This document shows, piece after piece, positions 1 to 64,000 of a DNA stretch of 64,000 nt. Numbering within the stretch: the first letter of the stretch is position 1; each line of letters starts with the position of its first letter. Where the stretch lies: assembly GCF_006345805.1 (NCBI RefSeq), contig NC_043003.1, forward strand, positions 12,958,001 to 13,022,000. The letters run 5' to 3'. A model generated the notes under the pieces. The model was not told the origin of the DNA, did no database searches, and saw only the letters and a list, made by a program, of their open reading frames with translations. A program made the translations under genes and the position numbers. Source of the stretch: Octopus sinensis. Lineage: Eukaryota.

Positions 1-659
1 ATTAAATCCTATGTCTTTGTGCAGCTGAGGATTGCTCTGCATTTTAAATTGATGTTTCAACAAAAATATTAATTACTACCATGTTTTTGTTGATGAAACG
101 TGTTTCTCTGTCTACCTACTTACCCTCTTTGTGATGTTGGTAAATGGAATAAGTATAAAAATGAATCTTTTCAATTTAACTAAATTCTATATTTATATGC
201 AGCTGAAGATTGCTCTACATTTTAAAACTGATGTAATACTTGCATTGTTTAATTAAATGGAGTCGCATGAAATGATCGTACAGCATTACCTTTGGATATC
301 CTTGTTGCTTATTTTGATTATAATTACCCCATTTTGAATTATATGGATAATACCATACCAAATTCTGGTGCCTTTAACTTCATCATCATCATCATCATCA
401 TCATTTAGCATCCGTTTTCCATGCTAGCATGGGTTGGACGGTTCAACTGGGGTCTGTGAAGCTGGAAGGCTTCATCAGGCCCAGTCAGATCTGGCAGTGT
501 TTCTACGGCTGGATGCCCTTCCTAACGCCAACCACTCCGTGAGTGTAGTGGGTGCTTTTTACGTGCCACCCGCACAGGTGCCTGACAGAGCTGGCAAACG
601 GACACGAACGGATGGTGCTTTTACGTACCATATTCAACTGAATCTAAATTCTTACTGAA

Positions 660-702
<43 letters not shown>

Positions 703-3167
703 AGGAGCAATTCCATCGGGAGGTACTGAAACAAATACGTCACAAATACGTGCTCTATGTAAAATATATATGCAATATACTAGCTACAAGGCCAAAATAG
801 TTAAAGCTTCATATCGTTGGTATGATGGTGGTCCAACATTAATATGATGAGGATGATGATGATGACAGCAATAAAGAATATGATGAGGATGAGCATAAGG
901 ACCATGATGACAATGACAATGAAAAGAATAATGAGGGGGGATGTGTAGGGGAAAATGGTGGTGAAGGATGGTGGTGGAGATGACAGAGATGACAACAATG
1001 ACGTCAGCAGTGTTGATGGCAGTGACAATGACGAAGATGACTATGATGTCGGTGATGATGAAGATGACAATGATGGTGATGATGATGATAGCAACAACAA
1101 ATGTGATGGTGACATTACGACGACGATGACGATGGCAACGATAATGGCAATAACAACAACAGCAACGACGATGGTGACAACAACAGCAACAGGAGGCGCA
1201 ATGGCCCAGTGGTTAGGGCAGCGGACTCGCGGTCGCAAGAACGCGGTTTCAAGTCCCAGACCAGGCATTGTGAGTCTTTATTGAGCAAAAACACCTAAGC
1301 TCCACGAGGCTCCGGCTGTGGGGGTGGATGAACCCCGCTGTACTCTTTCACCACAACTTTCTCTCACTCTTTCTTCCTACTTCTGCTACAAAGCAGAGGA
1401 ACCATGGTGTAACCCACTATGGCGTGGTAAAACTTTCAGACCCTAGTCTAGATTGCGAATCTTCTATACCCCAGGATGGTTCAGCTCTCCACCCGTTGAA
1501 ACCCACCGTTTACAGAATGAGGATAACAACATAGATTTTGCCCCCGTGCAACCATCAGTCTATCGCATGTGGTGGGTGGATCTTCAAGTTGCCACATGCA
1601 TTCTTAGTAGCTTAGAGTAGGCTCGAATTAGAGATCATTCTTTGTGGCTAATGGTGTGAGTCCTGATTGGAAGAAGAAGAAGAAGAAGACAACAACAATA
1701 GCAACAACAACAACAACTACAATAACAACTTCTATTGTAATTATTTGTAATGATGATACAGTCTAAACAGACTTTCAACAATTATATCCTGTTTTTCTTT
1801 GACCTTTACCAAACTGAAAACTTTGCCAGCTACACTATGGAGTAGAGAAAGGATTATACAGGAATAAATTCTTTGATTGACTTTCTGGTTTATCACAAAG
1901 CTCATAGGACAATATATCTCAGAATTCCAGCAATTCCAAGAGCAGCATTTGGATATCTGCCAGATTTATTTGCAGACAATTCACTGTTCTTTGTTGCATT
2001 TCACAACTGCTGCAATTCTTTATTTTATATTCTTCCACACACATATATGTGTGTGTGTGTGTATAGATTTTAATATGTATAGTGTGTGTGCTTGTGCACA
2101 CTTACATATTACATCAGGCGTGGCTGTGTGGTTAAGAAGCTTGCTTCCTAACCATGTGGTCTTGGGTTCAGTCCTACGGTGTGGCAACTTGGACTGGTGC
2201 CTTCTACTCTAGCTCCAGGCTGACCAAAGCTTTGTGAGTGAACTTGGTAGATGGAAACCAAAGAAGCCCATTGTGTGTGTGTGTGTGTGAGTCTAAGTGT
2301 GTGTGTGTGTGTGTGGTGTGTGTGAGTCTAAGTGTGTGTGTGAGTGTGTATTTATATGTACATGACCGGCACCCATGCTAGTGGAGTGCTATGAGCACCA
2401 TCCAAGCGTGATCATTGCCAGAGCAGCTGACTGGTTTCCATGCCAGTGGCACGTAAAAATGGTGGCGGCACGTGAATAAACATTTGAGTAAGGCCATTGC
2501 CAGTGCCGCTTGACTGGCTCCTGTGCAGGTGGCACATAAAAAACACTATTTGAGTGTAGCCGTTACCAGTACTGCCTGAATGGCCCTTGTGCCGGTGGCA
2601 CGTTAAAGCACCCAATACACTCGAGAAGTGGTTGGTGTTAGGAAGGGCATCCAGCTGTAGAAACTCAGCCATCTGGTTCACCAGTCCTCACTCAAATCAT
2701 CCAACCCATGCCAGCATGGAAAGCGGATGTTAAACGATGATGATGATATATGGAACCCTTTGGGCCGTCTGTTCTTGTCAAACTGTCCAACCCATGCCAG
2801 CATGGAAAAAGGATGGTAAATGATGACAATGATGCATATATGTGTGTGTATGAAATGTATGTATACACACACACACACACACGGTGGAGGTACATGGCTT
2901 ACTAGTTAGGGTGTTGTTCCCATGACTGTAAGACAGTGGCTTCAATTCCAGGAACAGGCAATGCATTGTGCTGTTGTGCAAAAACACATCATTTCACACT
3001 GTTCCAGTCCACTCAGCAGGCAAAAGTGAGTAATCATGCAAAGGACAGGCATCCCGTCCAGGTGGGGAATATAAACGCCCATGAAACCAGGGAACCAGCC
3101 CTTGTGAGTTGACATGACTCACAAAAGAAACTCAACCATTTTTTTACACACAAACACACCGTGTGTG

Positions 3168-3276
<109 letters not shown>

Positions 3277-3622
3277 AATACGGAGATGTACTCGCATAGC
3301 AAGTAATTTGATCTGAGATCGTGTGCTGAAACGAAAACAATTGCAGCGTGGAAGGTGTTTATAAGCCATTTAAGAAACACACAAAAGCCGTTCGATTCAC
3401 TTCAAAATTTAAGTTTAATTTGTCAAAATATTTTCGTCACTAAAATCCGCGACCTGTTCACTGACAAAAATCTGTGCTGCATCTCTGCATATATGTAAAT
3501 ATATATTTATATATATATATGTGGAGGCGCAATGGCCTAGTGTTTATGGCAGTAGACTCGCAGTCGTAGGATCACGGTTTCGATTCCCAGACCAGGCGTT
3601 GTGAGTGTTTATTGAGCAAAAA

Positions 3623-3661
<39 letters not shown>

Positions 3662-4047
3662 CATAGGAGTGGCTGCATGGTAAGTAGCATGCTTACCAAC
3701 CACATGGTTCCGGGTTTATTCCCACTGCGTGGCACCTTGGGCAATTGTCTTCTACTATAGCTGTGGGCCGACCAAAGCCTTGTGAGTGGATTTGGTTGAT
3801 GGAAACTGAAAGAAGCCCGTCATATATATGTATATATATGTGTGTATGTTTGTGTGTCTGTATTTGTCCCCTCAACATCGCTTGACAACCGATGCTGGTG
3901 TGTTTGTCTCCGTAACTTAGCGGTTTAGCAAAAGTGACCGATAGAATAAGTACTAAGCACACAGACAATAAGTCCTGGGGTCGTCTGCTCGACTAAAGGC
4001 GGTGCTCCAGCATGGCCACAGTCAAATGACTGAAACAAGTAAAAGAG

Positions 4048-4085
<38 letters not shown>

Positions 4086-7001
4086 TACATATGGTGTATG
4101 TGTATGTGTATTCTTATCTAGACACTACATGACAGTTGTGAATGGGTAAATGAGTGTAACACACAGTATAGGTTGAGAGAATTCACCATTCCAAAGATGG
4201 TAAATGATTGCACTTAATTAATTTGGAGAAGAGTATAAGTAGAAAATAAAACAAACATGCATATTAGTTTGTAAGACGTTTAGTTATAACATCTTACATA
4301 CATTTCATTAACATCAGCTGACTATTAGTAACATAACATAGATTTACATAATGTAAATTACATACTCAATTTATTTTCAAATCATCAGAGATGCATAACA
4401 TTTTTCTGTGCATGTGTGGGTATGTATGTGTGTTGGTATATGTATGTGTGTAAATATGTTGTAGCTATATTCTTTAACTTTTTTCAGTTATTTCACTATG
4501 GCCATTTAGTTGAACAAATCAACTCCAGGGTTTAATGTTTGTAAGCCTAGTACTTATTTTATTGTTTTTTTTTTTTGCCAAACTGCTAAGTTACTGAGAC
4601 GTAAACACACCAACATCAGTTGTCAAGCAATGGTGGGGGACAGACACAGAACACACACATACACACAGACATACATATATATATATATATACATACGACA
4701 GGCTTCTTTCAGTTTCTGTCCACCAAATCCACTCACAAAGCTTTGGTCGGCCCGAGGCTATAGTAGAAGACACTTGCCCAAGGTGTCATGCAGTGGGACT
4801 GAAGCCAGAACCATGTGGTTGGTTAAGCAAGCTATTTACCACACAGCCGTGTGAACATGCACTTATAAAGACATACATCATCGTCGTCATCATCATCATC
4901 ATCTAACATCCATTGGCCATGCTGGCAAGGGTTGGCTGGTGTGACCAAAGCTGGCAAGCTGGGGGGGGGGGCTGCACCAGGCTCCAGTCTGACTTGGCAT
5001 GGTTTCTATGGCTGGATGCCCTTCCTAATGCCAACAACTTTACAGAGTGTGCAGGATGCTTTTACATGGTACTGCATGGGCACTTCTACATGTCACTGCA
5101 TGGGTGCTTTTACATGTTGTCACACTGACACTTTTACGTGGTACCAAATGGGTACTTTTACATAGCACCACCACAAGTGCTTTAGAACAATTCTGCTGTG
5201 GAATACGGGTCTTCTTGAGTAACACAAGGCACCAGGTATCTCTGTCGTTTGTCATCTCACCTGAAAGGTTCAATCAGTGCCCTGAGGTTGTTCTTCAGTA
5301 CTTTATCCCATGTCTTCCTGGGTCTCCCGCTTTCATATGTTCCATCCACATTGAGAGATCAACACTTCTTTATGGAGCTGACCAAGGCAGTGCAGTCCTT
5401 TCTCTTGCACGCAGCAACTAATTCCTCTTGTGCCCAACTTCTCTCTCAGAACATTAGCACTCTGTTGGGCATGTACATTACACATCCAGCAGAGCATACC
5501 AGCCTCGTTCCTTTTTAACCTTAATACATGTGTAACATACAATTATATGTATGTGTGTATGTCCATTTATGTGAATGCATAATTTGGTATACGTCATCAT
5601 CATCATTTAACGTCCGTTTTCCATGCTGGCATGGGTTGGACGGTTTGAGTGAAATCTGGAGAGCCAGCAGCTGCACCAGGCTCCAATCTGATCTGGCAAT
5701 GTTTCTACAGCTGGATGCCCTTCCTAACACCAACCACTCTGAGAGTGTAGTGGATGCTTTTTATGTGCCACCAGCACAGGAGCCAGTCAAGTGGCCCTGG
5801 CATCGATCACATTGAGATAGTGCATTTTACATGCCAGTCAAGGCATATACTGGCATCAGCCACGTTCAGTTGGTGCTTTTTACAAGCCACCGGTATGGGG
5901 ACCAGTCAGTGGGTACTGGCATCGGCCACGTTCAGATGGTGCTTTTTACGTGCCACCAGCACATATATATTTCTATGTATATGTTTGTAATGCACAAAGG
6001 GAGACCCAGAAAACATGGGATGAAGCGGTGAAGAATGACCTCAAAACCATGAACCTCGTGATGGAGATGACAAAGGACCAGGATGACTAGTGAAATGTGG
6101 TTCTCAAGAAGAAAAACCCACATTGGCAGACCTGACTTCTGGAAAACTGTGCACAAACCCAAACCTACACATATATTCCCTTCTACGCACCCCATATCAT
6201 GAGGAAGCACCTGGACACCTCATCTACATTCTTGATCTCTCTGTGGCTCCTACAATCATTCTCACACTTTCTTCTAAATGCGAGTACACATGTAGCTTCT
6301 CTACAAGAACCAGCTCTAACCCATTCTTCTCCCTTACCTTAACCTCTCATTTTCCTAGCATAAAGCCACCTACCCACTTCTGGGTTCATGGTCTTGCAAA
6401 CTGCATGGCGACCTTACTAGCGCTGGTGCCATGTAAAAAGTACCAAGTGCACACTGTAAGGTTGTTGATATTAGGTTAGGAAGGGCATATGGGAATAGAA
6501 ACCATGCCAGAACAGGCACTAGAGCATCATGCAGTCCTTGATCTTATTGGACCCAGTTGTCAAAACCATCCAAAACCAACTCATGCCAGCATGGAAAAGG
6601 GACATGAAATGATGGCGATAACAATGATGATGATGACAACAATGACAGTGAAGATGATGATGTTGATGATGATGATTCCAAAGAGCATGAATGTGAAGTG
6701 AAAATAACTACAGATGGAAGGAACTGAAACCTGGACCTAAACTCTATGATCCTCCTTGTTCTTATTGCAGACGCCACAATGCTTGTAGCAATGGAGCATG
6801 AACAAAAACTTAAATAACAAAATCTCTGAAAAGAAATTCACAAACAGGAGTGGCTGTGTGGTAAGTAGCTTGCTTACCAACCACATGGTTCCGGGTTCAG
6901 TCCTACTGCATGGCACCTTGGACAAGTGTCTTCTACTATAGCCTCGGGCCAACCAAAGCCTTGTGAGTGGATTTGGTAGATGGAAACTGAAAGAAGCCCG
7001 T

Positions 7002-7072
<71 letters not shown>

Positions 7073-7097
7073 TTGTGTGTCTGTGTTTGTCCCCCTA

Positions 7098-7595
<498 letters not shown>

Positions 7596-9811
7596 TTAAA
7601 TAGGAAAAGAACATGTTAGATAGTGTAATCCTACACAGCATTGTTAGTCCCCCTAACATCGCTTGACAACCGATGCTGGTGTGTTTACGTCCCCATAACT
7701 TAGCAATTCAGCAAAAGAGAGTGATAGAATAAGTACTAAGCTTACAAAGAATAAGTCCTGGGGTCGATTTGCTCAACTAAAGGCGGTGCTCCAGCATGGT
7801 CGCAGTCAAATGACTGAGACAAGTAATAAAAAAGATATATATTTATATAATACATTGTGTTCAACATCATATGCCCAAAGATAATGGCCTGATCAAACAT
7901 CCGATTTTATGACCTTATACATAGACAGTATGCATGATCCAGACTCCGTATGAATCATTTTACATCTGCTTTAACATCCTCTTCATTTGGACTTCGCAAG
8001 TACATTCATGGATTTACACTTTTTATAAATCTATATTTATGAATTTTTATGTGTTTATAAATTTTCATGTGTACGAATTTTAATATATATTTATAAATTT
8101 CCATGTATATGTATGTATTTATAAATTCTTAGAATTTTTTTTTTATATATCATATTGATGAATTTCGTTAATATGGATTCAATTAATATATACATCAGAC
8201 TTTGAATTTGTTTTCTCCTCTCCTTAATTTTATATATACATATATCCATCCGAATGTGGCCATTGCCAGTGCTGCCTCGACTGGAATCCGTGCCGGTGGC
8301 ACGTAAAAAGCACCAGCGGATCATGGCCATTGACAGCCTCGCCTGGCACCTGTGCCAGTGGAATGTAAAAAGCACCCACTACACTCACGGAGTGGTTGGC
8401 ATTAGGAAGGGCACCCAGCTGTAGAAACACTGCCAGAACCGTCCAACCATGCTAGCATGGAAAACGAACATTAAACGATGATGATGATATTTATATATAT
8501 ATATATATATATTGAGTTGTCAGATAAATTTATTAGTTTTTTTTCCATGCATTTTATGATTCTTTCCAATGTCATTTATTTGAATACATCAAATATTTTT
8601 GTTGCATGCACAAAGGCACACACACACACATATACAACAAGCTTCATTCAGTTTCCATCAAACAAATCCACTCACAAAGCTTTGTTCAGCCCACAGCTAT
8701 AGTAGAAGACTTTCGCTTGAGGCGCCATGCACTGGGACTGAACCTGGAACCACATGATCGGGAAACAAACTTCTTACCACACAGCCACATCAGCATATAT
8801 ACGTGTGTGTGTGTGTGTGTGTGTGTTTTTGTAGTGTGTGCCCATGTATGTGTGTGTAGACAAACAAATAGACAGACAGATATTTGTTTGTTTTGGCTTT
8901 GAACTCTCTAATAACGAAGTTAGGTCCACTTCCACTTTTACATCTGACATTAGACTTTTAATTATGTTTCTGATGTTTGGGACATTTCCAGAAAACTGGA
9001 AACAATCTTAGCCACGGATGTTTGTAAAGGTTACAACCAGAACAGGAAACCTTGAGGGAGATGGTCATTAAAAGTGACTTGTGAAACAAATCTTTGGGCG
9101 GAGTCATTAATTTATATCAGAAGTAATATTAATATTATTAATGAACAGATATTTCATGACAATGTGAAGGAGCATGGCTCAGTGGTTAGAGTTGTAGAAG
9201 AAGTATGATCACTCTTTACCTTTAGGTATCCGCATTTTGCCTCTTTACCTTTAGGTACCCATTTTGGTTCATCACGTGATGGTCAAGTCCATTTAGCTGA
9301 AAGCTAAATGAAGCAGACTGTCTCCCTCTTAACATGATAGATTAGCTAAGTGTCCCAACATAAGTTATTTAAGGGAGGTTTTACAACTCCCTAATTCCTG
9401 AGGGAGGGGTGTTTGTTATGAGCAAGTTTTGATCTTCGACTTGAAAGCAGTTTATTCCACTTTGCTGCTTCAGCAAGGAGAGATTTGTAACCAGAATCCT
9501 TGATGCTATGCATTGCATTTTATCCAACATTTATCTTCAACTTCAAGAAACATTTAGAAACCATGTGTTTTTAACAGAGTTATGCCAATTGATCTATTTC
9601 ACTTTAGCGTCGTAAATAAATGTTACAGAACTGTTCTATATTTTAGAGATGAGAAATTCTGTACATTATTTACATTGGATGGATATGTGTTCTCATCTTT
9701 GTTGCTACCACAACATTTCGGCTGATTTACTCTCCAGCCTTCATCAAATGTCTTGGTGGAATTTTGAACCCGACTCTGGATTCTCATTTCTAAGGTATTT
9801 TTTGCTGATGC

Positions 9812-9851
<40 letters not shown>

Positions 9852-10461
9852 TAGTTTTATTTTTATATCGTGCTTTCACTTCACTACTGAGCACAGCTGT
9901 GTGTGCCTTGGGTATGTGCTGTGGTTTGCTGTGATGCTCTTATGGTTACTGTATTGAAAGTGTTTTGCATAGGATGTGTGCAGTGCCCAGTAGTCCAATT
10001 TTCTGTTTGTTATAGATATTTGTAAGTCCTGGTGTTTTTGTTATGTATTTGTCTGAATATTTTTTTGTCATACCTAATGCGCCTACTATGATATTATTAT
10101 TATTATTATTATTATTATTTGATTTATTCAAGACATTGAACTCAGAATTTTGGCGTTAGTAGCCCGTGCTATATGCCCATGGCATATAGCATATGCTTTA
10201 AGAGTGCGTTGTCATAACAACAAACAAGATGAAGATGCATATCCATCTAATGTAAATAATGTAAATAAATGTTGCAGTGCAATCAACTTAAACTTGTATT
10301 TGTATTTTCTTAATGATATTCATCCTGGACCACATGGTTCTGGGTTCAGTCCCATTTTATGACATCTTGGGCAAGTGTCTTCTACTATAGCCTTGGGCCA
10401 ACCAAAGCCTTGTGAGTGGAAACTGAAAGAAGCCCATCGTATATATGTATGTATGTATGAT

Positions 10462-10504
<43 letters not shown>

Positions 10505-10687
10505 ATATATATATGTGTGTGTATATGTTTGTGTCTGTGTTTGTCCCGCCAACATCACTTGACAACCAATGCTGGTGTGTTTACGTCTCCGTAACTTAGC
10601 AGTTCAGCAAATACATAGGTACACATCCAATAGTATACTGGATATTTAATATCCCTAGATGGTTTATTAAACTCTCATACAGACATA

Positions 10688-10696
<9 letters not shown>

Positions 10697-10735
<39 letters not shown>

Positions 10736-11160
10736 CACGTTATATATATATATAATATCATATATACATATAATATATACATATATATATACATATATAT
10801 ATATACATATATATATATACATATATATATACATATATATATATACATATATATATACATATATATTATACATATATATATACATATATATATATACATA
10901 TATATATACATATACTCTTTACTCTTTACTCTTTATTTGTTTCAGTCATTTGACTGCGGCCATGCTGGAGCACCGCCTTTAGTCGAGCAAATCGACCCCG
11001 GGACTATTCTTTGTAAGCCCAGTATTATTCTATCGGTCTCTTTTTGCCAAACCGCTAAGTGACGGGGACGTAAACACACCAGCATGGTTGTCAAGCAATG
11101 CTAGGGGACAACACAGACACACAACACACACATACATATATATATACATATATACGACGA

Positions 11161-11198
<38 letters not shown>

Positions 11199-11199
11199 C

Positions 11200-11250
<51 letters not shown>

Positions 11251-11416
11251 CATATATATATATACATATATATATACATATATATATAATACATATACAT
11301 ATATACATATACATATATACATATACATATATATATATACATATATATATATACATATACATATATACATATACATATACATATATATATATATATATAT
11401 ATAATATACATATATA
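10697..11416. repeat. Large (TA)n/(TACA)n microsatellite blocks flanking and inside a SINE
   Basis: Directly visible. Similar dinucleotide, (CAT)n, (ATT)n and (GATA)n (54877-55060) tracts occur throughout. Confidence 0.95.
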
Positions 11417-12232
11417 CGTGCGGGTGGCACATAAAAAGCACCCACTACACTCACGGAGTGGTTGGCGTTAGGAAGGGCATCCAGCCGTAGAAACACTGCC
11501 AGAACAGACTGGGCCTGGCGCAGCCTACTGGCTCCCTAGACCCCAGTTGAACCGTCCAACCCATGCTAGCATGGAGAACGGATGTTAAACGATGATGATG
11601 ATGATATCATCATCATCATTATGTATTTATGTATATATATATATATATATATATATCTTTCATCTTTTACTTGTTTCAGTCATTTGACTGCAGCCATGCT
11701 AGGGCACCACCTGGGAGAGTGTTAGTCAGAAAATCACGCCCAGAACTTATATTTTGAAGCCCAGTAGTTAGTCTATTGCTTTCTTTTGCTGAACCGCTAA
11801 GTTTTCAAGCGGTGTTGACGAAACAAACACAGACACAAAAACATCATCATCATAATCATCGTTTAACGTCCGTTCTCCATGGGTTGGACGGTTCGACCGG
11901 GGATCTAGGAAGCCAGAAGGCTGCACCAGGCTCCACACACACACACACATATATATATACATATACACACACACACACATCAAAGGCAATTCCAGACAAT
12001 ATCATACAATCATTTCTTCTGAAATAAAATGTTTCATAGGCAACAATTATCTATATATTCTAAGGCAATGGTGCATGGTTTGAGAGAGATTTGGCTGCTA
12101 TTTCTAACCATCTCACAGAAGCCCCCTCTGTTTGTAAAAACTACTGGTACCGGATGTAACAAAACAGTTGCACACCATTCATAATGTTTTCAGCAGGTGC
12201 AATTCTATAATGATTCAATGTAGCTCTCTTAC

Positions 12233-12381
12233 CTGTATGTCGTTAGCAAGCCATGCTCTGTGAACTTTCCTGCGATGGCTCGAAGTTAGATCGCTATGGT
12301 AACAGCCTACTCGGACGCCAAGTTCTCGTAGACCTACAGTGACATCTTCACTCTCTCTCCGAGAGAAGCAATACACAATTC
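12233..12381 (-). CDS. RECQL: RECQL exon 7: motif IV
   Basis: GIVYCFSRRESEDVTVGLRELGVRVGCYHSDLTSSHRRKVHRAWLANDIQ; ttgcag acceptor, GTAAGA donor, 149 nt. Confidence 0.95.
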
Positions 12382-13061
12382 CTGCAAAAATAAAGGAGAA
12401 TGGTTTGAAAACAATCAATAAGATTAACGTCTTGGCATTCCATTGGTCATGACAACGAGGGTTCCAGTTGATCCGATCAATGGAACAGCCTGCTCGTGAA
12501 ATTAATGTGCAAGTGGCTGAGCACTCCACAAATATGTGTACCCTTAACTTAGTTCTCGGGGAGATTCAGCATGACACAGAGTGTGACAAGGGTGGCCCTT
12601 TGAAATACAGGTACAGCAGAAACAGGAAGAAAGAGAGAAAGACGTGGTGAAAGAGAACAGCAGGCAGCAGGGGTCACCACCATTCCCTGCCGGAGCCACG
12701 TGGAGCTTTAGGAGATCTCGCTCAATAAATACTCACAACACCCAGTCTAGGAATCGAAACCGCGATCCGACAACCGCGAGTCCGCTGCCCTAACCACTGG
12801 GCCACTGCACTTCCACAATAAGTTTAGAATAATTAATGAGAGTAGAGAGAATGATATCAGGTCAAATGGATAGATTTACTGTCTGACTAGACACAGAATT
12901 GTATACATGTATATTGTATATATATATATGTGTGTGTGTATCGTCTTTTACTGGTTTAAGTGATTAGACAGCAGCAATGTTGGGAAATATATATATATAC
13001 ATATATATGTTTATATATTATACACACACACACATACATATATCTTATACATGTGTATGTG

Positions 13062-13096
<35 letters not shown>

Positions 13097-13604
13097 TCTT
13101 TTACTCTTTTACTTGTTTCAGTCATTTGACTGCAGCCATGCTGGAGCACCACCTTTAGTCGAGCAACTCAACCCCAGGACTTATTCTTTGTAAGCTTAGT
13201 ACTTATTCTATCGGTCTTTTTTACCGAACCGCTAAGTGACGGGGACATAAACACACCAGCATCGGTTGTCAAGCAATGCTAGGGGGACAAACACAGACTC
13301 ACAAACACACATACACATATATACGACAGGCTTCTTTCAGTTTCCGTCTACCAAATCCACTCACAAGGCTTTGGTCGACCCGAGGCTATAGTAGGAGACA
13401 CTTGCCCAAGGTGCCACGCAGTGGGACTGAACCTGGAACCATGTGGTTGGTAAGCCAGCTACTTCTTTTCCTTGTTTCAGATATTTGACTGCGGCCATGC
13501 TGGAGCGCCACCAAACCACGAAGTTACAGGGACATAAACGCACCAACATCGGTTGTCAAGCAATGGTGGGGGGACAAACAGAGACGCACGCACACACACA
13601 CACG

Positions 13605-13636
<32 letters not shown>

Positions 13637-14099
13637 CGATGGGCTTCTTTTAGTTTCAGTCTACCAAATCCATTCACAAGGCTTTGGTTGGCTCAAGGCT
13701 ATAGAAGACATTTGCCTAAGGTGCCATGCAGTGGGACTGAACCCATAGCCATGTCGTTAGTAAGCAAGGTACTTACCACACAGTCCATATGTGTATGTAT
13801 GCACATATATCTCTTATTATAAAAGGCAGATTTTATCTGCCTCCCTTTGTAACTTATAGAAATCTACAATATAGGATTTCTTCAATTACAATTTACCTAG
13901 CATTTTTAAGAGTAGAATGCATCGGGTCATGCCAGGTCCAGTTTTTAAAATTTAAACTCCAATTAAGCAAAATTTACAGAAAACTCACATTCTGGTGTGT
14001 ATGTCAAATGTTTTTCTTAATGTGGTTTACACCACACGCAAACGCACACACACACAAAGGGAGCGAATTGTTTCACTGACGCTATCACCCTTCTCCTCC

Positions 14100-14787
14100 T
14101 TTGTCTTTGCAAGTTTGCAGCTATTAAAGTGAAAACAGTGAATCCGACAGCGATAAAGAAAACGAATTGGTACCTGAATGGAGTGAAAATTTAAAAACTG
14201 TTTCTTTCGGTGATTTTTCTGAAGAACCTGCACCAAGCCACAAACTTTCCCAGAAGAGTAAAGCCTTAGACTATTTCTATTTACTTTTTCGAATGAGCCC
14301 ATTTGAAATCATTAAGGCAGAAACGAACCGTTACCTAAAAAAACGTAAACAAAACGAAAGAAAGGATAGTTTGTTATATCCCACACACCTTAAATGAAAT
14401 TAAGGCCTATTTTGCCATAAATATTATTATGGTATCAGAAAGTTACCCAGAATAACAAATTCTATTGTAAAATTTTGTTGTATACCCAATTGAATATTAG
14501 CTAATAACCCATTTTCTATAGCGATGTTTGAACAAAATTTTAATAATTTTATATATTGTTGAATTTACCTGTATCTACCTGCAATTAGAGTCACTTTGTG
14601 ACAAAAATTATAGTATAGAATTGGTTGAGGACATTTCATTAAATTATCTTCCAAAATTCACGTTAATATATTGATAAATAAAAAAGTTATTGTTGTTTAA
14701 TGAAACCAGACTAAATTTATGATTACGTTAGAATTAATTGAAACACATAAGGGGTGTATTTTGGTCAGAAATATAGTAACGAAAGGG
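14100..14787 (+). mobile_element. piggyBac-like transposon relic
   Basis: Frameshifted ...ALDYFYLLF..FEIIKAETNRY...EIKAYFAINIIM.IRKLPRITNFY resembles the PGBD transposase N-terminal region. Right end is ...AAAGGG|TTAA (14788-14791). Left end not found. Confidence 0.7.
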
Positions 14788-14898
14788 TTAAGAAAAACCA
14801 AAAAATATTTTATTCTTTATAATGTTGTATTCAAAATAACATTTTCTTTTAAGAATGTGTATATAACAAAGTATGTGTATATAACTACGTGACTTATA

Positions 14899-15397
14899 TC
14901 TTTATATATAAGAGTGAAGTTGCGTGTCTGTCTCCTACGATTTAGATTCCTAACTACTCCCACATTTTGCGGTGCAGTGTAACCAAAACCGGGTATCTTA
15001 TAGTCGTGAGTCATATCGAGCCCTTCTGGGTATTAGCGCGCGTCTACGATGAGTCTACGATTTAAAAAAATTTACCATCATATTTTTCCATTTTAATGCA
15101 TTTTTTTCGCTATTATATAAGGGAAGTAACTCTCTAAAAATATCTACGATGTGTCAACGATTTAAAAGAAATTTACCTTAATTTTTTTTCCATTTTAATG
15201 CATTTTTTTCGCTATTATATAAGGGAAGTAACTCTCTAAAAATATCTACGATGTGTCAACGATTAAAAAGAAATTTACCTTAATTTTTTTTCCATTTTTA
15301 ATATGCATTTTTTTCCTATTTTTTGGCTATAACTCTCTAAAAATGCTTATATAGTTATTTCCTTACAAACCCGAGCAACGCCGGGCGATACTGCTAG
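14899..15397 (+). mobile_element. Non-autonomous Helitron, copy 1
   Basis: A|TC start, CTAG|T end, subterminal hairpin CCCGAGCAACGCCGGG, no TSD; internal ~100-bp tandem repeats. Confidence 0.8.
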
Positions 15398-15662
15398 TAT
15401 ATATATATTCTTTTATTCTTTTATTATTTCAGTCATTTGACTGTGGCCATGCTGGAACACTACCTTTAATCAAGCAAATTGACCACAGGACTTATTCTCT
15501 GTAAGCCTAGTACTTATTCTATCAGTAACTATCAGATTGGAGCCTGGTGCAGCCTCCTGACTTGCCAGTCCCCAGTCCAACCGTCCAATCCATGCCAGCA
15601 TGGAAAATGGACGTTAAATGATGATGATGATATATATATTATGTATGTATACATATATATAC

Positions 15663-15695
<33 letters not shown>

Positions 15696-17327
15696 TATGC
15701 ATATATATACTTATATATATATATATATACACATAGATATTTACACACATACACACACACACTTATACATGCACAGATATTTACACACATACACACACTC
15801 ACACACATTCCTATAGATTCATGATACACGAAGGAGGAAGATGAGAAGATTGGAAGGAAATGAAAAATAAAACAAAACAAAAACAGATGCAATAAAAACA
15901 AAAAAAAACACAAAAAGTGAAGGACAAGACCGTTAAGAGGGTATAGTTGTTTGTAATTGAGAAGCTACTAGTTACTACAATTAGTATAATTGGCAGTAGT
16001 TTTTTTTTTTTTGCCAGTTTGTTGGACATTAATGAAGAATTTACATGACTATTGTGACTATATGATTCTGTCTGAGGACAATTTAAGACACAAAGTGAAT
16101 AGAAAATATAATTATTATTGTTTATCTTCTATTTGTTTCAGTCATTGAACTGTGGCCATCCTGGGGCACTGACCTAGAAGGGTTTGGTTAGATAAACTCA
16201 CAACAGTGCTTATTTCATTTTCTGCTTTTTGTGGTTTTTTATTTTTTGGGGTTTTTTTTAAGCCTTTTCTTTATTCTTTAGTCAGTTACTCTTTTGCCAA
16301 ACTGCTAAGTTACAGGGACATAAACAAACAAACATTGACAGTTAAGCAGTGGTGAGTGACAAACGCACACACTCACACACACACACATATACATATCTAT
16401 ATATATCTCTCTCTGTTTCTTTTCTATCATTCCCTTCTGTAGAAGAGCGTAGGCTCGAAACATAAAAGACATTTTCATTTTCCCAAGCATCAAACTAATA
16501 CACTTGCTTGTTGTTCATACACCTGTCTTTGTCTTTTGTTTTTCTATAAATTTCAGCTGACTGTCTGTCTGTATGTATTTATGTGTGTGTGGTGTGTGTG
16601 TGTATATATATATATATATATTTCTTCTTTTTTACTTTCTTTTTATATATATATATTTTTATATATATATATATATTTTTTTTTTATGTGGAGGTATGTG
16701 GCTGATTGGTTATGGTGTTGCATTCATGACCATAAGGTTGTGGTTTCAATTCCAGGATCAGGATATACATTGTGTCCTTGAGCAAAACACTTCATTTTAT
16801 GTTGCTCCAGTTCATTCAGCTGGCAAAAATGTGTAAATCTGTGACGGACCAGTGTCCTGTCCAGAATATGTACACCACAGAATCCAAGAAACTAGCTTTG
16901 CAAATCTATGGCCGAGGAAGGACTTTTATATATATATCCAAATTGATGGACTGCTTGAAGCTTACAAACTTGGAACCCTGAATCTTACCCTTATATACAT
17001 ATATTTGACAGGCTTCTTTCAGTTTTCTGTCTACCAAATCCATTCGCAAGGTTTTGACTACCCTTGCTCTGCAGTGGGATTGAACCTGAGATCACATGCA
17101 TGGAAAGCAAATTTTTTATGACACAGCCACTACATTACATTTAGAAAAAAATATAAAAAATAATTATATAAATATTCATTGGTTTAAATTTTACTTATAT
17201 TTCTATTGAAATACACTGCATTTATTGCAATTGATTTTTTTTTAAACAAGTGTCTTCTACTATAGCCTCGGGCTGACCAAAGCCTTTTGAGTGGATTTGG
17301 TAGATGGAAACTGAAAGAAGCCCGTCG

Positions 17328-17358
<31 letters not shown>

Positions 17359-17840
17359 GTATATGTTTGTGTGTCTGTGTTTGTCCCCCCAACATCGCTT
17401 GACAACCGATGCTGGTGTGTTTAGGTCCCCGTAACTTAGCAGTTCGGCAAAAGACACCGATAGAATAAGTACTAGGCTTACAATGAATAAGTCCTGGGGT
17501 CAATTTGCTCGACTAAAGGCAATGCTCTAGCATGGCTGCAGTCAAATGACTGAAACAAATAAAAAAATCTAAGAACAAAGAATTTAATAAAATAACTTTA
17601 TCATTATCAAGCAGGTGTTTGGAACTTAAATTAACAGGAAAATTTGAAGAATGGTTTTAATTTTGATCAAATTAAACCTTGTTACCAAATTTCAGTTGAA
17701 ATACAGAATCTTTGTTTCAATTAATTTTGATTAATTTTGAAAATAATACAGAATTTGTTAAAATAATTTTGCCATTACAAAGATAGTGTTTGGAACAAAA
17801 ATGAACACGAAATTTTGATGGAAGGTTTACATTTTGATTG

Positions 17841-18411
17841 CTTATTTCTTTATTGCCCACAAGGGGCTAAGCACAGAGGGGACAAACAAGGACAGACAAA
17901 GGGATTAAGTCGATTACATCGCCCCCAGTGTGTAACTGGTACTTAATTTATCGAACCCGAAAGGATGAAAGGCAAAGTCAACCTCAGCGGAATTTGAACT
18001 CAGAACGTAACGGCAGACGAAATACCTATTTCTTTACTACCCACAAGGGGCTAAACACAGAGGGGACAAACAAGGTGAGACAAAGGGATTAAGTCGATTA
18101 CATCGACCCCAGTGCATAACTGGTACTTATTTAATTGACCCTGAAAGGATGGAAGGCAAAGTCGACCTCAGCAGAATTTGAACTCAGAACTTAAAGACAG
18201 ACGAAATACCTATTTCTTTACTACCCACAAGGAGCTAAACACAGAGGGGACAAACAAGGACAGACAAGGGATTAAGTAGATTACATCGACCCCAGTGCGT
18301 AACTGGTACTTAATTTATCGACCCTGAAAGGATGAAAGGCAAAGTCGACCTCAGCGGAATTTGAACTCAGAACGTAACGGCAGACGAAATGCCTATTTCT
18401 TTACTACCCAC
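17841..18411 (-). repeat. Three tandem SINE family C bodies
   Basis: Same ~184-bp unit as 44378-45600 on the opposite strand. Confidence 0.85.
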
Positions 18412-18649
18412 AATTAAAGGGTTAAATAAGGGAAAATATTTTAAATGTCAAAATTTCAACCTTAATCATTTAATCCTATTATTAGTAACTTAAGTTTATT
18501 ACATTTAATATAGCTTTAGGTGATAGTATTCACCGTGTGAACGTAAGTAGTTACTGTAAAGTGTGTACATGGTAAGAAAGACTCGTAACTATTACTTGTT
18601 ACTATGCAAGAGGACAAACAAAAAACAAGAACAAAACAAGATGTCTCAC

Positions 18650-18731
18650 CAGATAGACCCCGAAATTTCTTGAGGATATCCTCACTGATTTCTTTAAGTA
18701 CTTCCTTAGCATTGCTGGATTTTGAGCGAAT
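18650..18731 (-). CDS. RECQL: RECQL exon 6
   Basis: IRSKSSNAKEVLKEISEDILKKFRGLS(G); ttgttcag acceptor, GTGAGA donor, 82 nt. Phase 0 to 1 fits both neighbours. Confidence 0.9.
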
Positions 18732-19146
18732 CTGAACAAAATACATAGAAGACAAGAAACTAGAACAAGCCCATGGTTACATCAACTACAGTTTTGCTTT
18801 TTTTTTTGTAAAGAAAGCAAAAAATTCTTCAAATTTTATACCATATTACACAAAAAAAAAAAAAAGAAAAAAACCTTGACATTTCTGAAAAAGTAAAGAT
18901 TTATAGATACATGTATATTGGAGCTGAATAAGAAAGGGATTTTTTTAAAAGTTTGTATCAAAAACGATACGAACAGGCGCAGGAGTGGCTGTGTGGTAAG
19001 TAGCTTGCTAACCAAGCACATGGTTGCGGGTTCAGTCCCACTGCGTGGCATCTTGGGCAAGTGTCTTCTGCTATAGCCCCGGGCCGACCAATGCCTTGTG
19101 AGTGGATTTGGTAGACGGAAACTGAAAGAAGCCTGTCGTATATATG

Positions 19147-19179
<33 letters not shown>

Positions 19180-19796
19180 TTGTGTGTCTGTGTTTGTCCC
19201 CCTAGCATTGCTTGACAACCGATGCTGGTGTGTCTACGTCCCCGCCACTTAGCGGTTCGGCAAAAGAGACCGATAGAATAAGTACTGGGCTTACAAAGAA
19301 TAAGTTCCGGGGTCGATTTGATCGACTAAAGGCGGTGCTCCAGCATGGCCACAGTCAAATAAATGACTGAAACAAGTAAAAGAGTAAAAGAGAGTAAGAG
19401 AGAACATACCTGGGATCATTTGAGTTGTTGATGAAATACTTATAAGGTTTTTACATTTTAACACTTAAAATAATGAGTTCTAACTCTGCAAAGGTGAATT
19501 TAACCTTTCATCTTTCCAAGAACACTACCATTGTACCATACTGAAGGTGTGGCAATTTAATTACATATTATAGCATAAAAGACACATGGGTATATTAGAC
19601 AGCCCCCAGCTCTGACCTCCAATTTCAACAGCATCCATGTATCTACTCTACAGTAAGACACCTATATCTGTCCCTTCTATACCTTAAATCTCTCAACTGA
19701 CACAAAGCTACACCCACTCAATACTATTCCCTAGCCCTCAGATGATGGGCTTTTGTCTTGCAAGGTACTTGGTTACCCTGTCGGTACCAGTCCCAT

Positions 19797-21223
19797 GTGA
19801 AAAGCACTGGTACTGGTACCACATAAAAAGCACTGGTGCTGTTACCACATAAAAGCACTGGTGCTGGTACCACATAAAAGCACTGGTGCTGATACAACAT
19901 AAAAGCACTGGTGCTGGTACCACATAAAAGCACTGGTGCTGGTACCACAAAAAGCACTGGTGCTGGTACCACATAAAAGCACTGGTGTTGGTACCACATA
20001 AAATGCACTGGTGCTGGTACCACATAAAAGCACTGGTGCTGATACCACAAAAAGCACTGGTGCTGGTACCACTTAAAGCACTGGTGCTGATACCACATAA
20101 AAGTACTGGTGCTGGTACCACATAAAAAGCACTGGTGCTGGTACCACATAAAAAGCACTGGTGCTGGTACCTCATAACAGCACTGGTGCTGGTACCACAT
20201 AAAAACCACTGGTGCTGGTACCACATAAAAAGCACTGGTGCTGGTACCTCATAACAGCACTGGTGCTGTTACCACATAAAAACCACTGGTGCTGGTATCA
20301 CATAACAGCACTGGTGCTGGTACCACATAAAAAGCACTGGTGCTGGTATCACATAACAGCACTGGTGCTGGTACCTCATAACAGCACTGGTGCTGGTACC
20401 ACATAAAAAGCACTGGTGCTGGTACCACATAACAGCACTGGTGCTGGCACCACATAAAAGCATTGGTGCTGGTACCACATAACAGCACTGATGCTGGTAT
20501 CACATAACAGCACTGGTGCTGTTACCACATAAAAAGCACTGATGCTGGTACCACATAACAGCACTGATGCTGGTATCACATAACAGCACTAGTGCTGGTA
20601 CCACATAACAGCACTGATGCTGGTATCACATAACAGCACTGGTGCTGTTACCACATAAAAAGCACTGATGCTGGTACCACATAACAGCACTGGTGCTGGT
20701 ATCACATAACAGCACTGGTGCTGGTACCACATAAAAAGCACTGATGCTGGTACCACATAACAGCACTGGTGCTGGTATCACATAACAGCACTGGTGCTGT
20801 TACCACATAAAAAGCACTGATGCTGGTACCACATAACAGCACTGGTGCTGGTATCACATAACAGCACTGGTGCTGTTACCACATAAAAAGCACTGATGCT
20901 GGTACCACATAACAGCACTGGTGCTGGTACCACATAAAAAGCACTGATGCTGGTACCACATAACAGCACTGATGCTGGTATCACATAACAGCACTGGTGC
21001 TGGTACCTCATAACAGCACTGGTGCTGGTACCACATAAAAAGCACTGGTGCTGGTACCACATAAAAAGCACTGGTGCTGGTACCACATAAAAAGCACTGG
21101 TGCTGGTACCACATAAAAAGCACTGGTGCTGGTACCACATAAAAAGCACTGGTGCTGGTACCACATAAAAAGCACTGGTGCTGGTACCACATAAAAAGCA
21201 TTGGTGCTGGTACCACATAAAAG
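19797..21223. repeat. Minisatellite, ~55 copies of a 24-26-bp unit GGTACCACATAAAAAGCACTGGTGCT
   Basis: Directly visible head-to-tail array with variant units (AACAG/AAAAAG, TGATG/TGGTG, GTATC/GTACC). Confidence 0.97.
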
Positions 21224-21358
21224 TCTGTCTCGCCAAATTTCATCTGACCTGTGAAAGCAAAGTGGACATTAAAAACAATGATGGAGATGAGGTTTCACAA
21301 CTAAAGGAATTATGAATTTGCTGAGAGCTGATGATGAGAAGTGTGTGTGTGTGTATGT

Positions 21359-21389
<31 letters not shown>

Positions 21390-22337
21390 CTCATGTGTGA
21401 ATATATAAATGCATGTTTGTATCACCTTGTCTTGGGATCATGTACTAATTGTAAGCAAACCTCCCTGTCATACAAGCAGTGAGTATCACAGTGCAGGTTG
21501 AAGACAGGGAGAGCATCCAGCTTTAGTAAAAACCTTGCCACAACAAGTTTAAAAACGGTGATGATGATGATGTCAATGACGATGACAGTGATGGCAATGT
21601 TTCACAATTTCAGGAATTATCATAAGATTTTCTGAAGGCTGATGGATGGAGAGAACGGTAATCATGACTGCATACACACAAGCACGCATGCCTCTGTGTG
21701 TGGGTGTGTGTGTGTGTGTGGACGGAAGCTTTTACTAAATATATACCAAAGAAGTTCATCAGATTCTTGTTCATAGTCTATATATGTTTAAAAAAAAAAG
21801 CCACCCACTAATGGACTTACAGCACAATATCATTACCCACTTTAATTTCAAGAGGCTTTAGGAAAAAGATGTGACTATCAGATTACTCAGAGGAAGTCAA
21901 GAGTTATTAATCGCAGATACTCTTGGGTTTTAAATAGACTTTCTTAAAATAGAAAGTAAAAAAATAGATTATTCATGATTTAGCAACAATAGGTGCACGT
22001 GTAGTAGTATGGTTAAGAAGCTTGCTGTGGAATCACAGGGTTTTGGGTTCAGTCCCACCGCACGGCACCCAGAGTGAATGTCTTCTATAGGCCCTGACCA
22101 ATCAATGCTGTGTCAATGAATATTGTGGAGGGGAAAATATGTGGAAGTCTATCACATATGTGTGTGTTTGTGTGTGTGTATGTATGTGTGTGTGTGTGGT
22201 GTGTGTGTGTGTGTGTGTGCTTTTGCATGGAAGCCCATCATGTGTGTATGTGTGTGTGTACATATATATATACACACTCACACCAGATATACATATATAT
22301 ATATACACATATATATATACACACACACACACACACG

Positions 22338-22399
<62 letters not shown>

Positions 22400-22472
22400 C
22401 ACTGGAGTAAACACATAAATGTGAAACAAGGTGGAAAAAAGAGTACTCAAATACCAGAGGTAGAGTAATATG

Positions 22473-22709
22473 CTTTATTTAAAAGCAGCAGAAATTTAAC
22501 AAAAGCTATTACTCGGAGTTTCACATTCCTATTCGTCGGACAGTTTTGTTAAAATAGAACCGAGATGACAATACTATCAAGACTAGTATAAACGTTACAC
22601 CTTGATAGAATTGTCATCTCAGTTCTATTTTAACAAAACTGTCTGACGAACGGGAATGTGAAACTCCGAGTAACAGCTTTTGTTAAATTTCTGCTGCTTT
22701 TAAATAAAG
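22473..22709. repeat. Long inverted repeat, 109-bp arms, 19-nt loop
   Basis: 22473-22581 is the near-exact reverse complement of 22601-22709. Confidence 0.92.
22639..22676 (+). ncRNA. Minimal type-I hammerhead ribozyme motif (canonical core)
   Basis: CTGT-CTGACGA-ACG(GGAA)TGT-GAAA-CTC(C)GAG-TA-ACAG. Stems I, II and III all pair; predicted cleavage after GUA at 22672. Confidence 0.7.
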
Positions 22710-23050
22710 TATATACATATACATATGTGTAAATATACATAAAATGTGTGTGTGTGTGTGTGTGTGTGTCTATGTGTGTCTTTGAGTTTGCCACACACAC
22801 CACCACCACCACAGGTTGATGACTGGTGTTGGTTTGTTTACATCCCCATAACTTACCAGTTCAGCAAAACGGACTGATAGAATAAATACCAGTCTTCAAA
22901 AAAAAACAAAGAAAAAAAAAAGGAAACCATATATCCCAGGGTCAATTTGTTCAGCTAAAAACCTTCAAGGCTCCAGATTGGCCACAGTCCAATGAGTGAA
23001 ACAAGCAGAAGATACAAGACAACATACCAAATTACACAGAGCATAATCAC

Positions 23051-23217
23051 CTCATAGAAAAGGTTTGGTCTGTTGAAAGAGGCACGGAATAAAATACATT
23101 CATTTAAGCATAGTATTTTTTTGACATCATTCAACACTTTGACGGTGGCTGTCGCAGTCAAACCTAGAATTGGTACTTCAGGAAACTGTCGTTTCATTAT
23201 TCCAAGAAATTTGTAGT
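23051..23217 (-). CDS. RECQL: RECQL exon 5: motif III (LTATAT)
   Basis: [25 protein letters not shown]...[13 protein letters not shown]; cag acceptor, GTGATT donor, 167 nt. Confidence 0.96.
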
Positions 23218-24587
23218 CTGAAATAAAAAAATAGATAAATAAATAGATAAATGAATAACTATATAAATAAATAAATAAATATGTATGGGGACAGCTGTGT
23301 AGTAAGAAGTTTGCTTCCCAACCACATGGTTCTGGGTTCAGTCCCGCTGCATGGCACCTTGGGCAAGTGTTTTCCCTCAGTAGCTCCAGGGCTCAAACAG
23401 AGCACTGTGAATGGATTCAGTAGATGGAAACTGAAAGAAGCTTGTTGTATTTGTTACCAATTCCTTGGGGGTGAAATTTGGTGGATAGAAACTGCACAGA
23501 AAAAGAAGGGGAGGTTTGGGAGGGAAGAACGGGGTTTGGATGAAGGGAGTGGACGAGTGGGATGGAAGGTGGAGTAGGAAGGAAGGAAGACAGTCAGTGT
23601 TTTCACACCTAACTCAGGGTTCTCAACCATTTTTTTAATCAATGGACCCCTCTTACTTCTTTCTAACTCTGCTCGACCCCCTTTTAGCCAGTTGAAGCTT
23701 TAAAAAGTCTCATATTTTTATAATTAAATATTACTAGAAATTTCATTAAATACATTGTTAAAATATTTCACATATTCTACAAGTATGACTGATTTATTCT
23801 GTCATTTTTCTTTTACTTGTTTCTGTCATTTGACTGCAGCCATGCTGGAGCACTGTCTATTAGTCGAACAAATCGACCCCAGGACTTTTCTTTGTAAGCT
23901 TTGTACTTATTCTATCAGTCTCTTTTGCCAAGCTGCTAAGTTGCAGTGAGACATAAACACATCAACATCAGTTGTCAACCACAGGCACACAAATACATAT
24001 ATATGTATATATATATCATCATCGTCGTCGTTTAACGTCCACTTTCCATGCTAGCATGGGTTGGACGATTTTACTGAGGACTGGCAAGCCAGATGGCTGC
24101 ACCAGTCTCCAATCTGATCTGGCATAGTTTCTACAACTGGATGCCCTTCCTATCACCAACCACTCCGAGAGTGTAGTGGGTGCTTTTACATACCACCGGC
24201 ACGGGGGCCAGTCAGGCGGTACAGGCAATGACCTCGCTCAAATGTTTTTACACGTGCCACCGGCAAAAGTGCCAGTAAGGCGACGCTAGTAACGATCAAG
24301 CTCGAATGGTGTCTTTTACGCGTCACCAGCATGGAAGCCAGTTAGCCGCTCTGGTAACGATCAAGCTCGAATGGTGTCTTTTATGCGTCACCAGCATGGA
24401 AGCCAGTTAGCCGCTCTGGTAACGATCACACTCGGATGGTGCTCTTAGCACCCTACTAGCACAGGGCACAAGTGCCAGTATAAAGACAGTATTGTATCTT
24501 TTAAGGGCAGAGAAAAATAAATAAGAGATGTTGTTGAGAGTAAATCCAGATGACATTTCATTCATGCAGAAAAAAAAACTTTGAGAA

Positions 24588-24642
<55 letters not shown>

Positions 24643-26532
24643 AGGGGCACATGAATTTCAGGAATTAAATCTTAAATGAATCTCCAAGGGTATGGACCCT
24701 GGTTGAGAATGGCAGCAGTGGCATTTAACATCCACTTTTTATTTTGGTATGGGTCAGATGGTTTAACAGGAGGTGGCTAGGCAGACAACTGCACCAGGCT
24801 TCAGTGTCTGTTGTACCACGTTTTTTATGACTGGATGCCATTCCTAACACCAACAACCCAGCAGAGTGAACTGAGTGCTTTTTACTTGGCACCAGCACAT
24901 GTAGAATTAGTTTTGGCGAGGTTTTTACAGTTGGATGCCCTTCCAAATGCCAACCACTTTACAGTGTGGACTGGGTGATTTTTATGTAACACCAGCACTG
25001 GCAGGGTCTCCAAGTAACTTGCAAGACAAAGATCCTTCGGAAGTGGAAGAGGTCATCTTGAGCCAGATGATGAAAGGTTAGAGTGACAGAGAGACAGAAA
25101 CAGCTGTCTTGCTGCATGCCCTAATTTATCCAGATACATCTGCTTCCTCCAGCACTCTCTGGACTCCTCCTTCAGATTGAACCTGAAACCATGTGGAAGT
25201 AAAGCAAGCTTCTTAACCACACAGCCATACCTGCACTCTATTCATTTCTTTTCCAGCAAGCCAAGTGAGACCATAACCCGTGGCCTATGCCAGGGTTGTA
25301 ACCAGCCCACTTATGCGTACCTTTCCTTCATTGGACACTAAACTCTGCTTGTGAAAACCTGTTGAGGCAAGTGAAATCAAAATCGAAATCAAATTCGATG
25401 ACTGGCATCCGTGCTAGTGGACGCTAAGAGCACCAACCAAGCATGATCGTTGCCAGAGCAGCAGACTGGCTTCCGTGCTGGTGGCATGTAAAAAGCACCA
25501 TTCGAGTAGAATCGTTACCAGTGTCGCCTTACTGGCACTTGTGCTGGTGGCACGTGAAAAAACATTCAAGCTGGACTGGCTCCTATGCAGGTGACATGTA
25601 AAAAACACCATTTGAGCATGGCCATTGCCAGTACTGCCTTACTGGCCCTCATGCCGGTGGAGTGGTTTGCATTAGGAAGGGCATCCAGCTTTGCCGGATC
25701 AGATTGGAGCCTGATGCAGCCATCTGGTTCGCCAGCCCTCAGTCAAATCGTCAAACCTATGCTAGCCTGGAAAGCAGATGTTAAATGATGATGATGATGA
25801 TGATGATTCTACCTTTTGACAGTACAAAATTAGGGTGCTGTCCTTTTATTAGTGATGCTTAATCCAAGCAGCTTTAATTCTGAGGAGGACTTAAAAATAG
25901 CTTCATCATCATCATCATCGTCGTTTAACGTCCGTTCTCCATGCTAGCATGGGTTGGACGGTTCGACCGGGGTTCTGGGAAGCCAGAAGGCTGCACCAGG
26001 CTCCAGTCTAATTTGGCAATGTTTCTACAGCTGGATGCCCTTCCTAACGCCAACCATCTAAATTAATTCAATTGGGATATTTTCAAGGACTTTTTCAAGG
26101 ACTTGACATCTATTTATGAACAACACCAAAATAGGAAAAACAGGAGGAAGAGAAAACAAAAAGAAAAAAAAAAAAAAACACATTACACCCTGTTTTGGAA
26201 ACTAGTTCTTCAATGAGTAAAGAAACATAGAACTAAATCAGGAAGCTAATTAATAATTTATTTACTCGTTAATCAGAAGTAAATATTGCTAGTAAAATTG
26301 ACCTGGATTTCTTTGGTTAGCCGCCGTGCTGGCTGCACTCTAGTGGTGGAGTTAAAAATGTCCGGTAACTAGAATATGTGGTGATTAGTAATGGTGGGAG
26401 TGAGAGAAGGTGAATAATAATATAGAAATAAGCTACATCAAAGATGAGTTCAAGACATCTGTCTTTCCCTATGTGTGTGTGTGAGTGTGTGTGTGTGTGT
26501 GTATGTATATATGAATATACACACATACATTT

Positions 26533-26571
<39 letters not shown>

Positions 26572-28084
26572 GCTGTGTGAGTATATATGTATATGTGTGT
26601 ATATATATATATACTCTTTACTCTTTACTTGTTTCAGTCATTTGACTGCGGCCATGCTGGAGCACCACCTTTAATTGAGCAACTCGACCCCGGGACTTAT
26701 TCTTTGTAAACCCAGTACTTATTCTATCGGTATATTTTTGCCAAACCGCTAAGTGACAGGGACATAAACACACCAGCATCGGTTGTCAAGCAATGCTAGG
26801 GGGACAAACACAGACACACAAACACACACACATACATATATATACATATATACGACGGGCTTCTTTCAGTTTCCGCCTGCCAAATCCACTCACAAGGCTT
26901 TGGTCGGCCCAAGGCTATAGCAGAAGACACTTGCCTAAGGTTCCACGCAGTGGGACTGAACCCGGAACCATGTGGTTGGTAAACAAGCTACTTACCACAC
27001 AGCCACTCCTGCGCCTATATATATATATGTAAATATATATATTTGCGACATCACTGGTGCCAAGCTGTATTGGCCTTTGCCTTTCCCTTAGATAACATCA
27101 GTGGCTCAAAACACTTTACCAAAATGTTATTACAGTTTGGGACTACCAAACACATCAGATTTACCTATTTCTCTGTCGATTTAAAAAAAGAAATGAACAA
27201 CCTTAATCAATGTTTGACTCTTATTGGGAATGTCTCATCAGAGCTGTATACATCACCTGACCAAACCCAGAAAAACAAGCAGTCAATCTTTTTATATACA
27301 CAACTAATCTTATAGCTCCAAAGAACTAGACACACATACACACACAATGAGCTTCTTTCATTTCCTGTGTACCAACTTCAATCACAAGGTACTGGTCAGC
27401 TTGGGGCTATAGTAGAAGATGCCATGCAGTCGGAGTGAACCTAAAACCCAGATGGTTGGGAAGTGAACTTCTTAACCATAGGTGCAGGAGTGGGTGTGTG
27501 GCAAGAAGCTTGCTTCCCAACCACACGGTTCCGGGTTCAGTCCCACTGCATGGCACCTTAGACAAGTGTTTTCTACTATAGCCTTGGGCTGACCAAAGCC
27601 ATGTGAGTGGATTTGATAGATGGAAACTGAAAGAAGCCCATTGTATATATATATATATATTTGTGTATGTGTGTGCATATATATATATATATATATAATA
27701 TTTGTGTGCGTATGTGTGTGCGTATGTATATATATATATATTTATGTGTCTGTGCTTGTCACCCCACCATTGCACTTGACAACTGATGTTGGTGTGTTTA
27801 CATCCCTGTAACTTAGGGGTTCGGCGCAAGAAACCAATAAAATAAGTACTAGGCTTACAAAGAATAAGTTCTGGGGGTCATTTTGTTTGACTAAAGGCAG
27901 TGCTCCAGCATGGCCGCAGTCAAATGACTAAAACAAGAAAAAAGAAAAGAAAAACATGACCAAGCCAGTACCTATAACAAACAAACAAGATACATAAGTC
28001 ATCACTCAAAAAATCTTGTCAATAATAACTTCCATACGCAAAAAAAGAATAACACACCTTTCAAGTAAAAGAAAGTGGACATAC

Positions 28085-28390
28085 CTGGACGAAAATCATG
28101 TCCCCACTGTGAACAGCAATGAACCTCATCAATAACCAATCTAGAAAATCTTCCCAACTGGTACATTTTTTCAAGCTTTGCCATAAACCGTTTGCTCTTG
28201 GCCAGTTTTTCTGGAGTCACATATAATATTTTTAAAGGGTCGTTTTTATCCAACATGGCGTTCATGATTCTTGTTGCTTCTGTTCTCTCTGTCGAAGAAT
28301 TTAATGTTTTTGCCTCAATCTTAAGGCTCTCTAGAGCAACGAGTTGGTCCTCGACGAGAGATATCAGCGGAGAAACGACCAATGTGATAC
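28085..28390 (-). CDS. RECQL: RECQL exon 4: motifs Ia, Ib, II (DEVH) and aromatic-rich loop
   Basis: ITLVVSPLISLVEDQ...ILYVTPEKLAKSKRFMAKLEK...LVIDEVHCCSQWGHDFRP; ccag acceptor, GTATGT donor, 306 nt. Confidence 0.97.
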
Positions 28391-28434
28391 CTGGAATTTA
28401 AATAAACAAACAAATTATCATCATCATCATAAGC

Positions 28435-28760
28435 GGAAAGTGTAACCTCTCGAAAGAGCTGTTCTTCACTCCTGCTCCAGAGCGTGGGCTGCGGGGTCAC
28501 TCCACAAAGCTCTATCTATGACGATTTCATCTCAGTCAAAGGAGAGGGGCTTTCTCCGTTCGGGTTGCGGATCCGTGGAATAAGCTGCCGGACGAGATAG
28601 TGAAGATGCTGACGACCGCTCGGTTCAAAGTCTCTCTTGACCAGAAATGGCCTGATCTCTTTGTATGACCACCCTCCCCGTACATAACTCCCTGTCCCCC
28701 TACATGGCCTTGCTTTTGCTTTTTGAGCTAATAAAAATTAAATTAAAAATAAATTAAATC
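28435..28760 (+). mobile_element. CR1-group LINE 3' fragment (second family)
   Basis: Translates LFFTPAPERGLRGHSTKLYL*RFHLSQRRGAFSVRVADPWNKLPDEIV...FKVSLD; (AATTA)-type tail. Confidence 0.75.
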
Positions 28761-29616
28761 ATCATCATCATCGTTGAATGTTCGTCTTCCATGCTAGCAG
28801 GGGTGGGACAGTACCACAAGAGCTGGCCAGGCCAAAGCCTGCACTGGACTTCTGCGACGGTTTGACAGGATTTTTACAGCTGGATGCCCTTTCTAACACC
28901 AACCACTCAGCAGAGTGGACTTAGTGCTTTTTTAAGTGGCACAAGTACAGGTGAGGTGAGTAGTGCTTTTTACGTGGCACAAACTAATATCTAGATATCT
29001 GACTGATATCTTATTTTATCAGTGTAAGTGGGATGAAAGGCAAGAACAATCTTGGTGGGATTTGAACTCAAAACATTTGATGAAAGGAATAGGGTAAACA
29101 GGTAAAGACACCTTTCGGTCATGAATGACCATGGGATTGCACCTAGGAAATTGCCCTTCAAGGCACAAGTTTGGGCAAGGTTGTTTATGGAAGACCAGCT
29201 ATCGCCCATGCATACCAGCCTCACCATGCCACTGATGCTATCCAAGGGAAAGGCAAAGGATGATACAGCCTGGCACCAGTAACATCACAACTCATTTCTG
29301 CAAGTGAGTGAACTGAAGCAATGTGAAACAAATTGTCTTGCTCAAGAGAACAACACAGCCCGGTCCGGGAATCAAACTCAGTACCTTATGATTGTGGGCC
29401 CGACACTCTAGCCACTGAACCTTGCACCTTCGTGGCATTTCTTCTAACATTCTGACAATTTCCCACCTCTCCACCCTAGTTGACTAACGATTATAAAAAC
29501 AGAAATAAAAACAATAGGTGTCTCTATTAGCAGAATGACCCTACCAAGGAAAAAACCTGTTTCAGTACATGATTTCACATCTAGATCATACAAAACTGAA
29601 AAATAAAGTATGAGTA

Positions 29617-29825
29617 CAGTAATCCCTCGCCATATCGCGGTTCACCTCTCGCGCACTCAGTACATTGCGGATTTTTTTGGCTAATATATGTAGATATATT
29701 AGCCAGTATATTTCCTCAGTATATCTGGGTTTCTGCGGCCGATAGGTATTTATATTTTTTTAGATTTTGAATATTGCTGTGGGAGGTTTTGGAACGTAAC
29801 ACCCGCGATAACCGAGGTATTATTG
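29617..29825. mobile_element. pogo/Tigger-like MITE
   Basis: TA|CAGTAATCCCTCGCCATATCGCGG...CCGCGATAACCGAGGTATTATTG|TA. Confidence 0.65.
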
Positions 29826-31704
29826 TATATCCAAAATAAGGATTTTCATTTTTTTAAATATTTTCTTAATATTTTTTAATATTTATAAAGATAATACATT
29901 AGAGTTGTTTCCCCTTACCATGTCAAGAGTTATTTCCCTTGTGCAAACTGTTTTTTTTTTTTTTGATGTCTTCAAAAATTTTACCCTATTATCAATACTG
30001 ATTAATTGCTATATTAATAATTCATTAATGTATCAATAAATTAAGTACCAGTTGCATACTGGGGTCGATCTAATCGACAGCCCCCACCTCCCCCAAAATT
30101 TCGAGCCTTGTGCCTAGAGTAGAAAAGAATATTGTAATTACCAATATTTTATTTACTGCCCAGATTTATCTGCAAACTTGACAGTCTGAAGTCTAGGGCC
30201 ACAAAGTCTAGGAGATCTCTGACCAACTTGTGGCTGTATGGTTAAGAAGGTTGCTTTCAATTGATGGCGTTGAGTTCAGTTCCACTGTGTGGGAGCTTGA
30301 CAAAGTATCCTTTACAAGTTCTAGGCCACCCAAAGCTATGTTAGTGGATATGGTAAGTGGAAACTGAAATATTGGCATTAGGAAGGGTCTCTAGCCATAG
30401 AAACCATGCCAAATCAGACCGGGGTCCGGTGCAGCCTCTCAGTTTACCAGCCCTGGCAAAACCGTCCAACCCATGCTAGTATGGACAACAGATGTTAAAT
30501 GATGATGAGGATGACGATTAGTGTGTGAGTATGTGTGTGTGTGTGTGTGTTATTGTCTCCTAGCCTTGACATTATGTGATAGTTGTAAATGAGTGTCACC
30601 ATCATGGAAGGGATCATCATCATCATCATCGTTTAGTGTCCGTTTTCCATGCTAGCATGGGTTGGACGGTTCAACTGGGGTCTGGGAAGCCAGAAGGCTG
30701 CACCAGACCCAGTTTGATCTGGCAGTGTTTCTACAGCTGGATGCCCTTCCTAACGCCAACCACTCCGACAGTGTGGTGGGTGCTTTTTACGTGCCACCGG
30801 ATGTTCTTTGTTTCCAGTCTCCCGTGAAAATATGTCCAATCATGGGGAAATATTACCTTGCTTGGAAACAGGTGAAGGTCAGTAATAATAGGAAGCACTG
30901 CTAGCCATAGAAAATCCAACACAGTAAGTTCCATCCAATCCATGCATACAAGAAAAAGTGGACATTAAAATAAATATCATAAGCATCATTTAATGTCCAT
31001 TTCCCATACTGCATGGGTTGGACGGTGTGACCAGAGATGGCAAGCTGGAGAGCTGCACCAGGTTTCAATCTGGTTTAGCTTGATTTCTACAGCTGGATGC
31101 CTTTCCTAATGCCAACCACTTCACAAAATGTGCTGTGTGTGTATGTGTGTGTAAGTGTGTGTGTGTGTGTGTGCACGAGCTTGAGCATCTCCTTGTCTTG
31201 ACTTCATGTGGTAGTTGGAAGTGAATTTCTATCATGCAATCATCATCATCATCGTTAAACGTCCGTTTTACATGCTAGCATGGGTTGGACGGTTCAACCG
31301 GGGTCTGGGAAACCAGGAGGCTGCACCAGGCTCCAGTCTGATCTGGCAGTGTTTCTACAGCTGGATGTCCTTCCTAATGCCAACCACTCCGTGAGTGTAG
31401 TGGGTGCTTTTTACGTGCCATCGGCACAGGTGCCAGGTGAGGCTGGCAACGGCGACGATTGGTCGGTGCTTTTTACGTGCCACCGGCATGGAAGCCAGTC
31501 CAGGCGGCGCTGGCATCAGCCACATACGGATGGTGCTTTTTACATGCCACCAGCACAGGGATCACAACTACAATTTCCATTGATTTTGATGTTGGTGTAC
31601 TTGACTCAATAGGTCTCCTCAAGCACAGGGTCGAAACGGTGTTTCTTTACTTGCCACCTGCACAGGAGTCAGTCCATGTCTGGTCATAGGAAAATATTAT
31701 CTCA

Positions 31705-31998
31705 CTTGGAAACAGATGTGGGTTGGTAACAGGAAGAGCATCCAGTTGTAGGATATTTTCTCCAACAACAAATTTCAACAAACTCATAAAAACACGGACA
31801 TTAGCCAATGACGATTTTTTTGTCTGTGGACGAAAATGGATGTGAAACATCCTTGGAAACAGGTGTGGGTTGGCAACAGGAAGAGCATCCAGCTGTAGGA
31901 TATTTTCTCCAACAACAAATTTCAACAAACTCATAAATATACGGACATTAACCAATGACGATTTTTTTGTCTGTGGAGGAAAATGGATGTGAAACATC
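31705..31998. repeat. 2 x 147-bp direct duplication
   Basis: CTTGGAAACAG...GGATGTGAAACATC starts at 31705 and 31852. Confidence 0.9.
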
Positions 31999-32045
31999 AC
32001 AATGATGTCATTTTAATCAGTTTATTAATGAATTACAGAGCTTAC

Positions 32046-32225
32046 CATTACTAATAATAGCAGGAAGTTGAAAGCAGAGACTCTTCCCGCCACCAGTTGG
32101 CATAATAAGCAAACAGTCCTCTCCAACCATTGTGACATTCATTGTTTCCATCTGTAAAGGTCGAAGCTTGTCGATATGGAAAACAGATTTCATTTTTTCT
32201 TTTAATTTCAAACTCCATTTAAAAT
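32046..32225 (-). CDS. RECQL: RECQL exon 3: motif 0/Q motif and Walker A
   Basis: [60 protein letters not shown](G); cag acceptor, GTAAG donor, 180 nt. Confidence 0.95.
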
Positions 32226-32400
32226 CTGAAAAAGGGGAAAAAAAAAGATTAAGTTATATGAAACGTTGTGTGGTTAGGAAGTTTGTGTTGCAACCACATG
32301 GTTTCCAGTTCAGTCCCACTGCATGCCAGCCTGGGCAAGTATCTGCCACCATAGCCCAAGGTTGAACAATGCTTTGTGAGTGGATTTGGTAGATGGAAAC

Positions 32401-32774
32401 GGCGATGTGTCACGTTCTCACTTTCGCTGGAAACGCCGTCGGAGTTCGCAAAGTGAAAGGCTCCAACGACTCGCAGTCGACTGGGACTCCTCGGTCCGTG
32501 TTTCAAGATGGGTCGGGTAGGTTGCCGATGCTCGTCACTGACCGGCGGCAGCGGGCGGCTTTTCAGGCGGGGTATCCCGCGACTGCAACGCGCGCGCGTC
32601 GCCCTCTTGCGAGGGATGAGTGACGCGTGGCTGCGGTGCGTTTGCGGCTGCGTCGCTCGTGCACGTGAGCACGCACGCGACTCGCTGCGTCGTTCTTGCT
32701 GAGGGCGAGGTGTGTTTGCCCGTCTCCGTCGGTTAGCCGTGCCTGCGCTTTACGTGGAGCGACGGGCCCAGTCG
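32401..32774 (-). pseudogene. 28S rRNA fragment (D2-D3 region) inserted in a SINE within a RECQL intron
   Basis: GC-rich island. 32485-32514 reads GACCCATCTTGAAACACGGACCGAGGAGTC on the minus strand, matching the conserved LSU motif GACCCGTCTTGAAACACGGACCAAGGAGTC, followed by GCGAGTC...GAAAGTGA. Confidence 0.85.
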
Positions 32775-33647
32775 AGAAGCCCATCAAGTATGTGTGTGTG
32801 TGTGTGTGTGCACGCCTGTGTGTGTATTTATGTGTATATATGTGTATGAAAGGCGGCGAGGAGGTGGAATCGTTAGCATGTCGGGCGAAATGCTGAGCAG
32901 TATTTTGTGTGTCTCCATGTTCTGAGTTCAAATTCCACCAAGGTCGACTTTGCCTTTCATCCTTTCGGGATCAATAAATTAAGTACCACTTGTGTACTGG
33001 GATAGATCTAATTGACTTAATCTGTTTGTCTGTCCTTGTTTTCCCCCTCTGTGTTTAGCCCCCTGTGAGCAATAAAGAAATATATATGTAGACAGAAATT
33101 GAAAGAAACCCATTGTGTGTGTGTGTGTGTATGTGTTTGTGTGTCTGTGTTTATCCCTCGACCATCACTTGACAACCGGTGTTGGTATCTTTACGTCCCT
33201 GTAACTTTGCGGTTCAGCAAAAGAGACCGATAAAATAAGTACTAGGCTTACAAAGAATAAATCCTGTGGTTGATTTGTTCAACTAAAGGCAGTGCTCCAG
33301 CATGGCTGCAGTCAAATGACTGAAACAAATAAAGGAATAAAAGAATAGGCACAAGGCCTGAAAATTGGGAGAGGGGGATAGTTGATCACATCGACCCCCC
33401 CCCAGTACTCAACTGGTACTTGATGTATTGACCCTGCAAGGAAGAAAGACAAAGTCGACCTCAGCGGAATTTGAACACAGAACATAGCAACGGGCAAAAT
33501 ACTGCTAAGCATTTCATTCAGTGTGCTAACGATTCTGCCAATTCACTGCCTTAAATGGTAGAATAACATTAAGAGGTGGACCAGAACATTTCACAGATAG
33601 TGAAGGTGTTAACAAACTGCTGAAACAAATAAACTAGGGTTATGAAC

Positions 33648-33821
33648 CTGTTAAGCTCCAGTCTTTGTCATCTTTCTTTGGTTTTGAACTGCTCTCTCTC
33701 AGAATTGTCTCCAACTCCTCCTTTTTCTGAAGTAAAGCACTCTGTCTCTTTAACACATCTTGCAGTAGCTGTTCCGTTTCCACAAGCTGTTGTTTCACAT
33801 CAGCCAGTTCTTTGCGGTAAG
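33648..33821 (-). CDS. RECQL: RECQL coding exon 2 (N-terminal coiled coil)
   Basis: ttttctttttcag acceptor; open frame YRKELADVKQQLVETEQLLQDVLKRQSALLQKKEELETILRESSSKPKKDDKDWSLT(G). The donor GTTCAT in phase 1 joins to give WSLTDFKWS, like the RecQ1 W..EDFPWS motif. Not in the ORF track. Confidence 0.85.
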
Positions 33822-36385
33822 CTGAAAAAGAAAAAGCATTGGTCTGTGAATGTCATCATCATCATCATCATCGTTTAACGTCCGCTTTCCATGCTAGCAT
33901 GGGTTGGACGGTTCAACTGGGGTCTGGGAAGCCCGAAGGCTGCACCAAGCCAGTCAGATCTGGCAGTGTTTCTACAGCTGGATGCCCTTCCTAACGCCAA
34001 CCACTCCGTGAGTGTAGTGGGTGCTTTTTATGTGCCACCGACACAGGTGCCAGATGAGGCTGGCGAACGGCCACGCTCGGATGGTGTTTTTTCAATAAAT
34101 ATCAATAAATATCCTCAGAAAATATTTTCATGAAAGAACATGGCCAATGCCAGTGCTTGCTGATTGGCTCCCGTGCCGGTGACATGTAAATAGCACTATC
34201 CGAATGTGATCGATGCCAGGGCTGCCTGACTGGCTCCTGTGCTAGTGGCACATAAAGAGCACCCACTACACTCTTGGAGTGGTCGGTGTTAGGAAGGGCA
34301 CCCAGCTGTAGAAACCTTGCCAGATCAGATTGGAGCCTGGTGCAGCTGCTGGCTTTCTAGACTTCAGTCAAACCATCCAATGCAAGCCAGTATGGAAAAC
34401 GGAACGGACATTAAACGATAATGATGATGATTTGAGGTGAATCACATTGCTTGCATGATAGTGACACAACTATCACAATGCCAAACAAAAGGAGACAATA
34501 ACACACACACAAACACATATACAATAGGCATCTTTCAATTTGTATCAACTAGATCATAAGGCTTCAGCTGACCTAATGACCTGGGACTATAGTTGAAGTC
34601 ACTTGCCCAAAATGCCACACAATCATCATCATCATCGTTTAACGTCTGCTTTCTATGCTGGCATGGGTTGGACGATTTCGAATGAGGACTGGTGAACCAG
34701 ATAGCTGCACCAGGCTCCAATCTTGATCTGGCAGTGTTTCTACAGCTGGATGCCCTTCCTAACGCCAAACACTCCAAGAGTGCAGTGGGTGCTTTTACAT
34801 GCCACTGGCACGAGGGCTAGTCAGGTGGTATTGGAAACGGCTACGAACCCAAAATCATGCGATCGGGAAACAAACTTCTTACCACAAAGCCATACCTGTG
34901 TCTATAGATATGGAATTAAAGAAATGACAAGGGAACAGGAATTGAAGTTGATTATTTAATTGGTGCTACTTTGTCATGCAGTCTACTGCAGTATTCTACT
35001 TTAGCGTGCAGTCTACTGCAGTATCCTACTTTAGCGCACGGTCTACTGCAGTATCGTGTCTATGCTGTCAATGCTACTTTTAGCATGTGGTTTACCTTTC
35101 CTTGCCCTCTTAATCTGAGTTAGTTTTAACCATTACAATGTTGTTGAAGGATTTCTATAGACGTATAATTTTTATAGAGGAAACAGTAGTTGCATTTTTA
35201 CAAGAAAACAATCTTCTTGATACATCACAAGAAGCAGACCTTTTTACTGGAAAATTTTGAGAAAAGATGCAGCAGATTTGTTTGTGGCATTCCTAAATGA
35301 TGTACGAAGTGTGTATCATTAATTAAGATTTAAGTGTAAGTTATTAACAAATCATTATTCAACATCATTCAATTTATTTCTTGAGTGGCTAACCGGCTTC
35401 CGTGCCAGTGGCACATAAAAGGCACCATTTGAGTGTGATTGTTACCAGCATCACCTTACTGGTACTTGTGCCCGTGCTAGAAGGGTGCCAAGAGCACCAT
35501 CCGAGCATGATCATTGCCAGAGCAGCCAACTGGCTTCCATGCCGGTGGCACGTAAAAGGGCACCATTCGAGTGTGAACGTTACCAACGTCACCTTACTGG
35601 CACCTATGCTGGTGGCATGTGTAAAAAGATTCGAGCGAAGTCATTGCCAGTACCGCCTGACTGGCCCCCGTGCCGGTGGCACGTAAAAGCAGCCACTACA
35701 CTCTCGGAGTGGTTGGCGTTAGGAAGGGCATCCAGCTGTAGAAACCTTGCCAGATCAGATTGGAGCCTAGTGCAGCCTCCTGGCTTGCCAGGTCTCATGT
35801 GAGAATGCAATCGATAAAGCCATGGGGACGTGCATTTGTATGCGCAAGTACATCAGCTGTTGTGATTGATACTATGCGTACGTGAGAAAAAAGCACGTGC
35901 AGTATGCGCAAAAAAGCCGGCTGGCTTGAAATAATGCCACAAAATGCAGTATATTTAAGAGACCAAAAAAGTAAGGTGCAAAGGAGATATTTTCTTCAAA
36001 CTTGGCATGAAGGAAGGAAAGACTATTTGGTTTCTCAAGAAGTTTTTTTTTGCCTTAACTTCATTTAACAAAACCAAAAATTTTATTGAAATAAAGGTAT
36101 GCTTAATTATTTTTTAATGTAAAGAAAACACTGATTGCTTTTTATTCGGCAGATATGATTCAGCACCGTCCATTGGACGGGGGTAGGGGTGTTTTGCTCG
36201 TGTATATATATTATATATAAATCTGAAGGCTTCAGATTTATAGTGCGACTGTATTAACGAACTGAATGAAGCGGAGTTTCAGCGCGAATACAAACCGGGT
36301 AATTGAATGAAATGAGCAAACGTAAACATATAAACGTAAAACAATAACATATCTTCTACAAACAACAATATATCGGAAGACTTAC

Positions 36386-36392
36386 TGTCCAT
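36386..36392 (-). CDS. RECQL: RECQL coding exon 1 (start: ATG GAC A|)
   Basis: Minus strand ATG GAC A is followed by a perfect GTAAGT donor. Phase 1 joins the next exon as A|CT, giving MDTYRKEL. It lies in unique, CpG-richer sequence. Only 7 nt, so it is inferred from splice fit. Confidence 0.65.
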
Positions 36393-36576
36393 TACACTGC
36401 TACTGCCAAAAACATGTATTAAAATCTTCTAAAGAGCAGAAGGAATATTTTGAAATATATAATAAATAAATATTTACGAAGCCGGTAATATTTACACCGA
36501 GCACTTTCGCCGGTGTTCAATGACAACGAGTTCTAATGGATAAATATTCCATGAAGTTTATTAAAATTTTTTACCC

Positions 36577-36608
<32 letters not shown>

Positions 36609-36665
36609 CTCTCTCTCCCGCTCTCTCTCACACACACACACACTCTCTCTCTCCCTCTCTCACAC

Positions 36666-36732
<67 letters not shown>
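36393..36732 (-). promoter_or_regulatory. Probable RECQL 5' UTR/promoter with adjacent (CT/GA)n tract
   Basis: Unique sequence with several CpGs just upstream of the ATG, bounded by a (CT)n/(CA)n tract at about 36577-36732. Confidence 0.4.
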
Positions 36733-36736
<4 letters not shown>

Positions 36737-36774
36737 CTCACTCACTTTGAACTTTCAATCACAATAAGTGAAAC

Positions 36775-37328
36775 CCGGCGGAACCCCAATCTTGCCCAGG
36801 ATATTAATCGTCTGGAAGCCGTTCAGCGACGTGCAACCAAGAGAATACCCTCCATCAGGCATTTGCCGCATTCTGAACGCCTTACTTCCCTGGGCAGGGA
36901 TACATTGAAACTCCGAAGTCTGGCAGCTGACTCGGCAGACACCCATAAAATTATTAACATCTTACTAACAATAACTCTGAGCACCTTTTCAAATTCCACC
37001 TGTCTAACACCCGTGGACATGTTTACAAAGACAGAAAACAGCACAGCTCCCATGACTTTCTGAAACATTTTTTCACGCTAAGAGTTGCTGAAGCATGGAA
37101 CAAACTGTCAGGGCATTGCATCCTTCAAATCTTCCATGCTTCCTGAGATTTGCCAACACTACACCTGATTTTCTTCCTTCCATACACACGCAAGCATGTA
37201 TCTGACTCATACAATGTTCACTTTCCAGACATTTGTACATTACTGCATATGCTTTTATACACACTTTTGACAAGTTGCAGTGCACCTGAGCACTGTATAC
37301 AATAATTTTATTATTATCATTATTATAT
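36775..37328 (+). mobile_element. 5'-truncated CR1-group LINE 3' end
   Basis: NPNLAQDINRLEAVQRRATKRIPSIRHLPHSERL...TRGH...FFTLRV..AWNKL, typical of a CR1 ORF2 C-terminus, with an (ATT)n tail. Confidence 0.85.
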
Positions 37329-38455
37329 TTTATACACTCACCACCCGTTTTCGGCGTAACAAAAACCTTAACCCTGTAGCGGTCTCTGATATCCTCACTG
37401 TTTGAGAGACACGGCAGGAATGATCTCGTTTGAGATTACAGCCATCTTTGGCCAAGTTGTTCCTGTTGTAACCACTAACCTGATTGGTTGACATGTGGCC
37501 CGAGACACAACATCTTGATATTGAACTCTTACACATCGTGTACCTTATGAACTGTAAACCAATTTCCATCATTAACTCTGTGCCCTGTACCTTCTATGCC
37601 ACACGCATTCACCCTTATTGTATCTGTCACACACACGAACACACAGACACAAACACGTGTTGCATGCACACACGAACACACAGACACAAACACGTGTTGC
37701 ATGCACACACACACACTTGCTAGCACTCACAACCTTCTAACATTAACACCATTCTAAATAAAATCTTATCCTCTCTCAAACAGTGGAACGGCTTGTCGTC
37801 AATTCATCTATATTCTGTTGGCACTGCATTCTATAAATTGTATTTATGGCTTATCTTATTTCGTTAGGAATGCGACCGTGTGACTTACCTATGTCGCCAA
37901 CCTCCACATACGGTCGTATTTCCTACAACCCTAAGCCTAAACACCGGGGTGTCCGTATTCTTTGCCTTCACCGTGAAACCCATACCCTGTTTCACCGAAA
38001 ATAAGACCTAAACAAAAAATAAGACCTAGCATGACTTCTCTGGATGATTTTAATTTAAACCCTTCCCTTAAAATAAGCCAAAGTTGAAAAACAACCTGAT
38101 GAAATTGAATGGGAAATCATTTGTCTGGTCATTTTCACCCCAAGGCCAGATGAGTGCAAGAAGAAAGAGTTATTCCGTCGTCAAAAAATAAAAGGTAACG
38201 AGCAATTTGCACAAGAATTTAACAAATTAGCGTTGGCATTGAATGTCGTTTTTTTAGACTTACTTTATACAAATGATTCATTCATTGACGATATTGACTG
38301 AGAGCGCTGGTGTGGTTTCGGTTTCAATCACATTGTGTGCCATCTTGGGCAAGTGTGTTACACTATAACCTTGTGAGTGAATTCAGTAGACGGGAAGCCC
38401 TTCAGGCAGGCACACACACGCACTCATACATGTGTATATTATACACACTCACACA

Positions 38456-38973
38456 TCTATATATATAAAACTGTAGTTGTGTGAGTGTCTGTCTCCTACG
38501 ATTTAGATTCCTAACTCCTCCCACATTTTGCGGTGCAGTTTAACCAAATTCGGGTATCTTATAGTCGTGATTAATATCGAGCCTGTCTGGCTATTAGCAC
38601 GCGTCTACGATGAGTCTACGATTTTAAAAATAATTTAACATCATTTTTTTATTCCATTTTAATGCATAATTTTTCGTGTGTCGATGGCGGCGGAGTTGGC
38701 GTCCATGCTCAAACACCTGCACCTGTGTTTGCTTCTCCCTCTTCTTCCCTCCCTCGTGAAGCTGTGGGGAAGGGAGTGTAAGGAAATCAATGTCGTAAAG
38801 CGTTGTCAAGGAGACCAGCGTTCTTTTAGAACAACGACTTCATGGCTTGAAGACACCAAAACAGAAATGGCTAAGAAAGCCCGAATTGGCATCTATAAAG
38901 GAAGTAACTCTCTAAAAATGCTTATATAGTTATTTCCCTTACAAACCCGAGCAACGCCGGGCGATACTGCTAG
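38456..38973 (+). mobile_element. Non-autonomous Helitron, copy 2
   Basis: Similar 5' end and identical 3' end (hairpin plus CTAG|T) to 14899-15397, with a different middle. Confidence 0.8.
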
Positions 38974-39038
38974 TATATATATATATGAAAAAACAATTCA
39001 AGATAGAAAATGCTAAAATAATTTTATAAAGAACATTT

Positions 39039-39075
39039 CAGTACCGGTTTCGGTCATTTGAGACCTTTTCAACTG
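39039..39075 (-). ncRNA. Minimal hammerhead motif with U3-A8 core variant
   Basis: Minus strand CAG-TTGAAAA-GGTC(TCAAAT)GACC-GAAA-CCGG-TA-CTG. Confidence 0.55.
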
Positions 39076-40907
39076 TAACGATTAAAAAATTAAAAGAAAA
39101 GTTTTTTAAAAGAATATTTGTATAGTGTTCAAATACAAGTGGCATTTTCCTTGTTTCTGCCTGTCTCTGTCTCTCTTGTTTACTCTTGTGGGTTCAAGGT
39201 CCATGTGAATTCTTGGTAGGGTATATATATATAGAGAGAGAGAGAGAGGTGGGGGTGTATATGTATGTGTGTATCTTCCCGTTTGTTCCCTACTGCTCAA
39301 CTACCAGTGTTTGTTTGTTTATGTCTTCGTAACTTAGTGGTTCCACCAAGATTCTCATTGAATAAATATCGGGCTTAAAACCGAAATAAGTATTGGGATC
39401 GACTAAACCCTTCAAGGCAGTGATTCAGCATGGCCAGAGTCTAATGACTGGAACAAATAAAAGATTTTTAAAAATGGGATAAAAAGTACTATTTGCAGTA
39501 GTTTACAAAGGCAGCCAATTCTAGGCTGATGAAATTGTCTATCATCATCAACATCATCATCATCATCATCATCATTTAACGTCTATTGTCCATGTTGACC
39601 TGGGTTAGACAGTTTGACCAGGGCTAGTTAGATGAGGAGCTGCACCAGATTCCAGTCTGATTTGGCATGGTTTCTACAGTTGGATGCCCTTCCTAATGCC
39701 AACCACTCCAAAAGAGTAATGGGTGTTTTTACGTTTCACTGGCACGGGTTACGTGACACCAGCATTGACCACTTGGCCTCCATGAGGCCCAATGCTTGAA
39801 TGGTGCATTTTATGTACCACTGCACAGGTGCCAGTTATGTGATACCAGTATCGACCACATTGCCTCCATGAGGCCCAATGCTTGAATGGTGCATTTTATG
39901 TGCCACTGCACGGGTGCCAGTTACGTGACACTGCCACCAGCCACATTGCCTCCATGAGGCCCAATGCTCATATGGTGCCCTGTACATACCAGCTAATGAA
40001 AACTGAGGAAACTATAAATGCAGGAAAATAAAAATCTAATGTCCCAAGACGAAAGGAGATGAATGACTAACTGTAAGACATCCAGGGTTTCATTCTTTCG
40101 CTCGTCAGATATTGCCAAATATCTTTGTTATGAAGATCGTTAAACGCTATTGCTTGTTCTATGTGACTGTCATATATTTTAATAACTAGATAGCTTACAG
40201 TAATATATTCTTCATCTTCTTCTTCTCCTCCTCCCCCTCCTTCTTCTTCTTCTTCACAATTCTGCCATATCACCACTTTAATCGACCTACACCCATCCCC
40301 CAGTGCTTGACAGGTACTTAATTTATCAACCCTGAAAGTATGAAAGGCAAAGTCGACCTCAGTGGAATTTGAACTCAGAATGTTAAGACGGACAAAATTC
40401 TGCGAATGATTCTGCCAACTCACCACCTTAACACAAATATTCTTTTCTACTCTAGACACAAGGCCCGAAATTTTGTGGGAGGGGGCCAGTCGATTAAATC
40501 AACCCCAGTAAGTAACTGGTACTTAATTTATTGATCTTGAAAGAATGAAAGGCAAAGTCGATCTCGGTGGAATTTGAACTCTGAACCTAAAGACAGACAG
40601 AATACTGCTAAGCATTTCACCCGGTATGCTAACCTTTTTTATTTCTTTATTGCCCACAAGGGCCTAAACATAGAGGAGACAAACAAGGACAGACTACGTT
40701 CTGCATTCAAATTCCGCTGAGGTCGACTTTGCCTTTCATCCTTTCGGGGTCGATAAATTAAGTACCAGTTACGCACTGGGGTCGATGTAATCAACTTTAT
40801 CCCTTTGTCTGTCCTTGTTTGTCCCTCTATGTTTAGCCCCTTGTGGGCAATAAAGAATTAAGAAACTGAAAGAAGCCCATTGTATATACTACCTGACGAT
40901 ATAAAAG

Positions 40908-41315
40908 TGTAGTGATGCTACTGTGTAGGGTTCACCGCGCATGCTCAGAATGGGACTACTTCCGGGTGGCCACCGGAAGTCTTCCCCATGCGCATGTGCG
41001 GGAAACGTTCCCTCAGGCCCGCCAAACTCAAATCTTTCTCTCTAGCAAGTCAGCCCACAGCGAACGGACGTACATTCAACAGGCTCTGACAACCTCACCG
41101 ACATAGCCGCCTACGACCATCAACAAACTAACAAGAAGCTGTACATCAGAGGCTGTCCTTCTCCCATCAGACACACGTACGCCATCGCAATAAATAAACG
41201 AACTGCTGTCTTTTACCTACAACCTGACTTCGTCTGTATTGTCTTATAAAATTGTATGTGACTAGATCGGATATCGACACCCTTTCAGTGAATCGATAAC
41301 AGATCCTTCGTTACA
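40908..41315 (+). mobile_element. Solo LTR (408 bp)
   Basis: TGTAGTGA...TCGTTACA termini; 4-bp TSD AAAG (40904-40907, 41316-41319); AATAAA at 41189-41194. Confidence 0.75.
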
Positions 41316-41327
41316 AAAGCTCATATA

Positions 41328-42621
41328 CAGGGTGGATGGAAAGTAGCTAGGCATTGGAAATTGCTTATAGAATTTTTAGTATCACTGAAGTCATGACGAA
41401 AACATTTTTTTAAACAGACAACACTAATGGGGATTTCTTATTTTCTTATTGTCTTATTTCTTTTTTCTTATTTTCGAGCTGACCAGTTGCTTGACTGTTC
41501 AAGAGTGAGTTAAGATAACAGCTCGCTATGAAGTGTGGAATTCCATTGTTTTGGTTCAGAGATGGCTGCATGCATGGAAAGGTAAGCATATGTAGTGACG
41601 TCAGATTCCAGTGTGCGCACACGCAACGTCATTCTTCAGTGTGCGCGTGCGGAACGTCCTTCTTCAGTGCGCATGCGCTAGAGACTGAAGGGGACAGTTA
41701 CTAGGGCGTTTTCCTTATTAGCGCCGTGACGACCTGTTCTGTTGCTGCTGAATTGTTGTAACAAGCTTACAAACGTTAAAATTCAGCCTTGCTATTTCGC
41801 ACCTAGTGGATACCAAGATACCAACGAACTTCTTTTGTAAATAAGAAAATAAAGAGTTATATATATTTTTTAAGGTTGCGTTACTTGTTCCTGACTGGTA
41901 GTCTCTGGAATCTAAAGAAAGGAAATTGTGTTGCACCCAAGTTGCACCCCACAGGTGTAAAGAAGCAACCAGTTCTCTTTACACATACAACACTACGTCC
42001 GTCCAGAGACAATAAAAAGTTGTCATGCAAAGCTGATGACCATGGGCTCTGTGAACAATGCAAGAAGTGGCTGTTCAACCACATCCCGATCAGTGGAGAA
42101 TATGGCAACAGTGCAGGAAATGTTTAATCACAGCCCATACGAATCAACATGTCAAGCAGCTTGTATTTATTGTGTGTCTTGACTAACAAAACACACAATA
42201 TGTACAGTGTTGCATAAAGAATTCAATATTTGTCCATGGAAACCCCATTATGTGCAGAAGCTAAAACCTGAAGACTGTGACTGCAGAAGTTCAGAATTCT
42301 AAAAAGTACAGATTTTTACCTGTGGGATTACACAAAAAGGAGGTGTACAAGACAAAACCTCACACACTGGAGGACTTGAAGACACTGATTCAGGAAGTTT
42401 TCAATGATCTCCCAGACGATGTCCTTCAGAAGGTTCTTCATTACATCCCTGGCCATTTGAGGAAACTGGTTGATGCCACCAATGCTTACGTTGAAATATG
42501 AAGATTCACTTTCATTTTCCCATGTAATAAAGAACATGTACCATTTGTTTCAATAAGTTGATAAAAGGAATATGGATTTTATTATCACTTTTTAATGCCT
42601 ACTTACATTTTACCCACCCTG
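41328..42621 (+). mobile_element. Defective Tc1/mariner-superfamily transposon
   Basis: About 28-bp TIRs CAGGGTGG...TAGGCATT with TA TSDs. Transposase relics: HTH region PETIKSCHAKLMTMGSVNNARSG...ENMATVQEMFNHSP (~42003-42160) and C-terminus KKEVYKTKPHTLEDLKTLIQEVFNDLPDDVL (~42335-42500). The catalytic middle is deleted. Confidence 0.85.
41591..41983 (+). mobile_element. Solo LTR (393 bp) nested in the mariner transposase
   Basis: TGTAGTGA...TCTTTACA termini; TSD CATA (41587-41590, 41984-41987); AATAAA at 41848-41853. Confidence 0.75.
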
Positions 42622-42631
42622 TATATGTATG

Positions 42632-42667
<36 letters not shown>

Positions 42668-43725
42668 TGTTTAACGTCTGCTTTCCATGCTAGCATGGGT
42701 TGGACGATTTTGACTGAGGGCTGGCAAACCAGATGGCTGCACCAGGCTCCAATCTTGATCTGGCAGAGTTTCTGCAGCTCGATGCCCTTCCTAATGTCAA
42801 CCACTCCGAGAGTGTAGCGGGTGCTTTTTATGTGCCACCGGCACAGGGGCCAGTCAGGCGGTACTGGCAATGCCTTTGCTCGAATCTTTTTAAACGTGCC
42901 ACCGGCACAGGTGTCAGTGAAGCGACATTGGTAACGATTACGCTCGAATGGTACCCTTGTACATGCCACGGGTACGAAGCCAGTTGGCTGCTCTGGCAAC
43001 GATCACGCTCGGATGGTGGGGTACAGAAGCCAGTTGGCTGCTCTAGCAACGATCACGCTTAGATGGTGCTCTGTACGTATGTATGTACGTTTGTATGTAT
43101 GTATGTCTATGTATGTAAGAATGTACATACATATATTAACATATATGTGTATGTATATATGTATGTATGTATGTAAATACATATGCATATTAATGTGTGT
43201 GTGTGTGTATGTTTATGCCAGAACATTCGTTCAGATCAAACTACCTATAATTTAAATACGCCGTAAAAGGCCAGTAATTTACCCCCACCAACCCACCAAT
43301 CCCTCCTCTGCATACTGATAATCAGTATTTAATCACATCTATCTCTTTCTTTCGTTCGAACTCAGGTAATATAAACCACAGTAGTTTGATTACGAATTGA
43401 AAATTAATTTTTTATCACTATTTTCACAAGTTTTTTTTCTTCTTTCTTCCTTCTTTTCTTTCTTTTTTTCAGAAACATTGAGTACGAAGTACAAGAAATA
43501 AAAAAAAAAATAAGCCCACTCGATCTCAGTTATAAGGCTAAAGTTTAGTCTATCTATTTAACGAGATAACTGAATGTGATGGAATAAAATAAAATGAAGG
43601 TAGATTCTATGTATACATTATATATATTGAATTATTAAGGAAACAGTGTTTAAAATTTCGGTAAATCTGCCCCTCCCAAAAATGTTAGCCTAGTACCAAA
43701 ACTGGAAACCAATTTAATATAATAT

Positions 43726-44150
43726 AGGCGCAGGAGTGGCTGTGTGGTAAGTAGCTTGTTTACCAACCACATGGTTCCGGGTTCAGTCCCACTGCATGGC
43801 ACCTTGGGCAAGTGTCTTCTACTATAGCCTCGGGCCGACCAAAGCCTTGTGAGTGGATTTGGTAGACGGAAACTGAAAGAAGCCCGTCGTATATATGTAT
43901 ATATATATATATATATATGCATGTGTGTGTTTGTGTGTCTGTGTTTGTCCCCCTAGCATTGCTTGACAACTGATGCTGGTGTGTTTATGTCCCCGTTACT
44001 TAGCAGTTTGGCAAAAGAGACCGATAGAATAAGTACTGGGCTTACAAAAGAATAAGTCCCGGGGTTGAGTTGCTCGATTAAAGGCGGTGCTCTAGCATGG
44101 CCGCAGTCAAATGACTGAAACAAGTAAAAGAGTAAAGAGTAAAAGAGTAT
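43726..44150 (+). mobile_element. tRNA-derived SINE family A, representative full copy
   Basis: Head GGCGCAGGAGTGGCTGTGTGGTAAG...GGTTCAGTCCC (A/B-box-like), internal (TA)n(TG)n, (AAAGAGT)n tail. Other copies at about 3663-4050, 6845-7285, 13105-13465(-), 18976-19400, 26615-27015(-), 48925-49365. Confidence 0.85.
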
Positions 44151-44377
44151 AATATATGTGTATGAAATAAAAGTAAAATTACCAATGAGTTGGTACTGGC
44201 ATATTTTAGCTTCTTTAACCCTTTCAACCCATAATTTTTTCTCAAGAATTTTTTCGAGTTGGTAATGGCGGGGATGGGGGGTTGTACACATGGGAACCTT
44301 TTGAGCTGTCATTACAGTGTCATGCACTAGGGCAGTGAGCTGGCAGAATCGTTAGTATGCCAGGTGAAATGCTTAGC

Positions 44378-45600
44378 GGTATTTCGTCTGCCGCTACGTT
44401 CTGAGTTCAAATTCCGCCGAGGTCGACTTTGCCTTTCATCCTTTCGGGGTCGATTAAATAAGTACCAGTTACGCACTGGGGTCGATATAATCGACTTAAT
44501 CTGTTTGTCTGCCCTTGTTTGTTCTCTCTGTGTGTAGCCCCTTGTGGGTAGTAAAGAAATAGGTATTTCGTCTTCCACTACATTCTGAGTTCAAATTCCG
44601 CCGAGGTCGACTTTGCCTTTCATCCTTTTGGGGTCAGTTAAATAAGTACCAGTTACACACTGGGGTCGATATAATCGACTTAATCCGTTTGTCTGTCCTT
44701 GTTTGTCCCCTCTGTGTGTAGCCTCTTGTAAAGAAATAGGTATTTCGTCTTCCGCTACGTTCTCAGTATTTCGCCGAGGTCAACTTTGCCTTTCATCCTT
44801 TCGGGGGTCAATTAAATAAGTACCAGTTACGTACTGAGTCGATATAATCGACTTAATCCGTTTGTCTGTCCATGTTTGTCCTCTCTGTGTGTAGCCCCTT
44901 GTGGGTAGTAAAGAAATAGGTATTTCGTCTTCCGCTACGTTCTGAGTCCAAATTCCGCCGAGGTCGACTTTGCCTTTCATCCTTTCGGGGTCAGTTAAAT
45001 AAGTACCAGTTACACACTGGGGTCGATATAATCGACTTAATCCGTTTGTCTGTCCTTGTTTGTCCCCTCTGTGTGTAGCCCCTTGTGGGTAGTAAAGAAA
45101 TAGGTATTTCGTCTTCCGCTACGTTCTCAGTATTCCGCCGAGGTCAACTTTGCCTTTCATCCTTTCGGGGTCAGTTAAATAAGTACTAGTTACACACTGG
45201 GGTCGATATAATCGACTTAATCCGTTTGTCTGTCCTTGTTTGTCCCCTCTGTGTGTAGCCCCTTGTGGGTAGTAAAGAAATAGGTATTTCGTCTTCCGCT
45301 ACATTCTCAGTATTCCGCCGAGGTCAACTTTGCCTTTCATCCTTTGGGGGTCAATTAAATAAGTACCAGTTACGTACTGGGGTCGATATAATCGACTTAA
45401 TCCGTTTGTCTGTCCTTGTTTGTCCTCTCTGTGTTTGGCCCCTTGTGGGTAGTAAAGAAATAGGTATTTCGTCTGTCTTCATATTCGGAGTTCAAATTCT
45501 GCCTAGGTTGATACTGCCTTTCATCCTTTCGGGGTCAATGTAAAAAGTACCAGTTATGCACTAGGGTCAATGTAATCAACTGGCCCCCTGCTCCCCAAAA
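44378..45600 (+). repeat. Tandem array of ~180-bp SINE family C bodies (6 full units plus remainder)
   Basis: Unit starts GGTATTTCGTCT at 44378, 44562, 44739, 44919, 45103, 45283, 45463. Confidence 0.9.
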
Positions 45601-46070
45601 TTTTCGAAACCTTGTGCCAAGAGTAGAAATAATTATAGTGTCATGCACAAGCTAGCAAGCTGGCAGATTCGTTAGCATGCCAGGTGAATTGCTTAGTGGT
45701 ATTCTGTCCGGTTTCACATTCTGAGTTCAAATTCCTCCTAGATTGACTTTGCCTTTCGTCTTTTCAGGGTCAATAAATTAAGTACCAGTGAAACACTGGG
45801 GTCAATGTAATCAACTAGTCCCCTCCTACAAATATATGTCAATATATACGTCTATCAATGTGTATCAACAATGGATTCCATTATAATGACAATATTTTCG
45901 TGAAACGATTGTAAGATGCATTAATTAACAAATTTTTAAGCTATCATGTTTCATATATTTATATATATTTTTAATACAATACTATTTTAGACAGGAAATT
46001 TTTATATATATATATTATATATTAGCCACTACACACATTTTTTTTCTCTCCTTGTTTTTTTTCTGTGTCC

Positions 46071-46106
46071 CTTTCTGTAGAAGAGCGTAGGCTTGAAACG
46101 TAAAAG
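46071..46106 (+). ncRNA. Hammerhead-like motif with CUGUNGA core
   Basis: CTTT-CTGTAGA-A-GAGC(GTAG)GCTT-GAAA-CG-TA-AAAG. Copies at 47339-47374 (-) and 16433-16468 (+). Confidence 0.45.
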
Positions 46107-46306
46107 ACTTTTTTCTATTCCTGAGCATTATACTAATACATCTGTTTGTTTTGGCTCAGTGGTTAGGGCAGCGGACTCGCAGTAGTAGGATCGCGGTTTC
46201 GATTCCCAGACCGGGCGTTGTGAGTGTTTATTGAGCGAAAACACCTAAAAGCTCCATGAGGCTCCGGCAAGGGGTGGTAATCCCTGCTGTACTCTTTCAC
46301 CACAAC

Positions 46307-46625
46307 TTGAGAAAGTGCCAATCCCTAGCAGTTGAGGGAACCCGTGGAAGAGGTAGACCCAGGAAAACCTGGGACGAGGTGGTGAAGCACGACCTTCGAA
46401 CGTTAGGTCTCACCATGGAAATGACTAGAGACCGAGACCTATGGAAGTATGCTGTGCGTGAGAAGACCCGGCAAGACTAGTGAAGCCATAACCCATGGCC
46501 CCTACCTGGGACATAGTCAGTCCACCTGTGCATACCTTCCTGCTTGTGACACTTGTGAAGACCTGTTGAGGATAGTGAAAGTCAAATCGAAGTCAAATCG
46601 AATCAAATCAAACCAATCAAAATAG
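46307..46625 (+). mobile_element. RTE-type LINE 3' fragment
   Basis: VEGTRGRGRPRKTWDEVVKHDLRTLGLTMEMTRDRDLWK, then 3' UTR and (ATCAA)n tail. Older relics at ~5990-6135 (+) and ~5190-5520 (-). Confidence 0.8.
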
Positions 46626-46639
46626 ATGAACATCAATGG

Positions 46640-47243
46640 AATTTGTATCCTCGTGGTACCAGTGCCGGTGGCACATAAGAAAACCATCCGAACGGGACCG
46701 TAGCCAGTACTGCATCGACTGGCCTCCGTGCTGTGGGCACGTAACAAACACCATCCGATCGTAGCCGTTCGCCAGCCTCGTCTGGCACCTGTGTCGGTGG
46801 CACATAAGAAAACACCGAAAACACCATCCGAGCGTGGCCATCTGCCAGCCTCATCTGGCACCTGTGTCGGTGGCACATAAAAAACACCATCCGAGCGTGG
46901 CCGTCTGCCAGCCTCGTCTGGCACCTGTGTCGGTGGCACATAAAAAACACCATCCGAGCGTGGCCGTCTGCCAGCCTCGTCTGGCACCTGTGTCGGTGGC
47001 ACATAAAAAACACCATCCGAGCGTGGCCGTTTGCCAGCCTCATCTGGCACCTGTGTCGGTGGCACATAAAATCACCCACTACACTCTCGGAGTGGTTGGC
47101 GTTAGGAAGGGCATCCAGCTGTAGAAACACTGCCAGATCTGACTGGCCTGGTGCAGCCTTCGGGCTTGCCAGAGCCCAGGTGAACCGTCCAACCCATGCT
47201 AGCATGGAAAGCGGACGTTAAACGATGATGATGATGATGATGA
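46640..47243 (+). mobile_element. (GAT)n-tailed SINE-like family B with internal 62-bp tandem modules
   Basis: GTGCCGGTGGCACATAAAA...GGCGTTAGGAAGGGCATCCAGCTGTAGAAAC...GGACGTTAAAC(GAT)n. Many copies in both orientations, e.g. 380-630(-), 31240-31560(-), 42633-43075(-), 51287-51633(+). Confidence 0.75.
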
Positions 47244-49090
47244 TATATATAGTGAGAATTTACAAAAAAACAAAAGACAAAACGGGTATATAAACAACAA
47301 ACAGATGCATTAGTTTAATGCTTGGGAAGTGAGAATGTCTTTTACGTTTCGAGCCTACACTCTTCGACAGAAAGGAACACAGAAAAAAACAAGGAGAGAA
47401 AATAGAAAAAGAAAATATATATTTATATATATATATATATATATTCTTTTATTCTTTTACTTGTTCAGTTATTTGACTGCAGCCATGCTGGATCACTGCC
47501 TTTCGTCGGACAAATCAACCCCAGGACTTATTCTTTGTAAGCCTAGTACTATCGGTCTCTTTTTGCTGAACCGCTAAGTGATAGCAATGTAAGCACACCA
47601 ATATTGGTTGTCAAGTGATGATGGTGGGAGGAAAAACACAGATAAAAAATAACAAATACATACACATGTATATATATATATATATATATGTATGTATGCA
47701 TGTATGTATGTATGTATGTATGTATGTATGTATGTATGTATGTATGTATATGTATGTATGTATTTCAATTTCTGTCTACCAAATCCACTCACAAGGCTTT
47801 GGTTGGCCTGAGGCTATACTAGAAGACACTTGCCCAAGGTGCCACACATTGGGACTGAACCCAGAACTATGTGGTTGGGAAGCAAGCTTTTTACCAGACA
47901 GCCACTCCTGTATATGCATGTATACATATGTGTGTGTGCGTGCATGCATGTATGTGCTTATGCCTGCATTTGTACACCCCGCCCATCACTTGACAGAAGA
48001 GTCGGTAGAATAAGTTACCAAACCTAAAAAATTAAGTACTGGGGTTGATTTGTTCAACTAAAGCCCTTCAGGGTAGTGCCCCAACATGGCCCAGTCCAAA
48101 GACTGAAACAAATAAATGTAAAAGTGAAAGCAAATACTAAAAGTAAAGACATTTTTCTTTTTTTTTCTTTTTTTCTTTTTTGTTAATTGATGATTAAATG
48201 AACAGTAAAAGATGGATTAATTAAAATATTTTGCAATATCATTCCATTTAACAATTGTCCTTTGTTCTAAGAATATCAATAATGATGTTCAGTGTGTTTT
48301 TCTTTATTTTGTTTTTACATGTCAGTTAATATTCGGTCAGTAAGAACGATTCCTTATCATAATTATAGATGAGAAAAAAAAATGATGAACTTTCACCTGT
48401 TACCTTTGTACAGCTGAGAATACTTTTCTTTATGTATCAGGTAACGAAAGCTACCTTCAATCAAATCCTTTTAGATAAACTCTATCGCTTATCAATTTAG
48501 ACTCTCTCTAACTTACATCTTACAAATGCATTTTAGCTGTTGTAACTGTTTGTAGTTACACACAAAAAAAAGCCTGTCTTCTAACAGTTTGTTAATATCA
48601 TTTAGGCATTTATCATCATTATTATTCTCTACTGCATTTTCATTTTCAAGAAGTGGACATACATTCAGTGTATTTAACCATTCTTTATGACCAGCAAACC
48701 TAAAGTTATGAAGTTACATTGAATATGGCCAACCACTACTTTCTACTGCTTTTATTTTGCACATCGGTGCTACAAACAGGTATGAGGGTTTACTTTTTCT
48801 TTATTCTTTTGTACCAGAAACTTTACTTCAGTTGTTGAACATGTTTTACTATCTGGACTGCGGCAAGGAAATTATTTTCTCAGTTTAAGAAATACATCAC
48901 AGATACTTATATTTTTTACTCATAGGCGCAGCGTTGGCTGTGTGGTAAGTAGCTTGCTTACCAACCACATGGTTCTGGATTCAGTCCCACTGCGTGGCAC
49001 CTTGGGCAAGTGTCTTCTACTATAGCCTCGGGCTGACCAAAACCTTGTGGGTGGATTTGGTAGACGGAAACCTGAAAGAAGCCCGTCGTA

Positions 49091-49156
<66 letters not shown>

Positions 49157-49608
49157 TTGTGTGGCTGTGTTGTCCCCTCAGCATCACTTGACAACCGATG
49201 CTGGTGTGTTTATGTACCCGTAACTTAGCAGTTCAGCAAAAGAGACCGATAGAATAAGTACTAGGCTTACAAAGAATAAGTCCGAGGGTCAATTTGCTCG
49301 ACTCAAAGGCGGTGCTCCTGCATGGCCACAGTCAAATGACTGAAACAAGTAAAAGAGTAAAGAGTAGTGTATCATTTCCTGCTATCTCTACCTGTGACAC
49401 AATGCATACTGACATGAAACAGTTACTTCCATAGAATGAATTTGTGTTATTGGACATATCTCATGTTAGTTTCATAACCTATACTTTTCCAGGCTAGCTT
49501 AGAGCATGTTGAAAGGGCGCATTAAATTTGGATCTTCTCTTCTCTAAGACTGATTGCTTTCACCGCAGCTAAGGATCTCAATCTACCCTTAGAAAAATCT
49601 ATTTAACC

Positions 49609-49646
<38 letters not shown>

Positions 49647-49652
49647 ATATGT

Positions 49653-49898
49653 ATTAGAAAAAACCACCTTTTATCAATTCAAAATGAACAATTAAATTAC
49701 ACCATATAGAAAATTACATATAATAGAAATATTAAATATAAAATAACAATAATATACCGATGATTAAGTAATGTGCAAAATAATAAATAAAACGTATATT
49801 ATTGTTATTTTATATTTACTATTTCTATTATATGTAATTTTCTAGATGGTGTAATTTAATTGTTCATTTTGAATTGATAAAAGGTGTTTTTTTCTAAT
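49653..49898. repeat. AT-rich inverted repeat, ~105-bp arms, ~36-nt loop
   Basis: 49653-49757 versus 49794-49898. Confidence 0.9.
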
Positions 49899-49993
49899 TT
49901 TTATATATATATATTATGTATTTTGTGAAATTTGATTTAGTATTTCTAAATTGAATTTTTCCCTGTAAGTTAGGAATAATATTCCCTCAAATT

Positions 49994-50049
<56 letters not shown>

Positions 50050-50421
50050 AGAGAGGGAGAGAGAGTGGGTGTGTGTGTGTGATAATATTTTTATAAGCTT
50101 AAAGCTTATAAGCAATCACCATATATTGACTAAAGAGAATAGTCTAATATTGGGACGTATAAGCCCTCAACGGAAAAAAAATTAGGGTTTTATATATATA
50201 TATACACATACACATCAAGATGCATGCATACATGTGTGTGTGTGTGTGTTACTACAACAATAATAATGATGCTTTCTTCTACAAGCACAAGGCCTGAAAT
50301 TTTGAGGGGAGGGGTTGTATTTCATCTTTTCAGGGCTGATAAAATAAGTACCAGTTCAATGTAAATCAATTACCTCCGCACCCCCAAAAAATTTCAGGCC
50401 TTGTTCCTATCATAGAAAAAC

Positions 50422-50474
<53 letters not shown>

Positions 50475-51801
50475 CATTATTATTATTATTGTTATTATTA
50501 TTATTAATATTATTATCATTTATTTATCTGTTTATTTTGCTGTGGTTGGATGTGTTATCATTTTACATTCAGCATTCTGGATTTTTACCAGGTGAAAGGA
50601 AAAAAAATTTTTTTATATGAGAACCTACTGCTTAAACAGATTAGAATTTAATCCTTGTGTTTTCCTCATTTGGAGAGGGAAATCACTTTAATTTGTCAAA
50701 AAAAAAAAAATTAAATGTTGTCCAGTATTTGAACATGGCAAAGAAAGGAAACGCCCCCAAAATTTTAACAAGAAGCAAGATGACGAAATACATTTAAATG
50801 AAATTACACAGACATATGTACATAAAAAATATATATAAACTGCATTTTTGCAAGTGAATATGTACCTTAATAGATTTTTGCAAATTATCACAAAATAAGC
50901 AACATTAATCAAAATTATTTTAAACAAGAAAGTACCAACATCACTGCTAATCTGGCTGGCAGTAAGAAAACTTTAAACATAGGCACAGGCATGGTTGTGT
51001 GGTAAGAAGCTTGCTTCCCAACCACATGGTTCTGGGTTCAGTCCCATTGTATGGCACCTTGGGCAAGTGTACTATTGCCTTGAGCCAACCAAAGCCTTGT
51101 GCATGGATTTGGTAGACAGAAAGAGAGTAATCAGATTTCACAGTCATAACTGCTTGGGGGAAAAAGAAAGTAGAAGAAAAGAAAAAATAGGAAAAAACAG
51201 GAAAAAAAGGAAAACAAATATTTAGTCAAACAGTTTAGTGTACATACATATACATACACACAGAAACAGACACACACACACATATATAGCCAGTACCGCA
51301 ACGACTGGCCTCCGTGCTGAGGGCACATAACAAACACCATCCGAGCGTGGCCGTCAGCCAGCCTCGTCTGGCACCTGTGCCGGTGGCACATAAAAAACAC
51401 CATCCGAGCGTGGCCGTCTGCCAGCCTCGTCTGGCACCTGTGTCGGTGGCACATAAAATCACCCACTACACTCTCGGAGTGGTTGGCGTTAGGAAGGGCA
51501 TCCAGCTGTAGAAACACTGCCAGATCTGACTGGCCTGGTGCAGCCTTCGGGCTTGCCAGACCCCAGTTGAACCGTCCAACCCATGCTAGCATGGAAAGCG
51601 GACGTTAAACGATGATGATGATGATGATGATGATTCCCTAACTAAATAGGCCTATAACAACAAGGGAAACAACACTCAAATTCTGTACAGAGGCAAAACT
51701 TTATCAATGTACCTGATAAGACCCAGACTGCACAATCCATTCAAAATAAAGCACAATGGGTCAAATCATACGTTATTTGGTTAATAAATTATATATGTAT
51801 A

Positions 51802-51854
<53 letters not shown>

Positions 51855-52527
51855 GAAATGAGGTACTCAGAAGATCGGATGGTTTATATTTACAGATATT
51901 TATTTGTGTATTACATTTTTTATATATATCATATCACTTAGATCATTGGCGCTTTCTCCCATTCTAGTGGGGTTTTCAAATCAAACTAAGTTCCTGTGTG
52001 AGATTTGACCATTTTATAGAGTTTTGTAGTGGTGGGGACGAATATAAGATAGTACAAGAGGGTGATGGATGAGGAGAAAGTGAGAAAGAGAACATGTGTG
52101 TGCGTGTGTGTGTGTGTGTGTGTTTTTGTATCTGGGATGAGTGCTAAAGAGAAAGAGGGGAAGGGAGAGGGAAGAAGAAGAAAAGAATTTTTTTGGTCTG
52201 CTGGACAGAATATTGACTCCAAGGACAAAAAGAAAGAATTTCAGTTTTGACCACTTCACAGTGTCACTGAGTGTGTGGTGGCAGGGAGGCAGGCCATAAA
52301 TTATATTTCCTTTTATCATTGTGAGAGAGTGTGTGTGTGTGTTTAATGGTCAAATGCTTTTTTGGGTTTAAGAATTCTTTCCACTTTTTATGATAGTTTT
52401 GTGGAGGTGTGTCTGTGTGTGTGTCCGTGTGTGTGTGTGTGTGTGTGCGTGTGTGTGTGTCAGTGAGTTTGGAGAAGGGAAGAGAGAAAAAAGGGGGAAG
52501 GGGAAAAAATTATGTTGATATTTTTAC

Positions 52528-52574
<47 letters not shown>

Positions 52575-52828
52575 CATGCTTATATATATATATATATGTA
52601 TATATGTGTGTGTTTGTGTATATATATATATATATGAAGTGATGGTTTGTTGCTAGCTTAATGTGGCAGTTCCAGGAAAGGGAAGAATGTTACTCTTATT
52701 TAGCCCAAAGATACACCATTTCTAGTTGGCTGTGTGTGTGTGTGCGCACACATGTACATGTGTGCATGTGTCTGTGTGTGTGTGTGCACATGTGCATGCA
52801 TGTGTGTGTAAGTATGTCTGTGTATGTA

Positions 52829-52859
<31 letters not shown>

Positions 52860-53225
52860 CTCAGATAGATTTTCTGACCATGAATTTTCAGTTTTATCTT
52901 TCATCTGTTACTTGTTTCAGTCTTTACACTGTGGCCATGCTGGAGCGCCACCTTGAAACATTTTTTACTTCAAGGGATTGACCCCTGTACTAATTTCCTT
53001 TTAAGCCTGGTACTTATTCTTTCAGTCTCTTTTTATGAACTGCTAAGTTGCAGGGACATAAACACACCAATACTGGCCGTCAAGTGGTGTCAAAAACAGA
53101 CACTGAAACACACACACACACACGCACGCATGCTTGCACACACACACATACACACACACACACGCACACATTCATACATATAAAGTAAAAACGTGGCTTA
53201 TTAGCTATTAGAACCTAAATACAGA

Positions 53226-53438
53226 ATTAATAGAGGTCACAAAGTGACAGAGGGTACTGACCAGCACCACTATTGCTAGAACAAACAGTTAAAACAACTC
53301 AAAATCCACAAAAGCACTGTCTTAATGACTAACAAAAAACAGTGCTTTTGTGTCTTTTTGAGTCGTTTTAACTCTTATTTTTAGCAAAAGCGGAGCTAGT
53401 CACTATGCTCTGTCACTTTTTTTTAAACTCTATTAATT
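53226..53438. repeat. Diverged inverted repeat, ~95-bp arms
   Basis: ...CACAAAAGCACTGT / ACAGTGCTTTTGTG... with flanking arms AATTAATAGAG / CTCTATTAATT. Confidence 0.75.
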
Positions 53439-54209
53439 TATATGTACATATATATATAAATATACAACAGGCTTCTTTCAGTTTCCGTCTATCAAATCCA
53501 CTCACAAGGCTTTAGTTGGCCTGAGACTATAGTAGAAGACACTTTCCTAAGGTGCCACTCAGTGAGATTGAACCTGGAACCATGTAGTTGGGAAGCTAAC
53601 TTCTTATTTCTTTATTGCCTACAAGGGGCTAAACATAGAGGGGACAAACAAGGAGAGATAAAGGGATTAAGTTAATTAGATCGACCCCAGTGCATAACTG
53701 GTATTTAATTTATCAACCCCGAAAAGATGAAAGGCAAAGTCGACCTCGGCAGAATTTGAACTCAGAACGTAGCGGCAGACAAAATACCACTAGGCATTTC
53801 GCCTGGTGTGCTAATGTTTCTGCTAGCTCACCGCCCTCTCACTAACTTCTTACCACACATCCACACCTGTGCCTCAATTAATTTAACTAACAGGCTCATA
53901 GAATTAGCTTATAAGTGGCTGAGTATCTCAAACACACACACACATGTACCTTTAATACAACCCTTGAGCAGAATTCACATGTCACAGTGTGGCTAGGCTG
54001 GACTTTTGAACAACAGGCACAATCCATCTGACGGACTTCTATGCAGTTTCCATCTATCCAATTTCTCTCAAAAATTATGGATCATCCACAAGCTATTCTA
54101 AAAGACCAAGATGCCACACCCTGAGATTGAATCTTATCCCTTGTAATTGAGACTCTAACTTCTTAGTGATTCAACAGTTGCTATGTCTATGTACACAGAT
54201 AAATATATA

Positions 54210-54748
54210 CAGTAAACCCTTGCCATATTGTGGTTCACCTATTGTTTGTTCCTTCTCGAGCCATGCCTGGCTCATAAGGGCTGGTTTCCCAGTTTCAATG
54301 GCATATAGGTTCCCCACATGGACGGGACGCCTGTCCATCGCAGGTGAGCTGCAAGATGCAGGAGGAAAGAGTGAGAGAAAGTTGTGGCGAAAGAGTCAGC
54401 AGAAGTTTGCCATTACCTTCTGCCGGAACCACATGGATCTCAGGTGTTTCGCTGATAAACACACACATCACCCGGTCTGAGATTCGAACCCGCAATCCCA
54501 CGACCACAAGTCCGCTGCTATAAGCCCTAGGCCATGTGCCTCCACACTGGTTCACCTATTGCGGTTTATTATCTAAGCTTACATCAATTCCTCCGTGGTG
54601 TTGTTTTGTATTTATAATAAAATAAATATATACAAATTATAAAAATAATTTTAAAAATGTACAGTGCAGTATTGTTTCCACTTCATGGATTTTCACCTAT
54701 CGCGGGGGGTTTTGGAACATAACATCTGTGATAGTCAAGGGATCACTA
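54210..54748. mobile_element. Same MITE family interrupted by a SINE (54245-54547, minus)
   Basis: Similar TIRs. The SINE is flanked by a 14-bp TSD TGGTTCACCTATTG (54231-54244, 54548-54561). Confidence 0.7.
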
Positions 54749-55091
54749 TACATACATATATACATACACACGCACAAATATGTAAGCATGCATATATAAA
54801 TATGTGTGTGTGTGTATGTATGTATATATATACATATGATGCATGTTTATGTATGTGCATATATGTGTATGTATGTAGATAGATAAATAGATAGATAGAT
54901 AGATAGACAGAGAGAAATAGATAGATAGAAAACTAGATAGATAGATAGATAGATAGACAGAGAAAGATAGATAGATAGATAGATAGGTAGATAGATAGAC
55001 AGACAGACAGATAGATAGATAGACAGAAAAAGAGAGATAGATAGGTAGATAGATAGATAGAAAACTATGCATGCATACATCATATATATAT

Positions 55092-56087
55092 TAGGGTGGA
55101 GTGTTGTTTCATGGTTTTCGATTTCAAGATGGAGCGTAAGTTGTGAATGGACATCAAAACAATTGGTGTAAAATCTTAAAACTCTGCAACAATATTTTCG
55201 GTCTCCTCAAACACCTTGGGAAATGGAAAAAGTGGAAAAAAAAAAAAAACGGCTTCTACTTATTTATTAGCTATAAAATACAGTTTTCATTGCATCTTCT
55301 TCAGATATCTTTTAAATGACTATGATGAAATTACTCTGGGCATGTTTTTCTTTTTTTCTGTGACTTCATCTTCTGCTTCCACCGTATTTACATCTACATG
55401 AAAGATTTTCTAAATTCGCTAAAAAAAAATATTTACAATCATCATCATCATCATCATCGTTTAACGTCCGTTTTCCATGCTAGCATGGATTGGATGGTTC
55501 GACCGGGGTCTAGAAGGCCAGGAGGCTGCACCAGGCTCCAGGCTGATCTGGCAGTGTTTCTACAGCTGGATGCCCTTCCTAACACCAACCACTCCAAGAG
55601 TGTAGTGGGTGCTTTTTACGTGCCACCAGCACAGGGGCCAGAGGAGGCTGGCAAACAGCATCGATCGGTTAGTACTTTTACATGTCACCAACACGGATGC
55701 CAGTCAGGCGGGGCTGGCATCTGCCACGTTCGGACGGTGCTTTTAACATGTCACCGGCATGAGTATCTTAACTACAATTTCCATTTGATTTTCATTTTGA
55801 TGTTGGTGTTAATGTACTTGCATATTTTGAGGTGTTTATGGAGGCAGGAAAAATCATGTTTAAGTCATATTTTAAAGTAATTTCCCCCATCATTTAAAAA
55901 ATACCTGAAGACAATGCAATAAAGACAAAGCTATTAAATAAGTAGAGATGTTTTTTTTCCACTTTTTCCATTCTTCAATGCATTTTGGAGACAGAAGATA
56001 TTGTTGCAGACTTTTTGATGTCCATTCAGAACTTTTCTGCACTACCCCATCACAAAATCAAAAATTGTGGAAAAATGCTCCACCCTA
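55092..56087. mobile_element. Long-TIR MITE interrupted by a (CAT)n-tailed SINE
   Basis: TAGGGTGGAG...CTCCACCCTA termini with extended imperfect inverted arms (GAATGGACATCAAAA / TTTGATGTCCATTC). Confidence 0.55.
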
Positions 56088-56112
56088 AGATATATATATA
56101 TATGTGTGCATG

Positions 56113-56712
56113 TATACACACACACACACACACACATATATATATGTGCATATATAGATATACATATCGATATACATATACATACTTATATGTGTGTGTA
56201 TGTATATACGTATATGATCATGAGGTTGTGAGGTTTGATTCCTGCACCAGGCTGCATGTAGTGTTCTTGAGTAAGACACTTCACTTCACATTGCTCCAAT
56301 TCATTCAGCTGTATAAATGAGTTGCAACATCCCTGGTGTCAAGCTGTACTGGCCTTTGCCTTTCCCTTGGACAACATCAGAGAGGGCAGGCTGGTATGCA
56401 TGAGTGACTGCTGGTCTTCCATAAACAACCTTGCCCAGACTTGTGCCTCAGATGGGAACTTTCGAGGTGCAATCCCATGGTCATTATTAAAGCATGAGAG
56501 AAGCAGGGACAGAGCAGATTCTTGTTGTAGAGGGGCTTCGTGGCTAATCACATTTAGAAGAGAGGGTGAGTATGATCAGTAGGGGTTTCAAAGGGATAAA
56601 TACTGGTAATGAGGCGCCCAGGAGACCCTTCAAGGTATGAGGTGAATATAAGTGAGTAGGGACAAAGGAACTAGCAATGTGGGTGGTAGGGAACAAACAC
56701 AGACACAAAGAT

Positions 56713-56744
<32 letters not shown>

Positions 56745-57327
56745 GTGCATATATAGATATACATATCGATATACATATACATACTTATATGTGTGTGTAT
56801 GTATATACGTATATGATCATGAGGTTGTGAGGTTTGATTCCTGCACCAGGCTGCATGTAGTGTTCTTGAGTAAGACACTTCACTTCACATTGCTCCAATT
56901 CATTCAGCTGTATAAATGAGTTGCAACATCCCTGGTGTCAAGCTGTACTGGCCTTTGCCTTTCCCTTGGACAACATCAGAGAGGGCAGGCTGGTATGCAT
57001 GAGTGACTGCTGGTCTTCCATAAACAACCTTGCCCAGACTTGTGCCTCAGATGGGAACTTTCGAGGTGCAATCCCATGGTCATTATTAAAGCATGAGAGA
57101 AGCAGGGACAGAGCAGATTCTTGTTGTAGAGGGGCTTCGTGGCTAATCACATTTAGAAGAGAGGGTGAGTATGATCAGTAGGGGTTTCAAAGGGATAAAT
57201 ACTGGTAATGAGGCGCCCAGGAGACCCTTCAAGGTATGAGGTGAATATAAGTGAGTAGGGACAAAGGAACTAGCAATGTGGGTGGTAGGGAACAAACACA
57301 GACACAAAGATACACACACACACACAC
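56113..57327. repeat. Near-perfect 599-bp tandem duplication
   Basis: Identical ORF translations at 56322/56921 and 56339/56938 (offset 599); junctions fall in (CA)n tracts. Confidence 0.95.
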
Positions 57328-58589
57328 AAAAACACACATATATATATATATGTCAGGCTTCTTTCAGTTTCCGTCTATCAAATCCACTCACAGTGCTTTG
57401 GTTGGCCCAAGGCTATAGTAGAAGACTCTTGCCCTAAGGTGCCGCCACACAGTGGGACTGAACCCGGAACCTTGTGGTTGGGAAGCAAACTTCTTATTTC
57501 TTTACTACCCACAAGGGACTAAACACAGAGAGAACAAACAAGGACAGACAAACGGATTAAGTCGATTTTATCGACCCCTGTGTGTAACTGGTACTTATTT
57601 AATTGAACCCGAAAGGAGGAAAGGCAAAGTTGACCTTGGCGGAATTTGAACTCAGAACGTAACGGCAGATGAAATACAGCTAAGCATTTCACCTGGTGTG
57701 CTAACATTTCTGCCAGCATGCCACCTTACTTCTTGCCACACAGTCACACCTGCATCTAGAAGATAATGGCGGAAACAATTGCAAAGATGGTGGGATCGAA
57801 AGGTTGAAGTAAAGAGTAGCTGATAAGGGTTAACGATTTTCCTTTTCGTTATAAATGGAATTTAAATTGATTACAATTTTGTTCTGGTTCACTAAATTAA
57901 GTATGTTAGACCCAATCCCTTTTGTCAGCATGATCTTTCATATCTTGCCCTTATCTTGCAAACCTTCGATCCTTCTCAACATCTGTGATGCTTTTGTTTC
58001 TATTATCTGTTCTCCGTCTTAATGTCAAGGCAAGATTTTCAAAAATCCAGTTTACGGCTGAACCAGCCATGCCTTACTTTTAAAAATGTAGCTTATTAAA
58101 TGCTTCATTCTATGGCAGTGATTCAGCTAGTGGTTCCCACTGCAGTGGTTCTCAGCAGTTGTTCCCAACCCTTTTGTTTAAGTGAATTTTCCCATGGGTC
58201 CCTTTTACTATGCTTATCCTTATGTATATATTTCTTTTACATGTTTCGGTCATTTGGCTGCGGCCATACTGGAGCACTGCCTTTTAGCCAAAGAAATCAA
58301 CCTCTGGACTTATTCTTTGTAAGCCTGGTACTTATTCTATTGGTCTCTTTTGCCGAACCACTAAGTTACGGGGATGTAAACACACTAACATCAGTTGTCA
58401 AGTGATTGTGGAGAGACAAGAACAAACACACAAATACATGCATACATATATATATATATGTATATAGATAAATAGATAGATAGATAGATTCTAGATAGAT
58501 AGATAGATTCAGATGAATATGGTACATATGTTGAGGCACCAGAATTTAGTACGGTAATATCCATACAATTTCAAAGTAAGGTGATTAAA

Positions 58590-58948
58590 ATCAAAATAAG
58601 CAACAAGGATATCCAGATGTAATGCAGTACAATCGTTTCATGCAACTCCGTTTAATTGAACAATGCAATCGTTATATCAGTTTGAAATGTAGAGCAATCT
58701 TCAGCTGCACAAAGACATAGAATTTAATTAAATTAGAACAGATGGACACATTAGTATAATTATACGTAAAATCTCCAAGAAGTTAAGGAGATAGACATTT
58801 GTTCTAATTTAATTAAATTCTATGTCTTTGTGCAGCTGAAGATTGCTCTGCATTTTAAATTGATGTAATGATTGCATTGTTCAATTAAATGGAGTTGCAT
58901 GAAACAATCGTAGTGCATTACCTGTGGATATCTTTGTTGCTTATTTTG

Positions 58949-58950
<2 letters not shown>
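58590..58950. repeat. Inverted repeat, ~155-bp arms, ~51-nt spacer
   Basis: 58590-58744 versus 58796-58950; same family as sequence at 1-55 and ~175-330. Confidence 0.9.
58623..58709 (-). ncRNA. Hammerhead ribozyme motif with long stem II
   Basis: Minus strand TGCAG-CTGAAGA-(~58 nt)-GAAA-CGATTG-TA-CTGCA. Related copies at 58831-58917 (+) and 198-285 (+). Confidence 0.55.
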
Positions 58951-58983
<33 letters not shown>

Positions 58984-59150
58984 CACACACAATGGGCTTC
59001 TTTCAGTTTCTGTCTACCAAATCCACTCACAATGCTTTAGTTGGCCTGAGGCTTTAGTAGAAGACACTTGCCCAAGGTGCCACACAATGCGACTAAAACC
59101 TGAACCATGTCATTGGGAAGCAAGCTTCTTACCACACAGCCATGCCTGCA

Positions 59151-59186
<36 letters not shown>

Positions 59187-61451
59187 TTTAAATTTAATCA
59201 CAGATCCTCAGTACTACCTTTGCAGACCACCAGGGAGATACAGACTCCAAGTCGGGAACCACTGTTCTATGGCATACGTACACAAGTGTACCCCTCCTTC
59301 GACTTTGTTTCCCAATAACTTTTAGAAAGACAGATACTTTTATTGAAATTTTCTAGTGGCTGTGTGGTAAGAAGCTTACTTCCAAGCTACATGGTTCTAG
59401 GTTCAGTCCCACTGAGTGGCACCTTGAGCAAGTGTTTTTTACTATAGCCTCAGGCCGACCAAAGCTTTGAGTTAATTTAGTAGATGGAAACTGAAAAGAA
59501 GCCCGTAGAATAAATATATATATATATATATATGCATACACACACACACATGTATTTATCATATTTACACATATATTTATCTGTGTGTCTGCATTTGCCC
59601 CCACCACCACTATCACTTGACAATCAATGTTGGTGTATTTCTGTAACTATAACTTAGCAGTTTAGCAAAAGGTATCGATAGAGTTGGTGCCAGGCTTACA
59701 AAGAATAAGTCCTGGAGTTGATTTCTTCAACTAAAAGGCAGTGCTCCAGCATGGCTGCAGTCAAATGACTAAGAAAAGTAAACGAATAAAAGAATATACC
59801 TTTTAGATGATGTGGATCATGATTATATCAGAATTTAATGAGAAAAGAAATTGTTGAGCATCCAAATCTACATTACACTTATATCTATAAAAATGAAACT
59901 TGAAAAATTTTGAAAGAAAAATTATATGATGTGTGTCATTATGTATGTATACATGCCTACCAATTTCTTTTCCACATTAAATTCCAATACAATCAGAATT
60001 TGCACCATCTGAGAAGTATTTGTAGGAAATTTCTTTAAAAAAAATACCTATTTTTTCTGAAAGTTATGAGGAAACAAATTCAACTCTAGTGAATTATCTG
60101 AAACTCCATTGCCCAAGTCTGAAAATGTTTTTCACAACAAATGTATACGATGTATACCGTCACATAGCGGTTCAGCAAAAAGAGACCGATAGAATAAGTA
60201 CTGGGCTTACAAGAAATAAGTCCCGGGGTCGATTTGCTCGAACAAAAGGCAGTGCTCCAGCATGGCCGCAGTCAAATGACAGTAACAAGTAAAAGAGTAA
60301 AAGAGTAAGAGTAAGATGAGTTTCCTTCAGTTTCTTATTTCTTTATTGCCCACAAGGGGCTAAACGTAGAGGGGACAAACAAGGACAGACAAAAGGATTA
60401 AGTCGAATTACATCAACCCCAGTGCGTAACTGGTATTTAATTTATTGACCCTAAAAGGATGAAAGGCAAAGTCGACCTCGGTGGAATTTTAACTCAGAAC
60501 GTAAAGACAGTCAAAATACCTACATTCTGAGTTCAAATTCTGCCGAGGTCGACTTTGCCTTTTATCCTTTCGGGGTCGATAAATTAAGTACCAGTTACGC
60601 ACTGGGGTCGATATAATCGACTTAATCCGTTTGTCTGTCCTTGTTTGTCTCCTCTGTGTTTAGCCCCTTGTGGGTAGTAAAGAAATAGGTATTTCATCTG
60701 CCGCTACGTTCTGATTTCAAATTCCGCCGAGGTTGACTTTGCCTTTCATCCTTTCGGGGTCGATAACTAAAGTACCAGTTACGCACTGGTGTCTGTATAA
60801 TTGACTTAATCCGTCTGTCTGTCCTTGTTTGTTCTCTCTGTGTTTAGCCCCTTGTGGGTAGTAAAGAAATAGGTATCAACTACTTGTATTAATTAATCTG
60901 TTCATTTGTACAGTATATCACAAGAGAGCTGATAATCTCCAAAGTAAAAATCATAGAGATAAAGAACCAGATATAACTCCTTCATATAATAGCACCACTC
61001 CTAGAAGACCATTCTGCTTTAATTACCGTTAGCACTAAACGACAATGTACTTTGCCTTTTTACACGATTTTCGTTAATCAAAAAAGATATGCTATCTTTT
61101 AATTATTGAAGGCAACAGTTTTATATATGCTGATGTAATATTAAATTAATTGTTATCTCTCATAAGAAGTTTCAAGAGGTTCATATAGACTTGCATAAAG
61201 TGTTAAAAGAGAGGATACAAATAAACAAAATAAAAAAACAATTTGTGTTTTAAATGACATTTTAATAGAAACCTTTGCCTCACTTTTAAGGTCGAAATAC
61301 TTTCACTCATTCTCTTAAACCCAGAGATCATATACGGCTGTGATATCACTAGATATGTTTTATCTATTGATTATTTGTACAAAGACTAGAGTCTGTCTGA
61401 ATTATGTTGTAGACGATCTATTTAAATAAACAGAAGTGTGTTGTGAGAATG

Positions 61452-61745
61452 AGTAGTGTTTCATGCTACTGAGTCAAATGTTGTAGGTTCAAATCCTGTC
61501 AACTGACCAACGATTTTTGAGGTTCTTTCAAAAAGGAAAGCTTACTTCCAGTAGTGTTTCATGCTACTGAGTCAAATGTTGTAGGTTCAAATCCTGTCAA
61601 CTAACCAACGATTTTTGAGGTTCTTTCAAAAAGGAAAGCTTACTTCCAGTAGTGTTTCATGCTACTGAGTCAAATGTTGTAGGTTCAAATCCTGTCAACT
61701 AACCAACAATTTTTGAGGTTCTTTCAAAAAGGAAAGCTTACTTCC
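61452..61745 (+). repeat. 3 x 98-bp tandem repeat with a tRNA-like B box
   Basis: Units start at 61452, 61550, 61648; each has GGTTCAAATCC followed by ACCA and TTTTT. Confidence 0.9.
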
Positions 61746-63350
61746 ATATATATATATATATATATATACTATCATTACTATTATTACCTCCACCTTAGTG
61801 AAGGCAGAGGTATTGGTTTCAGTCGCATTTGTTTGTTTGTCTCAAAAACTGCTGGATTGATTTGGATGAAACTTTCAGGGATGTTTGGCCTCATGACTGA
61901 CATAAACTCATTAGATTTTGGGGTCGATCTGTATTCTAGATTATTTTTCCTGTATTTTTTACTTAATTTTTGAGAGTGGTCAGGTTCATGTTTAGTATTC
62001 TCGTTTAAGAGAGCAGTCGAGTTTCTTCCAGATATTCTCATTTTAAAAATCATCTCTGGCTAATCATCGAGAGGACGTTGGTGTTGCCTTCGCAGAGGTT
62101 TTCACACTCTGAGTGCTCTTGTTATTATTACGATTGGTGAAATAACCCTCCCAAGACACAAATATATATATTCGTATGTATATATATATATATAAATTTA
62201 AATAATAAGGGTGAAAAATTGAATATTAATTTGATTAATATCAATTTAAAACCAAGGGTCTAGCATGTTGAAAAATCTGAAGATTCAGAAAAATTATATT
62301 ACATACATATAAGAAAGGGTGACCACTAAGTGGACATCCATTATGCTAGATGTAGACCTCATATGGTCTGACCACTAAGAAAAGATTATTCTCAAGAAAA
62401 TTCAGCAAACGCTGTTTACATGGACATATTCAAACATGAAATGTCATAACTTTCAATCCTGGCTCTAATTTCTGTAGAAAATTTTGTAGAATTAATTTTA
62501 AAAAGTGATTCGACACTACTAACTCAGGTAGAACACTGTATTGGCTCTTAAGCCTTTAGTATTATTGTAACGTAGTTATTCGTTGCCAATTATTTTGATG
62601 ATCCTTATTTACACCATAACCATGTGGTAACAATAAAGCATATAATGAAGCAGGGTAACAACAATGTAACAATCCAACAAATGCTCCATGAACTATACAT
62701 CATCATCATCATCATCGTCTAACGTCCGTTTTCCATGCTGGCATTGGTTGGACGGTTTGACCTGGGTCTGGCAAGCCATGGAGGCTGCACCAGGCTCTAG
62801 TCTGATCTGGCAGTGTTTCTACAGCTTGATGCCCTTCCTAACGCCAACCACTCCATGAGTGTAGTGGGTGCTTTTTACGTGCCACCGGCACAGGTCCCAG
62901 GGAGGCTGGCTGCGGCCACAATCGGTTGGTGCTTTTTATGAATCAACAAACAATATTCCAACAAGTTATCCAAACAACACTTTATTAATCCTGCGATTAA
63001 TGCCTACTCTCTTACTCTAATACAGACCGCTACTACTTATAGTCGTTTGGTCAATTCTTTTCTCACAGGAGGTGGTGTGACTCTTTCCACAACAAATACA
63101 CTTGGCAGTATGTTATAATTGCATAACTAAATATGGTGTCCCTACCGGTAATTAATATTTAAAATTTAACAGATGTTAAATGATGATAATAATGATGACA
63201 TTGAGAAAGCTTCTTTACATTTATACATATACCCATGCATGTACACACACACATATCATCATCATCATCACTTAACATCAGTTATCCATGCTGGCAGGCT
63301 TGGACAGTTTGTGCGTGTGTGTATATATATTGTTATGTTTAGAAATATAT

Positions 63351-63393
<43 letters not shown>

Positions 63394-63594
63394 TATATAT
63401 ATTGTGTCTTGGGAGAGTCATTTTCTTTCTATGCCTTATGATTTAACACACTCACCAGTAAAATTTCCACTTATTTCTTATTTTTATTTTCCTTAATTTT
63501 CATTGCGTCTTGCAACCTTTTCAATAGTCTTGAAGATGATGATCAAAATAAGGATCATCAAAATAAAGAATCTTTCAAACCAAATCCCAAAACG

Positions 63595-63638
<44 letters not shown>

Positions 63639-63878
63639 ATATATATATATGTATATATATATGTATGTATATATTTATATAATTAAGATTCAGTTGAATT
63701 AGGTACTTAAATTGAGACACCTTGCCAATTCAATATATAATATGCACAGATTCAAATAAGGTGTACAGAATGTAAATAAATTACAAGGAGATACAGGTGT
63801 CAATAGATTATGGCTGTTTGAAGCGGCTCCATTTAATTGATCAATGGAAACATTACATCAATTTGAAAGAAACTGCTC

Positions 63879-63917
<39 letters not shown>

Positions 63918-64000
63918 ACATGTAGCCACGAAACATGTGTCGTTATTCTACCAAATATATACGTTTTATTTATTATTTTGCTCATTACTTAATCATCGGT

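What the first reader, a model, noticed from the sequence alone, without database searches (positions are those of the whole stretch)
22473..22709. Canonical minimal hammerhead ribozyme inside a 109-bp-arm fold-back in a RECQL intron
Seen: on the + strand, 22639-22676 has every hammerhead element in order. These are stem I CTGT/ACAG (extendable to AAAaCTGT/ACAGcTTT), CUGACGA, stem II ACG-GGAA-TGT, GAAA, near-palindromic stem III ACTC-C-GAGT and a GUA site. The opposite arm gives a minus-strand copy with a damaged core (CCGACGA), and this is the strand transcribed as RECQL pre-mRNA. Known: minimal type-I hammerheads with tiny self-complementary stem III are typical of Penelope-like elements, cleave mainly as dimers, and such elements often leave inverted termini. 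Inference: this is a Penelope-like remnant, and the copy in gene-sense orientation may have been inactivated.
Basis: partly seen in the sequence, partly recalled or inferred. Interest (0 to 1): 0.8.

Follow-up and report, generated by a model that had tools for sequence, protein, structure and literature searches.

The report
Penelope remnant with variant U4C hammerhead
This is a short, broken copy of a very common Penelope-type jumping gene lying in a RECQL intron; its hammerhead ribozyme sequence is real but predicted to be locked shut here, and the odd-looking core (CCGA instead of CUGA) is the normal form in its subfamily, so the textbook-looking copy is likely the mutated one.

Summary
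The hammerhead, the fold-back and the RECQL intron are all confirmed. Walking 5' along genomic relatives reaches a single RT + GIY-YIG ORF with Hydra-clade motifs. One near-complete copy has a hammerhead-bearing pLTR on each side. So this is a 308-bp Hydra Penelope-like insertion in (TA)n: a 5'-truncated copy with a 71-nt tail, joined head-to-head to an inverted tail-less copy. In 40 of 42 sampled fold-backs exactly one arm has the tail.

The 'inactivated gene-sense copy' idea fails. CCGACGA (U4C) is the subfamily norm: 871 exact copies against 67 with CTGACGA. That is in the range of three other CpG-decay variants (46, 55, 43), and 8 of 11 other CTGACGA fold-backs keep C4 in the partner arm. 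The 'canonical' arm is likely a CpG back-mutation. Both hammerheads are predicted to be sequestered in the 109-bp hairpin.

The less ordinary result is family-wide: 40 of the first 100 of 5,362 motif matches carry U4C, across several haplotypes, while the youngest, largest subfamily has U4. The ordering old-C4 to young-U4 is favoured, but a root separating them is not rejected (AU p 0.30). No cleavage was tested.

The parts
22402..22603 (-). 5'-truncated 3' end (pLTR) of a Hydra-clade Penelope-like element, with tail; same sense as RECQL
   Evidence: 93% identical over 207 nt to the end of ORF-bearing copy L061 and 86% to L096; the family continues past 22603 in other copies
22402..22472 (-). 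71-nt tail, on this arm only; in a near-complete element it continues through 67 nt of 5' leader to the ATG
22601..22709 (+). inverted, more truncated, tail-less second copy (right arm of the fold-back)
22601..22603 (.). 3-nt microhomology (CTT) shared by the two copies at the head-to-head junction
   Evidence: sequence and alignment ends
22639..22676 (+). type-I minimal hammerhead with U4 (22644 = T, likely a CpG transition from the subfamily's C); predicted cut 22672/22673
22506..22543 (-). type-I minimal hammerhead with the subfamily-typical C4 core (CCGACGA); private transitions at 22531, 22530 (stem II) and 22508 (stem I)
22358..22401 (.). (TA)n target microsatellite, left flank
   Evidence: the same flank is seen at most family ends
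22710..22745 (.). degenerate (TA)n target, right flank
23051..23217 (-). RECQL (RECQ1) exon upstream of the host intron
18650..18731 (-). likely next RECQL exon, closing the host intron (18732-23050)
   Evidence: motif scan and AG/GT signals only

Best explanation
The feature is a 308-bp head-to-head insertion of a Hydra-clade Penelope-like retroelement in a (TA)n tract of a RECQL intron; its two pLTR hammerheads are predicted to be inactive here, and the textbook CUGA arm is likely a CpG back-mutation of the subfamily's CCGA core. Shown: the anatomy, family membership, copy counts and the one-tail rule. Inferred, by analogy with the in vitro Poseidon work (PMC11167929): the RT-endonuclease nicked both strands of the (TA)n. 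It primed two cDNAs at two internal start sites 71 nt apart, 37 and 108 nt downstream of the hammerhead cut. Both stopped early (202 and 109 nt) and were joined at a CTT microhomology. Because both ends run past the cut site, the template was uncut at that hammerhead, which would explain why U4C was tolerated. In the active element the ribozyme would cut 175 nt upstream of the ATG as a dimer or with protein help. At this locus either strand makes the antisense arm first, so the ribozyme would be buried in a 109-bp duplex, and the window holds no same-strand partner.
For: Link to an RT + GIY-YIG ORF. L096 has hammerheads 3,439 nt apart around the ORF. Atlas neighbours (scores 0.94-0.98) include clusters with RVT_1 or GIY-YIG on 21-49% of members. 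Hydra motifs RWK, DKT, CxCX5C, CxxC and CxH are present. Exactly one tailed arm in 40 of 42 fold-backs, binomial p 4e-10. Core counts on the same background: CCGACGA 871, CTGACGA 67, CCAACGA 46, CCGATGA 55, CCGACAA 43; the four variants do not differ significantly, chi-square p 0.085. Partner arm keeps C4 in 8 of 11 CTGACGA fold-backs. Hammerhead stem pair probabilities round to 0 in the fold-back; forcing stem I costs about 66 kcal/mol. No other copy in the window.
Against: 3 of 11 CTGACGA fold-backs have U4 in both arms, so some U4 came from the source RNA or from arm-to-arm conversion. Both window arms share a C-to-T change in stem II (22657 and its mirror), so arm homogenisation or a variant source is possible here too. 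CTGACGA is the largest of the four CpG classes (67 vs 46, p 0.06). Pfam gave no RT or GIY-YIG hit on the family ORF. The unit is about 3.4 kb, whereas Hydra elements are described as generally under 3 kb. No cleavage or RNA data were obtained.
Confidence: 0.85

Rival explanations
1. One reading: an intact hammerhead element inserted, and selection then inactivated the gene-sense copy to protect the RECQL pre-mRNA.
For: The gene-sense copy has CCGACGA plus three private transitions, against one private change in the hammerhead of the other arm.
Against: C4 is the subfamily state. U4 arms are tailed in 5 and tail-less in 3 of 8 discordant fold-backs. The hairpin alone would silence both copies. 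Of the three private changes, two are CpG transitions and all leave Watson-Crick or G-U pairs.
Confidence: 0.05
2. The source RNA belonged to a minor U4 variant of the subfamily, or the arms exchanged sequence, so the minus arm changed T to C rather than the plus arm C to T.
For: 3 of 11 fold-backs have U4 in both arms; both window arms share a stem II C-to-T change.
Against: It needs a T-to-C change back to the exact majority base, against a CpG transition seen at 5-8% per site.
Confidence: 0.08
3. The fold-back has been recruited by the host, as an antisense ribozyme or a regulatory double-stranded RNA for RECQL.
For: A 109-bp intronic duplex 340 nt from a 5' splice site is a plausible editing substrate (inference).
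Against: Same anatomy as 41 other sampled fold-backs. Arm divergence (7 of 112 aligned) is within the subfamily range (100 of 2,043 over 24 fold-backs). No sign of constraint.
Confidence: 0.04

Closest known systems
Hydra-clade Penelope-like elements (Craig et al. 2021, PMC8557442)
   Same: C-terminal endonuclease; RWK, DKT, CxCX5C, CxxC and CxH motifs; (TA)n targets; inverted 5'-truncated copies; tail at one end. The hammerhead has the same CTGT/ACAG stem I and ACTC-N-GAGT-A end as Hydra-2_aMil, and the same ACTC-C-GAGT-A stem III as Hydra-2_aJap.
   Different: All 26 Hydra rows of that paper's HHR table have a CTGA core, whereas several haplotypes here have CCGA. The published octopus family Hydra-1_oBim has a different hammerhead, so this is another family. 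The unit is about 3.4 kb with a 3' UTR of about 1.2 kb. The tail is 71 nt, not the 30-40 nt described for PLEs.
Minimal metazoan PLE hammerheads (Cervera and de la Pena 2014, PMC4209133)
   Same: Type I, palindromic helix III, predicted dimer (helix III duplex -7.8 kcal/mol), opposite-strand pairs, thousands of dispersed copies.
   Different: Stem II is only 2-3 bp with a GNRA loop. In the parts read (parts 1-2 of 4 and a supplement search) the core variant reported is U3-A8, not U4C.
Poseidon element of Anolis (Frangieh et al. 2024, PMC11167929)
   Same: Two internal reverse-transcription starts define the optional tail; both strands are cleaved and extended; hammerhead mutants still insert in vitro.
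   Different: Different clade. There the hammerhead overlaps the start codon; here the cut is 175 nt upstream of the ATG.
Natural U4C viroid hammerhead (cited in Perreault et al. 2011, PMC3088659)
   Same: The same core change, said there to lower activity considerably in vitro yet allow viroid infectivity.
   Different: Here it is in a genomic retroelement, carried by at least 1,564 exact copies of two haplotypes.

Membership tests
Penelope-like elements (EN+) | single ORF with RT and GIY-YIG endonuclease | tested here: met
   About 710-aa ORF in relatives, YRDD motif, one frameshift in L096. Atlas neighbours carry RVT_1 or GIY-YIG. Pfam scan itself negative.
Penelope-like elements (EN+) | pLTR partial tandem with a hammerhead on each side of the ORF | tested here: met
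   L096, hammerheads 3,439 nt apart
Penelope-like elements (EN+) | 5' truncation, inverted 5' copy, tail at one end | tested here: met
   Variable truncation; 40 of 42 fold-backs with one tail
Hydra clade | RWK and DKT motifs | tested here: met
   RLRWKAFF and SDKTRNLY in L096
Hydra clade | CxCX5C linker, with CxxC and CxH near the C-terminus | tested here: met
   CNCKNENSC, CKLC and CRH
Hydra clade | absence of the internal CCHH motif in the endonuclease | tested here: inconclusive
   None seen by eye in the alignment; not aligned to a CCHH-bearing reference
Hydra clade | (TA)n insertion preference | tested here: met
   Flanks
Hydra clade | RT phylogeny within Hydra | not tested
   No reference clade set was loaded as usable sequence
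Hydra clade | canonical CUGANGA hammerhead | tested here: inconclusive
   Met in the youngest subfamily (about 77 of the first 100 of 3,160); not met in this copy's subfamily (CCGA)
Hammerhead ribozyme, type I | core nucleotides and helices I-III in order | tested here: met
   Plus arm by descriptor; minus arm met except U4C; Rfam models do not detect either
Hammerhead ribozyme, type I | self-cleavage after A17 | not testable with these tools
   Needs an in vitro assay; folding predicts sequestration at this locus
Non-LTR retrozyme (non-autonomous tandem array) | short head-to-tail tandem monomers without an ORF | tested here: not met
   Head-to-head pair, and the family is continuous with an ORF; one 349-bp tandem pair was seen at L022/L028

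The most novel reading that the evidence does not exclude
A Penelope lineage propagated for several successive subfamilies (roughly 2,000 copies with intact stems) on a weakened U4C hammerhead while the other core and stem positions stayed fixed, then reverted to U4 at the start of its youngest and largest burst. This would be a natural loss-and-recovery series showing that ribozyme activity tunes, but is not required for, Penelope mobility. CUGA-based descriptors would miss the C4 copies.
Probability: 0.4. Interest if true: 0.55.

Novelty: new variant of a known kind. Interest (0 to 1): 0.3.

Why it matters
The locus itself is an ordinary decayed transposon fragment. The family is a useful natural experiment on an open question, what hammerheads do for Penelope-like elements. 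It offers U4 and C4 haplotypes of one lineage, each amplified hundreds to thousands of times, whose cleavage rates can be compared directly. The 40-of-42 one-tail rule supports the two-start-site, two-strand insertion model in a second clade. It also warns that a 'canonical' ribozyme in one repeat copy can be the mutated one.

Tried and rejected
Rfam: no hammerhead match at gathering over the window or at E up to 10 locally (only hairpin-driven miRNA models below threshold), and none on a canonical relative.

Pfam: 0 families on 5 family ORF pieces.

Neptune clade: my first guess from the endonuclease, rejected because the motifs fit Hydra. Identity with Hydra-1_oBim: rejected because the hammerhead differs (the consensus was seen only in part).

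Sequencing runs: only contigs were available. The family is abundant in three coded organisms and present in a fourth run guessed to be RNA. No piece spans the whole locus; one 118-nt contig in X1 spans the junction with 2 differences, but no base at 22644 or cut site could be read, so this says nothing on expression or cleavage.

Monophyly of the C4 subfamilies could not be rejected (AU p 0.30). Excess overall conservation of the hammerhead was not seen: 5 diagnostic columns in 38 nt against 2 in the 71-nt tail. The sense versus antisense intronic comparison could not be run without annotation.

Earlier scan findings: none returned. Lunse et al. 2017 was not held, so its variant list was not seen; one of two supplement files of PMC4209133 was not searched. 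Either could already list U4C in PLE hammerheads.

Full report
Observation. The plus strand 22639-22676 reads as a complete type-I minimal hammerhead. It was the only exact-core descriptor hit in the window, with none in 30 of 30 shuffles. The arms 22473-22581 and 22601-22709 are 109 nt with 6 mismatches and fold at z -28. The minus arm has CCGACGA. Flanking minus-strand exons match RECQ1 best, and the repeat lies about 340 nt into the intron after exon 23217-23051. Rfam does not detect the ribozyme. The host looks like a cephalopod from its repeat content; that label is recalled and was not tested.

What it belongs to. A search of G000 with 22401-22712 gave 3,080 candidates, of which 40 were scored. 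Copies share the 3' end and are cut at varying 5' points. Following the longer ones through about 1.2 kb of 3' UTR reaches an ORF 56% identical over 91% of the query to a 713-aa database protein. L096 holds the whole ORF with one frameshift between two hammerheads 3,439 nt apart. The upstream one continues through the 71-nt tail and 67 nt of leader to the ATG; the downstream one is tail-less and ends in (TA)n. Pfam found nothing, but Atlas neighbours include clusters with RVT_1 or GIY-YIG on 21-49% of members. The motifs RWK, DKT, CxCX5C, CxxC and CxH, and the (TA)n target, are those given for the Hydra clade (PMC8557442, section 11; supplement parts 1, 2 and 52 read). The published octopus Hydra family has another hammerhead, so this is a different family.

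Anatomy of the insertion. The window copy is a minus-strand 202-nt piece with tail (22603-22402) joined head-to-head at a shared CTT to a plus-strand 109-nt piece without tail, between TA-rich flanks. I examined 87 loci taken from exact-pattern lists (three overlapping duplicates dropped) plus the window; 87 of these 88 yielded a copy. They contained 42 divergent pairs within 700 nt: 40 had one tailed arm, 2 had none, none had two. This fits the two internal start sites and two-strand priming shown in vitro for an Anolis Poseidon element (PMC11167929, parts 1-2 of 4 read). Applying that model here is inference. Both ends lie 37 and 108 nt beyond the hammerhead cut, so the copied RNA was uncut there.

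Which core is the changed one. On one fixed 32-nt background the whole-genome exact counts are CCGACGA 871, CTGACGA 67, CCAACGA 46, CCGATGA 55 and CCGACAA 43. The four variants are the transitions of two CpG sites and do not differ significantly (p 0.085). G5A and G8A hit conserved core positions, so genomic copies appear to decay without selection. Of 20 CTGACGA loci fetched (of 67), 11 were fold-backs: the partner kept C4 in 8 and had U4 in 3.

Subfamilies. A looser pattern that keeps the stems found 5,362 matches. By my count of the first 100 listed (all on one contig), 40 have C4 and 60 have U4, 54 of the latter being one haplotype (A: CTGATGA, loop GCAA, A at 11.1). Haplotype B (CCGATGA, GCAA, G) has 693 exact copies among 3,160 A/B-type matches. 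Arm-to-arm divergence is 28 of 1,004 for A, 29 of 761 for B and 100 of 2,043 for the window's group D. Divergence from the column majority is 1.0, 3.1 and 7.3%, and D is heterogeneous and includes deliberately chosen U4 copies. Protein trees of the C-terminal 281 columns join A and B against D (100/99 on 16 copies; a 24-copy mixture tree agrees with weaker support; two short rows were dropped there). Holding B and D together is not rejected (p-AU 0.30). Of five hammerhead positions that differ between subfamilies, four are tolerant ones (N7, the N of the GNRA loop, 11.1, loop III) and one is U4 (Fisher p 3e-4). The classes were assigned after seeing the data, and the samples were chosen by pattern.

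How it likely works. In the active element the hammerhead would cut 175 nt upstream of the ATG, as a dimer through the palindromic helix III (duplex -7.8 kcal/mol; the monomer fold scores +0.4) or with protein help. Reported in vitro activity of such motifs is low (PMC4209133, parts 1-2 of 4; review passages PMC6765202). U4C is described as considerably lowering activity in vitro while allowing viroid infectivity (PMC3088659, passages and section 8). At this locus each strand transcribes the antisense arm first; stem pair probabilities round to 0 and forcing stem I costs about 66 kcal/mol. The window has no other copy to pair with. The ribozyme is predicted to be silent without any need for selection.

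Novelty. PLE hammerheads, Hydra elements in octopus, inverted truncated copies and tails are published. I did not find a U4C core in PLE hammerheads in seven library searches, in the 26 Hydra rows of the PMC8557442 table, or in the one searchable supplement of PMC4209133. A bioRxiv retrozyme paper was seen in passages only, and Lunse et al. 2017 was not seen. Verdict: a real but ordinary remnant, in a family with a modestly interesting core variant; interest 0.3.

Noticed in passing
G000 fold-backs L104-L193 and window 22402-22709: Strict one-tail rule: 40 of 42 head-to-head pairs have exactly one tailed arm and none has two. Two more distant divergent pairs (L105/L106, 4 kb; L125/L126, 1.9 kb) follow it too.
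   Followed up: yes
G000-wide: The youngest subfamily has a canonical U4 core with only a 2-bp stem II, a GCAA loop and an A-A mismatch at 10.1/11.1; several copies have long open ORF parts (L095, L103).
   Followed up: partly
window 22630-22686 and family copies: Stem I extends past a 1-nt bulge into an 8-9 bp A/U-rich helix, with wobble changes between subfamilies.
   Followed up: partly
window 22473-22709: The 109-bp intronic duplex in RECQL pre-mRNA would be a candidate A-to-I editing substrate (inference).
   Followed up: no
window about 19720-21240: Long tandem array of a 25/26-bp unit.
   Followed up: no
window about 32250-32750, minus strand: A stretch recalled as resembling large-subunit rRNA; Rfam gave no match at E up to 0.001.
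   Followed up: partly
window 7095-28397, minus strand: Several RECQL exons spread over more than 20 kb of repeat-rich introns.
   Followed up: partly
window 22014-22085 and 23303-23374: Two 75%-identical short repeats that look like tRNA-derived SINE heads (label recalled).
   Followed up: no
L061:4748-7678 minus; L103:5116-6150 plus; L062:2378-4647: A 977-aa open frame with a LINE-like RT, a 345-aa transposase-like frame (both labels recalled) and a tandem array with a unit of about 395 bp, next to family copies.
   Followed up: no

What the first reader, a model, noticed from the sequence alone, without database searches (positions are those of the whole stretch)
39039..39075. Hammerhead variants with compensatory U3-A8 core (UUGAAAA) in unrelated repeats
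Seen: the minus strand reads CAG-UUGAAAA-GGUC(UCAAAU)GACC-GAAA-CCGG-UA-CUG, with perfect stem II and palindromic stem III ACCGGU. Two other sequence-unrelated, (TA)n-flanked repeats show UUGAAAA-hairpin-GAAA on the minus strand, both degenerate near the cleavage site: ~51945-51982 (CCCA/TGGG stem, GCGC stem III) and ~63491-63527 (GTTGC/GCAAT stem). Known: C3-G8 is a Watson-Crick tertiary pair in the core, so U3-A8 is the compensatory swap. Inference: several lineages carry variant ribozymes that CUGANGA-only searches would miss.
Basis: partly seen in the sequence, partly recalled or inferred. Interest (0 to 1): 0.75.

Follow-up and report, generated by a model that had tools for sequence, protein, structure and literature searches.

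The report
Penelope-element hammerhead with U3-A8 core
The motif is the small hammerhead-ribozyme motif that Penelope-like jumping genes carry in their tails, here in a truncated, probably dead copy, with a swapped but still paired core (U3-A8) that was already published in 2011 and 2014. It is predicted to cut RNA only when two copies pair, which nobody has tested for this sequence.

Summary
Window 39034-39080 (minus strand) reads as a complete type I hammerhead: helix I, UUGAAAA, a 4-bp helix II, GAAA, palindromic ACCGGU, and UA before the predicted cut. A strict descriptor finds it once in the window, against 3 hits in 600 dinucleotide shuffles. It is not a private mutation, since 30 of 34 family copies carry UUGAAAA.

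The repeat is the last 250 bp of a Penelope-like element (PLE). Intact copies have a 784-codon frame with RT and GIY-YIG domains and the same motif about 700 nt downstream.

The other two loci are decayed copies of unrelated PLE-type repeats. Their majority forms restore A15.1-U16.1 and a palindromic helix III.

Genome-wide, the U3-A8 pattern occurs 9926 times against 146 for a reversed-pattern control. The canonical core in the same frame occurs 216 times against 259. One lineage of about 360-nt tandem repeats holds C-G, C.A and U-A versions with identical flanks.

Perreault 2011 reported natural U3-A8 covariation, and Cervera and de la Pena 2014 reported U3-A8 minimal hammerheads in PLEs. 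This scan has also met the same kind in other genomes. Catalysis is untested here. Verdict: a new member of a known kind, of low to moderate interest.

The parts
38974..39223 (-). Solitary 5'-truncated copy (about 250 bp) of the 3' tail of a Penelope-like element
   Evidence: blastn of an intact copy (L158) against the window gives L158:5575-5835 = window 39223-38974 at 81% identity, and no other tail copy in the window. Family: 849 first-look candidates, 44 matches.
39034..39080 (-). Whole type I hammerhead motif with U3-A8 core
   Evidence: Sequence read. It is the only descriptor hit in the window. Rfam HH9 scores 22.2 bits, E 0.01, in a 1.1-kb scan.
39073..39080 (-). Helix I, 5' strand CGUUACAG
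   Evidence: Pairs with 39041-39034 (C-G, G.U, U-A, U-A, A.A mismatch, C-G, A-U, G-C). Predicted in the minimum-free-energy fold.
39066..39072 (-). Core strand U3 U4 G5 A6 A7 A8 A9 (UUGAAAA)
   Evidence: Present in 30 of 34 family copies.
39052..39065 (-). Helix II GGUC/GACC (G10.1-C11.1) with loop UCAAAU
   Evidence: folds. Copies with GACU (G.U after CpG decay) and subfamilies with AGUC/GACU exist.
39043..39051 (-). G12 A13 A14, then A15.1-CCGG-U16.1. The palindrome ACCGGU (39048-39043) would form helix III only between two copies.
   Evidence: The homodimer minimum free energy is -28.3 kcal/mol against 2 x -10.4, with an intermolecular ACCGGU helix.
39041..39042 (-). A17 (39042) and C1.1 (39041). 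The predicted cleavage site lies between them.
   Evidence: Position inferred from the hammerhead numbering. Not tested.
39034..39041 (-). Helix I, 3' strand CUGAAAUG
39222..39233 (.). (TA)n at the 5' boundary of the truncated copy
   Evidence: The family's 3' ends run into (TA)n.
38974..38986 (.). (TA)n at the 3' end of the copy
   Evidence: the intact copy's tail also ends in CATATATATA....
51937..51990 (-). Decayed copy of a second, unrelated PLE-tail hammerhead motif (U3-A8). U16.1 is mutated to C in this copy.
   Evidence: Family of 1564 first-look candidates. GAAAGCGCUA in 26 of 32 copies, GCGCCA only here. Longer copies have a CX4CxxC and GIY-YIG-like frame upstream.
63491..63527 (-). 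Decayed copy of a third repeat with a U3-A8 hammerhead-like motif (bulged G, helix II GUUGC/GCAAY, AAUU palindrome, 3-bp helix I)
   Evidence: Family of 1315 first-look candidates. Majority form in 22 of 34 copies. This is the weakest fit of the three.

Best explanation
Window 39034-39080 (minus strand) is a type I hammerhead motif of the Penelope-like-element kind, with U3-A8 in place of C3-G8, sitting in a solitary 250-bp 5'-truncated copy of such an element's 3' tail. In full elements it is predicted to pair with a second copy through its palindromic ACCGGU helix III and would then cut the element's RNA after U-A (between 39042 and 39041). This stub is likely inert.

Shown: the sequence anatomy, its excess over chance, its place in the tail of an RT plus GIY-YIG element, the U3-A8 core as the norm of its family, and compensatory changes in all helices and at the 3-8 pair between families.

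Inferred: dimer formation, self-cleavage, and its role in trimming tandem or pseudo-LTR transcripts to unit length. These rest on what is published for PLE hammerheads.

The swap from C-G to U-A likely arose stepwise. In one lineage a C.A intermediate fits G8-to-A decay of the C7-G8 CpG followed by C3-to-U.
For: Anatomy: U4 G5 A6 A9, G10.1-C11.1, G12 A13 A14, A15.1-U16.1 and H17 = A are all present.

Chance: 1 descriptor hit in the window against 0.005 per shuffle. Genome-wide, 9926 hits against 146 for the control.

Rfam: the best match of the region is Hammerhead_HH9.

Folding: the minimum-free-energy fold forms helices I and II. The dimer gains 7.5 kcal/mol through ACCGGU.

Family: UUGAAAA in 30 of 34 copies.

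PLE context:
- The protein piece has 12704 first-look candidates, and 150 of 150 scored matches have E <= 1e-86. Eight of those 150 lie in open frames of 784-789 codons.
- The same U3-A8 motif lies 741 nt (L158) and 694 nt (L160) after the frame, and upstream in L159.
- Head-to-head pairs and 5' truncation occur as described for PLEs (Craig 2021 passages).

Covariation on 18 natural variants from 3 lineages: 96% of cells paired against 67.8% in shuffles (0 of 500). The covariation score is 0.783 against 0.265. Eleven of 14 pairs change on both sides. The 3-8 pair is U-A in 12, C-G in 5 and other in 1.

Homologous series with identical flanks: CUGACGA, CUGACAA and UUGACAA.

Core type is lineage-specific. 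In the GAAACAUGUGUH class the canonical core wins, 164 to 56.

Literature:
- Perreault 2011 reports U3-A8 covariation in nature and says such exchanges were already shown active in vitro.
- Cervera and de la Pena 2014 report U3-A8 minimal hammerheads in Schistosoma PLEs, about 1300 hits.
- A 2019 review describes the palindromic short stem III and cleavage as dimers (PMC6765202 passages).
Against: - No cleavage assay and no RNA-end data exist for this sequence.
- The Rfam score (22.2 bits) is far below the HH9 gathering score of 52, and the gathering scan of the window found nothing.
- The monomer fold is not unusually stable: z = -1.43, and 19 of 200 shuffles fold as well.
- Helix I is short and holds an A.A mismatch.
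- Published PLE minimal hammerheads cleave poorly in vitro, even as dimers.
- A C3.A8 subfamily (CUGACAA-GAGG...) also amplified in tandem arrays. PLE clades without hammerheads also proliferate (Craig 2021). So amplification may not need an active ribozyme.
- The covariation set was picked with a descriptor that demands pairing, and it comes from only three lineages. Independent events are therefore few.
- In intact copy L159 the strict pattern found no downstream plus-strand motif.
- The window copy is solitary and truncated.
Confidence: 0.8

Rival explanations
1. The motif descends from a hammerhead but the U3-A8 families no longer cut. It rides along in the PLE tail as a relic, or is kept for another reason such as RNA dimerisation through the palindrome or recognition of the 3' tail by the element's reverse transcriptase.
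For: - PLE minimal hammerheads show very low activity in vitro.
- Hammerhead-less PLE clades thrive, and the authors suggest hammerheads may merely parasitise PLEs (Craig 2021 passages).
- A C3.A8 subfamily amplified in tandem arrays.
- There is no RNA evidence here.
Against: - Two lineages switched C-G to U-A rather than drifting to unpaired combinations.
- Compensatory changes occur in helices I, II and III while U4 G5 A6 A9 G12 A13 A14 stay invariant across unrelated tails.
- Exchanged 3-8 pairs were reported active in vitro (Perreault 2011 passage).
- A pure dimerisation signal would not need the core bases.
Confidence: 0.17
2. Chance resemblance: an AT-rich repeat happens to contain UUGAAAA, a hairpin and GAAA.
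For: The motif is short. The Rfam score is under threshold. By the shuffle rate, a 2.7-Gb genome would give roughly 200 descriptor hits by chance.
Against: - 9926 genomic matches against 146 for the control.
- A constant position in the tail of an RT plus GIY-YIG element.
- Homologous canonical-core relatives with the same flanks.
- Covariation.
Confidence: 0.02

Closest known systems
Minimal hammerheads (min-HHRs) of metazoan Penelope-like elements, U3-A8 subtype (Cervera and de la Pena 2014, PMC4209133; section 5 and passages read)
   Same: - Type I topology with a tiny helix III of palindromic sequence.
- Location in the PLE pseudo-LTR or tail.
- Mostly single motifs in truncated copies, and pairs on opposite strands 100-700 bp apart.
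- U3-A8 instead of C3-G8.
- G10.1-C11.1.
- In families 2 and 3 and family C, an unpaired base between positions 9 and 10.1.
   Different: - Another host genome.
- Helix II is 4 bp here against 7-8 bp in Schistosoma.
- Family 1 has no bulged base.
- A 4-nt palindromic loop 3 is present, where the strict min-HHR has none.
- Within the GAAAC-SS-GUH class, U3-A8 outnumbers the canonical core 9926 to 216 here. In Schistosoma the reported figures are about 1300 against about 2000.
Natural U3-A8 covariation in hammerheads (Perreault et al. 2011, PMC3088659; passages read)
   Same: The same compensatory exchange of the C3-G8 tertiary Watson-Crick pair.
   Different: That paper reports it for 'several' examples in a survey of all domains of life. 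It is not tied there to PLEs or to dimer-type helix III.
Small PLE-associated hammerheads that cleave as dimers (Lunse, Weinberg and Breaker, RNA Biol 2017). The paper is not held. I saw the title in a reference list and a summary in the review PMC6765202. Other details are recalled.
   Same: A one-base-pair stem III with a palindromic loop that would make a 6-bp helix between two copies (here ACCGGU).
   Different: I could not check whether that paper lists U3-A8 cores or this host.
Non-LTR retrozymes: about 150-450-bp tandem repeats with type I hammerheads (Cervera and de la Pena 2020, PMC7229834; passages read)
   Same: Families A and B here stand in tandem at 358-365-nt spacing with one hammerhead per unit.
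   Different: Most of these units carry U3-A8 or C.A cores. Circular RNAs were not looked for here. The window's own copy is a PLE tail, not such an array.
Rfam Hammerhead_HH9 (RF02275) and Hammerhead_1 (RF00163)
   Same: HH9 is the best Rfam match of the site (22.2 bits). The genome also holds canonical type I hammerheads over the RF00163 cut-off, 7 of 74 scored.
   Different: The score is far under the gathering threshold. Even canonical-core relatives (L130) gave no Rfam hammerhead hit at E <= 1.

Membership tests
Hammerhead ribozyme | Conserved core U4 G5 A6 N7 A9 ... G12 A13 A14 | tested here: met
   These columns are invariant in 18 variants from 3 lineages.
Hammerhead ribozyme | C3 and G8 (tertiary Watson-Crick pair) | tested here: not met
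   U3 and A8 are present instead. The pair is kept by covariation: U-A 12, C-G 5, other 1. This exchange is accepted in print as a natural variant.
Hammerhead ribozyme | Three helices around the core, A15.1-U16.1, H17 not G | tested here: met
   Helices I and II form in the minimum-free-energy fold. A15.1-U16.1 and A17 are present. Helix III exists only as a palindrome that needs a second copy.
Hammerhead ribozyme | Site-specific self-cleavage | not testable with these tools
   No assay was possible. The sequencing runs were available only as contigs.
Hammerhead ribozyme | Match to the curated Rfam models at gathering score | tested here: not met
   No gathering-level hit in the window. HH9 scores 22.2 bits against 52. 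The models also miss canonical relatives of this type, so the test is weak.
PLE-type (dimer) minimal hammerhead | Lies in the pseudo-LTR or 3' tail of an element that encodes RT and GIY-YIG | tested here: met
   GIY-YIG scores 21.1 bits, just under Pfam's cut-off of 22.6. RVT_1 is over its cut-off.
PLE-type (dimer) minimal hammerhead | Very short helix III with palindromic 15.2-16.2 / loop 3 | tested here: met
   ACCGGU in family 1, AGCGCU in family 2, ACGCGU in family A.
PLE-type (dimer) minimal hammerhead | Unpaired base between positions 9 and 10.1 | tested here: not met
   Absent in family 1, where helix II starts at once. Present in families 2, 3 and C.
PLE-type (dimer) minimal hammerhead | Copies mostly 5'-truncated, in tandem or head-to-head pairs, with microsatellite targets | tested here: met
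   (TA)n at the ends.
PLE-type (dimer) minimal hammerhead | Cleavage only as a dimer | not testable with these tools
   Only a thermodynamic prediction of a dimer is available.

The most novel reading that the evidence does not exclude
In this genome U3-A8 is not a rare variant but the prevailing working hammerhead core. About ten thousand copies are spread over many Penelope-like and about 360-nt tandem (retrozyme-like) families, including an apparently intact young element. The core was reached at least twice from C3-G8, once through a C3.A8 intermediate made by CpG decay at N7-G8. That would make the genome a natural mutational series for testing in vivo what the 3-8 pair does.
Probability: 0.35. 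Interest if true: 0.45.

Novelty: new member of a known kind. Interest (0 to 1): 0.25.

Why it matters
The finding confirms that searches limited to CUGANGA miss most hammerhead-type motifs in some animal genomes. Here they would miss about 9900 of about 10100 in one helix-III class. It also gives a clean natural C-G / C.A / U-A series in otherwise identical repeat units.

The principle is already published: natural U3-A8 covariation, and U3-A8 minimal hammerheads in Penelope-like elements. The value is therefore in annotation and in choosing test sequences, not in a new kind of RNA.

Tried and rejected
- Rfam at gathering score on the whole window: 0 hits.
- Rfam at E <= 10 on the whole window and at E <= 1 on seven loci. 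Both were swamped by microsatellite look-alikes of miRNA families. There was no hammerhead row even for canonical-core L130, so Rfam cannot judge this type.
- Pfam on four short frame pieces of decayed copies: 0 families. This was solved later with an intact copy.
- Sequencing runs: no RNA holder is listed. All 20 runs are kept as contigs and 'RNA?' is a guess. Laying 4 runs gave short contigs only, no starts, ends or joints, and some contigs bridge the predicted site. This is no evidence on expression or cleavage either way.
- Idea that family 3 copies start at a ribozyme-made end: rejected. They begin about 7 nt upstream of U3, not after H17.
- Idea that U-A is a genome-wide decay product of C-G: rejected. 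In the GAAACAUGUGUH class the canonical core dominates.
- Przybilski and Hammann 2007 (PMC1986816) and Lunse 2017 (PMC5785218) are not held. What I say of them is second-hand or recalled.
- Supplementary figures of Cervera 2014 were not opened. They may list further U3-A8 hosts.

Full report
WHAT IS THERE. On the minus strand the window reads CGUUACAG-UUGAAAA-GGUC(UCAAAU)GACC-GAAA-CCGG-U-A|CUGAAAUG, from 39080 down to 39034. In hammerhead numbering:
- U4 G5 A6 A9, G10.1-C11.1, G12 A13 A14, A15.1-U16.1 and H17 = A are all in place.
- C3 and G8 are replaced by U and A.
- 'Helix III' is A15.1-U16.1 closing CCGG. That gives the palindrome ACCGGU, which cannot fold on itself but can pair with a second copy.

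The two further loci are as described, and both are damaged near the cleavage site.

CHANCE. The strict descriptor required the following:
- a [CU]UGAN[GA]A core, so all four 3/8 combinations were allowed;
- a helix II of at least 3 bp directly after the core, then GAAA;
- A + palindromic 2/4/6-nt loop + U + H;
- a helix I of at least 3 bp.

It hits the window once, at this site. Looser versions add nothing else. Six hundred dinucleotide-preserving shuffles of the window gave 3 hits in all, and none was as good as the real one.

Rfam's HH9 model is the best match of the 1.1-kb surroundings (22.2 bits, E 0.01). That is far under its gathering score, and the gathering scan of the window is empty.

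The monomer's minimum-free-energy fold forms helices I and II but is not unusually stable (z = -1.43). A homodimer is predicted at -28.3 kcal/mol against 2 x -10.4, with the ACCGGU strands paired between molecules.

WHAT THE REPEAT IS. The window lies in a genome of 2.7 Gb in 13,516 contigs.
- The 141-nt surroundings have 849 first-look candidates there, with 44 matches at 81-100% identity, often as head-to-head pairs.
- In 34 distinct copies the core is UUGAAAA in 30. The others are one each of CUGAAAA, UUGGAAA, UUUAAAA and UUGAAAG. So U3-A8 is the family's norm.
- Copies have ragged 5' ends and a common 3' end in (TA)n.
- Longer copies carry decayed frames with an RT motif and a GIY-YIG-like motif upstream.
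- A 181-aa piece of that frame has 12,704 first-look candidates, and all 150 scored matches have E <= 1e-86. Eight of the 150 lie in open frames of 784-789 codons.
- Three such copies were fetched. Each has a 784-codon frame.
[quoted passage not shown] A CX4CxxC motif precedes the GIY-YIG.
- This is the architecture of canonical endonuclease-bearing Penelope-like elements. The linker is of the kind discussed for microsatellite targeting (Craig 2021, PMC8557442, passages).
- The same U3-A8 motif lies 741 and 694 nt after the frame in L158 and L160, and about 1.3 kb upstream of it in L159. In L159 the strict pattern found no downstream plus-strand copy.
- The window copy (38974-39223) aligns to the last roughly 260 nt of that tail at 81% identity. 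It is the only such copy in the window.

The window copy is therefore a solitary, 5'-truncated stub inserted in a (TA)n run.

THE OTHER TWO LOCI. Both are members of large families, with 1564 and 1315 first-look candidates.

Family 2:
- GAAAGCGCUA occurs in 26 of 32 copies. The window's GCGCCA is a 1-of-32 private change.
- The majority form therefore restores A15.1-U16.1, the palindrome AGCGCU, and UA.
- It has an unpaired C after A9, a C-G at 10.1-11.1, an extra A before G12, and a split helix I.
- Its longer copies carry a CX4CxxC and GIY-YIG-like frame that is 40% identical to family 1's over 60 residues (E 2e-10). This is a different PLE lineage.

Family 3:
- The majority form CUA-UUGAAAA-G-GUUGC(AAGAC)GCAAY-GAAA-AUUUUAGG occurs in 22 of 34 copies.
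- It has the bulged base, G10.1-Y11.1, a weak AAUU palindrome and only 3 bp of helix I.
- It is the weakest fit, and I did not find a protein-coding parent for it.

The three tails share nothing beyond the core and TA runs.

GENOME CENSUS. Counts are forward plus reverse, against the same pattern read backwards as control.

| Pattern (core + N10-20 + helix III) | Matches | Control |
|---|---|---|
| UUGANAA ... GAAACSSGUH (U3-A8) | 9926 | 146 |
| CUGANGA ... GAAACSSGUH (C3-G8) | 216 | 259 |
| CUGANAA ... GAAACSSGUH (C3.A8) | 318 | 113 |
| UUGANGA ... GAAACSSGUH (U3.G8) | 212 | 183 |
| CUGANGA ... GAAACAUGUGUH (C3-G8) | 164 | 3 |
| UUGANAA ... GAAACAUGUGUH (U3-A8) | 56 | 10 |

- These are copies, not independent events.
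- The listed U-A rows include at least a dozen different helix II sequences, with N7 = A, C, G or U.
- The unpaired classes are mostly single-mutant copies of U-A families.
- In the second helix-III class the canonical core dominates. The core type is therefore a property of lineages, not a genome-wide decay product.
- The genome also holds canonical type I hammerheads over the RF00163 cut-off, 7 of 74 scored.

COVARIATION. Other U3-A8 hammerheads turned up unasked in the flanks of fetched loci and in the pattern loci:
- A: GCUACA-UUGACAA-GGGG(CAAUA)CCCC-GAAA-CGCG-UC|UGUAGC.
- A': the same with AGGG/CCCU.
- B: CAUGCG-UUGACAA-GAGG(CAAUAA)CCUC-GAAA-CCGG-UC|CGUAUG.
- C: UUUACUU-UUGACAA-U-CUUUUU(CUA)AAAAAG-U-GAAA-CCGG-UC|AAGUGAA.

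Lineage B stands in tandem at 358-365-nt spacing. It exists with identical flanks as CUGACGA (C-G), CUGACAA (C.A, also in tandem arrays) and UUGACAA or UUGAUAA (U-A). Family-1-like copies with a canonical CUGAAGA core also exist (L136, L137).

I aligned 18 natural variants from three lineages and counted pairs:
- 96% of cells pair, against 67.8% in shuffles (0 of 500 reach the observed value).
- The covariation score is 0.783 against 0.265.
- Slid controls pair at 28-45%.
- 11 of 14 pairs change on both sides.
- The 3-8 pair is U-A in 12, C-G in 5 and C.A in 1.

Two caveats apply. The set was picked with a descriptor that asks for pairing in helices I and II and for a palindrome. It also comes from three lineages only, so independent events are few. 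The 3-8 combination was not constrained by the descriptor.

HOW IT LIKELY WORKS. This part is inferred from the family, not shown here. PLE transcripts that run through a pseudo-LTR and the element, or through tandem units, carry two motifs. The palindromic helix III strands pair between them. Each core would then cleave after H17, giving unit-length RNA with 5'-OH and cyclic-phosphate ends that could be ligated (Cervera 2014 discussion; review PMC6765202).

U3-A8 keeps the Watson-Crick pair that C3-G8 forms in the active fold. Perreault 2011 states that such exchanges were already shown active in vitro.

The C.A form of lineage B fits a path in which G8 mutates to A through decay of the C7-G8 CpG, and C3 then changes to U. 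This path is an inference.

Several things weigh against a strict need for catalysis:
- PLE minimal hammerheads are very slow in vitro.
- Hammerhead-less PLE clades thrive.
- The C.A subfamily amplified.

COMPARISON AND NOVELTY.
- The full-text search for 'hammerhead' plus 'U3-A8' returns one paper, Cervera and de la Pena 2014. It reports this very covariation in Schistosoma PLE minimal hammerheads, about 1300 hits.
- Perreault 2011 reports the covariation in nature.
- Passage searches of Cervera and de la Pena 2020 and of a 2026 preprint on animal retrozymes found no mention of cephalopods or octopus, nor of core covariation.
- Notes of this scan show the same kind found in at least five other genomes and judged known. 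One of them pointed me to the 2011 paper, which I then read.

So this is a new member of a known kind. The points that may be new are the extreme dominance of U3-A8 in one helix-III class and the natural C-G / C.A / U-A series.

NOT OBTAINED. There are no RNA-level data. The runs are kept as contigs only and say nothing on ends.

Noticed in passing
window 38910-38972: Directly beside the PLE stub lies a short repeat (GCAGUAUCGCCCGGCGUUGCUCGGGUUUGUAAGGG... on the minus strand). Its summed contig word depth in the laid runs is 10-100 times that of its surroundings, so it looks like a very abundant SINE-like element.
   Followed up: no
L112-L114 (G000:C1:38322145-38322905), L130, L133, L134, L135: Units of about 358-365 nt stand in tandem and head-to-head, with one hammerhead per unit (retrozyme-like). 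Separate arrays carry C3-G8, C3.A8 or U3-A8 cores with otherwise identical flanks.
   Followed up: partly
L130:515-587: A near-perfect hairpin of about 35 bp, scored as miRNA look-alikes on both strands. It is probably the junction of two head-to-head repeat copies.
   Followed up: no
L158:5976-6027 (minus strand): A canonical-core hammerhead-like motif, CUGAUGA-A-GGCUGG(...)CAGCC-GAAA-CG-UU, lies just beyond the tail of an intact PLE copy, in a different repeat that also matches window 9656-10093.
   Followed up: no
window 63491-63600 and loci L072-L096: Most family 3 copies begin about 7 nt upstream of U3 and form head-to-head pairs joined there. No coding parent was found for this family.
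   Followed up: partly
genome-wide (one search list): A many-copy string CUGAUAA-UUGAUGUAAGG-GAAACCGGUC has core-like ends but no helix II. It is either a broken derivative or an unrelated repeat.
   Followed up: no
window, many sites (e.g. 26465-26630, 22160-22410, 56070-56220): (TA)n/(CA)n microsatellites give dozens of sub-threshold Rfam miRNA 'matches' (mir-297, mir-466, mir-3149). These are artefacts of low complexity.
   Followed up: no
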